The notes beneath the pieces are model-generated. The model was not told where the DNA came from and made no database searches. It was given only the letters and a program-made list of their open reading frames with translations. This document shows, piece by piece, positions 1-32,858 of a stretch of 32,858 nt of DNA. The translations under genes and the position numbers were made by a program. How positions within the stretch are numbered: the first letter of the stretch is position 1; each line of letters starts with the position of its first letter. The stretch lies in IMG/VR virus record IMGVR_UViG_2802429238_000001. One strand, 5' to 3'. The DNA is from a virus. Its lineage: Duplodnaviria > Heunggongvirae > Uroviricota > Caudoviricetes.

Positions 1-126
1 GATATCCAGCAGGCGAAAGATTATGCGCCAAGCCATTTCCTGCTCTACGTGCGGTATTCCGCCGCCGGATGGCAGGGCGACATGGATTTACCGCCGCAGC
101 CGCTGATACCTTACGCCGACTGGTAA
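1..126 (+). CDS. 3' end of a host chromosomal gene (partial; N-terminus outside window)
   Basis: Frame 1 is open from the window edge to TAA at 124-126 (..PLIPYADW*). No family recognised; identity not established. Confidence 0.4.
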   Translation, partial: DIQQAKDYAPSHFLLYVRYSAAGWQGDMDLPPQPLIPYADW

Positions 127-167
127 CGAGGTAGAATCAGAAGGTTAAATCTCGGAAATTAAGTCTA

Positions 168-205
168 GTAAATCAGCGTCGAGCATGTTCTCAACGCTGA
201 TTTAC
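168..205. terminator. Hairpin between convergent genes, probable bidirectional terminator
   Basis: Perfect 12-bp inverted repeat GTAAATCAGCGT (168-179) / ACGCTGATTTAC (194-205) with a 14-nt loop, lying between the + strand host gene stop and the pflA stop on the minus strand. Confidence 0.5.
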
Positions 206-248
206 TCATTACTACTAAAGGAAGGGACCCAGGTCGAAATATGATGTT

Positions 249-1046
249 TTAGAACATCACCTTATGACCATATTGCTCAAGAATCCCTTTTACGCGCTCC
301 ATGGTTTCTTTTTTCGGTGGTTTCACACCGTCGAGTTTGTACTCTTCGCCCATCGCCACCCACTTATGTTTGCCTAACTCATGGTAGGGGAGGAGCTCGA
401 TTTTTTCGACGTTACCCATATCGCGAGTAAATTCACCGAGGCGATGAGCTGAATCGTCATCGTCAGACCAGCCAGGTACTACGACATAACGTATCCAGAC
501 TTTCACATTTTTGTTCGCCAGATATTTAGCAAACTCGAGTGTACGATGGTTGGAAACGCCCACCAGATTCTGGTGGATTTCGTCGTTCATCTGTTTGAGA
601 TCAAGCATTACCAGGTCGGTCACTTCCAGCAGTTCATCAATTACTGGATCGTAACGACGAACAAAACCGTTAGTGTCGAGACAGGTATGAATGCCTTCTT
701 TTTTGCAGGCGCGGAACCAGTCGCGAACGAACTCGGCTTGCAGGATTGCTTCACCACCGGATGCGGTAACGCCGCCGCCGGAAGCGTTCATAAAGTGGCG
801 ATAGGTCACCACTTCCTTCATTAAATCTTCAACGGTAACTTCTTTACCGCCATGCGTGTCCCAGGTGTCGCGGTTATGACAATACAGGCAGCGCATCAGG
901 CAGCCCTGGAAAAAGGTGATAAAGCGAATACCTGGACCGTCTACGGTTCCACAGGATTCAAAGGAGTGAATGCGACCAATAACTGACTTGGTAGCTCCCG
1001 CCGCAGCGGTATTTTCTGTTGTATTACAATTAGTTAAATTACTCAT
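249..1046 (-). CDS. pflA: Pyruvate formate-lyase activating enzyme (radical SAM, CxxxCxxC = CLYCHNRD motif region), with a 19-codon N-terminal extension
   Basis: 265-aa ORF; residues 21-265 read as the PflA sequence as I recall it ([22 protein letters not shown]...HKVMF). The codon at the position I recall as Met1 (987-989) is AAG (Lys), so the only in-frame ATG is at 1044-1046. Start assignment uncertain. Confidence 0.85.
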
Positions 1047-1077
1047 ATCGCTTCAATTGGCTCTAGTTAACTCTGGT
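1047..1077. other. Probable attL junction region between pflA start and integrase stop
   Basis: 31-bp spacer between the pflA ATG and the int stop codon. Contains the 8-bp palindrome AGTTAACT (1065-1072), and TAGTTAA occurs twice (1031-1037 and 1064-1070). Core cannot be delimited without attR or attP. Confidence 0.3.
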
Positions 1078-2073
1078 TTATGGACGCATTATGGACATTC
1101 CTGACACCGGGTTAAGAGTCACAGCATCTTGTAAGAAATCCGGTGCAAAGTGTGCGTAGGTCATAGTTTGCTGAATGTTAGAATGACCCAGGATGCGCTG
1201 CAATGTGATTATGTTACCTCCATTCATTATAAAATGTGTGGCAAATGTATGCCTCAAAACATGCACTGCCTGTCCGTCAGGTAAATCGGGTTTTACTTCC
1301 CTGAGAGCGTTGCGCACTTTGTAGTAACTGGCATTAAAAAGCCTGCCTGAATTTTTGGTCTTGATCCGTTTAATCAAGTCCGGCGAAACGGGAATTGTCC
1401 TGCGCTTTCCGTTTTTAGTTTTCATAAACGTAACCATCTGGTTAATGATGTGTTCAGCTTTTAAATTAGACACTTCACTCCAGCGTCCACCAGTAGAAAG
1501 GCAGACCAGAGTCGCATTTAATTCATCACCATCAAGCATGGATAACAGCCGCGTAATCTCTTCACTGGACAAAAAAGCCATTTCCGTAACAGCTTCACGT
1601 AACCGCTTAACCTCACGGAACGGGTTGTGAGAGTGGTATTCACCGGCGTCAATTAATTTGGTGAACATCCCGCTCATTATTGCCAGATGCCGATTTACGC
1701 TGGCTGGTTTTAGACCATCGTTCATCATTACAACGCGATAATCAGTTATCGTTTTCTTTGTTAGCTGGTCAGCTCTGGATACTCCCATTTCTGCAAATTT
1801 GGCGATTATTGTCGTCAAACGCCCCCGTTCAATATCTCCACGCTCATGTGATTTTCCGTGATATATCCACCATCTGCCTAACAACTCTGTAAGAGTTCGG
1901 CGGTCGGCTGGCTTCTCCAACCACTCTTTGTTGTGGTAGTTAACCAGTACATGACGTTCGAATGCTTGAGCTTCACCCTTAGTTTTAAATTTCCGCCTGA
2001 TACGTTTTCCATCTGTACCCTGCGGTCTGACGTCCACTTCATAACGACCATCATCGAGCTTTTTAATAGACAT
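1078..2073 (-). CDS. int: Tyrosine integrase, P2 Int family
   Basis: 331 aa, MSIKKLDDGRYEVDV.. N-terminus and C-terminal catalytic region (HVLRHTFATHF..ITLQRILGH..YAHF) typical of P2-type integrases; GGAGGG RBS 4 nt upstream of ATG; position at the prophage left end. Confidence 0.92.
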   Translation of the reverse strand: MSIKKLDDGRYEVDVRPQGTDGKRIRRKFKTKGEAQAFERHVLVNYHNKEWLEKPADRRTLTELLGRWWIYHGKSHERGDIERGRLTTIIAKFAEMGVSRADQLTKKTITDYRVVMMNDGLKPASVNRHLAIMSGMFTKLIDAGEYHSHNPFREVKRLREAVTEMAFLSSEEITRLLSMLDGDELNATLVCLSTGGRWSEVSNLKAEHIINQMVTFMKTKNGKRRTIPVSPDLIKRIKTKNSGRLFNASYYKVRNALREVKPDLPDGQAVHVLRHTFATHFIMNGGNIITLQRILGHSNIQQTMTYAHFAPDFLQDAVTLNPVSGMSIMRP

Positions 2074-2166
2074 AAAGCCCTCCGATGACGCTGTTTACTT
2101 CTACTACTTGAAAATTAATGCAATTTTCTTTCGTACATTTACTGCACACATATGCTGAATAAATCG

Positions 2167-2466
2167 TCAGCCAGTCTTTTGGTCTGAGTGGTGCAAGGTT
2201 GTTGAGTCTTGCCCAATGTGTGCGAGAGCCGGGGCTATTTGTCCAGCTTCGGGATCTATTTCATCAAACATGAACCAGTCACGATACTTGCGAAAGCGTG
2301 GATGCTTAAACAGCTTCATACCTGCTTCCATAGGCATTTTTGATTTCCCTGATTCATATCCATGATATGTGTAGTAATTAATTCCAATTAATTCAGCAAG
2401 TTCCTTAGTTTTAAGGCGTTCGGATTCACGGATGAGCTTTAATTTCTCGCTTTGTTCACTTGACAT
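2167..2466 (-). CDS. C: Immunity repressor, P2 C family
   Basis: 99 aa from the ATG at 2466 (track ORF starts at TTG 2484); C-terminus ..QIAPALAHIGQ..SDQKTG resembles P2 C; lies between int and the divergent cox gene. Confidence 0.85.
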   Translation of the reverse strand: MSSEQSEKLKLIRESERLKTKELAELIGINYYTYHGYESGKSKMPMEAGMKLFKHPRFRKYRDWFMFDEIDPEAGQIAPALAHIGQDSTTLHHSDQKTG

Positions 2467-2559
2467 AATTTTGCTAATCTCCAATTATATGGCCGCTTGG
2501 CAATTTGTGATGCACTCAAAAAGGCTCTAGATGGCTCCAGTTGGTGAATTACAAATCTT
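2467..2559. promoter_or_regulatory. Lysogeny/lysis switch region (Pc/Pe promoters and C operator expected here)
   Basis: 93-bp region between divergent C and cox; direct repeats GGCTCTAG (2523-2530) and GGCTCCAG (2533-2540) spaced 10 bp apart. Placement by analogy to P2; exact promoter elements not resolved. Confidence 0.5.
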
Positions 2560-2931
2560 ATGGAGGATAGCAAAGTGACGACAAATGTAGAAATTTCTTG
2601 TCAAACTAGCGATGAGGCAAGTTTCGAAAACGAAGCCAAACGCAAAAGCATTCAGATTTCAGAGCGCCCATCAGATTTGCTGTCGAAAGAGGGGTTTGCT
2701 CTTTACATCGGTAAGACACCACGCGCGGTGGCTGAAATGGCTAAAGCGGGAAAGCTGCCAGCCTTCTATATGACAGACCCATTAAAACCAAGAGGGAAAG
2801 CTGAATTATGGGTAAATCGTCGTGAGTGGGATAAGTATGCGGCACAACTAGTCGAAGAGGCTCCGACCGAGTGGCATGACTGGAAAAATCGCATTAGTTA
2901 CAGCAAATCAAGACATGGCCGTGCGGCTTAA
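2560..2931 (+). CDS. cox: Cox-like excisionase / early repressor
   Basis: 123-aa ORF; central region (FALYIGKTPRAVAEMAKAGKLPAFYMTDP) resembles P2 Cox helix-turn-helix. Alternative start GTG 2575 is preceded by GGAGG (2562-2566) with an 8-nt spacer and may be the real start. Confidence 0.7.
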   Translation: MEDSKVTTNVEISCQTSDEASFENEAKRKSIQISERPSDLLSKEGFALYIGKTPRAVAEMAKAGKLPAFYMTDPLKPRGKAELWVNRREWDKYAAQLVEEAPTEWHDWKNRISYSKSRHGRAA

Positions 2932-2941
2932 GGTGGAAAGG

Positions 2942-3112
2942 ATGAATGAGCCGCGTTGTATTGCTCAGTTATTGCGTAACGAAAGCCCCAGGGCGATTGA
3001 CTTCACCATCACCCACGGGAAGGGACGTAAGGGAATCATTATCCGTACCAAAAAACAGAGTCCGTTAAAAAAGGCTCTGACCTTTCTGAAAAGCCGGAGG
3101 GTCTGGAAATGA
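2942..3112 (+). CDS. Small early-operon protein (orf78 position), hypothetical
   Basis: 56 codons from ATG 2942, 11 nt after the cox stop, with AAGGTGG RBS; stop overlaps the B start (ATGA). Confidence 0.5.
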   Translation: MNEPRCIAQLLRNESPRAIDFTITHGKGRKGIIIRTKKQSPLKKALTFLKSRRVWK

Positions 3113-3609
3113 CAGTGATGACGCTCAATCTCGTTGAAAAACAGCCAGCAACTATGCGCCGGATAATTGGTAAGCATCTGGCCGTCCCTCGCTGGCAGGA
3201 GACATGCGATTATTATAATCAGATGATGGAACGCGAACGGCTAACGGTTTGCTTTCATGCGCAGTTAAAACAGCGTCACGCAACGATGCGTTTTGAAGAA
3301 ATGAACGACGTCGAACGTGAACGACTGGTATGTGCAATTGATGAATTGCGCGGGGCATTCTCAAAACGCCGTCAGGTTGGCGCAAGTGAGTATGCATATA
3401 TTAGTTTTTTAACAGTCAGTCAGCGTCGCACTTTATTTATGCACGCACGACTGACAGAAAAAGAATTTAACCAGCCATACTGGCGAATTAATGAAGAGTC
3501 ATGTTACTGGCGTGATGCTTTATTCCGTGCATTACGTGAATTATTCAGCCTGTTTGAGTATGCACCGACAATTCTGACGTCGGTAAAACCAGAGCAATAT
3601 CTGCATTAA
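3109..3609 (+). CDS. B: Replication protein B (helicase-loader-like), P2 B family
   Basis: 166 aa, same size as P2 B and same position after cox/orf78; sequence matches my recollection of P2 B. Confidence 0.8.
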   Translation: MTVMTLNLVEKQPATMRRIIGKHLAVPRWQETCDYYNQMMERERLTVCFHAQLKQRHATMRFEEMNDVERERLVCAIDELRGAFSKRRQVGASEYAYISFLTVSQRRTLFMHARLTEKEFNQPYWRINEESCYWRDALFRALRELFSLFEYAPTILTSVKPEQYLH

Positions 3610-3630
3610 GTAATTAACCAGAGTTTTTAA

Positions 3631-3659
3631 CGCACTTAATTGTGCGGGGCTTTTTTTTG
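3631..3659 (+). terminator. Weak hairpin plus T-run after B (possible attenuator)
   Basis: GCAC-ttaatt-GTGC followed by GGGGCTTTTTTTTG; the stem is only 4 bp, so weak. Confidence 0.3.
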
Positions 3660-3672
3660 CCTGGAGAAAGTC

Positions 3673-3885
3673 ATGCATACAGTTTCTGAAAATCAGTGCG
3701 GTAAATACGCATTAATGCTGCAACAGGCCAGAACCGAAGCACAGGCCGACGCAGCAACGCGCTTTTCGTCTCATCTTGATGCCATGATTCGCCACATCAC
3801 AAAGGCGGAGTTATCCCGCGTGGAGATAGTCGAGTTGCTCAGTCAGGAGTCTGCCAAATTCCATAATCTAGGACTCAATAAATAA
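3673..3885 (+). CDS. Hypothetical early-operon protein
   Basis: 70 codons from ATG 3673 with GGAG RBS (track ORF starts at upstream TTG 3640). Confidence 0.55.
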
Positions 3886-3899
3886 CAGGAAAGTTGGAG

Positions 3900-4145
3900 A
3901 TGACAAATACAAAATGGTTCAGGAAACGCTTAACAGATTATCAACTTTCATTACTTAAAAAATTAGATGACAAGACTCCACTACATCCTTCAAGCGATGT
4001 CTTCCGCTCCTGGCCTAGTCGTGTGGAAAAAGCATTTATAGCAATGGGGAAATGGGGGCTTGTGACCAAATCAAGAGAAGGTTTCTGTATTACCGATAAT
4101 GGCCGGGAAATGATTGATTCTGCGGAGAGGGCATATAGCGAATGA
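3900..4145 (+). CDS. Hypothetical protein, AT-rich
   Basis: 81 codons from ATG 3900; markedly AT-rich by eye compared with flanking phage genes. Confidence 0.55.
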   Translation: MTNTKWFRKRLTDYQLSLLKKLDDKTPLHPSSDVFRSWPSRVEKAFIAMGKWGLVTKSREGFCITDNGREMIDSAERAYSE

Positions 4146-4432
4146 AAAGTATATTGCTTAATAACTGGTTGAAGATTTCAGTTATGAAAAATGGTGATTT
4201 GTCGCTAGCTGATATTAAACGCGATAAAAACACTGGGGATATGGTGGAATCAACTATAGCCATTTATGCGGATAAATTAAATCTCCTGTCTGATGTGGTC
4301 AATTTACTTGTTAAACGCGCTGTATTTCATAAGCAAATTTCCTCCGTGGATGAACTGACAAAATTAACGACAGAAGTCACCAGCTATTGCGCTGATGAAT
4401 TTAAGAAACTGAACGACAAAAGGAACTGGTAA
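4142..4432 (+). CDS. Hypothetical protein, AT-rich
   Basis: 96 codons; ATGA overlap with the upstream ORF and TAATG overlap with the downstream ORF (translational coupling). Confidence 0.6.
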   Translation: MKSILLNNWLKISVMKNGDLSLADIKRDKNTGDMVESTIAIYADKLNLLSDVVNLLVKRAVFHKQISSVDELTKLTTEVTSYCADEFKKLNDKRNW

Positions 4433-4656
4433 TGCCGGGCAACGTAGATTTTATTCAGGAACAACAGGCTGAATTACTGGAGCGCCAGATTAACGCGGCA
4501 AGGGTAAAACATTGCGGTGCTTCTGCGCTGGTTTGCGAAGAGTGTGACGCGCCAATACCTGCTGCCCGTCGTGCGGCTTATCCGTCAGCCACGCGTTGTG
4601 TTTCCTGTCAGTCAGTCTTTGAAGCAAAAAACAAACATTACCGGAGAACGGCATGA
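4432..4656 (+). CDS. Small C4 zinc-finger protein (TraR/DksA-like)
   Basis: 74 aa with CGASALVCEEC...CVSC, i.e. a CxxC..CxxC arrangement typical of phage TraR/DksA-family zinc fingers. Confidence 0.65.
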   Translation: MPGNVDFIQEQQAELLERQINAARVKHCGASALVCEECDAPIPAARRAAYPSATRCVSCQSVFEAKNKHYRRTA

Positions 4657-4928
4657 GTATTCGTATTGAAATTGGCGAACGTTATGTCGTTACCAGTGAC
4701 AGCTTTCAGTTTATTCTCCACGAGAAAAAGAGAGCGGAAAGCGGTAAAAACGCCGGTCAGGAATGGCTGGCGGTGGTTGGTTATTACCCGAAATTAAGCC
4801 AGCTCGTTTCCGGCCTGATGCATCACGATATTCTGACCGGAAGCGCAAAGTCTTTTGCTGATTTAAACGCGCAGGTTGAGCAACTCAGCAAGCGTTGTTC
4901 AGAGGCTTTTGGCTCATATGGCCGTTAA
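4653..4928 (+). CDS. Hypothetical early-operon protein
   Basis: 91 codons; ATGA overlap upstream; 3' end overlaps the A start by 11 nt. Confidence 0.55.
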   Translation: MSIRIEIGERYVVTSDSFQFILHEKKRAESGKNAGQEWLAVVGYYPKLSQLVSGLMHHDILTGSAKSFADLNAQVEQLSKRCSEAFGSYGR

Positions 4929-7203
4929 AGCCTCCGGGCGTTTTGTCCCTCCGTCAGCATTTGCCGCAGGCACCGGTGAGACGTTTACCGGTGCTTATGC
5001 ATGGAACGCGCCACGCGAGGCCGTCGGGCGCGAAAGACCCCTTACACGTGACGAGATGCGTCAGGTGCAAGGTGTTTTATCCACGATTAATCGCCTGCCT
5101 TACTTTTTGCGCTCGCTGTTTACTTCACGCTATGACTACATCCGGCGCAATAAAAGCCCGGTGCACGGGTTTTATTTCCTCACATCCACTTTTCAGCGTC
5201 GTTTATGGCCGCGCATTGAGCGCGTGAATCAGCGCCATGAAATGAACACCGACGCGTCGTTGCTGTTTCTGGCAGAGCGCGACCAGTATGCGCGCCTGCC
5301 GGGAATGAATGACAAGGAGCTGAAAAAGTTTGCCGCCCGTATCTCATCGCAGCTTTTCATGATGTATGAGGAACTCAGCGATGCCTGGGTGGATGCGCAT
5401 GGCGAAAAAGAATCGCTGTTTACGGATGAGGCGCAGGATCACCTGTATGGTCATGTTGCTGGCGCTGCACGTGCTTTCAATATTTCCCCTCTCTACTGGA
5501 AAAAATACCGTAAAGGACAGATAACCACGAGGCAGGCATATTCTGCCATTGCCCGTCTGTTTAACGATGAGTGGTGGACTCATCAGCTTAAAGGCCAGCG
5601 TATGCGCTGGCATGAGGCGTTACTGATTGCTGTCGGGGAGGTCAATAAAGACCGTTCTCCTTATGCCAGTAAACATGCCATTCGTGATGTGCGTGCGCGC
5701 CGCCAGGCAAATCTGGAATTTCTTAAATCGTGTGACCTTGAAAACAGGGAAACCGGCGAGCGCATCGACCTTATCAGTAAGGTGATGGGCAGTATTTCTA
5801 ATCCTGAAATTCGCCGGATGGAGCTGATGAACACCATTGCCGGTATTGAGCGTTACGCCGCCGCAGAGGGCGATGTGGGCATGTTTATCACGCTGACCGC
5901 GCCGTCAAAGTATCACCCGACACGTCAGGTCGGAAAAGGCGAAAGTAAAACCGTCCAGCTAAATCACGGCTGGAATGATGAGGCATTTAATCCAAAGGAT
6001 GCGCAGCGTTATCTCTGCCGTATCTGGAGCCTGATGCGCACGGCATTCAAGGATAATGATTTACAGGTCTACGGTTTGCGAGTCGTCGAGCCACACCACG
6101 ACGGAACGCCGCACTGGCATATGATGCTTTTTTGTAATCCACGCCAGCGTAATCAGATTATCGAAATCATGCGTCGCTATGCGCTCAAAGAGGATGGTGA
6201 CGAAAGAGGAGCCGCGCGAAACCGTTTTCAGGCAAAGCACCTTAACCGGGGCGGTGCTGCGGGATATATCGCGAAATACATTTCAAAAAATATCGACGGC
6301 TATGCACTGGATGGTCAGCTCGATAACGATACCGGCAGACCTCTGAAAGATACTGCCGCGGCTGTTACTGCATGGGCGTCAACGTGGCGCATCCCGCAAT
6401 TTAAAACGGTTGGTCTGCCGACAATGGGGGCTTACCGTGAACTACGCAAATTGCCTCGCGGCGTCAGCATTGCTGATGAGTTTGACGAACGCGTCGAGGC
6501 TGCACGCGCTGCCGCAGACAGTGGCGATTTTGCGTTGTATATCAGTGCGCAGGGTGGGGCAAATGTCCCGCGCGATTGTCAGACTGTCAGGGTCGCCCGT
6601 AGCCCGTCGGATGACGTTAACGAGTACGAGGAAGAAGTCGAGAGAGTGGTCGGCATTTACGCGCCGCATCTCGGCGCGCGTCATATTCATATCACCAGAA
6701 CCACGGACTGGCGCATTGTGCCGAAAGTGCCGGTCGTTGAGCCTTTGACTTTAAAAAGCGGCATCGCCGCGCCTCGGAGTCCTGTCAATAACTGTGGAAA
6801 ACTCACCGGTGGTGATACTTCGTTACCGGCTCCCACACCTTCTGAGCACGCCGCAGCAGTGCTTAATCTGGTTGATGACGGTGTTATCGAATGGAGTGAC
6901 CCGGAGGTCGTGAGGGCGCTCAGAGGTGCATTAAAACACGGTCGGAGAACGCCAAGTCGTCAGCAAAGAAACGGAAGCCCGTTAAAACCACATGAAATTG
7001 CACCATCGGCCAGACTGACCCGGTCGGAAAGAATGCAAATTACCCGTATCCGCGTTGACCTTGCTCAGAAGGGTATCAGGCCGCAGCGATGGGAGCTTGA
7101 GGCGCTGGCGCGTGGCGCGACCGTAAATTATGACGGGAAAAAATTCACGTATCCGGTCGCTGATGAGTGGCCGGGATTCTTAACAGTAATGGAGTGGACA
7201 TAA
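4918..7203 (+). CDS. A: Rolling-circle replication initiator (HUH endonuclease), P2 A family
   Basis: 761 aa from ATG 4918 (MAVKASGRF..; the track ORF begins upstream at 4876). Size and sequence match the P2 A protein; contains a HWHMM motif consistent with a HUH active site. Confidence 0.9.
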   Translation: MAVKASGRFVPPSAFAAGTGETFTGAYAWNAPREAVGRERPLTRDEMRQVQGVLSTINRLPYFLRSLFTSRYDYIRRNKSPVHGFYFLTSTFQRRLWPRIERVNQRHEMNTDASLLFLAERDQYARLPGMNDKELKKFAARISSQLFMMYEELSDAWVDAHGEKESLFTDEAQDHLYGHVAGAARAFNISPLYWKKYRKGQITTRQAYSAIARLFNDEWWTHQLKGQRMRWHEALLIAVGEVNKDRSPYASKHAIRDVRARRQANLEFLKSCDLENRETGERIDLISKVMGSISNPEIRRMELMNTIAGIERYAAAEGDVGMFITLTAPSKYHPTRQVGKGESKTVQLNHGWNDEAFNPKDAQRYLCRIWSLMRTAFKDNDLQVYGLRVVEPHHDGTPHWHMMLFCNPRQRNQIIEIMRRYALKEDGDERGAARNRFQAKHLNRGGAAGYIAKYISKNIDGYALDGQLDNDTGRPLKDTAAAVTAWASTWRIPQFKTVGLPTMGAYRELRKLPRGVSIADEFDERVEAARAAADSGDFALYISAQGGANVPRDCQTVRVARSPSDDVNEYEEEVERVVGIYAPHLGARHIHITRTTDWRIVPKVPVVEPLTLKSGIAAPRSPVNNCGKLTGGDTSLPAPTPSEHAAAVLNLVDDGVIEWSDPEVVRALRGALKHGRRTPSRQQRNGSPLKPHEIAPSARLTRSERMQITRIRVDLAQKGIRPQRWELEALARGATVNYDGKKFTYPVADEWPGFLTVMEWT

Positions 7204-7480
7204 TGGCAAAAATTCACGAGGTAAAGCTGCACGCAAAATATTTCGACCTTGTGCTGGAAGGAAAGAAACGCGCAGAGTTTCGGAAAAATGACCGTAATTA
7301 TGAGCGCGGGGACACGTTGATTTTGCATGAATGGGTGCAGGGTGTGTATACGGGGCGAAAGGTTGAAGCCCGGATAACAGATGTTACTGACCTGTCAGAC
7401 TGGCTGGAAGATTATGTCTTGCTAAGTATTGAGCTGCTTAATACAGGCGCATATGAGATTGTGAACTGGAAAGAACTTAG

Positions 7481-8676
<1,196 letters not shown>

Positions 8677-8854
8677 TTAGTGCGCGTGGTCTGGTATTTA
8701 GAATTAATCATGAAATTATGCATCAGCTCGGCCTTGCTATTATGTATGAACCAGATACGGGGCTGTCTGGTGGGGCAATGGTTGCTGTGGATGGGATGTG
8801 GAACTATTCAGATGAACAGATGGAGCGTGCACAGCAAAACGGGTGGCCTGGATA

Positions 8855-9061
8855 ATGCACAAAATACCAAGCGAGATACCGCACCATAAAACTAAAAATA
8901 TCAAGCTGATGGCTATTGTTCAGCGTTTACAGCGGATTATGGTCAACGAAAATCTGACGCCCGATGAGCTAGTCGGGTGTGCCGAAATAGTCCGGGATAA
9001 TTACGGGCGGTTTAACCATATCGGTCAATCAAGAGTTACGCCACCACCACGCAGACGATAG
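8855..9061 (+). CDS. Small hypothetical protein (68 aa), basic C-terminus
   Basis: ATG 8855 overlaps the stop of the interrupted upstream gene (TAATG); the track ORF is extended to GTG 8843. No family recognised. Confidence 0.45.
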   Translation: MHKIPSEIPHHKTKNIKLMAIVQRLQRIMVNENLTPDELVGCAEIVRDNYGRFNHIGQSRVTPPPRRR

Positions 9062-9185
9062 AGAACGCCGCCAGTCGTGAAACTTGTTTTCAGGGCTGGC
9101 GGGGTTGAACAACGAGCGAAGCGAGGCGTTAGTTGACAGTCATATTTTTACTGCGTTGGTGCTGGTTTTTGACGGTTGAAAGGAG

Positions 9186-9249
9186 TTAGCTCGGAGAGCT
9201 AAAGCTAACAACTTACAAATATTCAAAAGTAAGCTTCCTGTTGCTAACA
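9186..9249. promoter_or_regulatory. Hairpin and repeated GCTAAC motifs upstream of the cargo genes
   Basis: TTAGCTC (9186-9192) / GAGCTAA (9196-9202) inverted repeat with a 3-nt loop; GCTAACA at 9204-9210 and 9243-9249; lies in the 229-bp gap before the first cargo gene. Confidence 0.35.
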
Positions 9250-9290
9250 TAAGGTCGATTTTTTATGTGGATGATGCAAAAAGGATAGCT

Positions 9291-10022
9291 ATGGATATTG
9301 TAATCGCTTTTCTATCACTCGCTTTTTTCGTTGCTTTTTTCATCGGGTTAATCAAGCCATCACTGGTGCGGATGCCAAACCGTAAACGTGCAAGTGCGGT
9401 TTATCTCGGAGGTGGTTTTGCATTGAGCATAATTGGTTCAATACTCTACCCAACAGAAAAAAGCCAGCCAGTTGCTAAAACTGAAACAGCAACCGTAGCA
9501 GAACACCAGGCTCAAAAAACATTCGAATATACTGAAAAAACACTCAAGGAATATCGGAACGAGCCAAAGAAGACTCGACACGATATTGTGAATAGTTACA
9601 TTAACTTTAAGAAAGTGCCAGTCACCGCATCAGATGCATTTTATGCCTGCATGAGTGAGTATACATTTACCAAAGATGATGAGTTGAAACTCGGTGATGT
9701 TCTTGGATGGTGCTTTAATGATTATGAAAAAGATCCGAAATCACTAAACAATAAAATCAACCTTGATACATTTCAGAGTAATTTTAGTGGTTGGGATGGT
9801 TCTTATCGACCATTGGAAAAGTTAATTAAAGAGAATATGAACGATGATTCATCTTATAAACATGTGTCAACAGTGTATCATTTAATCCTGAATAAAGACC
9901 CTCATGCTATAGTGAAAACCACATTTCGCGGTACTAATGCCTATGGTGGTGTCGTGAAGCAAACAATTGCAGCGCGTGTTAATGTGAAAACGGGTGAAAT
10001 AGTTTCGATACTAAATAATTGA
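9291..10022 (+). CDS. Predicted membrane protein (two N-terminal TM helices plus ~190-aa soluble domain), cargo gene 1
   Basis: 243 aa from ATG 9291 with AGGA RBS 5 nt upstream (track ORF starts at GTG 9267). Hydrophobic segments IVIAFLSLAFFVAFFIGLI and AVYLGGGFALSIIGSILY; AT-rich; no family recognised. Confidence 0.7.
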   Translation: MDIVIAFLSLAFFVAFFIGLIKPSLVRMPNRKRASAVYLGGGFALSIIGSILYPTEKSQPVAKTETATVAEHQAQKTFEYTEKTLKEYRNEPKKTRHDIVNSYINFKKVPVTASDAFYACMSEYTFTKDDELKLGDVLGWCFNDYEKDPKSLNNKINLDTFQSNFSGWDGSYRPLEKLIKENMNDDSSYKHVSTVYHLILNKDPHAIVKTTFRGTNAYGGVVKQTIAARVNVKTGEIVSILNN

Positions 10023-10026
10023 AGGT

Positions 10027-10066
10027 GATGCCACCGATACTGAAGTTTGATATTGTGTCGGTGGCA
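10027..10066 (+). terminator. Hairpin after cargo gene 1 (no clear U-tract)
   Basis: ATGCCACCGA ... TCGGTGGCAT 10-bp inverted repeat just after the stop codon; followed by an AT-rich leader. Confidence 0.3.
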
Positions 10067-10218
10067 TTGAAAGATGATCTTAAAGCATGTCTATTTTTTG
10101 TTTTGCATGATTTTTTTTTGATGTGTTGTTTTGTTTGTAATTAGAGTGCTTGATGATTTAAATTTCTTTTAGATGTTGTGTGAAAATATTGTGATTTTCT
10201 ATATCAAGGATTTGTTTC

Positions 10219-10917
10219 ATGAAGTATTGTGGGATAGCTTTAATAATATGTCTTTGCTTGTTTATGTTCGCATTTGGTTTTGTGTTGGGCGGAGTTCAAT
10301 GGGCATGGAGCGAGAGTGAAAATAATAGCAAGGTCGCATTTTGGACAATGCTAGGAGGGTGGGTGTCAGGATTGGCTACTCTCGCGGCTGTGGGGGTTTC
10401 ATTATTTACAAGTTATTATGCGATGATGTTAGGCAAAGAGAAAGTTGACGTTGTTTTTGCGCCTATATATACGACCTCTACGGCAAAAAAAGCAGATAAG
10501 CTTTCATCGCAAGATTTGGCTAATATCAAAGTGACAAATTTACACGGTGTGAAGTGTACTATTGTTAATGTTTATATGAAGTTTAGTGATGTTAAGGAAC
10601 CATTAAAGATTAATAACCTTAAACAGGGCGGTAAGCCCATTCCTTATACGCTATGTAATATAAGCGATATGTGGGAGTTTGCATTTGGGATGGAGTCAAA
10701 CCCTAGATTGAGATTTCTATTGTCAGGGTTGAAATATGAAGGTCGACCATCCTTTAAAAAAGGGTATTTCATCATTGAGACAGCAATGAAACAATACAAG
10801 TTAAAGATGCGGAAAGACTTTCTCTCAATATTACAGAGTGAGTATCAAAGCATAGAGGAAGAATCTAAACGTAACTCAGTTAAATCAGGGTGGTCACGGT
10901 ATAAAAAACAGAATTAA
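10219..10917 (+). CDS. Predicted membrane protein (two N-terminal TM helices plus ~160-aa soluble domain), cargo gene 2
   Basis: 232 aa; AGGA RBS 8 nt upstream of ATG; hydrophobic segments GIALIICLCLFMFAFGFVLGGV and WTMLGGWVSGLATLAAVGVSLF; very AT-rich; no family recognised. Confidence 0.7.
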   Translation: MKYCGIALIICLCLFMFAFGFVLGGVQWAWSESENNSKVAFWTMLGGWVSGLATLAAVGVSLFTSYYAMMLGKEKVDVVFAPIYTTSTAKKADKLSSQDLANIKVTNLHGVKCTIVNVYMKFSDVKEPLKINNLKQGGKPIPYTLCNISDMWEFAFGMESNPRLRFLLSGLKYEGRPSFKKGYFIIETAMKQYKLKMRKDFLSILQSEYQSIEEESKRNSVKSGWSRYKKQN

Positions 10918-11059
10918 TTACCTAATCAGTTATCGTGCATACACAATATGCATGGATTTGCATGCGCAAGCAGCATTCACATTGGTTGTTTTAGTTCAGG
11001 ACTGGTGCTGTTTCGACGTGTTCATGCAACTGCATTAAAACAGCCCCACGAAGCGGGCG

Positions 11060-11078
11060 GGCGAGGCGGGGAAAGCAC
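11060..11078. other. cos site (19-nt cohesive end sequence of P2-type phages)
   Basis: GGCGAGGCGGGGAAAGCAC at 11060-11078 matches the P2 cohesive-end sequence as I recall it; located between the cargo region and Q as in P2. Confidence 0.8.
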
Positions 11079-11219
11079 TGCGCGCTGGCGGTGGTGCTGA
11101 TTTTATTTTTTCAGCGTCTGAGCGCGTCGTGAAGGCGTTTACTTGGCCTGCTGGGGCGTTGGTGTGTCTGCGGGATTTTTTGTGCGGTGATGAGCGTATG
11201 AGGGCGTGATGACGGGGTG

Positions 11220-11242
11220 TAAAAAAGCCGCCCGCAGGCGGC
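11220..11242 (-). terminator. Rho-independent terminator downstream of Q
   Basis: On the minus strand: GCCGCC-tgcg-GGCGGC stem-loop followed by TTTTTT, 5 nt after the Q stop. Confidence 0.75.
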
Positions 11243-11247
11243 GATGT

Positions 11248-12282
11248 TCAGCCGTTGTCAGTGTCCAGTGAGTAGTTTTTAAAGCGGATGACTTCCTGGC
11301 CGAGCCAGCCGTTTATCTCGCGAATCCTGTCCTGTAACGGGATAAGCTCATTGCGGACAAAGACCTTTGCTACTTTCTCAATATCTCCCAGTGACCCGAC
11401 GTTCTCCGGCTTGCCGCCCATCAACTGAAAGGGGATGCGGTGTGCGTCCAGCAGGTCAGCGGCGCTGGCTTTTTTGATATTAAAAAAATCGTCCTTCGTT
11501 GCCACTTCACTGAGTGGGATAATTTTAATGCCGTCAGCTTTCCCCTGCGGGGCATAGAGAAACAGGTTTTTAAAGTTGTTGCGGCCTTTCGACTTCACCA
11601 TGTTTTCGCGAAGCATTTCGATATCGTTGCGATCCTGCACGGCATCGGTGACGTACATGATGTATCCGGCATGTGCGCCGTTTTCGTAATACTTGCGGCG
11701 GAACAGCGTGGCCGACTCATTCAGCCAGGCAGAGTTAAGGGCGCTGAGATATTCCGGCAGGCCGTACAACTCCTGATTAATATCCGGCTCCAGCAGGTGA
11801 AACACGGAGCCGGGCGCGAAGGCTGTCGGCTCGTTGAAGGACGGCACCCACCAGTAAACATCCTCTTCCACACCACGGCGGGTATATTTTGCCGGTGAGG
11901 TTTCCAGTCTGATGACCTTACCGGTGGTGCTGTAACGCTTTTCCAGAAACGCATTACCGAACACCAGAAAATCCAGCACAAAGCGGCTGAAATCCTGCTG
12001 AGAAAGCCACGGATGCGGAATAAACGTTGAAGCCAGAATATTGCGTTTAACGTAAATCGGCGAGCTGTGATGCACGGCAGCACGCAGGCTTTTTGCCAGA
12101 CCGGTAAAGCTGACCGGCGGCTCATACCATCTGCCGTTACTGATGCACTCGACGTAATCCAGAATGTCACGGCGGTCGAGTACCGGCACCGGCTCGCCAA
12201 AGGTGAATGCCTCCATTTTCGGGGCGCTGGCGGTGATTGTTTTTGCCGCAGGTCGCGGTGTTTTCCCTTTTTTCTTGCTCAT
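11248..12282 (-). CDS. Q: Portal protein, P2 gpQ family
   Basis: 344 aa, same size as P2 Q; ATGA overlap with the P stop; synteny. Confidence 0.9.
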   Translation of the reverse strand: MSKKKGKTPRPAAKTITASAPKMEAFTFGEPVPVLDRRDILDYVECISNGRWYEPPVSFTGLAKSLRAAVHHSSPIYVKRNILASTFIPHPWLSQQDFSRFVLDFLVFGNAFLEKRYSTTGKVIRLETSPAKYTRRGVEEDVYWWVPSFNEPTAFAPGSVFHLLEPDINQELYGLPEYLSALNSAWLNESATLFRRKYYENGAHAGYIMYVTDAVQDRNDIEMLRENMVKSKGRNNFKNLFLYAPQGKADGIKIIPLSEVATKDDFFNIKKASAADLLDAHRIPFQLMGGKPENVGSLGDIEKVAKVFVRNELIPLQDRIREINGWLGQEVIRFKNYSLDTDNG

Positions 12283-14054
12283 CAGTAAAACTCCAGAATG
12301 GTGGATGTCAGCGGGGTGCTGATACCGGCGGTGAGTGGCTCATTTAACAGGGCGTGCATGGTCGCCCAGGCGAGGTCGGCGTGGCTGGCTTCCTCGCTGC
12401 GGCTGGCCTCATAGGTGGCGCTGCGTCCGCTGCTGGTCATGGTCTTGCGGATAGCCATAAACGAGCTGGTGATGTCGGTGGCGCTGACGTCATATTCCAG
12501 ACAGCCACGGCGGATAACGTCTTTTGCCTTGAGCACCATTGCGGTTTTCATTTCCGGCGTGTAGCGGATATCACGCGCGGCGGGATAGAACGAGCGCACG
12601 AGCTGGAACACGCCGACACCGAGGCCGGTGGCATCAATACCGATGTATTCGACGTTGTATTTTTCGGTGAGTTTGCGGATGGATTCCGCCTGAGTGGCAA
12701 AGTCCATGCCTTTCCACTGGTGACGCTCAAGTATTCTGAATTTGCCACCGGCCACCACCGGCGGTGCCAGTACCACACATCCGGCGCTGTCGCCACGGTG
12801 TGACGGGTCGTAACCAATCCATACCGGGCGGGAGCCGAACGGATTCGCGGCAAACGGCGCATAGTCTTCCCATTCTTCCAGCGTGTCGACCATGCAGCGT
12901 TGCAGCTCCTCGAACGGGAACACCGATGCCTTGTCGTCAACAAATTCACACATGAACAGGTTTTTAAAATCGTCGGCGCTGTTTTCGCGTTTGAGCTGCT
13001 CAATGTCGAACAGCGTGCAGCCGCCTTTCAGGGCGTCCTCAATGGTGACAATCTGCCGCCACTGGCCGTCCGCACAGAGAAGCCCACCGGCAAGGGCGTT
13101 ATGACTGACGTCGATTTCCACGCGTTCGGCGGCGCTGGCGCGTCCCCGGTTGAACAGTTCACCCGACCAGAACGGGTAGGCGTCGTGCGCCAGCGTGGAC
13201 GGGGTGGAGAAATAGGTCGAGCGCAGGTGACTCTGTGAGGCCATACCTGATGCCACCTTACGCAGTACCTGAAAATTCGGGATCCAGAAAATCTCGTCGA
13301 CGTACAGGTCGCCGTTATGGCTCTGTGCGGTGTTGGAGTTGGTGCCGAGAAAAATCAGTTTTGCGCCGTTATTGCCCAGGACAATCGGGTCACCGGTCAG
13401 GTCAACGTCAACCAGACGGGCAAAGGCGATGATGTATTCGCGGAACACATACGCCTGCGTTTTACTGGCCGACAGAAAAATCTGGTTATGACCGGTTTTC
13501 AGGGCGCGCAGCAGCGCCTCGCGGGAAAAATAAAACGTCGCGCCAATCTGGCGGGATTTCAGGATATCGCGGATGCGGTGCTCAAGCCCGGCGCGATACC
13601 AGTGCAACTGATAGTCGAAAGACTGCTCAAAGAAAATCTGCTCCAGCTTTTCGATGGCCTCGTCACTGAAAAAATTCTTTTTCGGTTTGCGCCGCCCGCC
13701 TTTGTTGCGGTTAGCGACGTTCGGATTAAGGTCTGCCTCGTTGCCGGTCTGGCTGTAGCGGTTGACCCGTGCCAGTCGTTCAATCTGGCGTCCCAGCAGG
13801 TCAATTTCCTTGAAGTCACCGCCGGTTTTCTGCGGTTTGATGATGAGCTGGGTCAGCCGCGCTTCCAGACTCATTTCGACACGGCTGATGGGGGCAACGC
13901 TGTCCCAGCCGTCGCGCTGTTTCCAGCTCTGCACCGTCGGGCGTTTCATCTGCAACATGGCGGCAATCTGCGGCACGGAAAACCCCTGCCAGTACAGCAG
14001 CGCCGCCTGACGACGCGGGTCGTGTAAAAGAGTGGTGTCTGTGGTGATGGTCAT
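12282..14054 (-). CDS. P: Terminase large subunit (ATPase), P2 gpP family
   Basis: 590 aa from ATG 14054 (MTITTDTTLL..); track ORF starts 10 codons upstream; size matches P2 P. Confidence 0.9.
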   Translation of the reverse strand: MTITTDTTLLHDPRRQAALLYWQGFSVPQIAAMLQMKRPTVQSWKQRDGWDSVAPISRVEMSLEARLTQLIIKPQKTGGDFKEIDLLGRQIERLARVNRYSQTGNEADLNPNVANRNKGGRRKPKKNFFSDEAIEKLEQIFFEQSFDYQLHWYRAGLEHRIRDILKSRQIGATFYFSREALLRALKTGHNQIFLSASKTQAYVFREYIIAFARLVDVDLTGDPIVLGNNGAKLIFLGTNSNTAQSHNGDLYVDEIFWIPNFQVLRKVASGMASQSHLRSTYFSTPSTLAHDAYPFWSGELFNRGRASAAERVEIDVSHNALAGGLLCADGQWRQIVTIEDALKGGCTLFDIEQLKRENSADDFKNLFMCEFVDDKASVFPFEELQRCMVDTLEEWEDYAPFAANPFGSRPVWIGYDPSHRGDSAGCVVLAPPVVAGGKFRILERHQWKGMDFATQAESIRKLTEKYNVEYIGIDATGLGVGVFQLVRSFYPAARDIRYTPEMKTAMVLKAKDVIRRGCLEYDVSATDITSSFMAIRKTMTSSGRSATYEASRSEEASHADLAWATMHALLNEPLTAGISTPLTSTILEFY

Positions 14055-14227
14055 GAATACCTCGCCGTGATGAATACACGGCAAGGCTACTGAGTCGCGT
14101 CCCGCGATTCGCTAAGGTGCTGTTGTGTCAGTGATAAGCCATCCGGGACTGATGGCGGAGGATGCGCATCGTCGGGAAACTGATGCCGACATGTGACTCC
14201 TCTAATCACTATTCAGGACTCCTGACA
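14055..14227. promoter_or_regulatory. Divergent late promoter region (PP leftward, PO rightward), expected Ogr-dependent
   Basis: Intergenic region between divergent P and O; contains GTGCTGTTG (14117-14125) and CCGGGAC (14143-14149), both also found upstream of FI. Confidence 0.5.
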
Positions 14228-15082
14228 ATGGCAAAAAAAGTCTCAAAATTCTTTCGTATCGGCGTTGAGGGTGACACCTGTGACGGGCGTGTCATCAGTG
14301 CGCAGGATATTCAGGAAATGGCCGAAACCTTTGACCCGCGAGTCTATGGTTGCCGCATTAACCTGGAACATCTGCGCGGCATCCTGCCTGACGGTATTTT
14401 TAAGCGTTATGGCGATGTGGTCGAACTGAAGGCCGAAAAGATTGACGATGATTCGGTGCTGAAAGGCAAATGGGCGCTGTTTGCGAAAATCACCCCGACC
14501 GATGACCTTATCGCGATGAACAAGGCCGCGCAGAAGGTCTATACCTCAATGGAAATTCAGCCGAACTTTGCCAACACCGGCAAATGTTATCTGGTGGGGC
14601 TGGCCGTCACCGATGACCCGGCAAGCCTCGGCACGGAATACCTGGAATTCTGCCGCACGGCAAAACACAACCCCCTGAACCGCTTCAAATTAAGCCCTGA
14701 AAACCTGATTTCAGTGGCAACGCCCGTTGAGCTGGAATTTGAAGACCTGCCTGAAACCGTGTTCACCGCCCTGACCGAAAAGGTGAAATCCATTTTTGGC
14801 CGCAAACAGGCCAGCGATGACGCCCGTCTGAATGACGTGCATGAAGCAGTGACCGCTGTTGCTGAACATGTGCAGGAAAAACTGAGCGCCACTGAGCAGC
14901 GCCTCGCTGAGATGGAAACTGCCTTTTCCGCTCTTAAGCAGGAGGTGACTGACAGGGCGGATGAAACCAGTCAGGCATTCACCCGCCTGAAAAACAGTCT
15001 CGACCACACCGAAAGTCTGACCCAGCAGCGCCGCAGCAAGGCCACCGGTGGTGGCGGTGACGCCCTGATGACGAACTGCTGA
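14228..15082 (+). CDS. O: Capsid scaffolding protein, P2 gpO family
   Basis: 284 aa from ATG 14228 (MAKKVSKFFRIGVEGD..); track ORF starts upstream at 14162; size and sequence match P2 O. Confidence 0.9.
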   Translation: MAKKVSKFFRIGVEGDTCDGRVISAQDIQEMAETFDPRVYGCRINLEHLRGILPDGIFKRYGDVVELKAEKIDDDSVLKGKWALFAKITPTDDLIAMNKAAQKVYTSMEIQPNFANTGKCYLVGLAVTDDPASLGTEYLEFCRTAKHNPLNRFKLSPENLISVATPVELEFEDLPETVFTALTEKVKSIFGRKQASDDARLNDVHEAVTAVAEHVQEKLSATEQRLAEMETAFSALKQEVTDRADETSQAFTRLKNSLDHTESLTQQRRSKATGGGGDALMTNC

Positions 15083-15140
15083 CCGGCGTCAGTCAGTCCG
15101 GGAAAACCTTCACGATTAACCCTTAATTTCAGGAAAAACT

Positions 15141-16214
15141 ATGCGCCAGGAAACCCGCTTTAAATTTAATGCCTACCTGTCCCGTGTTGCCGAACTGAAC
15201 GGCATCGACGCCGGTGATGTGTCGAAAAAATTCACCGTTGAACCGTCGGTCACCCAGACCCTGATGAACACCATGCAGGAGTCTTCTGACTTTCTGACCC
15301 GCATCAACATTGTGCCGGTCAGCGAAATGAAAGGGGAAAAAATTGGTATCGGTGTCACCGGCTCCATCGCCAGCACCACCGACACCGCCGGTGGCACCGA
15401 GCGTCAGCCGAAGGACTTCTCTAAGCTGGCGTCTAACAAGTACGAATGCGACCAGATTAACTTCGATTTTTATATCCGCTACAAAACGCTTGACCTGTGG
15501 GCGCGTTATCAGGATTTCCAGCTCCGTATCCGTAACGCCATTATCAAACGCCAGGCTCTTGATTTAATCATGGCCGGTTTTAACGGTGTGAAGCGTGCCG
15601 AAACCTCTGACCGCAGCAGCAATCCGATGCTGCAGGATGTGGCGGTCGGCTGGCTGCAGAAATACCGCAATGAAGCCCCGGCGCGCGTGATGAGCAAGGT
15701 CACTGACGAGGAAGGCCGCACCACCTCTGAGGTTATCCGCGTGGGCAAGGGCGGTGATTATGCCAGCCTTGATGCACTGGTGATGGATGCGACCAACAAC
15801 CTGATTGAACCGTGGTATCAGGAAGACCCTGACCTTGTGGTGATTGTGGGGCGTCAGCTGCTGGCGGACAAGTATTTCCCCATCGTCAACAAGGAGCAGG
15901 ACAACAGCGAGATGCTGGCCGCTGACGTCATCATCAGCCAGAAACGCATCGGTAACCTGCCGGCGGTACGCGTCCCGTACTTCCCGGCGGATGCGATGCT
16001 CATCACGAAGCTGGAAAACCTGTCCATCTACTACATGGATGACAGCCATCGCCGCGTGATTGTGGAAAACCCGAAACTCGACCGCGTGGAGAACTACGAG
16101 TCAATGAACATTGATTACGTGGTGGAAGACTACGCCGCCGGTTGTCTGGTGGAAAAAATTAAGGTCGGTGATTTCTCCACACCGGCTAAGGCGACCGCAG
16201 AGCCGGGAGCGTAA
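15141..16214 (+). CDS. N: Major capsid protein, P2 gpN family
   Basis: 357 aa, same size as P2 N; AGGAAAA RBS; synteny. Confidence 0.9.
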   Translation: MRQETRFKFNAYLSRVAELNGIDAGDVSKKFTVEPSVTQTLMNTMQESSDFLTRINIVPVSEMKGEKIGIGVTGSIASTTDTAGGTERQPKDFSKLASNKYECDQINFDFYIRYKTLDLWARYQDFQLRIRNAIIKRQALDLIMAGFNGVKRAETSDRSSNPMLQDVAVGWLQKYRNEAPARVMSKVTDEEGRTTSEVIRVGKGGDYASLDALVMDATNNLIEPWYQEDPDLVVIVGRQLLADKYFPIVNKEQDNSEMLAADVIISQKRIGNLPAVRVPYFPADAMLITKLENLSIYYMDDSHRRVIVENPKLDRVENYESMNIDYVVEDYAAGCLVEKIKVGDFSTPAKATAEPGA

Positions 16215-16217
16215 CCG

Positions 16218-16961
16218 ATGACGAGTCCCGCACAGCGCCACATGATGCGGGTCTCGGCAGCGATGACCGCGCAGCGGGAAGCCGCCCCGCTGCGACATGC
16301 AACTGTCTATGAGCAGATGCTGGTCAAGCTGGCCGCAGACCAGCGCACACTGAAAGCGATTTATTCAAAAGAGCTGAAGGCCGCGAAAAAGCGCGAACTG
16401 CTGCCGTTCTGGTTGCCGTGGGTGAACGGCGTGCTGGAGCAGGGCAAAGGTGCACAGGATGACATTCTGATGACGGTCATGCTGTGGCGTCTGGATACCG
16501 GCGATATTGCCGGTGCGCTGGAGATTGCCCGTTATGCCCTGAAGTACGGTCTGACCATGCCGGGTAAACACCGCCGTACCCCGCCGTACATGTTCACCGA
16601 GGAGGTCGCGCTCGCGGCCATGCGCGCCCACGCTGCCGGTGAGTCTGTGGATCCCCGCCTGCTGACGGACACCCTTGAACTGACCGCCACGGCTGACATG
16701 CCTGATGAAGTGCGCGCAAAGCTGCACAAAATCACCGGTCTGTTTCTGCGTGATGGTGGTGATGCCGCCGGTGCGCTGGCTCACCTGCAACGTGCGACAC
16801 AGCTCGACTGTCAGGCAGGCGTCAAAAAAGAGATTGAACGACTGGAGCGGGAGCTGAAACCGAAGCCGGAGCCGCAGCCCAAAGCGGCCACCCGTACCCC
16901 GCGTAAGACCCGGAGCGTGACACCGGCAAAACGTGGACGCCCGAAAAAGAAAGCCAGTTAA
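16218..16961 (+). CDS. M: Terminase small subunit, P2 gpM family
   Basis: 247 aa, same size as P2 M; basic C-terminal tail; synteny. Confidence 0.88.
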   Translation: MTSPAQRHMMRVSAAMTAQREAAPLRHATVYEQMLVKLAADQRTLKAIYSKELKAAKKRELLPFWLPWVNGVLEQGKGAQDDILMTVMLWRLDTGDIAGALEIARYALKYGLTMPGKHRRTPPYMFTEEVALAAMRAHAAGESVDPRLLTDTLELTATADMPDEVRAKLHKITGLFLRDGGDAAGALAHLQRATQLDCQAGVKKEIERLERELKPKPEPQPKAATRTPRKTRSVTPAKRGRPKKKAS

Positions 16962-17060
16962 CAACCGAATGCGCCCCGCGCCAGGGCGGCACGCCGGTCA
17001 GTGAGGGTGAATCACCTGACACTGCACCGGCGTCCACCGCCCGACTTTTCAGAGGTAGTC

Positions 17061-17570
17061 ATGATGACGCTGATTATTCCGCGAAAGGAGGCTCCCGTGT
17101 CCGGTGAGGGTACGGTGGTCATCCCGCAACCGGCAGGCGACGAGCCGGTGATTAAAAACACGTTCTTTTTTCCCGATATCGACCCGAAGCGCGTCCGGGA
17201 ACGTATGCGCCTTGAGCAGACCGTCGCCCCCGCCCGTCTGCGTGAGGCCATCAAGTCAGGCATGGCGGAGACGAATGCGGAGCTGTACGAGTACCGCGAA
17301 CAGAAAATTGCCGCCGGTTTTACGTGTCTGGCGGACGTTCCGGCGGACGACATCGACGGTGAAAGCATCAAGGTTTTTTACTACGAGCGCGCCGTGTGTG
17401 CGATGGCGACCGCGTCGCTTTATGAGCGTTATCGCGGCGTGGATGCCAGTGCGAAAGGCGACAAGAAGGCCGACAGCATTGACAGCACCATTGATGAGCT
17501 GTGGCGGGATATGCGCTGGGCAGTGGCGCGAATCCAGGACAAGCCGCGCTGCATTGTGAGTCAAATCTGA
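17061..17570 (+). CDS. L: Capsid completion protein, P2 gpL family
   Basis: 169 aa from ATG 17061 (MMTLIIPRK..); track ORF starts upstream at 17001. Confidence 0.85.
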   Translation: MMTLIIPRKEAPVSGEGTVVIPQPAGDEPVIKNTFFFPDIDPKRVRERMRLEQTVAPARLREAIKSGMAETNAELYEYREQKIAAGFTCLADVPADDIDGESIKVFYYERAVCAMATASLYERYRGVDASAKGDKKADSIDSTIDELWRDMRWAVARIQDKPRCIVSQI

Positions 17571-17773
17571 TGAAGACCTTTGCACTACAGGGCGACACGC
17601 TCGACGCCATCTGTGTCCGGTATTACGGGCGCACTGAGGGCGTGGTCGAGGCCGTGCTCGCCGCAAATCCGGGACTGGCTGAACTGGGTGCGGTGTTGCC
17701 GCACGGCACTGCCGTCGAACTGCCCGACGTTCAGACCGCGCCCGTGGCTGAAACTGTCAATCTGTGGGAGTAA
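17570..17773 (+). CDS. X: Tail protein X (LysM-like), P2 gpX family
   Basis: 67 aa from ATG 17570 (TGATG overlap with the L stop); MKTFALQGDTLDAICVRYYG.. Confidence 0.85.
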   Translation: MKTFALQGDTLDAICVRYYGRTEGVVEAVLAANPGLAELGAVLPHGTAVELPDVQTAPVAETVNLWE

Positions 17774-17776
17774 CGC

Positions 17777-18058
17777 ATGACAGCAGAAGAAAAAAGCGTC
17801 CTGTCGCTTTTCATGATTGGGGTGCTGATTGTTGTCGGCAAGGTGCTTGCCGGTGGTGAACCCATCACCCCGCGTCTGTTTATCGGGCGCATGTTGCTCG
17901 GTGGTTTTGTCTCGATGGTTGCCGGTGTTGTTCTGGTGCAGTTTCCTGACCTGTCACTGCCTGCGGTGTGCGGCATCGGCTCCATGCTGGGTATCGCCGG
18001 CTATCAGGTGATTGAGATTGCCATTCAGCGCCGTTTTAAGGGCAGGGGGAAACCGTAA
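17777..18058 (+). CDS. Y: Holin, P2 gpY family
   Basis: 93 aa with hydrophobic segments; first gene of the lysis cassette; same size as P2 Y. Confidence 0.85.
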   Translation: MTAEEKSVLSLFMIGVLIVVGKVLAGGEPITPRLFIGRMLLGGFVSMVAGVVLVQFPDLSLPAVCGIGSMLGIAGYQVIEIAIQRRFKGRGKP

Positions 18059-18555
18059 TGCCGGTAATTAACACGCATCAGAATATCGCCGCCTTTCTCG
18101 ACATGCTGGCCGTGTCCGAAGGGACGGCGAACCATCCGCTGACGAAAAACCGGGGCTATGACGTGATAGTCACCGGACTGGACGGAAAGCCGGAAATTTT
18201 CACCGACTACAGTGATCACCCGTTCGCACATGGCCGACCGGCGAAAGTGTTTAACCGTCGCGGTGAAAAATCCACGGCATCCGGTCGCTATCAGCAGCTT
18301 TACCTGTTCTGGCCGCACTACCGCAAACAGCTTGCCCTGCCGGATTTCAGTCCGTTGTCACAGGACAGACTCGCCATTCAGTTGATCCGCGAACGCGGTG
18401 CACTGGATGACATCCGGGCGGGACGCATTGAGCGCGCCATTTCACGCTGTCGCAATATCTGGGCGTCCCTGCCGGGTGCCGGTTACGGTCAGCGTGAGCA
18501 TTCACTGGAAAAACTGGTCACCGTCTGGCGTACCGCTGGCGGCGTACCGGCTTAA
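18058..18555 (+). CDS. K: Endolysin, P2 gpK family
   Basis: 165 aa; TAATG overlap with the Y stop; same size as P2 K. Confidence 0.88.
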   Translation: MPVINTHQNIAAFLDMLAVSEGTANHPLTKNRGYDVIVTGLDGKPEIFTDYSDHPFAHGRPAKVFNRRGEKSTASGRYQQLYLFWPHYRKQLALPDFSPLSQDRLAIQLIRERGALDDIRAGRIERAISRCRNIWASLPGAGYGQREHSLEKLVTVWRTAGGVPA

Positions 18556-18569
18556 ACGGAGTAAACACC

Positions 18570-18995
18570 ATGAAGAAATTATCCCTTTCACTGATGCTGA
18601 ACGTGTCGCTGGCGCTGATGCTGGCACTGTCCCTGATTTACCCGCAGAGCGTGGCCGTCAATTTTGTCGCCGCCTGGGCGATTCTGGCGACGGTTATCTG
18701 TGTGGTTGCCGGTGGTGTCGGCGTGTATGCCACAGAGTATGTACTGGAACGCTACGGGCGGGAGCTGCCGCCGGAATCGCTGGCCGTGAAGATTGTCACG
18801 TCGCTGTTTTTGCAACCGGTGCCGTGGCGCAGACGGGCGGCGGCTCTGGTGGTGATGGTGGCGACGTTTGTCTCGCTGATTGCTGCCGGGTGGATTTTTA
18901 CCGCGCTGATTTATCTCATGGCGTCGCTGTTTTTCCGGCTGATACGCACGGCCTGCCGTCAACGTCTTGAGGGGCGGGAATCATGTCAAAGCTGA
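18570..18995 (+). CDS. lysA: Lysis timing protein LysA (membrane protein)
   Basis: 141 aa, multiple hydrophobic segments; GGAG RBS; position after K. Confidence 0.8.
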   Translation: MKKLSLSLMLNVSLALMLALSLIYPQSVAVNFVAAWAILATVICVVAGGVGVYATEYVLERYGRELPPESLAVKIVTSLFLQPVPWRRRAAALVVMVATFVSLIAAGWIFTALIYLMASLFFRLIRTACRQRLEGRESCQS

Positions 18996-19408
18996 TGACT
19001 GTGCTGGTTGTGTTGTTATCGCTGGCGGTGGCGGGGCTATTTCTGGTGAAGCATGAAAACGCCAGCCTGCGCGTCTCGCTGGACAGGGTGAACAACGTCG
19101 CCAGTGAACAGCAGACGACCATCACCATGCTGAAAAATCAGCTTCATGTTGCCCTTACCAGGGCAGACAAAAACGAGCTGGCGCAGGTGGCTCTGCGTCA
19201 GGAACTGGAGAACGCCGCGAAGCGTGAAGCACAGCGCGAGAAAACCATCACGAGATTACTCAATGAAAACGAAGATTTTCGCCGCTGGTACGGCGCTGGC
19301 CTGCCTGATGCTGTGCGCCGGTTGCACCAGCGCCCGGCCTGCACCGACGCCAGTGATTGTCGCCAACGCCTGCCCGAAAGTGAGCCTTTGCCCGATGCCG
19401 GGCAGTGA
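18983..19408 (+). CDS. lysB: LysB, Rz-like spanin component
   Basis: 141 aa with N-terminal TM segment (LMTVLVVLLSLAVAGLFLV); overlaps the lysA end. Confidence 0.8.
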   Translation: MSKLMTVLVVLLSLAVAGLFLVKHENASLRVSLDRVNNVASEQQTTITMLKNQLHVALTRADKNELAQVALRQELENAAKREAQREKTITRLLNENEDFRRWYGAGLPDAVRRLHQRPACTDASDCRQRLPESEPLPDAGQ

Positions 19409-19553
19409 CCCGGAGACGAACGGCGATTTAAGTGCCGATATCCGACAGCTTGAGAACGCGCTGGCACGCTGTGCCAGCCAGGTAAAAATGATTAAACACT
19501 GTCAGGACGAAAACGATGCTCAAACCCGACAGCCTGCGCAGGGCGCTGACTGA
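19263..19553 (+). CDS. lysC: LysC, Rz1-like outer-membrane lipoprotein spanin component
   Basis: 96 aa from ATG 19263 in the +1 frame inside lysB, extending into R; lipobox-like LCAGC near the N-terminus. Confidence 0.75.
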   Translation: MKTKIFAAGTALACLMLCAGCTSARPAPTPVIVANACPKVSLCPMPGSDPETNGDLSADIRQLENALARCASQVKMIKHCQDENDAQTRQPAQGAD

Positions 19554-19983
19554 TGCCGTCACGGTGCTGAAAACCAGTCCCGAGATGCTGCGGATATTCG
19601 TTGATAACGGGAGTATTGCCTCCACGCTGGCGACGTCGTTGTCATTCGAAAAGCGTTACACGCTCAATGTGATTGTGACCGACTTTACCGGTGATTTTGA
19701 CCTGCTCATCGTGCCGGTGCTGGCGTGGCTGCGGGAAAATCAGCCCGACATCATGACCACCGACGCAGGCCAGAAAAAGGGCTTCACGTTTTATGCAGAC
19801 ATCAACAATGACAGCAGCTTTGATATTAGCATCAGCCTGATGCTGACCGAGCGCACGCTGGTCAGTGAGGTGGACGGCGCACTGCATGTGAAGAATATCC
19901 CGGAACCCACGCCGCCGGAGCCGGTCACCCGCCCGGTGGAGCTTTATATCAATGGCGAACTGGTGAGCAAGTGGGATGAATGA
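19516..19983 (+). CDS. R: Tail completion protein, P2 gpR family
   Basis: 155 aa, same size as P2 R; synteny. Confidence 0.85.
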   Translation: MLKPDSLRRALTDAVTVLKTSPEMLRIFVDNGSIASTLATSLSFEKRYTLNVIVTDFTGDFDLLIVPVLAWLRENQPDIMTTDAGQKKGFTFYADINNDSSFDISISLMLTERTLVSEVDGALHVKNIPEPTPPEPVTRPVELYINGELVSKWDE

Positions 19984-20428
19984 GTTTAAGCGTTTTGAAG
20001 ACCGGCTGACCGGACTGATTGAATCGCTGTCACCGTCAGGGCGTCGGCGACTGAGCGCCGAACTGGCGAAACGTCTGCGGCAGAGTCAGCAGCGTCGGGT
20101 GATGGCTCAGAAAGCCCCGGACGGCACACCCTACGCGCCACGCCAGCAGCAGAGCGCCAGAAAAAAGACTGGTCGTGTTAAGCGAAAAATGTTTGCGAAA
20201 CTTATCACCAGTCGTTTTTTGCATATCCGCGCCAGCCCGGAACAGGCATCAATGGAGTTTTACGGCGGAAAGTCACCGAAAATCGCCAGTGTGCATCAGT
20301 TCGGTCTGTCGGAAGAAAACCGGAAAGACGGTAAGAAAATTGATTATCCGGCGCGTCCCCTGCTCGGCTTTACCGGTGAGGATGTGCAGATGATTGAAGA
20401 GATTATTCTGGCGCACCTCGACCGTTAG
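19976..20428 (+). CDS. S: Tail completion protein, P2 gpS family
   Basis: 150 aa; overlaps the R end; synteny. Confidence 0.85.
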   Translation: MNEFKRFEDRLTGLIESLSPSGRRRLSAELAKRLRQSQQRRVMAQKAPDGTPYAPRQQQSARKKTGRVKRKMFAKLITSRFLHIRASPEQASMEFYGGKSPKIASVHQFGLSEENRKDGKKIDYPARPLLGFTGEDVQMIEEIILAHLDR

Positions 20429-20494
20429 TTGTGCCATTCCCGACACCTCATCGTCACATTGCCGCCGGTATGACCCGGCGGCATCCTTCCCGTT
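20429..20494 (+). promoter_or_regulatory. Intergenic region upstream of V (expected late promoter PV) with a 9-bp-stem hairpin
   Basis: TGCCGCCGG (20460-20468) / CCGGCGGCA (20475-20483) inverted repeat 12 nt upstream of the V ATG; no T-run follows. Confidence 0.4.
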
Positions 20495-21130
20495 ATGAAC
20501 ACTCTCGCAAATATTCAGGAACTCGCGCGCGCACTGCGCAACATGATCCGCACCGGCATTATCGTCGAAACCGACCTTAACGCCGGTCGCTGCCGTGTGC
20601 AGACCGGCGGCATGTGCACCGACTGGCTTCAGTGGCTAACCCATCGCGCCGGACGTTCGCGCACATGGTGGGCACCTTCCGTGGGGGAACAGGTGCTGAT
20701 TCTGGCCGTGGGCGGTGAACTCGACACTGCGTTCGTTCTGCCGGGGATTTATTCCGGCGATAACCCCGCACCGTCGGCGTCGGCGGATGCCCTGCATATC
20801 CGTTTCCCTGACGGGGCGGTGATTGAGTATGAACCTGAAACCAGTGCACTCACGGTAAGCGGAATTAAAACGGCCAGCGTGACGGCTTCTGATTCTGTTA
20901 CTGCCACGGTGCCGGTGGTCATGGTGAAAGCATCAACCCGCGTCACCCTGGACACACCGGAGGTGGTCTGCACCAACAGGCTGATTACCGGCACGCTGGA
21001 AGTGCAGAAGGGCGGGACGATGCGCGGCAACATTGAACATACCGGTGGTGAACTCTCATCAAACGGGAAGGTACTGCATACCCATAAACACCCCGGCGAC
21101 AGCGGCGGCACAACCGGGAGTCCTCTATGA
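20495..21130 (+). CDS. V: Baseplate central spike, P2 gpV family
   Basis: 211 aa, same size as P2 V; synteny. Confidence 0.88.
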   Translation: MNTLANIQELARALRNMIRTGIIVETDLNAGRCRVQTGGMCTDWLQWLTHRAGRSRTWWAPSVGEQVLILAVGGELDTAFVLPGIYSGDNPAPSASADALHIRFPDGAVIEYEPETSALTVSGIKTASVTASDSVTATVPVVMVKASTRVTLDTPEVVCTNRLITGTLEVQKGGTMRGNIEHTGGELSSNGKVLHTHKHPGDSGGTTGSPL

Positions 21131-21474
21131 CAGCGCGTTATCTCGGAATGAATCGCAGTGATGGCCTGACTGTCACTGACCTTGAGCATATCAGCCAGAG
21201 TATCGGCGATATCCTGCGCACACCGGTCGGCTCACGGGTGATGCGTCGTGATTACGGCTCGTTGCTGGCGTCAATGATTGACCAGCCGCAGACCCCGGCG
21301 CTTGAGTTGCAGATTAAGGTCGCCTGTTACATGGCGGTACTGAAATGGGAACCCCGCGTCACCCTGTCATCTGTCACCACGGCGCGCAGTTTTGACGGGC
21401 GAATGACGGTCACGTTAACCGGTCAGCACAACGACACCGGTCAGCCACTTTCGTTAACCATCCCTGTGAGTTGA
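21127..21474 (+). CDS. W: Baseplate wedge protein, P2 gpW family
   Basis: 115 aa; ATGA overlap with the V stop. Confidence 0.88.
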   Translation: MTARYLGMNRSDGLTVTDLEHISQSIGDILRTPVGSRVMRRDYGSLLASMIDQPQTPALELQIKVACYMAVLKWEPRVTLSSVTTARSFDGRMTVTLTGQHNDTGQPLSLTIPVS

Positions 21475-21478
21475 AACC

Positions 21479-22387
21479 ATGCCGATTATCGACCTGAACC
21501 AGCTACCCGCACCGGATGTGGTTGAGGAGCTGGACTTTGAAACCATTCTTGCCGAACGCAAGGCGACACTGATTTCCCTTTACCCGGAAGACCAGCAGGA
21601 GGCGGTCGCCCGTACCCTGACGCTGGAATCCGAGCCTCTCGTCAAACTGCTGGAGGAAAATGCTTATCGTGAGCTTATCTGGCGTCAGCGTGTGAATGAG
21701 GCCGCACGGGCAGTAATGCTGGCCTGTGCCGCCGGTAATGACCTTGATGTGATTGGTGCCAATTACAACACCACGCGCCTGATTATCACCCCGGCAGATG
21801 ATTCGACCATCCCGCCGACACCGGCAGTGATGGAGTCTGACACCGATTATCGGCTGCGTATTCAGCAGGCGTTTGAGGGCTTAAGCGTCGCCGGGTCGGT
21901 GGGAGCCTATCAGTATCATGGTCGCAGTGCCGACGGGCGTGTCGCGGATATCTCTGTCACCAGTCCGTCTCCGGCCTGCGTCACCATCTCTGTGCTGTCA
22001 CGTGAAAATAACGGCGTCGCATCCGAAGACCTGCTGGCGGTGGTGCGTAACGCCCTGAATGGCGAGGACGTCAGGCCGGTGGCCGACCGCGTGACCGTAC
22101 AGTCTGCCGCCATTGTTGAATACCAGATAAACGCCACGCTTTACCTTTACCCAGGCCCCGAAAGCGAACCCATCCGCGCTGCCGCCGTGAAAAAACTGGA
22201 AGCGTATATCACGGCACAGCACCGGCTGGGGCGCGACATCCGTCTGTCTGCCATTTATGCCGCTTTGCATGTGGAAGGTGTGCAGCGTGTCGAGCTGGCC
22301 GCACCACTGGCCGACATTGTGCTCAACAATACGCAGGCATCTTTCTGTACCGAATACCGCGTCGTGACCGGAGGCTCGGATGAGTGA
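21479..22387 (+). CDS. J: Baseplate wedge protein, P2 gpJ family
   Basis: 302 aa, same size as P2 J; synteny. Confidence 0.88.
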   Translation: MPIIDLNQLPAPDVVEELDFETILAERKATLISLYPEDQQEAVARTLTLESEPLVKLLEENAYRELIWRQRVNEAARAVMLACAAGNDLDVIGANYNTTRLIITPADDSTIPPTPAVMESDTDYRLRIQQAFEGLSVAGSVGAYQYHGRSADGRVADISVTSPSPACVTISVLSRENNGVASEDLLAVVRNALNGEDVRPVADRVTVQSAAIVEYQINATLYLYPGPESEPIRAAAVKKLEAYITAQHRLGRDIRLSAIYAALHVEGVQRVELAAPLADIVLNNTQASFCTEYRVVTGGSDE

Positions 22388-22910
22388 TTCGCGCCTGCTG
22401 CCGACCGGCTCATCACCGCTTGAAGTCGCCGCCGCAAAAGCTTGTGCGGAAATTGAAAAAACGCCGGTCAGTATTCGTGAGCTGTGGAACCCGGACACCT
22501 GCCCGGCAAATCTGCTGCCGTGGCTGGCGTGGGCGTTTTCGGTTGACCGCTGGGATGAAAAGTGGCCGGAAGCAACAAAACGCGCCGTTATCCGCGATGC
22601 CTATTTCATCCACTGTCATAAAGGCACTATCGGCGCAATCCGGCGTGTGGTGGAGCCGCTCGGCTATCTCATTAACGTAAAGGAATGGTGGGAGACAAAC
22701 GACCCGCCCGGAACCTTTCGCCTTGATATCGGTGTGCTGGAAAGCGGTATCACGGAGGAGATGTATCTGGAAATGGAACGGCTGATTGCCGATGCCAAAC
22801 CCGCAAGTCGCCACCTTATCGGTCTGAACATTATCCAGGACATTCCCGGCTATCTGTATACAGGCGGTGTGGTCTGTGATGGTGATGTTATTACTGTTTA
22901 TCCCGGATAA
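22380..22910 (+). CDS. I: Baseplate protein, P2 gpI family
   Basis: 176 aa; overlaps the J end; synteny. Confidence 0.88.
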   Translation: MSDSRLLPTGSSPLEVAAAKACAEIEKTPVSIRELWNPDTCPANLLPWLAWAFSVDRWDEKWPEATKRAVIRDAYFIHCHKGTIGAIRRVVEPLGYLINVKEWWETNDPPGTFRLDIGVLESGITEEMYLEMERLIADAKPASRHLIGLNIIQDIPGYLYTGGVVCDGDVITVYPG

Positions 22911-22920
22911 GTGAGAAACA

Positions 22921-25545
22921 ATGAGCACGAAATTTAAAACCGTTATCACTACTGCCGGAGCCGCAAAGCTGGCAGCCGCCACTGTCCCCGGCGGGAAAAA
23001 AGTAAACCTGTCTGCAATGGCCGTGGGTGACGGTAATGGCAAATTACCGGTGCCGGATGCCGGTCAGACGAAACTGGTGCATGAGGTCTGGCGTCACGCT
23101 CTGAATAAAGTCAGCGTGGATAACAAGAATAAAAACTATATCGTGGCTGAACTGGTTGTACCGCCCGAAGTGGGCGGCTTCTGGATGCGTGAGCTTGGTC
23201 TGTATGACGATGCCGGAACACTGATTGCGGTATCCAACATGGCAGAAAGCTATAAGCCAGAACTGGCTGAAGGCTCCGGACGTGCGCAGACCTGCCGCAT
23301 GGTTATTATTCTCAGCAACGTGGCGTCCGTTGAGCTGAGTATTGATGCCAGCACAGTGATGGCGACGCAGGATTACGTCGATGACAAAATCGCAGAGCAT
23401 GAGCAGTCCCGCCGCCATCCTGACGCCACGCTGACGGAAAAAGGCTTTACTCAGTTAAGCAGTGCAACAAACAGCACCAGTGAAAAGCTGGCGGCAACGC
23501 CAAAGGCAGTAAAAGCAGCCTATGACAATGCTGAAAAACGTATGCAGAAAGACCAGAACGGTGGCGATATTCCAGATAAGGGCGCTTTTCTGGACAATAT
23601 TGGCGTTACCAGCCTGACGTTTATGAAACACAATGGAATGATTCCAACCACTGACAATCTTGACTCCTATGGCCCAGAAGAAAAATATCTTGGAACGTGG
23701 TCATGTCCGTCACAATCCACTGCAAAACCAGAGTCTGGTTACCCTGAAGATAAAGGCAATGGGGTTCTGGAAGTATTCAATGCTGGTCGCTTTCACTGCA
23801 CACAACGCTACACCACCCGAACCGGTAATATTTACATTCGGATGCTTGATGCAGAATGGAACCCAGCCAGTCCAACATGGAGTGCATGGAGAGTTATTAC
23901 AAGCGGGACTCGACCATTAAGCACGTCAATTGACCTGAATTCTTTAGGTGGCGCGGAACACCTGGGAATATGGCGCAATAGCAGTACATCAATAGCCTCA
24001 TTTGAACGTCATTTCCCGGAGGACGGGAGCTTTGGTCAGGGTATTCTGGAAGTCTTTGAAGGCGGTCTGTATGGGAGAATGCAACGTTACACCACCCGTA
24101 GTGGGACTATGTACATTCGCGGACTGACTGCCTCATGGGATGCAGAGAATCCACAATGGGAGGACTGGATTGCTGTTGGGTATCAGTCCACGGGATGGAC
24201 TTATTCAGGGGATCTTGATGACCTTTTAAAGCCTGGTATTTATAGCGTCACGAAACAGGCCACAAATGCACCAGTCACCGACTCTAAAGATCTTGCTGTT
24301 GGCTCAATAGTTGAAGTGAAAAAACGTTGTGATATTGAATCGTATATCCAGACATATACGACAGTTTCTGCAACGGATGCCTATAAAAACCGGACATTTC
24401 AACGAACTCGTGCCAGCGGTGAAGCTGACTGGGGGGAATGGGCGGAAGTTTACAACTCAAAATCATTACTCACTAAATTAGGTGTCGGCGGTGTTACCGA
24501 CAGGTTATCCAGTCTGGACTGGCAGACCTACGACTTTGTGCCGGGCAGCATGATAACTGTCAGACTCTCCGATATGACCAATATCCCCGATGGGATGGAA
24601 TGGGGCGTCATTGATACTAACCTGATAAATATCACTGTTGGCCCCAGTGAAGGTGGAGGTGTCGCCCGTTCAATGCAGGTATGGCGCAGCACCTCAAACA
24701 AAACCAACTATCGTTTTTTTACAGTCCGCTTATATGGCAATCCTAGGGAGCGTAGCTTCAATATTCGTCGGCTACCAATTATCGACGAAGCCCAGACATG
24801 GGAGGCAAAACAGACATTCAGTGCAGGCCTTTCTGGTGAACTGTCCGGCAATGCGGCTACAGCTACAAAGCTGAAAACGGCAAGGACAATTAACGGCGTA
24901 AAATTTGACGGCTCGGCAAATATTGAAGCATTTCCGCCAGGTGTTCCGTTGCCGTGGCCATCAGATACACCACCTGCGGGCTATGCAATTATGCAGGGGC
25001 AGACGTTTGATAAGGCAGCATATCCGAAACTGGCTATAGCCTATCCTTCTGGTGTTATTCCAGATATGCGCGGCTGGACAATCAAGGGCAAACCCGCCAG
25101 TGGGCGTGCCGTATTGTCACAGGAACAGGACGGGATTAAATCGCATACTCACAGCGCCAGTGCGTCAAATACGGATTTGGGAACGAAAACAACCAGTTCG
25201 TTTGATTACGGGACGAAGACAGTCAGTACGTTTAACTACGGAACAAAAACCACTAATACCACTGGTAACCATACACATACCATTTACAGAGGGAATGCCA
25301 ATACTAATGGTGAAACCGGTAAAACAGGCTTTGACAACCCATCGTTTAATGGCACATCAGGAGCTGCCGGGAATCATGCCCACACGGTAGATATTGGCGC
25401 ACATAATCATACGGTTGGTATTGGTGCACATTCACACACGGTTGCTATTGGATCACACGGGCACTCTATTACCGTTAATGCTACAGGTAATACAGAAAAT
25501 ACCGTAAAAAACATTGCATTTAACTATATTGTGAGGCTTGCATAA
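22921..25545 (+). CDS. H: Tail fibre protein (gpH-type N-terminus with a divergent repeat-rich, His-rich C-terminal region)
   Basis: 874 aa, longer than P2 H as I recall it (about 669 aa). The N-terminal region ([25 protein letters not shown]..) matches gpH; the C-terminal half has tandem repeat units and HxH repeats. Confidence 0.88.
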
Positions 25546-26123
25546 TGGCTTTCAGAATGAGTGCAGAAGCACAAACTATCCACGTATTTAATTTACTTGA
25601 TGGAACCAATGAATTTATTGGGGAAAGTGACGCATATATCCCACCGTATACTGGCCTGCCTGCAAACAGTACAGATATTGCACCACCTGATATTCCTGCT
25701 GGTTATGCAGCCGTTTTCAATGCAGATGAAATGAAATGGGAACTGATGGAAGACCATCGCGGAAAGACTGTCTACGAAACGAAAACGGGAGCAGCCATTT
25801 ATATTTCTGAACTTGGCGTATTACCTCCAGACGTGACAGCTATTTCCCCTGAGGGGGATTATCAGAAATGGAACGGAAATGCGTGGGTGAATGATGAGAA
25901 TGCAGAGCGTGATGCACTTGTCAGAGCGGCGGAGTCTCAGAAGAAAGAGTTGATTGCATATGCAGGTGAAATTATTGCCACGCTGCAGGATGCTGTCGAT
26001 TTAGATATGGCTACCGAGGAAGAAAAGTTAAGCCTGACACACTGGAAAAAATACCGTGTGCTACTGAATCGCGTTCAGCCGGAAAATGCCCCGGATATTG
26101 AATGGCCGGAACTACCGCAATAA
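25545..26123 (+). CDS. G: Tail fibre assembly chaperone (Tfa/gpG family)
   Basis: 192 aa; TAATG overlap with the H stop; GAGG RBS; position immediately after the tail fibre gene. Confidence 0.8.
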
Positions 26124-26127
26124 ACAC

Positions 26128-26156
26128 AGGCGGGCTGATTGCCCGCCTTTTCTTTA
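26128..26156 (+). terminator. Rho-independent terminator after G
   Basis: AGGCGGGC (26128-26135) / GCCCGCCT (26141-26148) stem with a 5-nt loop, followed by TTTTCTTT. Confidence 0.75.
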
Positions 26157-26255
26157 CCGGTGGTTGTGCTGTTGACTAGCCAACCGGGACAAATAGCCTG
26201 ACATCTCCGGCACAACTGAAAATACCACTCACCCATTAACCACGGAGTTAAACGG
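26157..26255 (+). promoter_or_regulatory. Expected late promoter PF region upstream of FI
   Basis: Intergenic region; shares GTGCTGTTG (26166-26174) and CCGGGAC (26184-26190) with the P/O intergenic region. Confidence 0.45.
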
Positions 26256-27446
26256 ATGAGTGACTATCATCACGGCGTGCAGGTGCTGGAGATTAACGAC
26301 GGCACCCGCGTCATTTCCACCGTATCCACCGCCATTGTCGGCATGGTCTGCACGGCCAGCGATGCGGATGCGGAAACCTTCCCCCTCAATAAACCGGTGC
26401 TGATTACCAATGTGCAGAGCGCAATTGCAAAGGCCGGTAAAAAAGGCACGCTGGCGGCGTCGTTGCAGGCCATCGCTGACCAGTCAAAACCAGTCACCGT
26501 TGTCGTGCGTGTTGAAGACGGCACCGGCGACGACGAGGAAACGAAACTCGCGCAGACCGTTTCCAATATCATAGGCACCACTGACGAAAACGGTCAGTAC
26601 ACCGGACTGAAAGCCCTGATGGGGGCTGAGTCGGTTACCGGCGTTAAACCGCGCATTCTTGGTGTGCCGGGGCTGGACACCAAAGAGGTTGCCGTCGCCC
26701 TGGCATCGGTATGCCAGGAACTGAATGCATTCGGGTATATCAGCGCATGGGGCTGTAAAACCATTTCCGAGGTGAAAGCCTACCGCCAGAATTTCAGCCA
26801 GCGTGAGCTGATGGTCATCTGGCCGGATTTCCTCGCATGGGATACGGTCACCAGCACCACCGCCACCGCGTATGCCACCGCCCGTGCGCTGGGTCTGCGC
26901 GCTAAAATCGACCAGGAGCAGGGCTGGCATAAAACGCTGTCCAACGTCGGGGTAAACGGTGTTACCGGCATCAGCGCATCTGTATTCTGGGATTTGCAGA
27001 AGTCCGGCACTGATGCTGACCTGCTGAATGAGGCAGGCGTCACAACGCTGGTTCGCCGCGACGGTTTCCGTTTCTGGGGTAACCGTACCTGCTCCGATGA
27101 CCCACTGTTCCTCTTTGAAAGCTACACACGCACCGCGCAGGTACTGGCTGACACGATGGCTGAGGCGCACATGTGGGCTATTGATAAGCCCATCACCGCA
27201 ACGCTGATTCGCGACATCATTGACGGCATCAATGCCAAATTCCGTGAGCTGAAAAACAACGGTTATATCGTGGATGGCACATGCTGGTTCAGCGAAGAAT
27301 CCAACGATGCGGAAACCCTCAAGGCCGGAAAACTGTATATCGACTACGACTATACCCCGGTGCCTCCTCTTGAAAATCTGACCCTGCGCCAGCGTATTAC
27401 TTCCAGATACCTGGCAAGTCTGGTCACTTCGGTTAACAGCAATTAA
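26256..27446 (+). CDS. FI: Contractile tail sheath protein, P2 gpFI family
   Basis: 396 aa, same size as P2 FI; GGAG RBS. Confidence 0.9.
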   Translation: MSDYHHGVQVLEINDGTRVISTVSTAIVGMVCTASDADAETFPLNKPVLITNVQSAIAKAGKKGTLAASLQAIADQSKPVTVVVRVEDGTGDDEETKLAQTVSNIIGTTDENGQYTGLKALMGAESVTGVKPRILGVPGLDTKEVAVALASVCQELNAFGYISAWGCKTISEVKAYRQNFSQRELMVIWPDFLAWDTVTSTTATAYATARALGLRAKIDQEQGWHKTLSNVGVNGVTGISASVFWDLQKSGTDADLLNEAGVTTLVRRDGFRFWGNRTCSDDPLFLFESYTRTAQVLADTMAEAHMWAIDKPITATLIRDIIDGINAKFRELKNNGYIVDGTCWFSEESNDAETLKAGKLYIDYDYTPVPPLENLTLRQRITSRYLASLVTSVNSN

Positions 27447-27458
27447 GGAGCCTGACCG

Positions 27459-27977
27459 ATGGCAATGCCGCGCAAACTCAAGTTAATGAACGTCTTTCTG
27501 AACGGCTACAGCTATCAGGGCGTTGCAAAGTCCGTCACGCTGCCAAAACTGACCCGTAAGCTCGAAAACTATCGCGGTGCGGGGATGAACGGCAGCGCAC
27601 CGGTAGACCTCGGCCTTGATGACGATGCGCTGTCAATGGAGTGGTCGCTCGGGGGCTTCCCGGATTCGGTTATCTGGGAGCTTTACGCCGCAACCGGCGT
27701 GGATGCCGTACCGATTCGTTTTGCAGGCTCTTACCAGCGCGACGATACCGGCGAAACGGTGGCCGTTGAAGTGGTCATGCGTGGACGTCAGAAAGAAATC
27801 GACACCGGCGAGGGTAAACAGGGAGAAGACACCGAGTCGAAAATCTCCGTGGTCTGCACCTATTTCCGGCTGACGATGGACGGTAAGGAGCTGGTCGAAA
27901 TCGACACCATCAACATGATTGAGAAGGTGAACGGCGTCGACCGGCTGGAGCAACACCGCCGCAATATCGGCCTGTGA
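27459..27977 (+). CDS. FII: Tail tube protein, P2 gpFII family
   Basis: 172 aa; AAGGAG RBS 8 nt upstream; synteny. Confidence 0.9.
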   Translation: MAMPRKLKLMNVFLNGYSYQGVAKSVTLPKLTRKLENYRGAGMNGSAPVDLGLDDDALSMEWSLGGFPDSVIWELYAATGVDAVPIRFAGSYQRDDTGETVAVEVVMRGRQKEIDTGEGKQGEDTESKISVVCTYFRLTMDGKELVEIDTINMIEKVNGVDRLEQHRRNIGL

Positions 27978-27985
27978 TTTTCATC

Positions 27986-28006
27986 CGGTCAGCCTGGCTG
28001 ACCGGT
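27986..28006 (+). other. Hairpin between FII and E
   Basis: CCGGTCAGC-ctg-GCTGACCGG perfect 9-bp inverted repeat; no U-tract; function unknown. Confidence 0.3.
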
Positions 28007-28033
28007 TAACCCCGATTCAGAAGTGAGAAAACC

Positions 28034-28309
28034 ATGAACAAAGAAAATGTGATTACCCTGGACAATCCGGTCAAACGTGGTGAGCAGGTTATCGAACAGG
28101 TCACGCTGATGAAACCCAGTGCCGGGACGCTGCGCGGTGTCAGTCTGGCTGCGGTCGCAAACTCCGAAGTCGATGCACTGATTAAAGTGCTGCCGCGCAT
28201 GACGGCACCGATGCTGACCGAGCAGGAAGTCGCCGCGCTGGAACTGCCTGACCTTGTGGCGCTGGCCGGTAAGGTGGTCGGTTTTTTGTCGCCGAACTCG
28301 GTGCAGTAA
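28034..28309 (+). CDS. E: Tail assembly chaperone E
   Basis: 91 aa, same size as P2 E; contains the slippery run TTTTTTG near its 3' end. Confidence 0.88.
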   Translation: MNKENVITLDNPVKRGEQVIEQVTLMKPSAGTLRGVSLAAVANSEVDALIKVLPRMTAPMLTEQEVAALELPDLVALAGKVVGFLSPNSVQ

Positions 28310-28461
28310 CGTTTCCGAAAAATCTCTCGGTCGATGACCTGATGGCGGATGTGGCAGTGGTATTTCACTGGCCGCCATCAGAACTGTATCCCATGAGCCT
28401 GACCGAACTCATCACATGGCGCGAAAAGGCGCTCCGGCGAAGCGGAAACACGAATGAGTAA
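28034..28461 (+). CDS. E': Tail assembly chaperone E+E' (programmed -1 frameshift product)
   Basis: Slippery heptamer TTTTTTG at 28283-28289; the -1 frame stays open from there to TAA 28459-28461, overlapping the T start. Predicted by analogy to P2 E/E' and lambda G/GT. Confidence 0.7.
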
Positions 28462-30901
28462 CAATGTAAAATTACAGGTATTGCTCAGGGCTGTTGACCA
28501 GGCATCCCGCCCGTTTAAATCCATCCGTACAGCGAGCAAGTCGCTGTCGGGGGATATCCGGGAAACACAAAAATCACTGCGCGAGCTGAACGGTCACGCA
28601 TCCCGTATTGAGGGATTTCGCAAGACCAGCGCACAGCTCGCCGTGACTGGTCATGCACTTGAAAAGGCACGGCAGGAGGCCGAAGCCCTTGCCACACAGT
28701 TTAAAAACACTGAACGTCCGACCCGTGCTCAGGCGAAAGTGCTGGAATCCGCAAAGCGTGCGGCGGAGGACTTACAGGCGAAATATAACCGCCTGACAGA
28801 TTCCGTTAAACGCCAGCAGCGGGAACTGGCCGCTGTGGGAATTAATACCCGCAATCTTGCACATGATGAGCAGGGACTGAAAAACCGTATCAGTGAAACC
28901 ACCGCACAGCTTAACCGTCAGCGTGATGCGCTGGAGCGTGTCAGTGCGCAACAGGCAAAACTTAACGCAGTAAAACAGCGTTATCAGGCCGGAAAGGAAC
29001 TGGCCGGAAATATGGCCTCGGTGGGCGCTGCCGGTGTGGGGATTGCGGCGGCGGGAACGATGGCCGGAGTTAAGCTGCTGATGCCCGGTTATGAGTTTGC
29101 GCAGAAAAACTCAGAATTGCAGGCCGTGCTCGGAGTGGCAAAAGACTCCGCCGAAATGACCGCACTACGCAAACAGGCGCGCCAGCTCGGCGACAATACC
29201 GCCGCCTCGGCGGATGATGCGGCCGGTGCACAGATAATCATCGCGAAAGCGGGTGGGGATGTTGATGCCATTCAGGCGGCAACACCGGTCACGCTGAATA
29301 TGGCGCTGGCGAACCGCCGCACGATGGAAGAAAACGCCGCCTTGCTGATGGGGATGAAATCCGCCTTTCAGCTTTCAAACGATAAGGTCGCTCATATCGG
29401 GGATGTTCTCTCCATGACGATGAACAAAACCGCCGCCGATTTTGACGGCATGAGCGATGCGCTGACCTATGCCGCACCTGTGGCAAAAAATGCCGGTGTC
29501 AGCATTGAAGAAACCGCCGCAATGGTCGGGGCGCTGCATGATGCAAAAATCACAGGCTCAATGGCGGGGACGGGAAGCCGTGCCGTGTTAAGCCGCCTGC
29601 AGGCACCGACGGGAAAAGCATGGGATGCACTCAAAGAGCTTGGAGTGAAAACCTCAGACAGCAAGGGAAACACCCGGCCAATATTTACCATTCTGAAAGA
29701 AATGCAGGCCAGTTTTGAGAAAAACCGGCTCGGTACTGCCCAGCAGGCTGAATACATGAAAACTATTTTCGGGGAGGAGGCCAGCTCAGCCGCCGCCGTG
29801 CTGATGACTGCCGCCTCAACCGGAAAGCTGGACAAACTGACCGCTGCGTTTAAAGCCTCAGACGGGAAGACCGCCGAGCTGGTAAATATCATGCAGGACA
29901 ACCTAGGCGGTGACTTTAAAGAGTTTCAGTCCGCTTATGAGGCAGTGGGGACTGACCTGTTTGACCAGCAGGAAGGCGCGCTGCGTAAGCTCACGCAGAC
30001 GGCCACAAAGTATGTGTTAAAACTCGACGGCTGGATCCAGAAAAACAAATCACTGGCGTCAACCATCGGCATCATTGTCGGTGGTGCACTGGCGCTGACT
30101 GGTGTCATCGGTGCCATTGGCCTCGTAGCCTGGCCGGTTATCACCGGCATCAATGCCATCATCGCGGCAGCAGGCGCAATGGGGGCAGTCTTCACGACGG
30201 TTGGCAGTGCTGTTATGACCGCCATCGGGGCTATTAGCTGGCCGGTTGTGGCCGTGGTGGCCGCTATTGTCGCCGGGGCGTTGCTTATCCGTAAATACTG
30301 GGAGCCTGTCAGCGCATTCTTTGGCGGTGTGGTTGAAGGGCTGAAAGTGGCATTTGCGCCGGTGGGGGAACTGTTCACGCCACTTAAGCCGGTGTTTGAC
30401 TGGCTGGGTGAAAAGTTACAGGCCGCGTGGCAGTGGTTTAAAAACCTGATTGCCCCGGTCAAAGCCACTCAGGACACCCTGAACAGTTGCCGTGACACGG
30501 GGGTCATGTTCGGGCAGGCACTGGCTGACGCGCTGATGCTGCCGCTTAATGTGTTCAACAAACTGCGCAGCGGTATTGACTGGGTACTGGAAAAACTCGG
30601 TGTTATCAACAAAGAGTCAGACACACTTGACCAGACCGCCGCCAGAACTCAAGCCGCCACGTATGGCAGCGGTGGTTATATTCCGGCGACCAGCTCTTAT
30701 GCAGGCTATCAGGCTTATCAGCCGGTCACGGCACCGGCTGGCCGCTCTTATGTAGACCAGAGTAAAAACGAATATCACATCAGCCTGACGGGTGGTACTG
30801 CGCCGGGGACACAGCTTGACCGCCAGTTACAGGATGCGCTCGAAAAATACGAGCGGGATAAACGTGCGCGCGCCCGTGCCAGCATGATGCATGACGGTTA
30901 A
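28454..30901 (+). CDS. T: Tail tape measure protein, P2 gpT family
   Basis: 815 aa, coiled-coil-rich N-terminal half and hydrophobic Gly/Ala-rich segments; same size as P2 T. Confidence 0.9.
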   Translation: MSNNVKLQVLLRAVDQASRPFKSIRTASKSLSGDIRETQKSLRELNGHASRIEGFRKTSAQLAVTGHALEKARQEAEALATQFKNTERPTRAQAKVLESAKRAAEDLQAKYNRLTDSVKRQQRELAAVGINTRNLAHDEQGLKNRISETTAQLNRQRDALERVSAQQAKLNAVKQRYQAGKELAGNMASVGAAGVGIAAAGTMAGVKLLMPGYEFAQKNSELQAVLGVAKDSAEMTALRKQARQLGDNTAASADDAAGAQIIIAKAGGDVDAIQAATPVTLNMALANRRTMEENAALLMGMKSAFQLSNDKVAHIGDVLSMTMNKTAADFDGMSDALTYAAPVAKNAGVSIEETAAMVGALHDAKITGSMAGTGSRAVLSRLQAPTGKAWDALKELGVKTSDSKGNTRPIFTILKEMQASFEKNRLGTAQQAEYMKTIFGEEASSAAAVLMTAASTGKLDKLTAAFKASDGKTAELVNIMQDNLGGDFKEFQSAYEAVGTDLFDQQEGALRKLTQTATKYVLKLDGWIQKNKSLASTIGIIVGGALALTGVIGAIGLVAWPVITGINAIIAAAGAMGAVFTTVGSAVMTAIGAISWPVVAVVAAIVAGALLIRKYWEPVSAFFGGVVEGLKVAFAPVGELFTPLKPVFDWLGEKLQAAWQWFKNLIAPVKATQDTLNSCRDTGVMFGQALADALMLPLNVFNKLRSGIDWVLEKLGVINKESDTLDQTAARTQAATYGSGGYIPATSSYAGYQAYQPVTAPAGRSYVDQSKNEYHISLTGGTAPGTQLDRQLQDALEKYERDKRARARASMMHDG

Positions 30902-30915
30902 GGAGGTGACGAAAA

Positions 30916-31395
30916 ATGATGCTCGCGTTAGGTATGTTTGTTTTTATGCGCCAGACGCTGCCACACCAGACCATGCAGCGTGAATCAGATTATCGCTGGC
31001 CGTCAAATTCCCGTATCGGCAAACGGGATGCCTTTCAATTTCTCGGTGTGGGTGAGGAAAACATCACGCTGGCCGGTGTGCTTTATCCCGAACTGACCGG
31101 CGGCAAGCTGACGATGACCACGCTCAGGCTGATGGCAGAGGAAGGTCGGGCGTGGCCGTTGCTGGATGGCACCGGCATGATTTACGGCATGTATGTCATC
31201 AGTAAGGTGAGTGAAACAGGGAGTATTTTCTTTGCAGACGGCACACCCCGAAAAATTGATTTTACGCTGTCGCTCACCCGCGTTGATGAATCACTGGCCG
31301 CGCTTTATGGCGATATCGGTAAACAGGCGGAATCGCTCATCGGTAAGGCTGGCAGTATAGCGACTAAATTCACGGGTATGACGGAGGCGGGATAA
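30916..31395 (+). CDS. U: Tail protein, P2 gpU family
   Basis: 159 aa; AGGAGGTGA RBS; synteny. Confidence 0.88.
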   Translation: MMLALGMFVFMRQTLPHQTMQRESDYRWPSNSRIGKRDAFQFLGVGEENITLAGVLYPELTGGKLTMTTLRLMAEEGRAWPLLDGTGMIYGMYVISKVSETGSIFFADGTPRKIDFTLSLTRVDESLAALYGDIGKQAESLIGKAGSIATKFTGMTEAG

Positions 31396-32558
31396 TGCTG
31401 GATGCGCTGACATTTGATGCAGGCAGTACGCTGACGCCGGATTACATGCTGATGCTCGACAGCAGGGATATTACCGGCAATATCAGCGACCGTCTGATGA
31501 GCATGACCCTGACGGATAACCGGGGCTTTGAGGCTGACCAGCTTGATATTGAACTGAACGACGCCGACGGGCAGGTCGGGCTACCGATTCGTGGCGCTGT
31601 CCTGACGGTGTATATCGGCTGGAAAGGTTTTGCCCTGGTATGCAAAGGGAAATTTACCGTTGATGAGGTTGAACACCGGGGCGCGCCGGATGTGGTCACT
31701 ATCCGCGCCCGGAGTGCAGATTTTCGCGGGACGCTCAATTCCCGCCGTGAAGGCTCCTGGCATGACACCACGCTCGGTGCGATTGTTGAGGCGATAGCCT
31801 CCCGTAACAGGCTGGAAGCCAGTGTCGCTCCGTCACTGGCCGGAATTAAAATCCCGCACATCGACCAGTCGCAGGAGTCTGATGCAAAATTCCTGACCCG
31901 CCTTGCTGAACGCAACGGCGGTGAGGTGTCAGTAAAAATGGGAAAATTGTTGTTTCTCAAAGCGGGGCAGGGGGTGACGGCCAGCGGTAAAAAAATCCCG
32001 CAGATTACCATCGCCCGCAGCGACGGCGACCGTCATCATTTTGCGATTGCTGACCGTGGTGCCTATACCGGCGTAACGGCAAAGTGGTTACACACCAAAG
32101 ACCCGAAGCCGCAAAAGCAGAAGGTAAAACTGAAACGCAAAAAGAAAGAGAAACACCTGCGCGCACTGGAGCACCCGAAAGCGAAACCAGTCACGCAGAA
32201 GAAAGCGCCAAAAGTACCGGAAGCGCGCGAAGGTGAATACATGGCCGGTGAGGCTGACAACGTTTTTGCACTGACCACGGTATATGCCACGAAAGCACAG
32301 GCCATGCGCGCCGCTCAGGCGAAGTGGGATAAACTGCAACGGGGTGTGGCGGAGTTCTCCATCAGCCTGGCTACCGGTCGGGCAGATATTTACACGGAAA
32401 CACCGGTTAAAGTGTCAGGCTTTAAGCGCGTCATAGACGAGCAGGACTGGACAATCACTAAGGTGACACATTTTCTGAATAATAGCGGCTTCACGACGTC
32501 CTTGGAGCTTGAGGTCAGGCTTTCTGATGTGGAGTACGAAACCGAAGATGATGAGTGA
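31395..32558 (+). CDS. D: Tail protein / late control, P2 gpD family
   Basis: 387 aa; TAATG overlap with the U stop; same size as P2 D. Confidence 0.88.
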   Translation: MLDALTFDAGSTLTPDYMLMLDSRDITGNISDRLMSMTLTDNRGFEADQLDIELNDADGQVGLPIRGAVLTVYIGWKGFALVCKGKFTVDEVEHRGAPDVVTIRARSADFRGTLNSRREGSWHDTTLGAIVEAIASRNRLEASVAPSLAGIKIPHIDQSQESDAKFLTRLAERNGGEVSVKMGKLLFLKAGQGVTASGKKIPQITIARSDGDRHHFAIADRGAYTGVTAKWLHTKDPKPQKQKVKLKRKKKEKHLRALEHPKAKPVTQKKAPKVPEAREGEYMAGEADNVFALTTVYATKAQAMRAAQAKWDKLQRGVAEFSISLATGRADIYTETPVKVSGFKRVIDEQDWTITKVTHFLNNSGFTTSLELEVRLSDVEYETEDDE

Positions 32559-32639
32559 TGTTTTTATTTTATCTATTTGTTTTATAAGGATAAATTAACT
32601 AAAATGGCACCATCAACAAAACCGGAAGAGGTGCTCGCG
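32559..32639 (+). promoter_or_regulatory. AT-rich region upstream of ogr (probable ogr promoter)
   Basis: 81-bp AT-rich spacer (TGTTTTTATTTTATCTATTTGTTTTATAAGGATAAAT..) between the D stop and the ogr ATG. Confidence 0.4.
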
Positions 32640-32858
32640 ATGTTTCATTGTCCTTTATGCCAGCATGCCGCACATGCGCGTACAAGCCGCTATATCACTG
32701 ACACGACAAAAGAGCGTTATCACCAGTGTCAGAACGTGAATTGCAGCGCCACGTTCATCACTTATGAGTCGGTACAGCGATACATCGTGAAGCCGGGAGA
32801 AGTCCACGCCGTAAGGCCGCACCCGTTGCCGTCAGGGCAACAAATTATGTGGATGTAA
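32640..32858 (+). CDS. ogr: Late transcription activator Ogr (zinc-finger)
   Basis: 72 aa from ATG 32640 (MFHCPLCQHAAHARTSRYITD..CQNVNCSATF..), CxxC..CxxC zinc finger; track ORF starts upstream at 32577; stop is the last codon of the window. Confidence 0.9.
   Translation: MFHCPLCQHAAHARTSRYITDTTKERYHQCQNVNCSATFITYESVQRYIVKPGEVHAVRPHPLPSGQQIMWM

Follow-up and report, generated by a model that had tools for sequence, protein, structure and literature searches.

A P2-like prophage junction lies inside pflA and gives the gene a phage-derived 5′ end

The window, i.e., the whole stretch of 32,858 nucleotides that was analysed, carries the host gene pflA at 249–1046 on the minus strand, followed by a prophage with the P2 gene order, where Pfam identified C, cox and gene A, D and ogr stand at the window end, and the remainder fits by its overall ORF layout. 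The int gene (1078–2073, minus strand; stop codon at 1078–1080) encodes a P2-type tyrosine integrase of 331 aa (Pfam Int_N 3e-22 and Phage_integrase 2e-18), shares 98–99% nucleotide identity with Peduovirus P24A7b, pro483, pro147 and others, and is transcribed toward the adjoining junction. Upstream of int and on the same strand lies a C-type immunity repressor gene (2167–2484, HTH, Pfam HTH_19), the counterpart of which is labelled either C protein or HTH protein in the records of phages and lysogens, while cox (2560–2931, Pfam Phage_Cox 5e-30) is read from the plus strand. The last prophage gene is ogr (32577–32858, plus strand); the window stops at its stop codon, and attR is located just outside. 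An IS5-family transposase gene is additionally present in this prophage, and two cargo ORFs had no match in PADLOC or Pfam.

In its lysogen form, pflA appears in the ORF list as a frame of 265 aa, composed of 19 phage-encoded residues, a Lys20 that replaces Met1, and PflA residues 2–246; RefSeq calls the identical 798-nt gene (WP_000067977.1) in lysogens. The product is a PFL-activating enzyme of the radical SAM type, as indicated by its CX3CX2C motif and its identity to the characterised PFL-AE: residues 21–265 are 100% identical to the crystallised E. coli enzyme (PDB 3C8F/3CB8), C49, C53 and C56 are invariant, and Pfam Radical_SAM and Fer4_12 are recorded for PflA homologues. The ATG was read directly from the sequence at 1044–1046, and an in-frame TGA three codons upstream of it closes the frame. 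A start-codon scan found no in-frame ATG, GTG or TTG between 1046 and 987, and because the next downstream in-frame ATG comes after the first cluster cysteine, 1044–1046 is the sole productive canonical start. The codon at the native Met1 position (987–989; ctt on the plus strand, AAG on the coding strand, codon 20) takes its G from the att core and its AA from phage DNA, and the 19 codons before it (990–1046, minus strand) are phage-derived, being the same in free-phage attP bar two substitutions. AlphaFold2 gives residues 1–18 of this tail a pLDDT below 50, and the first strand begins at residue 23. A Shine-Dalgarno-like GGGAG (995–999, minus strand) stands 5 nt before the AAG; the other E. 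coli lysogens and the free phages compared have GGGGG here (a synonymous GGA/GGG change), and most related junctions have a G-rich or purine-rich motif at this position. The initial annotation was accurate on every coordinate of this arrangement, from the int stop (1078–1080), the 31-bp gap (1047–1077) and the ATG (1044–1046) to the 19-residue extension, the GGGAG and the AAG (987–989), and the reference PflA N-terminus that it assumed (M-SVIGRIH) agrees with K-12.

Segment 975–1097 forms attL, the junction on the int side of a P2-like (Peduovirus) prophage. Alignment of the window with K-12 and a lysogen delimited a 13-bp att core, ACCAATAACTGAC, at 975–987, which on the coding strand reads G-TCA-GTT-ATT-GGT, i.e., the third base of the pflA start codon and codons 2–5. 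K-12 and the window are identical through ACCAATAACTGAC and unrelated past it, and this core is the only stretch identical in attL, attR, attB and attP, the flanks swapping partners as expected. In the lysogen NZ_CP025847, whose far end runs in the order ogrK, terminator, arm sites, core, native pflA leader and pflB, attR reads ...aaaaaatgtc-ACCAATAACTGAC-attgcggtg..., and the attP of the free phage P24A7b is the hybrid ...aaaaaatgtc-ACCAATAACTGAC-ttggtagccccc...cat...int. From 988 up, the window consists of phage DNA, which agrees with the P′ arm of attP in free Peduovirus genomes (near-identical over 988–1046, with two substitutions) and takes in the AA of the AAG, the extension with its ATG, the spacer of 31 bp, int and two arm-type Int sites. 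The native pflA promoter, ribosome-binding site (GGAGA) and ATG are at attR, just past the window end, where GGAGA precedes an 8-codon remnant ORF, MSVIGDIF*. A pattern scan for arm-type Int-binding sites detected the direct repeats TATGGACG (1079–1086) and TATGGACA (1090–1097), 11 bp apart on the plus strand (1079–1097), as the P′ arm sites, with a partner pair, TGTGGTCA/TGTGGACG, in attR and attP on the side of ogr; there are thus at least two repeats on each side of the core, fitting the P2-type arm consensus tgTGGaCa (PMC3448106).

The real junction is therefore this core, inside the pflA ORF and 57 nt downstream of the new ATG, and not a point in the int-pflA gap, 31 bp upstream of the pflA start, as had been proposed. 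The initial annotation had also suggested that attB overlaps the 5′ region of pflA and that the prophage contributes a new start and N-terminus, and the core common to attL, attR, attB and attP bears this out; the separation of pflA from its previous upstream sequence is likewise real, since pflB and the native leader now lie past the far end of the prophage. The condition that would have refuted it, identity of prophage-free relatives through 1046 and beyond, does not hold, as K-12 and every sampled prophage-free E. coli cease matching at 987–990; attR, located in NZ_CP025847, contains the 13-bp core. Its reading of GGGAG as the original ribosome-binding site fails, this motif being phage DNA and the native GGAGA standing at attR. 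We regard the structural part of our account, namely the junction, the core and the phage origin of the pflA 5′ end, as established almost beyond doubt. An inverted repeat around the core (ACCAA-N8-TTGGT) was considered as the reason why the phage carries AA instead of AT, and was rejected since the symmetry does not occur in the Scandinavium and Rahnella junctions. The cores of these Scandinavium and Rahnella lysogens are expected to differ from the one described here, their pflA codons 2–4 being different.

This junction is widespread. It was found in 405 of 5426 complete E. coli genomes (7.5%), O157:H7 strains included, the exact 265-aa PflA occurs on at least 1000 contigs and a Klebsiella pneumoniae version of it on 336, and integrases 76–99% identical lie directly upstream of pflA in six further species (E. 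albertii, three Scandinavium species, Pseudescherichia vulneris and Rahnella ecdela). A scan of IMG/VR with Int added no junction diversity, its 80 loci all being 99% identical and nearly all ending 3 nt past the int stop. Among 10 junctions from at least five lineages, the ATG is invariant and the extension is fixed at 19 open codons with no stop or indel, even though the peptide diverges down to roughly half identity; in every lineage it retains Asn3, Leu4, Cys7 and Glu11, although their codons show synonymous changes. The extension begins with MSNLTNC in the window and with MSNLNDC in Salmonella. AAG occupies the native Met1 position in 8 of the 10 bacterial junctions. Note that a single open stretch of 19 codons would arise by chance in ~40% of cases and is not significant alone; the frame is significant because it is conserved across lineages. 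Other Enterobacterales have a 246-aa PflA. A 262-aa PflA of Providencia with a Thr-rich extension was discarded as a phage-related case, its pflB-pflA gap being normal (139 bp) and free of any int remnant.

The extension is also kept without a prophage, in Salmonella enterica and at two metagenome enterobacterial loci (L016 and L019). In S. enterica the gene order is pflB, a SopD-family gene (presumably sopD2, judging by length and location) and pflA, and the K-12-type pflA leader is lost. At all three loci, a remnant of the int C-terminus with stops and frameshifts directly precedes the extension (tblastn E-values of 5e-7, 1e-16 and 0.007; by blastn, 70% identity over 255 nt, E 3e-23), and arm-site-like repeats precede it as well. 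That the three decayed junctions have acquired no stop or indel in these 19 codons is only a marginal departure from what the decay rate of the adjoining int remnants would predict (about 0.05 by rough estimate). Taken together, the conservation of the module and its retention in prophage-free hosts argue, at the level of sequence, that the extended 265-aa PflA is a working protein. No description of the PflA extension, or of a Salmonella remnant at pflA, was found in the searchable literature, from which key subscription papers are excluded.

Regarding expression, the 31 bp that separate the int stop from the new ATG (1047–1077, minus strand) belong to the phage P′ arm and contain no terminator; a purine-rich but weak GAAG stands at −8 to −5. 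The RNA fold of 960–1110 is no more stable than shuffled sequences (z = +0.42), which leaves the leader unstructured and rules out an attenuator or terminator reading of it. A scan of the minus strand found no terminator-like site from C to pflA, and read-through of a C-int transcript is therefore a possible source of pflA mRNA. Consensus scans proposed a candidate Pc (ATCACA-16-TATAAT, 2511–2484, minus strand), which would read C, int and then pflA, and a candidate Pe (TTGACA-17-AATTAT, 2460–2488, plus strand), which would read cox; this face-to-face pair (2460–2511) is not above shuffle expectation and was assigned by its position in a P2-type switch (PMC3448106). In the window and in the Salmonella, L016 and Scandinavium junctions, promoter and terminator scans yielded no hit above shuffle expectation, and no promoter-like site is position-conserved between E. 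coli, Scandinavium and Salmonella. A TTAACC-16-CATAAT site at 1115–1088, which overlaps the arm sites, was dismissed as the pflA promoter, being specific to E. coli.

We propose that Int-mediated site-specific recombination inserts the phage into an attB whose core is the last start-codon base plus codons 2–5 of pflA. Because the crossover lies within the gene, pflA loses its own promoter, its ribosome-binding site and the first two bases of its ATG, and the stub MSVIGDIF* is left behind the native signals at attR. The P′ arm brings a ready-made 5′ end, namely an ATG placed 57 nt upstream, a 19-codon in-frame stretch, and an AA that joins the G of the core to specify Lys at the Met1 position, and the lysogen would make a 265-aa PflA whose N-terminal tail is disordered. 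Transcription of pflA must then come from phage DNA, most likely through read-through of the lysogenic C-int transcript, an unmapped promoter in the last ~210–250 bp of int, or both. We consider this whole account, from integration at the pflA attB and replacement of the 5′ end to the production of the extended PflA from phage-derived transcription, to be probable.

Other readings have to be weighed against it. Integration might simply inactivate pflA, the open frame being fortuitous and lysogens lacking PFL-activating enzyme, as would fit a review in which the prophage ECA29 of Pectobacterium is called pflA-disrupting, the weak Shine-Dalgarno (GAAG) before the new ATG, the failure of scans to identify a promoter, and the fair odds of one open 57-nt frame. 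Against such a disruption stand the invariant ATG and the 19 codons kept free of stops and indels in 10 junctions whose peptides are ~50% diverged, the pflA body that remains 100% intact, and the frequency of the junction in complete E. coli genomes (7.5%). In addition, the module has been kept in prophage-free Salmonella and at two other loci while the adjoining int decayed, and Salmonella, where the native leader is gone, produces formate in a PFL-dependent manner. Loss of function thus seems unlikely to us. A start at or next to the old Met1 (at the AAG, or at ATT codon 23), driven by the phage G-rich motif with the upstream ATG left unused, appears a little less credible still. GGGAG, GGGGC, AGGAG, AGAGG or GGGGGA does stand 3–7 nt before the Met1 position in prophage-bearing junctions, with a true ATG at this place in the Rahnella phage and a GTG in L016, the decayed locus related to it; but in E. 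coli AAG is not known to serve as an initiation codon, it is the codon in 8 of 10 junctions whereas the upstream ATG is invariant in 10 of 10, and the motif is not conserved in sequence, being absent or poor in Salmonella (GCCGCTGAGAAG) and at L019.

Two further readings concern the origin of the 5′ end. The presence of the extension in prophage-free Salmonella, L016 and L019, together with residues conserved through synonymous changes, could mean that the leader is the ancestral pflA 5′ end of Salmonella-like hosts, which a phage captured by imprecise excision; the prophage-free loci would then not be decayed prophage junctions. Decayed int C-terminal sequence and arm-site-like repeats, i.e., phage DNA, directly before the extension at all three loci, as well as the 246-aa PflA of other Enterobacterales, point the other way, and we judge this reverse direction to be distinctly improbable; a capture that took place long before these events is conceivable. 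The substitution that the initial annotation had offered as its other option, a T-to-A change turning ATG into AAG with the ORF running on to a native upstream ATG, is attractive only in a single-codon comparison. From 988 on, the window diverges completely from the K-12 leader and is near-identical to free-phage attP, and all sampled prophage-free E. coli lose similarity at 987–990; these comparisons refute the point mutation, to which we assign practically no chance.

Returning to phage-mediated replacement of the 5′ end, several implications can be drawn. In annotation terms, lysogens carry a 265-aa pflA that is a phage-host chimera and not a miscalled start, and the prophage boundary should be placed at the 13-bp core inside pflA rather than at the int stop. 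PFL is the main anaerobic pyruvate enzyme of these hosts, and about 1 in 13 complete E. coli genomes, some of them O157:H7, as well as Klebsiella and others, would make its activator from phage-supplied signals, so that PFL activity could depend on the prophage state. Moreover, when the native leader has been displaced, an ordinary deletion that removes the prophage must retain the phage-derived 5′ end, a ratchet that appears to have run in Salmonella, beside a type III effector gene. It is conceivable, and we advance it only tentatively, that selection has shaped the P′ arm into a ‘replacement 5′ end’ for pflA, which provides a 19-residue leader together with signals for transcription and translation, that hosts repeatedly domesticate this module, and that the Salmonella pflA start is a decayed attL. 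If this were true, the SopD-family effector would have arrived with, or into, a P2-like prophage at the pflA site, and PFL activation in lysogens would be wired to phage-derived signals, possibly the lysogenic Pc transcript.

The integration site itself is already known. The phiD145/phiD160 site class of P2-like coliphages was reportedly described by Karlsson et al. in 2006 and by Mandali et al. in 2010. These two phages are listed at MG1655 coordinate 950293 (PMC3448106, Table 1; Nilsson et al. 2011), and this table uses an older MG1655 numbering, as shown by ileY, the site of phage 186, whose tabulated coordinate falls short of that in NC_000913.3 by 1978. The core identified here occupies 951066–951078 of NC_000913.3. 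Assuming a version offset of ~777 nt at 0.95 Mb, 950293 becomes about 951070, a converted position 8–11 nt inside the pflA 5′ end. Our junction matches this site class, as set by the converted coordinate with an assumed offset: it shares with phiD145/phiD160 a P2-type integrase, tgTGGaCa-type arm repeats and a coordinate within the 13-bp core, and differs, in a comparison made by coordinate, in that the open-access text gives the position without a consequence for PflA. A prophage in a previously catalogued site is ordinary, apart from the decayed junction copies fixed in Salmonella and other enterobacteria.

Among related systems, phiECA29 is listed with the same site identity as phiD145 (PMC3448106), and a review states that ECA29 of Pectobacterium (P. 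atrosepticum SCRI1043), integrated in pflA, has ‘disrupted’ this gene; compared by description, ECA29 shares the site identity and the pflA integration, whereas in our case the data point to a replaced 5′ end and an open gene. The free Peduovirus genomes P24A7b, pro483, pro147, 11W, D8 and vB_YpM_46 have 98–99% nucleotide identity over int and attP and the same core and extension, present as a 27-codon ORF across attP; they are non-integrated, in contrast to the window prophage with its IS5-family transposase gene. Integration of HK022 swaps the torS promoter for a phage promoter (cited in PMC13492144), and likewise places a host gene under phage-derived expression signals, but there the promoter alone is exchanged, while pflA also receives a new start codon and N-terminus, its promoter swap being the presumed part. 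Finally, phage 186 in tRNA-Ile, and Fels-2 and SopE-phi in ssrA, carry an attP that duplicates the interrupted gene end and leaves the gene intact; at pflA, in contrast, it is the 5′ end that the phage interrupts, with just 13 bp in common, and the remainder is not a copy but a different leader and N-terminus.

The pflA reading frame of the window (249-1046, minus strand) starts at an ATG at 1044-1046, is closed three codons above it by an in-frame TGA, and has no further canonical start codon between this ATG and the AAG at 987-989. Read from the sequence, the coordinates in the initial annotation were all correct: the int stop lies at 1078-1080, 31 bp from the ATG, AAG is codon 20 behind a 19-residue extension, and a GGGAG motif stands 5 nt ahead of AAG. 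The PflA N-terminus expected there also agrees with K-12 pflA, whose 5′ end reads ATG-TCA-GTT-ATT-GGT, and with the crystal structures of the E. coli PFL-activating enzyme (3C8F/3CB8), in which the chain begins at Ser2 and is identical to residues 21-265 of the extended protein.

In the alignment, the window follows K-12 up to ...ACCAATAACTGAC (975-987) and is unrelated from 988, and all sampled prophage-free E. coli genomes stop matching at this same point (987-990). At the far prophage end of the lysogen NZ_CP025847, we found in order ogrK, a terminator, TGTGGTCA-N3-TGTGGACG, ...aaaaaatgtc-ACCAATAACTGAC-attgcggtgtttctcc..., the native pflA leader and pflB, while the free phage P24A7b displays the hybrid arrangement, running from the ogr side through the same 13 bases and ttggtagccccc... 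to the reverse-complement ATG and the int stop. These three results therefore place the attachment core at 975-987 and the beginning of phage DNA at 988. As judged from these comparisons, the core is the G of the pflA start codon plus codons 2-5, and all DNA from 988 upward is of phage origin. This covers the AA in AAG, the 19-codon extension with its ATG, the 31-bp spacer, and a pair of arm-type repeats located by pattern scan (TATGGACG at 1079, TATGGACA at 1090), which match the P2-type arm consensus tgTGGaCa (Nilsson et al., PMC3448106). The junction had been proposed within the 31-bp gap, and GGGAG as the original ribosome-binding site; neither holds, since phage DNA already begins at 988 and includes GGGAG, and the native GGAGA stays at attR, where with its ATG it heads an 8-codon stub (MSVIGDIF*). 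Of the two explanations offered, the core and attP comparison bears out attB overlapping the pflA 5′ end, with the phage donating start and N-terminus. A start-codon point mutation is excluded, as the sequence from 988 is phage DNA unrelated to K-12. The attR region of NZ_CP025847 (L005, 1462-1500), which is not part of the window, retains the native pflA promoter together with its ribosome-binding site and ATG; the MSVIGDIF* ORF points into the prophage, antisense to ogr, with nothing in between except the reversed ogr terminator hairpin.

Positions 1-125 belong to the 3′ end of a gene on the plus strand, which comparison with K-12 identifies as ycaK. By gene content (ORF list and Pfam), a P2-like prophage runs from 1078 onward, with int (1078-2073) and a C-type repressor (2167-2484) on the minus strand, followed by cox (2560-2931), replication gene A (4876-7203), head and tail genes, D and finally ogr. 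As the window closes with the ogr stop codon, the opposite end of the prophage lies just beyond it. An IS5-family transposase ORF (7549-8529; DDE_Tnp_1, 1.6e-35; DUF772) is located in the variable cargo region directly after gene A, and the prophage of the comparison lysogen is ~2.5 kb shorter. Further ORFs between gene A and the portal gene lie at 8511-8855, 9267-10022 and 10219-10917; Pfam and PADLOC searches gave no match for the 251-aa and 232-aa ORFs, and the 114-aa ORF adjoining the IS element, with a weak partial SIR2 match (PADLOC E 3.4e-5), may be a remnant of a defence gene that the IS interrupted. Over 850-1300, the best-matching E. coli lysogens display two synonymous differences from the window (936-938, GGT vs GGC, in pflA; 996-998, GGA vs GGG, in the extension), and 100% identity was found in no complete genome of the collection.

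Integrases 76-99% identical to the window Int were identified in E. albertii, three Scandinavium species, Pseudescherichia vulneris and Rahnella ecdela, in all cases directly upstream of pflA, and each related junction has its ATG in frame and an extension of exactly 19 codons, free of stops and indels, even though the peptides diverge (e.g., MSNLNTCNLTENTDAPGAV and MSNLTDCISTESTTESGGH). The upstream ATG is invariant, and the old Met1 codon is mostly AAG, being ATG in Rahnella and GTG in the metagenome locus L016. In Rahnella ecdela (L011, ~3525-3600), the native-position ATG is kept (GGGGGACAT-ATG-TCC-GTT-CAA-GGT) besides the upstream one, so two start sites are possible, and its core must differ from that of E. 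coli. In place of the window GGGAG, GGGGG was read in all other E. coli lysogens and free phages examined (a synonymous GGA/GGG change), and most related junctions have a G-rich or purine-rich motif at this position, followed in Rahnella by a true ATG; minor initiation near the old start may occur in Rahnella and is unlikely in E. coli, with AAG. When window 990-1046 was compared with the homologous codons of L007-L011, L013, L014, L016 and L019, Asn3, Leu4, Cys7 and Glu11 were invariant across the ten junctions, although their codons vary synonymously (AAT/AAC, TGT/TGC). The extension peptide, with a conserved cysteine preceding a radical SAM enzyme, may therefore be under selection, but a constraint on the translation-initiation region, or simply the small sample, could also account for the pattern. 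The Providencia PflA (L022-L024, 2862-3060) is annotated with 262 aa, its N-terminus being extended by an unrelated Thr-rich stretch (MSAEIITTTDITKTEAPATLG...), and the 139-bp pflB-pflA spacer is normal, without int remnant; such extensions may also be native there, or the start over-called.

A protein search also found the 265-aa PflA at loci without prophage: in Salmonella enterica (pflB, a 319-aa SopD-family gene, 570 bp, pflA) and in the metagenome loci L016 (focA, pflB, 430 bp, pflA) and L019. In all three, a decayed integrase 3′ end, broken by in-frame stops and frameshifts, lies immediately 5′ of the ATG (tblastn matches to Int residues 254-331, 269-331 and 281-306, E 5e-7, 1e-16 and 0.007, respectively, in a small database; blastn of the decayed int remnant to window 1252-1000, 70% over 255 nt, E 3e-23), arm-site-like repeats persist, and the ATG and 19 codons are intact where int is degraded. 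Salmonella lacks the K-12-type pflA leader, its similarity to K-12 ending at the pflB terminator. On sequence grounds, these loci are apparently attL junctions remaining after deletion of the other prophage DNA. The Salmonella pflA start looks like a decayed attL, which suggests that the SopD-family effector gene lies within what is left of a prophage at the pflA att site. In L014/L015 (Salmonella; GCA_010400525.1 and GCA_011237615.1, ~2735-3060), a decayed P2-type int C-terminal remnant precedes the 265-aa PflA start (MSNLNDCIKKENTAAAAEKKPIIG...), and in the Logan metagenome contigs the extension stands behind int remnants at 2770-3060 (L016) and 1940-2180 (L019), L016 closely resembling the Rahnella-type phage junction.

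Three comparison lines (related prophages, prophage-free loci, and structure and RNA) point the same way, to an extended pflA gene that probably works. The case rests on their combination, the intact frame of the three decayed junctions alone being of marginal statistical weight (~0.05 by an estimate based on int-remnant decay). Salmonella has PFL-dependent formate production. In an AlphaFold2 model (mean pLDDT 77.9), residues 1-18 score below 50 without secondary structure and the first PflA strand starts at residue 23, so the extension resembles a floppy tag; RNA folding showed no structure in the leader (z = +0.42 against shuffles). Integration displaces the native pflA leader by a whole prophage length. 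Since our scan of the minus strand from C to pflA found no terminator-like site, and a Pc-like ATCACA-16-TATAAT lies at 2511-2484 (minus strand), read-through of the lysogenic C-int transcript would be the simplest source of pflA transcription. Pc is absent from all three decayed loci, which keep at least ~210-250 bp 5′ of the ATG, and the upstream neighbour of Salmonella pflA is divergent, suggesting an additional candidate promoter inside the int 3′ end; consensus scans for a pflA promoter gave no match above chance or positionally conserved.

The junction occurs in 405 of 5426 complete E. coli genomes, O157:H7 strains among them, the exact 265-aa PflA in at least 1000 contigs and its Klebsiella pneumoniae version in 336, and RefSeq already annotates the 798-nt pflA (WP_000067977.1) beside a ‘phage integrase’ in lysogens. 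In the searchable literature, outside which the primary phiD145, ECA29 and sopD2 papers lie, neither the donated 5′ end nor its fixation in prophage-free genomes was found described. The pflA site itself is already known as an integration site: phiD145 and phiD160 were placed at MG1655 coordinate 950293, with phiECA29 of Pectobacterium given the same site identity (Nilsson et al. 2011, PMC3448106, Table 1), and a 2026 review has ECA29 integrated into pflA. Because the ileY coordinate for phage 186 in that table (2783812) is 1978 below ileY in NC_000913.3, the table follows an older MG1655 numbering. We take the version offset at 0.95 Mb to be ~777, and with this value 950293 converts to ~951070, within the core (951066-951078) and 8-11 nt into pflA. 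Altogether, the observation is real and its mechanism ordinary, namely site-specific integration at a catalogued P2-family attB overlapping a gene 5′ end; less ordinary is that the phage donates a non-homologous replacement 5′ end, and that this end seems to have become fixed in prophage-free genomes, including Salmonella beside an effector gene.

What the first reader, a model, noticed from the sequence alone, without database searches (positions are those of the whole stretch)
9062..10917. AT-rich pair of two-TM membrane proteins occupies the P2 tin/old cargo hotspot: candidate uncharacterised defence or exclusion module
Seen in sequence: between the replication gene A and cos, exactly where P2 carries tin and old, this prophage has two co-oriented genes (9291-10022, 243 aa; 10219-10917, 232 aa) that are conspicuously AT-rich relative to the phage backbone. 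Each encodes two N-terminal hydrophobic helices followed by a 160-190 residue soluble domain with no motif I can recognise (no nuclease, ATPase, TIR, Sir2 or toxin signature). They sit behind their own 229-bp leader with a hairpin and repeats. Established knowledge: this position in P2-like phages is a recognised hotspot for anti-phage systems. Inference: the pair is a horizontally acquired moron, plausibly a membrane-acting abortive-infection or superinfection-exclusion system. I could not run a homology search, so novelty is not established.
Basis: partly seen in the sequence, partly recalled or inferred. Interest (0 to 1): 0.85.

Follow-up and report, generated by a model that had tools for sequence, protein, structure and literature searches.

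The report
Two independent phage membrane-protein cargo genes
The two AT-rich genes are real, but they are two separately exchangeable single-gene cassettes rather than a pair: the first is the long-known coliphage 186 gene orf97, recorded as blocking 186 infection when expressed from a plasmid, and the second belongs to an unstudied family of prophage membrane proteins whose anti-phage role is only suggested by where it sits.

Summary
ORF1 (9291-10022, 243 aa) and ORF2 (10219-10917, 232 aa) lie between gene A and cos, in the lowest-GC stretch of the window (0.38 against 0.52). Each has two N-terminal TM helices and matches nothing in Pfam, NCBIfam or PADLOC.

The interpretation needs correcting.
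- ORF1 is not new. It is the orthologue (about 80% identity) of coliphage 186 Orf97, whose GenBank note reads "expression from plasmid blocks 186 infection". Rousset 2022 lists it as P2-hotspot system no. 12 ("2 TM", 210 occurrences), and its sequence is in none of their cloned constructs.
- The genes are not an obligate pair. Of 85 distinct orf97 loci, 59 lack an ORF2 relative. ORF2 relatives occur without orf97 in E. coli, Citrobacter, Enterobacter and Serratia P2-like prophages. The two proteins' divergences are almost uncorrelated, and shared homology stops at the orf97 stop codon.

Likely mechanisms:
- Orf97 probably anchors in the inner membrane and presents a disulfide-containing, HdeA/Tai4-like domain to the periplasm. 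This fits superinfection exclusion at the envelope.
- ORF2 has a conserved TM helix, a hypervariable and probably cytoplasmic beta-sandwich, and a C-terminal helix. It sits in a slot that elsewhere holds AbiP2. An exclusion or abortive-infection role is plausible but untested.

The parts
9064..9132 (+). Conserved ~70-bp GC-rich hairpin element at the left edge of the hotspot. It is probably a junction or terminator element that brackets cassettes.
   Evidence: The hairpin at 9064-9106 folds at -28.8 kcal/mol with z -5.5. The element occurs once in P2, Wphi and Yersinia P2-like phages. A second copy lies immediately downstream of orf97 in 186, BIS20, S164, L013, L014, L036, L053 and L102.
9135..9290 (+). 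Leader specific to the P2-type orf97 cassette. It carries an AAAGGA ribosome-binding site 6 nt before the ATG. Its promoter is not identified.
   Evidence: The leader is about 95% conserved among 12 P2-type orf97 loci. Only its last ~60 nt align with the 186 tum-orf97 spacer around t95a. It has no LexA box and no sigma-70 consensus match within it.
9291..10022 (+). ORF1, the orf97 orthologue (243 aa). Predicted layout: TM1 (1-21), a conserved basic cytoplasmic loop (22-36), TM2 (37-53), a disordered linker (54-77), and a periplasmic domain (78-243) with invariant Cys120 and Cys141.
10024..10218 (+). Start of the second cassette. It contains a strong hairpin at 10027-10068 directly after the ORF1 stop, followed by a 30%-GC, T-rich spacer that probably carries ORF2's own promoter.
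   Evidence: The hairpin folds at -23.7 kcal/mol with z -6.1. Homology to other P2-type orf97 loci ends at 10018-10032. GC is 0.30.
10219..10917 (+). ORF2 (232 aa), a phrog_16957 family member. Predicted layout: a TM hairpin (about 4-27 and 39-68, the second helix carrying the conserved MLGGWVSGxATxAAV motif), a beta-sandwich (76-196) and a long C-terminal helix (199-231).
10918..11017 (+). Right end of the ORF2 cassette. Backbone homology with other P2-like phages resumes at 11014-11024, just before cos.
   Evidence: blastn against 19 related loci. The cos sequence lies at about 11056-11078.
7481..8676 (+). IS5 insertion that interrupts the DUF3850/ASCH gene upstream of the cargo. It is context and not part of the cassettes.
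   Evidence: The IS5 transposase spans 7549-8529. The terminal inverted repeats are at 7481 and 8665-8676, and uninterrupted homologues in L003 and L014 join across the gap.

Best explanation
The region holds two independent single-gene cargo cassettes of the cos-proximal P2/186 hotspot. It is not a two-gene system.

Cassette 1 (about 9135-10023) is orf97, the orthologue of the second gene of coliphage 186's SOS operon.
- Shown: orthology; wide conservation across Enterobacterales P2/186-like prophages; and the depositor's record that plasmid expression of 186 Orf97 blocks 186 infection.
- Inferred: the protein inserts in the inner membrane with a short N-terminus outside. A conserved basic loop (KPSLVRMPNRKRxSA) faces the cytoplasm. 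A roughly 165-residue C-terminal domain faces the periplasm, stabilised by a Cys120-Cys141 disulfide. Its helical half resembles the periplasmic HdeA, YmgD, Rap1a and Tai4 proteins.
- Proposed action: from that position it most likely blocks an envelope step of infection by P2/186-type phages, meaning genome or tail-tip passage through the periplasm and inner membrane. That would be classical superinfection exclusion.
- Regulation: in 186-type phages the gene is made on SOS induction, downstream of tum. In this P2-type phage tum and the LexA box are absent and a different conserved leader is present, so regulation differs and is unknown.

Cassette 2 (about 10024-11017) is ORF2, a member of an uncharacterised family of prophage accessory ('moron') genes.
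- Anatomy: a conserved glycine-rich TM helix, a hypervariable beta-sandwich that is probably cytoplasmic, and a C-terminal helix.
- Inferred from context only: it is a self-contained membrane-acting exclusion or abortive-infection protein. The variable domain would recognise a phage component and the conserved helix would act in the membrane.
For: Orf97 identity and phenotype:
- 79.6% identity by tblastn to 186 orf97.
- The GenBank U32222 note reads 'expression from plasmid blocks 186 infection', and the operon is annotated p95(LexA)-tum-t95a-orf97-t95b.
- 158 homologue clusters were found, the 120 listed at 51-96% identity in Escherichia, Klebsiella, Serratia, Yersinia, Pectobacterium and Photorhabdus.
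- The gene region is present in 261 of 5426 complete E. coli genomes.

Orf97 topology and fold:
- The loop between the TM helices averages 4.7 Lys+Arg and no acidic residues. Two cysteines are invariant across 40 sequences.
- The C-domain is modelled with high confidence.

Independence of the two genes:
- An ORF2-family gene follows orf97 in only 26 of 85 distinct loci. The other loci carry unrelated genes there, including an AbiP2 reverse transcriptase and PDC-S31, or nothing.
- ORF2 relatives occur alone in the A-to-cos slot in Citrobacter, Serratia, E. coli, Enterobacter and a metagenomic P2-like prophage.
- Orf97 identity (76-100%) and ORF2 identity (18-100%) are almost uncorrelated, with Spearman 0.18.
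- Homology with other orf97 loci ends at 10018-10032 and resumes at 11014-11024.
- A strong hairpin and a 196-bp spacer separate the two genes.

ORF2 as accessory cargo:
- Distant relatives sit in classic accessory-gene positions: after the lysis cassette and before terminase in lambdoid prophages, beside an integrase, between portal and capsid genes, and in a Vibrio chromosomal array of small genes.
- The TM helix is conserved (median 60%) while the sandwich is hypervariable (median 18%).
- Basic residues directly follow the conserved helix in single-TM relatives, which points to a cytoplasmic C-domain.
Against: - No experiment on this allele was available.
- The Orf97 phenotype comes from a database note on plasmid expression. 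Overproducing a membrane protein could block infection non-specifically.
- Topology and the disulfide are predictions.
- No promoter was identified for either gene. AT-rich cargo is often silenced in E. coli, so expression in the lysogen is unproven.
- ORF2 has no defence-database match (PADLOC), no informative structural neighbour and no reported phenotype.
- An ORF2-family gene follows orf97 in 31% of loci, in both tum+ and tum- lineages, once with only an 8-bp gap (L083). Some functional cooperation therefore cannot be excluded.
Confidence: 0.6

Rival explanations
1. The two genes form one obligate two-gene defence or exclusion system transcribed from the 229-bp leader.
For: The genes are adjacent and co-oriented. 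ORF2-family genes lie directly downstream of orf97 in 26 of 85 loci, in both 186-type and P2-type lineages, once with only an 8-bp gap. All 7 complete E. coli genomes with this ORF2 allele also carry orf97. All 9 P2/186-like IMG/VR loci found with the ORF2 profile have orf97 upstream.
Against: orf97 occurs without ORF2 in 59 of 85 loci, including phage 186 itself, where the phenotype was recorded. ORF2 relatives occur without orf97 in five P2-like contexts and in lambdoid prophages. Divergence is uncorrelated. A recombination boundary falls exactly at the orf97 stop. A strong hairpin and a 196-bp spacer lie between the genes.
Confidence: 0.1
2. Orf97 does not exclude other phages. It serves the phage's own induction or lytic programme as the partner of the antirepressor Tum in the SOS operon, for example by conditioning the envelope after induction. 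On this view the reported block of 186 infection is a side effect.
For: In 55 of 85 loci orf97 lies directly downstream of tum. In 186 it is transcribed from the LexA-repressed p95 promoter through the partial terminator t95a. One paper describes tum and orf97 together as the induction system (PMC5322425).
Against: P2-type phages keep orf97 (91-96% identical among themselves) without tum or a LexA box and with a separately conserved leader. This argues for a function independent of induction. From memory, not from a tool result, Tum alone is the antirepressor (Shearwin et al. 1998). The only recorded phenotype of Orf97 is a block of infection.
Confidence: 0.13
3. One or both genes are lysogenic-conversion factors that benefit the host envelope, for example through acid or periplasmic stress tolerance or serum resistance. 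They would not be anti-phage functions.
For: The best structural neighbours of the Orf97 periplasmic domain are the acid-stress chaperones HdeA and HdeB and the periplasmic protein YmgD. From memory, the lambdoid slot after the lysis genes, where ORF2 relatives sit, also holds host-benefit genes such as lambda bor. Rousset et al. note that the P2 hotspot also carries non-defence cargo, such as partition systems and cytolethal distending toxin.
Against: The structural similarity is weak and covers only part of the domain. The recorded Orf97 phenotype is a block of infection. The hypervariable ORF2 soluble domain beside a conserved TM helix fits an arms race better than housekeeping protection. 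The same slot carries AbiP2.
Confidence: 0.12
4. ORF2-family proteins are lysis-associated membrane regulators, such as antiholin-like or lysis-timing factors, rather than defence proteins.
For: Single-TM relatives lie immediately downstream of holin, endolysin and spanin genes, in the same orientation, in three lambdoid prophage lineages. The architecture is a TM helix plus a cytoplasmic domain.
Against: In P2/186-like phages the gene is far from the lysis cassette and sits in the early-side cargo hotspot. It is dispensable, being absent from most P2/186 relatives. It also occurs beside an integrase, between portal and capsid genes, and in a non-phage Vibrio array.
Confidence: 0.07

Closest known systems
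Coliphage 186 Orf97 (GenBank AAC34191, second gene of the p95 SOS operon; Brumby et al. 1996 as cited)
   Same: ORF1 is its orthologue. Identity is 79.6% over residues 19-243, and both are 243 aa with the same two-TM-plus-domain layout. Both sit directly before cos, after gene A.
   Different: In the window there is no tum, no LexA box and no p95. A different, conserved 156-bp leader replaces them. GC is 0.38 against 0.46 in 186. Another cargo gene follows it here, whereas in 186 nothing does.
Rousset et al. 2022 P2-hotspot catalogue, Table S5B system no. 12 ('2 TM', 210 occurrences)
   Same: It is the same protein family, with a listed sequence about 91% identical to ORF1. The full arrangement DUF3850/ASCH + hypothetical + WP_077150726 + WP_077150727 is listed in Table S5A.
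   Different: It is catalogued only. The sequence appears in none of the cloned or tested constructs. It carries no name, domain or function.
Envelope-level superinfection-exclusion proteins (T4 Imm and Spackle, P22 SieA, P1 Sim, HK97 gp15)
   Same: These are small phage-encoded inner-membrane or periplasmic proteins that stop genome entry of related phages. Orf97's predicted topology and recorded phenotype fit this mode of action. The properties of these comparators are from memory and from the titles and abstracts listed.
HdeA/HdeB, YmgD, and the T6SS amidase immunity proteins Rap1a and Tai4 (periplasmic helical proteins)
   Different: Sequence identity is 3-18%. Orf97 is membrane-anchored and has an extra helix plus a four-stranded sheet (173-241). 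Nothing shows chaperone or amidase-inhibitor activity.
P2 tin and old, and AbiP2 (known occupants of the same hotspot)
   Same: They occupy the same genomic slot between gene A/orf91 and cos. AbiP2 replaces ORF2 downstream of orf97 in locus L075.
   Different: No homology. Neither window protein matched any nuclease, ATPase or reverse-transcriptase family in Pfam or PADLOC, whereas AbiP2 is a reverse transcriptase. The window proteins are membrane proteins without enzymatic motifs.

Membership tests
Coliphage 186 Orf97 family (phrog_3403) | Full-length sequence homology to 186 Orf97 | tested here: met
   tblastn gives 79.6% identity at E 9e-122. The phrog_3403 match has E 1.2e-144 over the whole profile.
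Coliphage 186 Orf97 family (phrog_3403) | Position at the right end of a P2/186-type genome, between the replication gene A and cos | tested here: met
   Gene A is 4876-7203, the cos sequence is at about 11056-11078, and the portal gene is 11248-12282. The same position is seen in the surveyed loci that retain gene A and portal flanks.
Coliphage 186 Orf97 family (phrog_3403) | Membership of the LexA-controlled SOS operon with tum | tested here: not met
   No tum homologue is present in the window. No LexA box with up to one mismatch lies in 9062-9290. 30 of 85 loci share this tum-less arrangement. This is a feature of the 186 operon, not of the protein family.
Coliphage 186 Orf97 family (phrog_3403) | Blocks 186 infection when expressed | not testable with these tools
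   Known only from the depositor's note for the 186 protein. This allele has not been tested.
Known superinfection-exclusion protein families in Pfam (for example SieB, T4 Imm) | Profile match to a curated exclusion or immunity family | tested here: not met
   The Pfam scan at E up to 1 gave no family for ORF1 and only a spurious tRNA_Me_trans hit below cut-off for ORF2. PHROGs matches are all 'unknown function'.
Known anti-phage defence systems (PADLOC-DB v2) | Match of either protein to a defence-system model | tested here: not met
   No families matched ORF1 or ORF2 at E up to 1.
Two-gene defence system (obligate partners) | The genes co-occur and co-vary across genomes | tested here: not met
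   59 of 85 orf97 loci lack ORF2. ORF2 relatives occur alone in five P2-like contexts. Spearman correlation of identities is 0.18.
HdeA-like / Tai4-Rap1a-like periplasmic helical proteins | Compact helical fold shared with HdeA, HdeB, YmgD, Rap1a and Tai4, with a conserved disulfide and a periplasmic location | tested here: inconclusive
phrog_16957 (ORF2 family) | Profile match and shared architecture: a conserved MLGGWVSG-type TM helix followed by a beta-sandwich | tested here: met
   The profile match has E 7.9e-52. Alignments A2 and A4 show the shared architecture. The family's function is unknown.

The most novel reading that the evidence does not exclude
The ORF2 superfamily could be an unrecognised, widespread family of single-gene membrane anti-phage effectors. 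It has 129 clusters at 50% identity, and members were found in P2/186-like and lambdoid prophages, other viral contigs, and a Vibrio chromosomal gene array. On this reading, a hypervariable cytoplasmic beta-sandwich senses a phage component. The conserved glycine-rich TM helix then oligomerises to breach or depolarise the inner membrane. In parallel, Orf97 would be the first exclusion protein shown to act through an HdeA/Tai4-like periplasmic domain.
Probability: 0.25. Interest if true: 0.65.

Novelty: new member of a known kind. Interest (0 to 1): 0.42.

Why it matters
Orf97 is one of the commonest occupants of the P2/186 cargo hotspot. It is in about 5% of complete E. coli genomes and is no. 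12 in Rousset's catalogue. It has had a recorded infection-blocking phenotype since the 1990s, yet it has no mechanism and is absent from defence databases. The predicted topology, the disulfide pair and the periplasmic fold now give concrete experiments.

Separating it from ORF2 avoids a wrong two-gene model. It also marks ORF2's family as a distinct candidate for testing: it has a conserved TM helix and a hypervariable soluble domain, and it recurs in accessory-gene slots of unrelated prophages.

If neither gene protects against phage, the result still matters. It would warn against reading every AT-rich hotspot gene as defence.

Tried and rejected
- Pfam, NCBIfam and PADLOC scans of both proteins found nothing significant.
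- Profile searches against PDB sequences found nothing.
- The BFVD Foldseek search for ORF2 gave TM-scores of 0.2-0.4 to uncharacterised proteins.
- The AlphaFold-database search (afdb50) was unavailable.
- A LexA box in the leader was searched for and is absent.
- The sigma-70 scan gave no site within 9062-9290 or 10023-10218, and fewer sites across 8700-11300 than in shuffled sequence. I could not assign promoters.
- Rfam found nothing meaningful in 8700-11300.
- The leader palindrome at 9186-9202 was considered as an operator. I rejected this because half of the alleles delete 6 bp of it.
- A lipoprotein signal in ORF2 (Cys13) was considered. I rejected it because, on inspecting alignment A2, the residues before the Cys do not fit a lipobox.
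- Brumby et al. 1996 could not be retrieved. The Orf97 phenotype therefore rests on the GenBank note alone.
Full report
**1. Observation**

The window carries a P2-type prophage. Gene A is at 4876-7203 and the portal gene at 11248-12282 on the minus strand. The string ggcgaggcggggaaagcac, which I recognise from memory as the P2 cos sequence, lies at about 11056-11078.

Between A and cos lie four features:
- A DUF3850/ASCH gene split by an IS5 copy at about 7481-8676.
- A conserved 72-aa ORF at 8843-9061 (phrog_11386).
- ORF1, 9291-10022, 243 aa.
- ORF2, 10219-10917, 232 aa.

GC is 0.38 for both genes and 0.30 for the spacer between them, against 0.523 for the window. The twelve lowest-GC 700-bp windows of the whole sequence all start between 9451 and 10101. 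Both proteins have two N-terminal hydrophobic helices. Neither has a significant Pfam, NCBIfam or PADLOC match.

**2. ORF1 is orf97 of coliphage 186**

- ORF1 matches phrog_3403 over its full length (E 1e-144).
- By tblastn it is 79.6% identical to the gene annotated orf97 in phage 186 (U32222/NC_001317).
- The 186 record places orf97 as the second gene of the SOS operon: p95 promoter with a LexA site, then tum, the partial terminator t95a, orf97, and t95b. It annotates the product 'expression from plasmid blocks 186 infection'.
- I could not retrieve the primary paper (Brumby et al. 1996, Virology 219:105, cited in PMC5322425). The phenotype therefore rests on the depositor's note.
- The family is widespread. 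158 clusters were found in Escherichia, Klebsiella, Enterobacter, Serratia, Yersinia, Pectobacterium and Photorhabdus, all named 'hypothetical'. More distant relatives occur in Vibrio phage VHML and in Aeromonas and Helicobacter phages.
- The gene region is present in 261 of 5426 complete E. coli genomes.
- Rousset et al. 2022 list this protein as system no. 12 of the E. coli P2 hotspot, with 210 occurrences and the comment '2 TM'. They also list the exact window arrangement in Table S5A. The sequence is in none of their cloned constructs.

**3. The two genes are separate cassettes**

I surveyed 85 distinct orf97 loci drawn from the window, GenBank phages, E. coli genomes and IMG/VR.
- 55 loci have tum upstream (186 type) and 30 do not (P2 type, like the window).
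- Downstream of orf97, 26 loci carry an ORF2-family gene.
- The rest carry unrelated genes of 172-518 aa or nothing. These include an AbiP2 reverse transcriptase (E 3e-162) and a PDC-S31/DUF2971 protein.

ORF2 relatives also occupy the A-to-cos slot without orf97. This is seen in Citrobacter, Serratia, E. coli and Enterobacter prophages, and in a metagenomic prophage where the relative lies one gene downstream of a SocA_Panacea gene.

Among 27 distinct orf97+ORF2 pairs, Orf97 identity ranges from 76 to 100% and ORF2 identity from 18 to 100%. The correlation is weak (Spearman 0.18). For example, L014 and L015 have Orf97 94-96% identical to the window's, but ORF2 only 37-38% identical.

blastn shows that homology with other P2-type orf97 loci runs from 8800 to 10018-10032, which is the orf97 stop, and resumes at 11014-11024. 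A strong hairpin (10027-10068, -23.7 kcal/mol, z -6.1) and a 30%-GC spacer separate the genes.

The unit of exchange is therefore the single gene. An obligate pair is unlikely. ORF2-family genes do follow orf97 fairly often (31% of loci), so looser cooperation cannot be excluded.

**4. The leader**

Copies of the same element also lie directly after orf97 in 186, BIS20, S164 and several prophages. It behaves as a junction element between cassettes and is not a regulatory part of this gene.

The remainder of the leader (9135-9290) is about 95% conserved among P2-type orf97 loci. Only its last ~60 nt align with the 186 tum-orf97 spacer. It has no LexA box and no consensus sigma-70 promoter. The palindrome at 9186-9202 loses 6 bp in half of the alleles. 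Expression in the lysogen is therefore unresolved.

**5. What Orf97 probably does**

- Alignment of 40 homologues shows a strongly conserved N-terminal TM hairpin. Its connecting loop (KPSLVRMPNRKRxSA) averages 4.7 basic and no acidic residues. After a variable linker comes a conserved ~165-residue domain with two invariant cysteines, C120 and C141.
- By the positive-inside rule the loop is cytoplasmic and the domain periplasmic. An invariant Cys pair fits an oxidising compartment.
- AlphaFold models the domain with pLDDT above 90. It has a helical half (85-163) followed by a helix and a four-stranded sheet (173-241).
- The scores are modest and I treat this as a resemblance only.

Combined with the recorded block of 186 infection, the most economical model is superinfection exclusion in the envelope. 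Orf97 would interfere with passage of the tail tip or genome through the periplasm or inner membrane. This is the mode of action I recall for T4 Imm/Spackle, P22 SieA and P1 Sim. I put this at about 0.55-0.6.

In 186-type phages the protein would be made on SOS induction. In the P2-type context it has a different, uncharacterised control.

**6. What ORF2 probably does**

- The close family is small: 19 clusters, matching phrog_16957.
- An exhaustive profile search finds 129 clusters at 50% identity. Many of these are 175-190-aa proteins that begin directly with the conserved helix (W..GxWxxGxGT..AV..SL) followed by basic residues. This suggests an N-out, C-in orientation.
- For the two-TM ORF2, that places the soluble domain in the cytoplasm.
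- AlphaFold (pLDDT 78.6) gives a TM hairpin, a beta-sandwich (76-196) and a long C-terminal helix.
- Structural neighbours are generic Ig-like domains.
- Across 29 P2/186-associated family members, the conserved helix has median 60% pairwise identity. The sandwich has 18%.
- Relatives occupy accessory-gene slots of unrelated temperate phages. These are after holin-endolysin-spanin and before terminase in Enterobacter, Klebsiella and Serratia lambdoid prophages; beside an integrase; and between portal and capsid genes. They also occur in a Vibrio chromosomal array of small genes.

This pattern describes a self-sufficient accessory gene with a conserved membrane part and a diversifying recognition part, in slots shared with AbiP2. 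It is what one expects of an exclusion or abortive-infection protein, but nothing here demonstrates it. I put an anti-phage role at about 0.4. Lysis-associated and host-benefit roles remain open.

**7. Comparison and novelty**

- ORF1 is a member of the known 186 Orf97 family. Sequence and position were tested and met, SOS-operon membership was not met, and the phenotype is not testable here.
- ORF1 works like, but is not a member of, the known exclusion families, since it has no profile match.
- ORF2 is a member of an unnamed family with no characterised relative.
- The locus as a whole is a new member of a known kind, namely prophage hotspot cargo encoding membrane exclusion-type proteins. 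It is not a new system.
- Specialist interest is moderate. The gap is real, because this is an abundant gene with an old phenotype and no mechanism, and the structural predictions make it testable. The 'novel two-gene defence module' reading does not hold.

**8. Verdict**

- Interest is 0.42.
- The most novel reading still open is that the ORF2 superfamily is a new widespread single-gene membrane defence family. I give this a probability of about 0.25.

Noticed in passing
window 7481-8676 (IS5); L003 7174-8142: An IS5 copy splits the DUF3850/ASCH gene (the P2 orf91 equivalent) just upstream of the cargo. In E. coli E94 and E92, a different IS5 insertion lies between orf97 and ORF2. That makes two independent IS5 hits in the same AT-rich locus.
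   Followed up: partly
window 9064-9132; also L009 3187-3255, L010 3692-3761, L014 4476-4555, L036 4747-4815: A ~70-bp GC-rich hairpin element (-28.8 kcal/mol) marks the left edge of the hotspot in P2-like phages. In many loci it recurs immediately after orf97. It looks like a junction or recombination element bracketing cargo cassettes.
   Followed up: partly
L110 7001-7531, L111-L113 7001-7534, L114-L115 7001-7558: Single-TM relatives of ORF2 sit directly after the holin-endolysin-spanin genes and before terminase in lambdoid prophages of Enterobacter, Klebsiella and Serratia. This is a second, unrelated cos/terminase-proximal cargo slot.
   Followed up: partly
L116/L117 7001-7597 (Vibrio neptunius chromosome): An ORF2-superfamily gene lies in a chromosomal array of small, widely spaced genes alongside acetyltransferases and an IS. 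The array resembles a superintegron cassette array. attC sites were not checked.
   Followed up: no
L075 4783-6339 (-), L102 4767-5672, L121 2394-2864: The slot downstream of orf97 holds an AbiP2 reverse transcriptase in L075 and a PDC-S31/DUF2971 protein in L102. In L121 an ORF2 homologue lies one gene downstream of a SocA_Panacea (toxin-antitoxin antitoxin domain) gene.
   Followed up: partly
window 8843-9061: A conserved 72-aa ORF (phrog_11386, E 1e-37) follows the DUF3850 gene. RefSeq annotates it as hypothetical in related prophages, and its function is unknown. It belongs to the conserved backbone rather than the variable cargo.
   Followed up: no
L002 5054-5752 (Peduovirus P22H4): The GenBank record annotates only a 89-aa ORF (5483-5752) downstream of 'Orf97'. 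A full 232-aa ORF2-family reading frame is present there, so the deposited record appears to have under-called the gene.
   Followed up: no

What the first reader, a model, noticed from the sequence alone, without database searches (positions are those of the whole stretch)
23600..25545. Mosaic tail fibre gene H: P2-type N-terminus fused to a repeat-containing, His-rich distal region
Seen in sequence: H is 874 aa. The N-terminal ~230 aa look like P2 gpH, but the distal part contains two clearly related ~70-80 aa units (..[41 protein letters not shown].. and ..[41 protein letters not shown]..) plus a probable third divergent copy (..[22 protein letters not shown]..). It ends in a tract of HxH repeats ([33 protein letters not shown]), which I recall as resembling the metal-binding motifs of T-even long tail fibre tips (from memory). 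The 3' half of H looks more AT-rich than the baseplate genes. Inference: the receptor-binding module was acquired by recombination, so host range probably differs from P2.
Basis: partly seen in the sequence, partly recalled or inferred. Interest (0 to 1): 0.5.

Follow-up and report, generated by a model that had tools for sequence, protein, structure and literature searches.

The report
Mosaic P2-type phage tail fibre
This is the tail fibre gene of a P2-like prophage, assembled by recombination from three known modules plus a matching chaperone gene; it is a clear but ordinary case of how phages swap host-recognition parts.

Summary
H (22921..25545, 874 aa) has four parts.

- **P2-type N-terminus:** aa 1-207, 84% identical to P2 gpH.
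- **Shaft:** aa ~226-640, with two clearly related ~80-aa units (z = 28.6), a divergent third copy supported only at profile level, and a conserved domain of unknown fold.
- **Linker motif:[23 protein letters not shown].
- **Tip:** a 205-aa collar-plus-needle with six HxH motifs. It matches the solved T4 gp37 tip (PDB 2XGF, E = 3e-76).

The repeated units are predicted knob-like domains, similar to R-pyocin fibre knobs. The shaft is 49% identical to T6 gp37 and 99.8% identical to the shaft of Yersinia phage L-413C.

The tip and the downstream chaperone G (65% identical to lambda Tfa) form a lambda Stf/Tfa-type cassette. Its closest relatives are phages Chuche, phiNP and STYP1.

Sharp DNA breakpoints and a fall in GC3 (0.65 to 0.38-0.44) show horizontal acquisition.

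The mosaic is not new. Peduovirus P24A7b carries the same H at 98.7% aa identity, 20 of 5426 complete E. coli genomes hold H+G full length, and the exact protein is already in NCBI. The L-413C mosaic and the T4/lambda tip family are both published.

Verdict: a real, well-explained, ordinary feature of low interest. The receptor is unknown, but it is almost certainly not recognised by a P2-type tip.

The parts
22921..25545 (+). Gene H, tail fibre protein, 874 aa
   Evidence: ORF. PHROG tail fibre families, E down to 5.7e-251. Sits in the conserved V-W-J-I-H-G order of P2.
22921..23373 (+). N-terminal baseplate-attachment domain, aa 1-151
   Evidence: Pfam PF12571 Phage_tail_fib, E = 3.9e-57, full profile length. 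83.6% aa identity to P2 gpH over aa 1-207.
23428..23550 (+). One Phage_fiber_2 repeat, aa 170-210
   Evidence: Pfam PF03406, E = 2.4e-21. Matches the Mu tail fibre S, PDB 5YVQ/8JU3, E 2e-15 to 4.5e-17. Canonical P2 and STYP1 carry 2-3 copies.
23505..23583 (+). Left junction patch between the P2-type and shaft modules
   Evidence: 26 mismatches to L-413C lie in these 79 nt, inside an otherwise ~99.8% identical stretch. This patch is P24A7b-like. DNA homology to canonical P2 ends at 23526.
23647..23895 (+). Knob-like unit 1, aa 243-325
   Evidence: Related to unit 2: Smith-Waterman z = 28.6, hhalign 3.8e-30. AF2 pLDDT 80-88 with five strands.
23920..24174 (+). Knob-like unit 2, aa 334-418
24202..24453 (+). 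Knob-like unit 3 (divergent), aa 428-511
   Evidence: hhalign to unit 1 E = 1.3e-5 and to unit 2 E = 3e-4. Same five-strand pattern at ~90-residue offsets in the AF2 model. Not significant pairwise.
24466..24840 (+). Conserved shaft domain of unassigned fold, aa 516-640
   Evidence: Most nearly invariant columns of the homologue alignment fall here. No relation to the knob units. AF2 pLDDT 38-76, so no fold is claimed. No PDB sequence match.
24841..24915 (+). Linker motif [25 protein letters not shown], aa 641-665; right junction of the shaft
   Evidence: The crossover with L-413C lies here: mismatches cluster from 24879 and homology ends at 24893. In T6 gp37 the same motif precedes the shaft cassette (52% over 50 aa). 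Among shaft homologues three tail classes follow it: two tip types and a T-even gp37 continuation.
24928..25140 (+). Collar domain, aa 670-740, equivalent to T4 gp37 D10 residues 811-881
   Evidence: Pfam PF07484 Collar, E = 2.7e-10. 54/71 identical to T4 gp37 811-881. T4 domain limits are from PMC6957217.
25141..25491 (+). Needle (stem) with six HxH motifs: H742/744, H784/786, H819/821, H828/830, H837/839, H846/848
   Evidence: Aligned to T4 gp37 882-1009 of PDB 2XGF. Stem halves are 35/50 and 33/50 identical. Six of T4's seven HxH sites are kept and the H929/H931 site is absent. DNA tandem repeats at 25183-25250 and 25381-25451.
25279..25368 (+). Variable distal tip loop, aa 787-816, the presumed receptor-contact region
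   Evidence: Only 4/28 identical to the T4 tip subdomain 932-959, and shorter. Nearly identical to phage Chuche; different from phiNP, STYP1, lambda and T4.
25492..25542 (+). C-terminal strand returning to the collar, aa 858-874 ([17 protein letters not shown])
   Evidence: 17/17 identical to T4 gp37 1010-1026.
25545..26123 (+). Gene G, tail fibre assembly chaperone, 192 aa, lambda Tfa type
   Evidence: Pfam PF02413 Caudo_TAP, E = 3.9e-41. Identity: 65% to lambda Tfa full length, 79% to Chuche, 73% to phiNP, 28% to T4 gp38. Only aa 95-192 match P2 or L-413C G, at 40-41%. The start codon overlaps the H stop as TAATG, as in lambda, phiNP, STYP1 and P24A7b.
26128..26148 (+). Terminator-like hairpin ending the V-G operon; right edge of the exchanged cassette
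   Evidence: 8-bp stem with 7 GC pairs followed by a T-run. Homology to L-413C and P24A7b resumes at 26126/26129.

Best explanation
**What it is.** H encodes the trimeric tail fibre of a P2-like (Peduovirus) prophage. It is built from three modules of different ancestry.

1. *P2-family N-terminal domain plus one fibre repeat (aa 1-~207).* This docks the fibre to the P2-type baseplate.
2. *Shaft (aa ~226-640).* It is homologous to the N-proximal shaft of T2/T6-type gp37. It holds three tandem knob-like beta domains that arose by internal duplication, then a conserved domain of unknown fold.
3. *Collar-and-needle tip (aa ~669-874) of the T4 gp37 / lambda Stf family.* Three chains are expected to intertwine around six metal ions, each held by three copies of an HxH motif. 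A short variable loop (aa 787-816) at the far end contacts the host receptor.

**Chaperone.** The tip needs a cognate chaperone. Gene G, translationally coupled to H by a TAATG overlap, is a lambda Tfa-type protein that came in with the tip.

**How it arose.** Modules were joined by recombination at short conserved motifs: the fibre repeat on the left and the linker [20 protein letters not shown] on the right. The right end of the cassette sits at the operon terminator.

**Shown versus inferred.** Shown: homologies, breakpoints, composition shift, repeat significance and conservation of the HxH positions. Inferred from relatives: trimer formation, metal binding, chaperone dependence and receptor contact by the tip loop. 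The receptor is not known. It should match that of phage Chuche and differ from those of P2 and L-413C.
For: - **Identity of the gene:** Pfam and PHROG hits and P2 gene order.
- **Module 1:** 83.6% aa identity to P2 gpH over aa 1-207 only; DNA homology ends at 23526.
- **Module 2:**
  - 48.7% identity over 415 aa to T6 gp37 aa 105-517, and ~49% to many T-even gp37 proteins.
  - 99.8% aa identity to L-413C, with 2 mismatches in 1247 nt.
  - Internal repeat statistics.
  - AF2 model with pLDDT 75-88 over the knobs.
  - NCBI names many homologues 'pyocin knob domain-containing protein'.
- **Module 3:**
  - PDB 2XGF E = 3.4e-76, with six of seven HxH sites conserved.
  - 59% identity to lambda orf-314, 88.8% to Chuche, 74.8% to phiNP and STYP1.
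  - The family with its adjacent chaperone is described in PMC9659904.
- **Chaperone:**
- **Horizontal origin:**
  - GC3 is 0.64-0.66 in V/W/J and FI, against 0.44, 0.395 and 0.378 in shaft, tip and G.
  - Abrupt loss of homology to P2 at 23526 and to L-413C at 24893, resuming at 26126.
  - The same shaft is joined to P2-type or T4/lambda-type tips in different prophages.
  - The same tip sits on a different, one-knob shaft in STYP1 and Chuche.
Against: - No experiment was done or found for this protein. Trimerisation, iron binding, dependence on G and the receptor are all inferred from relatives.
- The knob assignment rests on a monomer AF2 model of moderate overall confidence (mean pLDDT 69). 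A separate model of unit 2 alone was worse (68.5).
- No Pfam or NCBIfam model matches the knob units.
- The third knob is supported only at profile level, and its match to unit 2 is weak (39% probability).
- The domain at aa 516-640 has no assigned fold.
- The direction and order of the recombination events cannot be deduced from these comparisons.
Confidence: 0.85

Rival explanations
1. H diverged vertically within the P2 family. The differences from P2 reflect fast evolution of the distal fibre under host selection, with no module exchange.
For: Fibre tips evolve fast. The N-terminal part of H is itself only 74-81% identical to P2 at DNA level, while the neighbouring baseplate genes are 93-99% identical.
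Against: - Homology to P2 and to L-413C stops within a few bases rather than decaying.
- The shaft is 99.8% identical to L-413C while the adjoining tip shares nothing with it.
- The tip and G are closer to lambda, phiNP and T4 proteins than to P2 H and G.
- GC3 drops by 0.2-0.27 exactly over the shaft, tip and G.
Confidence: 0.03
2. Host specificity lies mainly in the knob array, as proposed for Knob2 of R-pyocin fibres. The needle tip then serves chiefly as a folding and trimerisation element or a secondary binder. On this view the phage would share its primary receptor, the LPS core, with L-413C.
For: - Buth et al. argue that Knob2 determines much of the pyocin killing spectrum and that knob-like domains bind saccharides (PMC6116203).
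- The shaft is nearly identical to that of L-413C, a phage with a distinctive host range.
- Related shafts vary (61-76% identity among prophages).
Against: - In T4 the receptor contacts map to the tip subdomain of the needle (PMC6957217).
- Across the T4/lambda tip family, divergence concentrates in the 30-70 aa tip insert and members use different receptors (PMC9659904).
- Here the tip loop is the most divergent segment (4/28 identical to T4).
- Exchange of tip plus chaperone as a unit across unrelated phages fits a specificity cassette.
Confidence: 0.1
3. The gene is a decaying prophage remnant. The repeats and His-rich tract are then non-functional leftovers.
For: The window is an integrated prophage beside host pflA. 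Many database homologues are partial sequences.
Against: - H and G are intact, and the whole V-W-J-I-H-G-FI-FII-T tail gene series is open.
- The identical 874-aa protein occurs on 11 contigs, and its 90%-identity cluster has 132 members in several Escherichia species.
- Every structural His of the needle aligned to T4 is kept apart from one site. That site is also absent in the short-tip relatives phiNP, Chuche and STYP1; phiNP forms functional phage particles and Chuche and STYP1 are deposited as complete phage genomes.
Confidence: 0.03

Closest known systems
Peduovirus P24A7b (Escherichia virus P2_4A7b, NC_049390) tail fibre protein YP_009877362 and assembly protein YP_009877363
   Same: Same 874-aa architecture end to end: 98.7% aa and 97.5% nt for H, 96.4% aa for G. 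Same H/G overlap.
   Different: About 3-4% nucleotide divergence in the shaft, where the window is instead almost identical to L-413C. P24A7b carries 1.4 kb with three small ORFs between G and the terminator; the window lacks this.
Yersinia phage L-413C gpH (NP_839867), the published four-part mosaic P2-type fibre (Garcia et al. 2008, as summarised in PMC7460101)
   Same: Identical architecture and nearly identical sequence for aa 1-~658: P2-type N-terminus plus the three-knob shaft. DNA identity is 97.3% over 20000-24893, with 2 mismatches in 23584-24830.
   Different: After the linker motif, L-413C continues with a 255-aa P2-H-type distal domain ending ...INGTWYNVAQV and uses a P2-type G. 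The window has the T4/lambda-type collar and needle with a lambda Tfa-type G. A 79-nt patch at the left junction also differs.
T4 gp37 receptor-binding tip (PDB 2XGF; Bartual et al. 2010) with chaperone gp38
   Same: Collar and needle are homologous (E = 3.4e-76, ~58% identity). Six HxH motifs sit at the positions of T4 iron sites. The last 17 residues are identical, and a chaperone gene lies immediately downstream.
   Different: One iron site (H929/H931) and most of the tip subdomain are missing or replaced (4/28 identical). There is an extra 10-aa YGTKT-type repeat, as in lambda. The chaperone is only 28% identical to gp38. The rest of T4 gp37 is unrelated to H.
Lambda side tail fibre Stf (orf-314 part) with Tfa, and the T4/lambda RBP family of Magaziner & Salmond 2022 (phiNP ORF6, SEN5 and others)
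   Same: - The last ~215 aa are conserved, with a variable insert and an adjacent 184-207-aa assembly protein.
- Tip identities: 59% to lambda, 74.8% to phiNP, 88.8% to Chuche.
- G identities: 65%, 73% and 79% respectively.
- Same TAATG-type gene overlap.
   Different: Lambda's tip insert is 41 aa longer and its needle has eight HxH motifs. The window belongs to the short six-HxH subgroup. The carrier phage is a P2-type myovirus, not a lambdoid siphovirus.
T2/T6-type gp37 shaft and R-pyocin fibre Knob domains (PDB 6CL5, 6CL6, 6CU2)
   Different: Sequence identity to pyocin knobs is only 13-18%. There are three knobs rather than two. The knobs are followed by an extra conserved domain and a needle tip rather than a lectin-like foot.

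Membership tests
P2-family (Peduovirus) tail fibre gpH | N-terminal Phage_tail_fib domain homologous to P2 gpH | tested here: met
   PF12571 E = 3.9e-57 over aa 1-151. 83.6% identity to P2 gpH aa 1-207.
P2-family (Peduovirus) tail fibre gpH | Position after baseplate genes V-W-J-I and before G and FI in a P2-like genome | tested here: met
   ORF order. The window is 96-97% identical to Peduovirus genomes.
P2-family (Peduovirus) tail fibre gpH | P2-H-type distal receptor-binding domain (C-terminus ...KYINGTWYNVAQV) with a P2-type G chaperone | tested here: not met
   No similarity to P2 H beyond aa 207. G matches P2 G only over aa 95-192, at 40%. The feature is present in L-413C. H is therefore a P2-family fibre by its attachment end only.
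T4 gp37 / lambda Stf receptor-binding tip family (Bartual 2010; Magaziner & Salmond 2022) | Homology over the last ~215 aa, including the collar domain and the conserved C-terminal strand | tested here: met
   2XGF E = 3.4e-76. PF07484. Collar 54/71 and last strand 17/17 identical.
T4 gp37 / lambda Stf receptor-binding tip family (Bartual 2010; Magaziner & Salmond 2022) | HxH motifs at the iron-binding positions of the needle | tested here: met
   Six of T4's seven HxH positions are conserved in the alignment. The same six occur in phiNP, Chuche and STYP1.
T4 gp37 / lambda Stf receptor-binding tip family (Bartual 2010; Magaziner & Salmond 2022) | Actual metal (Fe) coordination and an intertwined trimer | not testable with these tools
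   Needs purified protein or a solved structure. Only monomer prediction was available.
T4 gp37 / lambda Stf receptor-binding tip family (Bartual 2010; Magaziner & Salmond 2022) | Variable 30-70 aa receptor-specific insert between conserved stem halves | tested here: met
   aa 787-816 is 4/28 identical to the T4 tip subdomain, while the stem halves are 66-70% identical. The insert varies among family members. The family description is in PMC9659904.
T4 gp37 / lambda Stf receptor-binding tip family (Bartual 2010; Magaziner & Salmond 2022) | gp38/Tfa-like assembly protein of 184-207 aa encoded immediately downstream | tested here: met
   G is 192 aa, PF02413 E = 3.9e-41. 65% identical to lambda Tfa and 28% to T4 gp38. 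Overlapping stop and start codons.
Knob-like fibre domains (R-pyocin Knob1/Knob2 type) | ~85-residue unit forming a five- or six-stranded antiparallel sheet, in tandem copies | tested here: met
   The AF2 model shows five strands per unit at ~90-residue offsets, pLDDT 75-88. This is a prediction, not a solved structure.
Knob-like fibre domains (R-pyocin Knob1/Knob2 type) | Structural similarity to solved pyocin fibre knobs | tested here: met
Knob-like fibre domains (R-pyocin Knob1/Knob2 type) | Match to a curated sequence model of the domain | tested here: inconclusive
   No Pfam or NCBIfam model matches the units. NCBI nevertheless names many close homologues 'pyocin knob domain-containing protein'. 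The model NCBI uses for that name is evidently not in the Pfam or NCBIfam libraries searched here.
T2/T6-type gp37 shaft cassette | Collinear homology to the N-proximal shaft of T2/T6-type gp37, bounded by the [13 protein letters not shown] linker motif | tested here: met
   48.7% identity over 415 aa (H 226-638 against T6 gp37 105-517). The linker is 52% identical over 50 aa, but lies upstream of the cassette in T6 and downstream in H.

The most novel reading that the evidence does not exclude
The fibre may be a two-site adhesin. The L-413C-identical knob array would bind an LPS-core saccharide, as L-413C is thought to do. The Chuche-type needle tip would bind a second receptor. Exchanging the tip alone would then re-target the phage while keeping a shared primary attachment. 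This would place part of L-413C's Yersinia pestis specificity in the shaft and make it transferable.
Probability: 0.12. Interest if true: 0.4.

Novelty: new member of a known kind. Interest (0 to 1): 0.15.

Why it matters
It adds little that is new. Mosaic tail fibres in P2-like phages, the L-413C hybrid H, the T4/lambda tip-plus-chaperone cassette and knob-like fibre domains are all published. The same gene is already present in a RefSeq phage and in many Escherichia genomes.

Its practical value is as a clean natural example of module boundaries for fibre engineering. There are three: the fibre repeat, the [13 protein letters not shown] linker, and the end of G at the terminator. The same shaft occurs with two tip types, and the same tip occurs on two shaft types. 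These natural chimeras therefore show which junctions tolerate exchange.

Tried and rejected
- **BLASTP self-search:** BLASTP of H against itself returned only the trivial hit. The repeat had to be shown by Smith-Waterman with shuffles and by profile comparison.
- **Curated domain models:** Pfam and NCBIfam scans of the separate units and of domain aa 516-640 found nothing meaningful.
- **PDB profile search:** a profile of the shaft alignment matched PDB entries only through the tips of the homologues, not through the shaft.
- **Single-unit model:** a second AF2 model of unit 2 alone was less confident (mean pLDDT 68.5) and had different strand boundaries from the same unit in the long model. 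I did not use it for fold searching.
- **Literature on P24A7b:** a paper search for P2_4A7b found nothing. A search for the 'His box' literature found no paper using that term in the held library, so the His-box recombination idea (Tetart et al., from memory) is not used as evidence.
- **Source genome:** the Escherichia ruysiae locus L007 was checked as a possible source but is only 96.5% identical and carries the P24A7b-type insert.
- **Chance or low complexity:** I considered this for the HxH tract and rejected it because of the residue-by-residue match to 2XGF.
Full report
**1. What the window is**

The window is an integrated P2-like (Peduovirus) prophage.
- The left end carries a host gene, pflA (249-1046, about 92% identical to the E. 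coli-derived pflA carried in some phage records). A P2-type integrase gene follows it.
- From 969 on, the sequence is 96-97% identical to Peduovirus P24A7b and other P2-like phages.
- The finding lies in the late V-W-J-I-H-G operon.

**2. Checking the observation**

- **ORF:** 22921..25545 encodes 874 aa.
- **P2-like part:** identity to canonical P2 gpH is 83.6% over aa 1-207 and absent thereafter. DNA homology to P2 stops at 23526.
- **Two clear repeats:** aa 246-323 and 337-416 align with a Smith-Waterman score of 170, against 27.3 +/- 5.0 for shuffles. That gives z = 28.6, with 0 of 500 shuffles reaching the score.
- **Third copy:** aa ~428-511 is not significant pairwise (z 1-1.9). With profiles built from homologues, unit 1 matches unit 2 at 3.8e-30, unit 1 matches unit 3 at 1.3e-5 (probability 81%), and unit 2 matches unit 3 at 3e-4 (probability 39%). 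None matches the next domain. The homologue consensus for unit 3 (LGILEV...QRYTT...W.EW) shows the shared motif more clearly than this protein does.
- **HxH motifs:** six motifs start at aa 742, 784, 819, 828, 837 and 846. The last four form a 27-nt DNA tandem repeat, and a 30-nt repeat encodes a duplicated YGTKT unit.
- **Composition:** GC3 is 0.64-0.66 in V, W and J, 0.58 in I, 0.56 in H aa 1-207, 0.44 in the shaft, 0.395 in the tip, 0.378 in G and 0.665 in FI (profile).

The only corrections are that the P2-like part ends near aa 207, and that the third copy needs profile-level evidence.

**3. Anatomy**

- **aa 1-151:** Phage_tail_fib domain, PF12571, E = 3.9e-57.
- **aa 170-210:** one Phage_fiber_2 repeat (PF03406). 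It also matches the Mu fibre S, PDB 5YVQ/8JU3.
- **aa ~226-640:** the shaft.
- **aa 641-665:** the linker motif [25 protein letters not shown].
- **aa ~669-874:** the collar and needle (PF07484 Collar; PDB 2XGF E = 3.4e-76).

*Tip in T4 terms.* I used the T4 domain limits given in PMC6957217.

| T4 gp37 region | Residues identical in H |
|---|---|
| Collar, 811-881 | 54/71 |
| Stem, N half (882-931) | 35/50 |
| Stem, C half (960-1009) | 33/50 |
| Last strand, 1010-1026 | 17/17 |
| Tip subdomain, 932-959 | 4/28 (and shorter in H) |

Six of the seven T4 HxH iron sites are conserved; H929/H931 is missing.

*Shaft fold.*
- An AF2 model built with 33 homologues gives pLDDT 75-88 across the three units. 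Each unit has five strands, at offsets of about 90 residues. Confidence is poor beyond aa ~515.
- Those four kinds of protein are the ones Buth et al. list as sharing the pyocin Knob fold (PMC6116203).
- NCBI labels many close homologues 'pyocin knob domain-containing protein'.
- No curated Pfam or NCBIfam model matches the units, and no solved structure matches the shaft by sequence.

**4. Origins of the modules**

*Shaft.*
- It is 48.7% identical over 415 aa to T6 gp37 aa 105-517, about 49% identical to many T-even gp37 proteins, and about 61% identical to other P2-like fibres.
- It is 99.8% identical to Yersinia phage L-413C gpH.
- At DNA level the window and L-413C differ at 2 positions in 23584-24830 and at 5 positions in 22630-23504. 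A 79-nt patch (23505-23583) holds 26 differences and is P24A7b-like.
- Homology ends at 24893, inside the linker motif. After the linker, L-413C continues with a P2-H-type distal domain.

*Tip.*
- Identity is 99.5% to P24A7b, 88.8% to phage Chuche, 74.8% to phiNP ORF6 and STYP1, and about 59% to lambda orf-314 and T4 gp37.
- The window, Chuche, phiNP and STYP1 form a short-tip subgroup with six HxH motifs. T4 has seven and lambda eight.
- The variable loop is nearly the same as in Chuche and different from the others.

*Chaperone G.*
- G (192 aa, PF02413) is 79% identical to the Chuche Tfa, 73% to phiNP, 65% to lambda Tfa and 28% to T4 gp38.
- It matches P2 or L-413C G only over its last 98 aa, at 40-41%.
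- H and G overlap as TAATG, as in lambda, phiNP, STYP1 and P24A7b. P2 and L-413C instead have a 3-nt gap.

*Boundaries and shuffling.*
- Homology to L-413C and P24A7b resumes at 26126/26129, at a terminator-like hairpin (26128-26148).
- Among database proteins sharing the shaft, 73 continue after the linker with a P2-H-type tip, 19 (including this one) with the T4/lambda-type tip, and 5 are T-even gp37 proteins.
- Conversely, STYP1 and Chuche carry this tip type on a short one-knob shaft.
- In T6 gp37 the linker motif lies upstream of the cassette rather than downstream.
- Together these results show module exchange at conserved motifs.

**5. How it most likely works**

By homology, H forms a trimer whose N-terminus docks on the P2-type baseplate. 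The knob shaft provides length and possibly accessory saccharide contacts. The needle folds around axial metal ions bound by HxH triplets, and the short loop at aa 787-816 contacts the receptor.

G is the cognate folding chaperone. T4 gp38 and lambda Tfa play this role, and PMC9659904 reports that lambda Tfa can functionally substitute for gp38. Members of this tip family use different receptors: LPS Glc-II for phiNP, and porins for T4 and the TuI phages. The receptor here therefore cannot be read from homology. It should match that of Chuche and differ from those of P2 and L-413C.

These functional steps are inferred, not shown.

**6. Comparison with what is known, and novelty**

- The L-413C fibre was already described as a hybrid of four regions with a P2-like N-terminal 207 aa (Garcia et al. 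2008, as summarised in PMC7460101).
- The T4/lambda tip family with its adjacent chaperone is described in PMC9659904. The iron-binding needle is covered in PMC6957217 and PMC6116203.
- The complete architecture exists in Peduovirus P24A7b (98.7% aa identity) and in 20 of 5426 complete E. coli genomes at about 97%.
- The identical protein is deposited as 'phage tail protein' from Escherichia. Its 90% cluster has 132 members, from E. coli, E. ruysiae and E. marmotae.

This is a further member of known kinds. No paper I found describes this particular three-module combination.

**7. Verdict**

Interest is low.

Noticed in passing
window 26124-26129 (G-FI intergenic region): The window has only ~130 nt between G and FI. 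P24A7b and an Escherichia ruysiae prophage carry a 1.4-kb insert with three small ORFs exactly between the G stop and the terminator. P2 has fun(Z) in this region and L-413C has another ORF. This is the known cargo hot spot, and it is empty here, as in STYP1.
   Followed up: partly
window 1-2073: The left end is host DNA. pflA (249-1046, minus strand) is only ~92% identical to the E. coli-derived pflA carried in some phage records. A P2-type integrase (1078-2073) follows it. The exact H protein is listed by NCBI under 'unclassified Escherichia', so the host is probably a cryptic Escherichia clade rather than E. coli proper.
   Followed up: partly
window 22695-23526: Against canonical P2, identity falls from 93-99% in V-W-J to 83.5% in the last 200 nt of gene I and to 74-81% in the N-terminal part of H. 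The fibre-attachment end of H and the end of baseplate gene I therefore vary together, which would fit a co-adapted I-H contact.
   Followed up: no
loci L017-L026 and L075 (genome-contig scan): Identical 59% matches to H aa 167-874 occur in assemblies of unrelated bacteria (Pseudomonas, Shewanella, Neobacillus, Paenibacillus, Kitasatospora and others). Most of these contigs have low read coverage (about 1-10x) and three are about 48.4-48.5 kb. This looks like phage lambda DNA (stf) contaminating those assemblies. P2-like H genes in 'Chryseobacterium' and 'Vagococcus' assemblies (L012, L014) are probably enterobacterial contamination too.
   Followed up: no
locus L089 3118-3987 (phage Chuche): In phage Chuche an extra 289-aa ORF sits between the tail fibre gene and the tail fibre assembly gene. 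This differs from the direct H/G overlap in the window.
   Followed up: no
window 25183-25250: A 30-nt tandem duplication encodes [10 protein letters not shown] / [10 protein letters not shown] in the proximal stem. It is shared with lambda, phiNP, Chuche and STYP1 but is single in T4. It is a small length polymorphism of the needle.
   Followed up: partly
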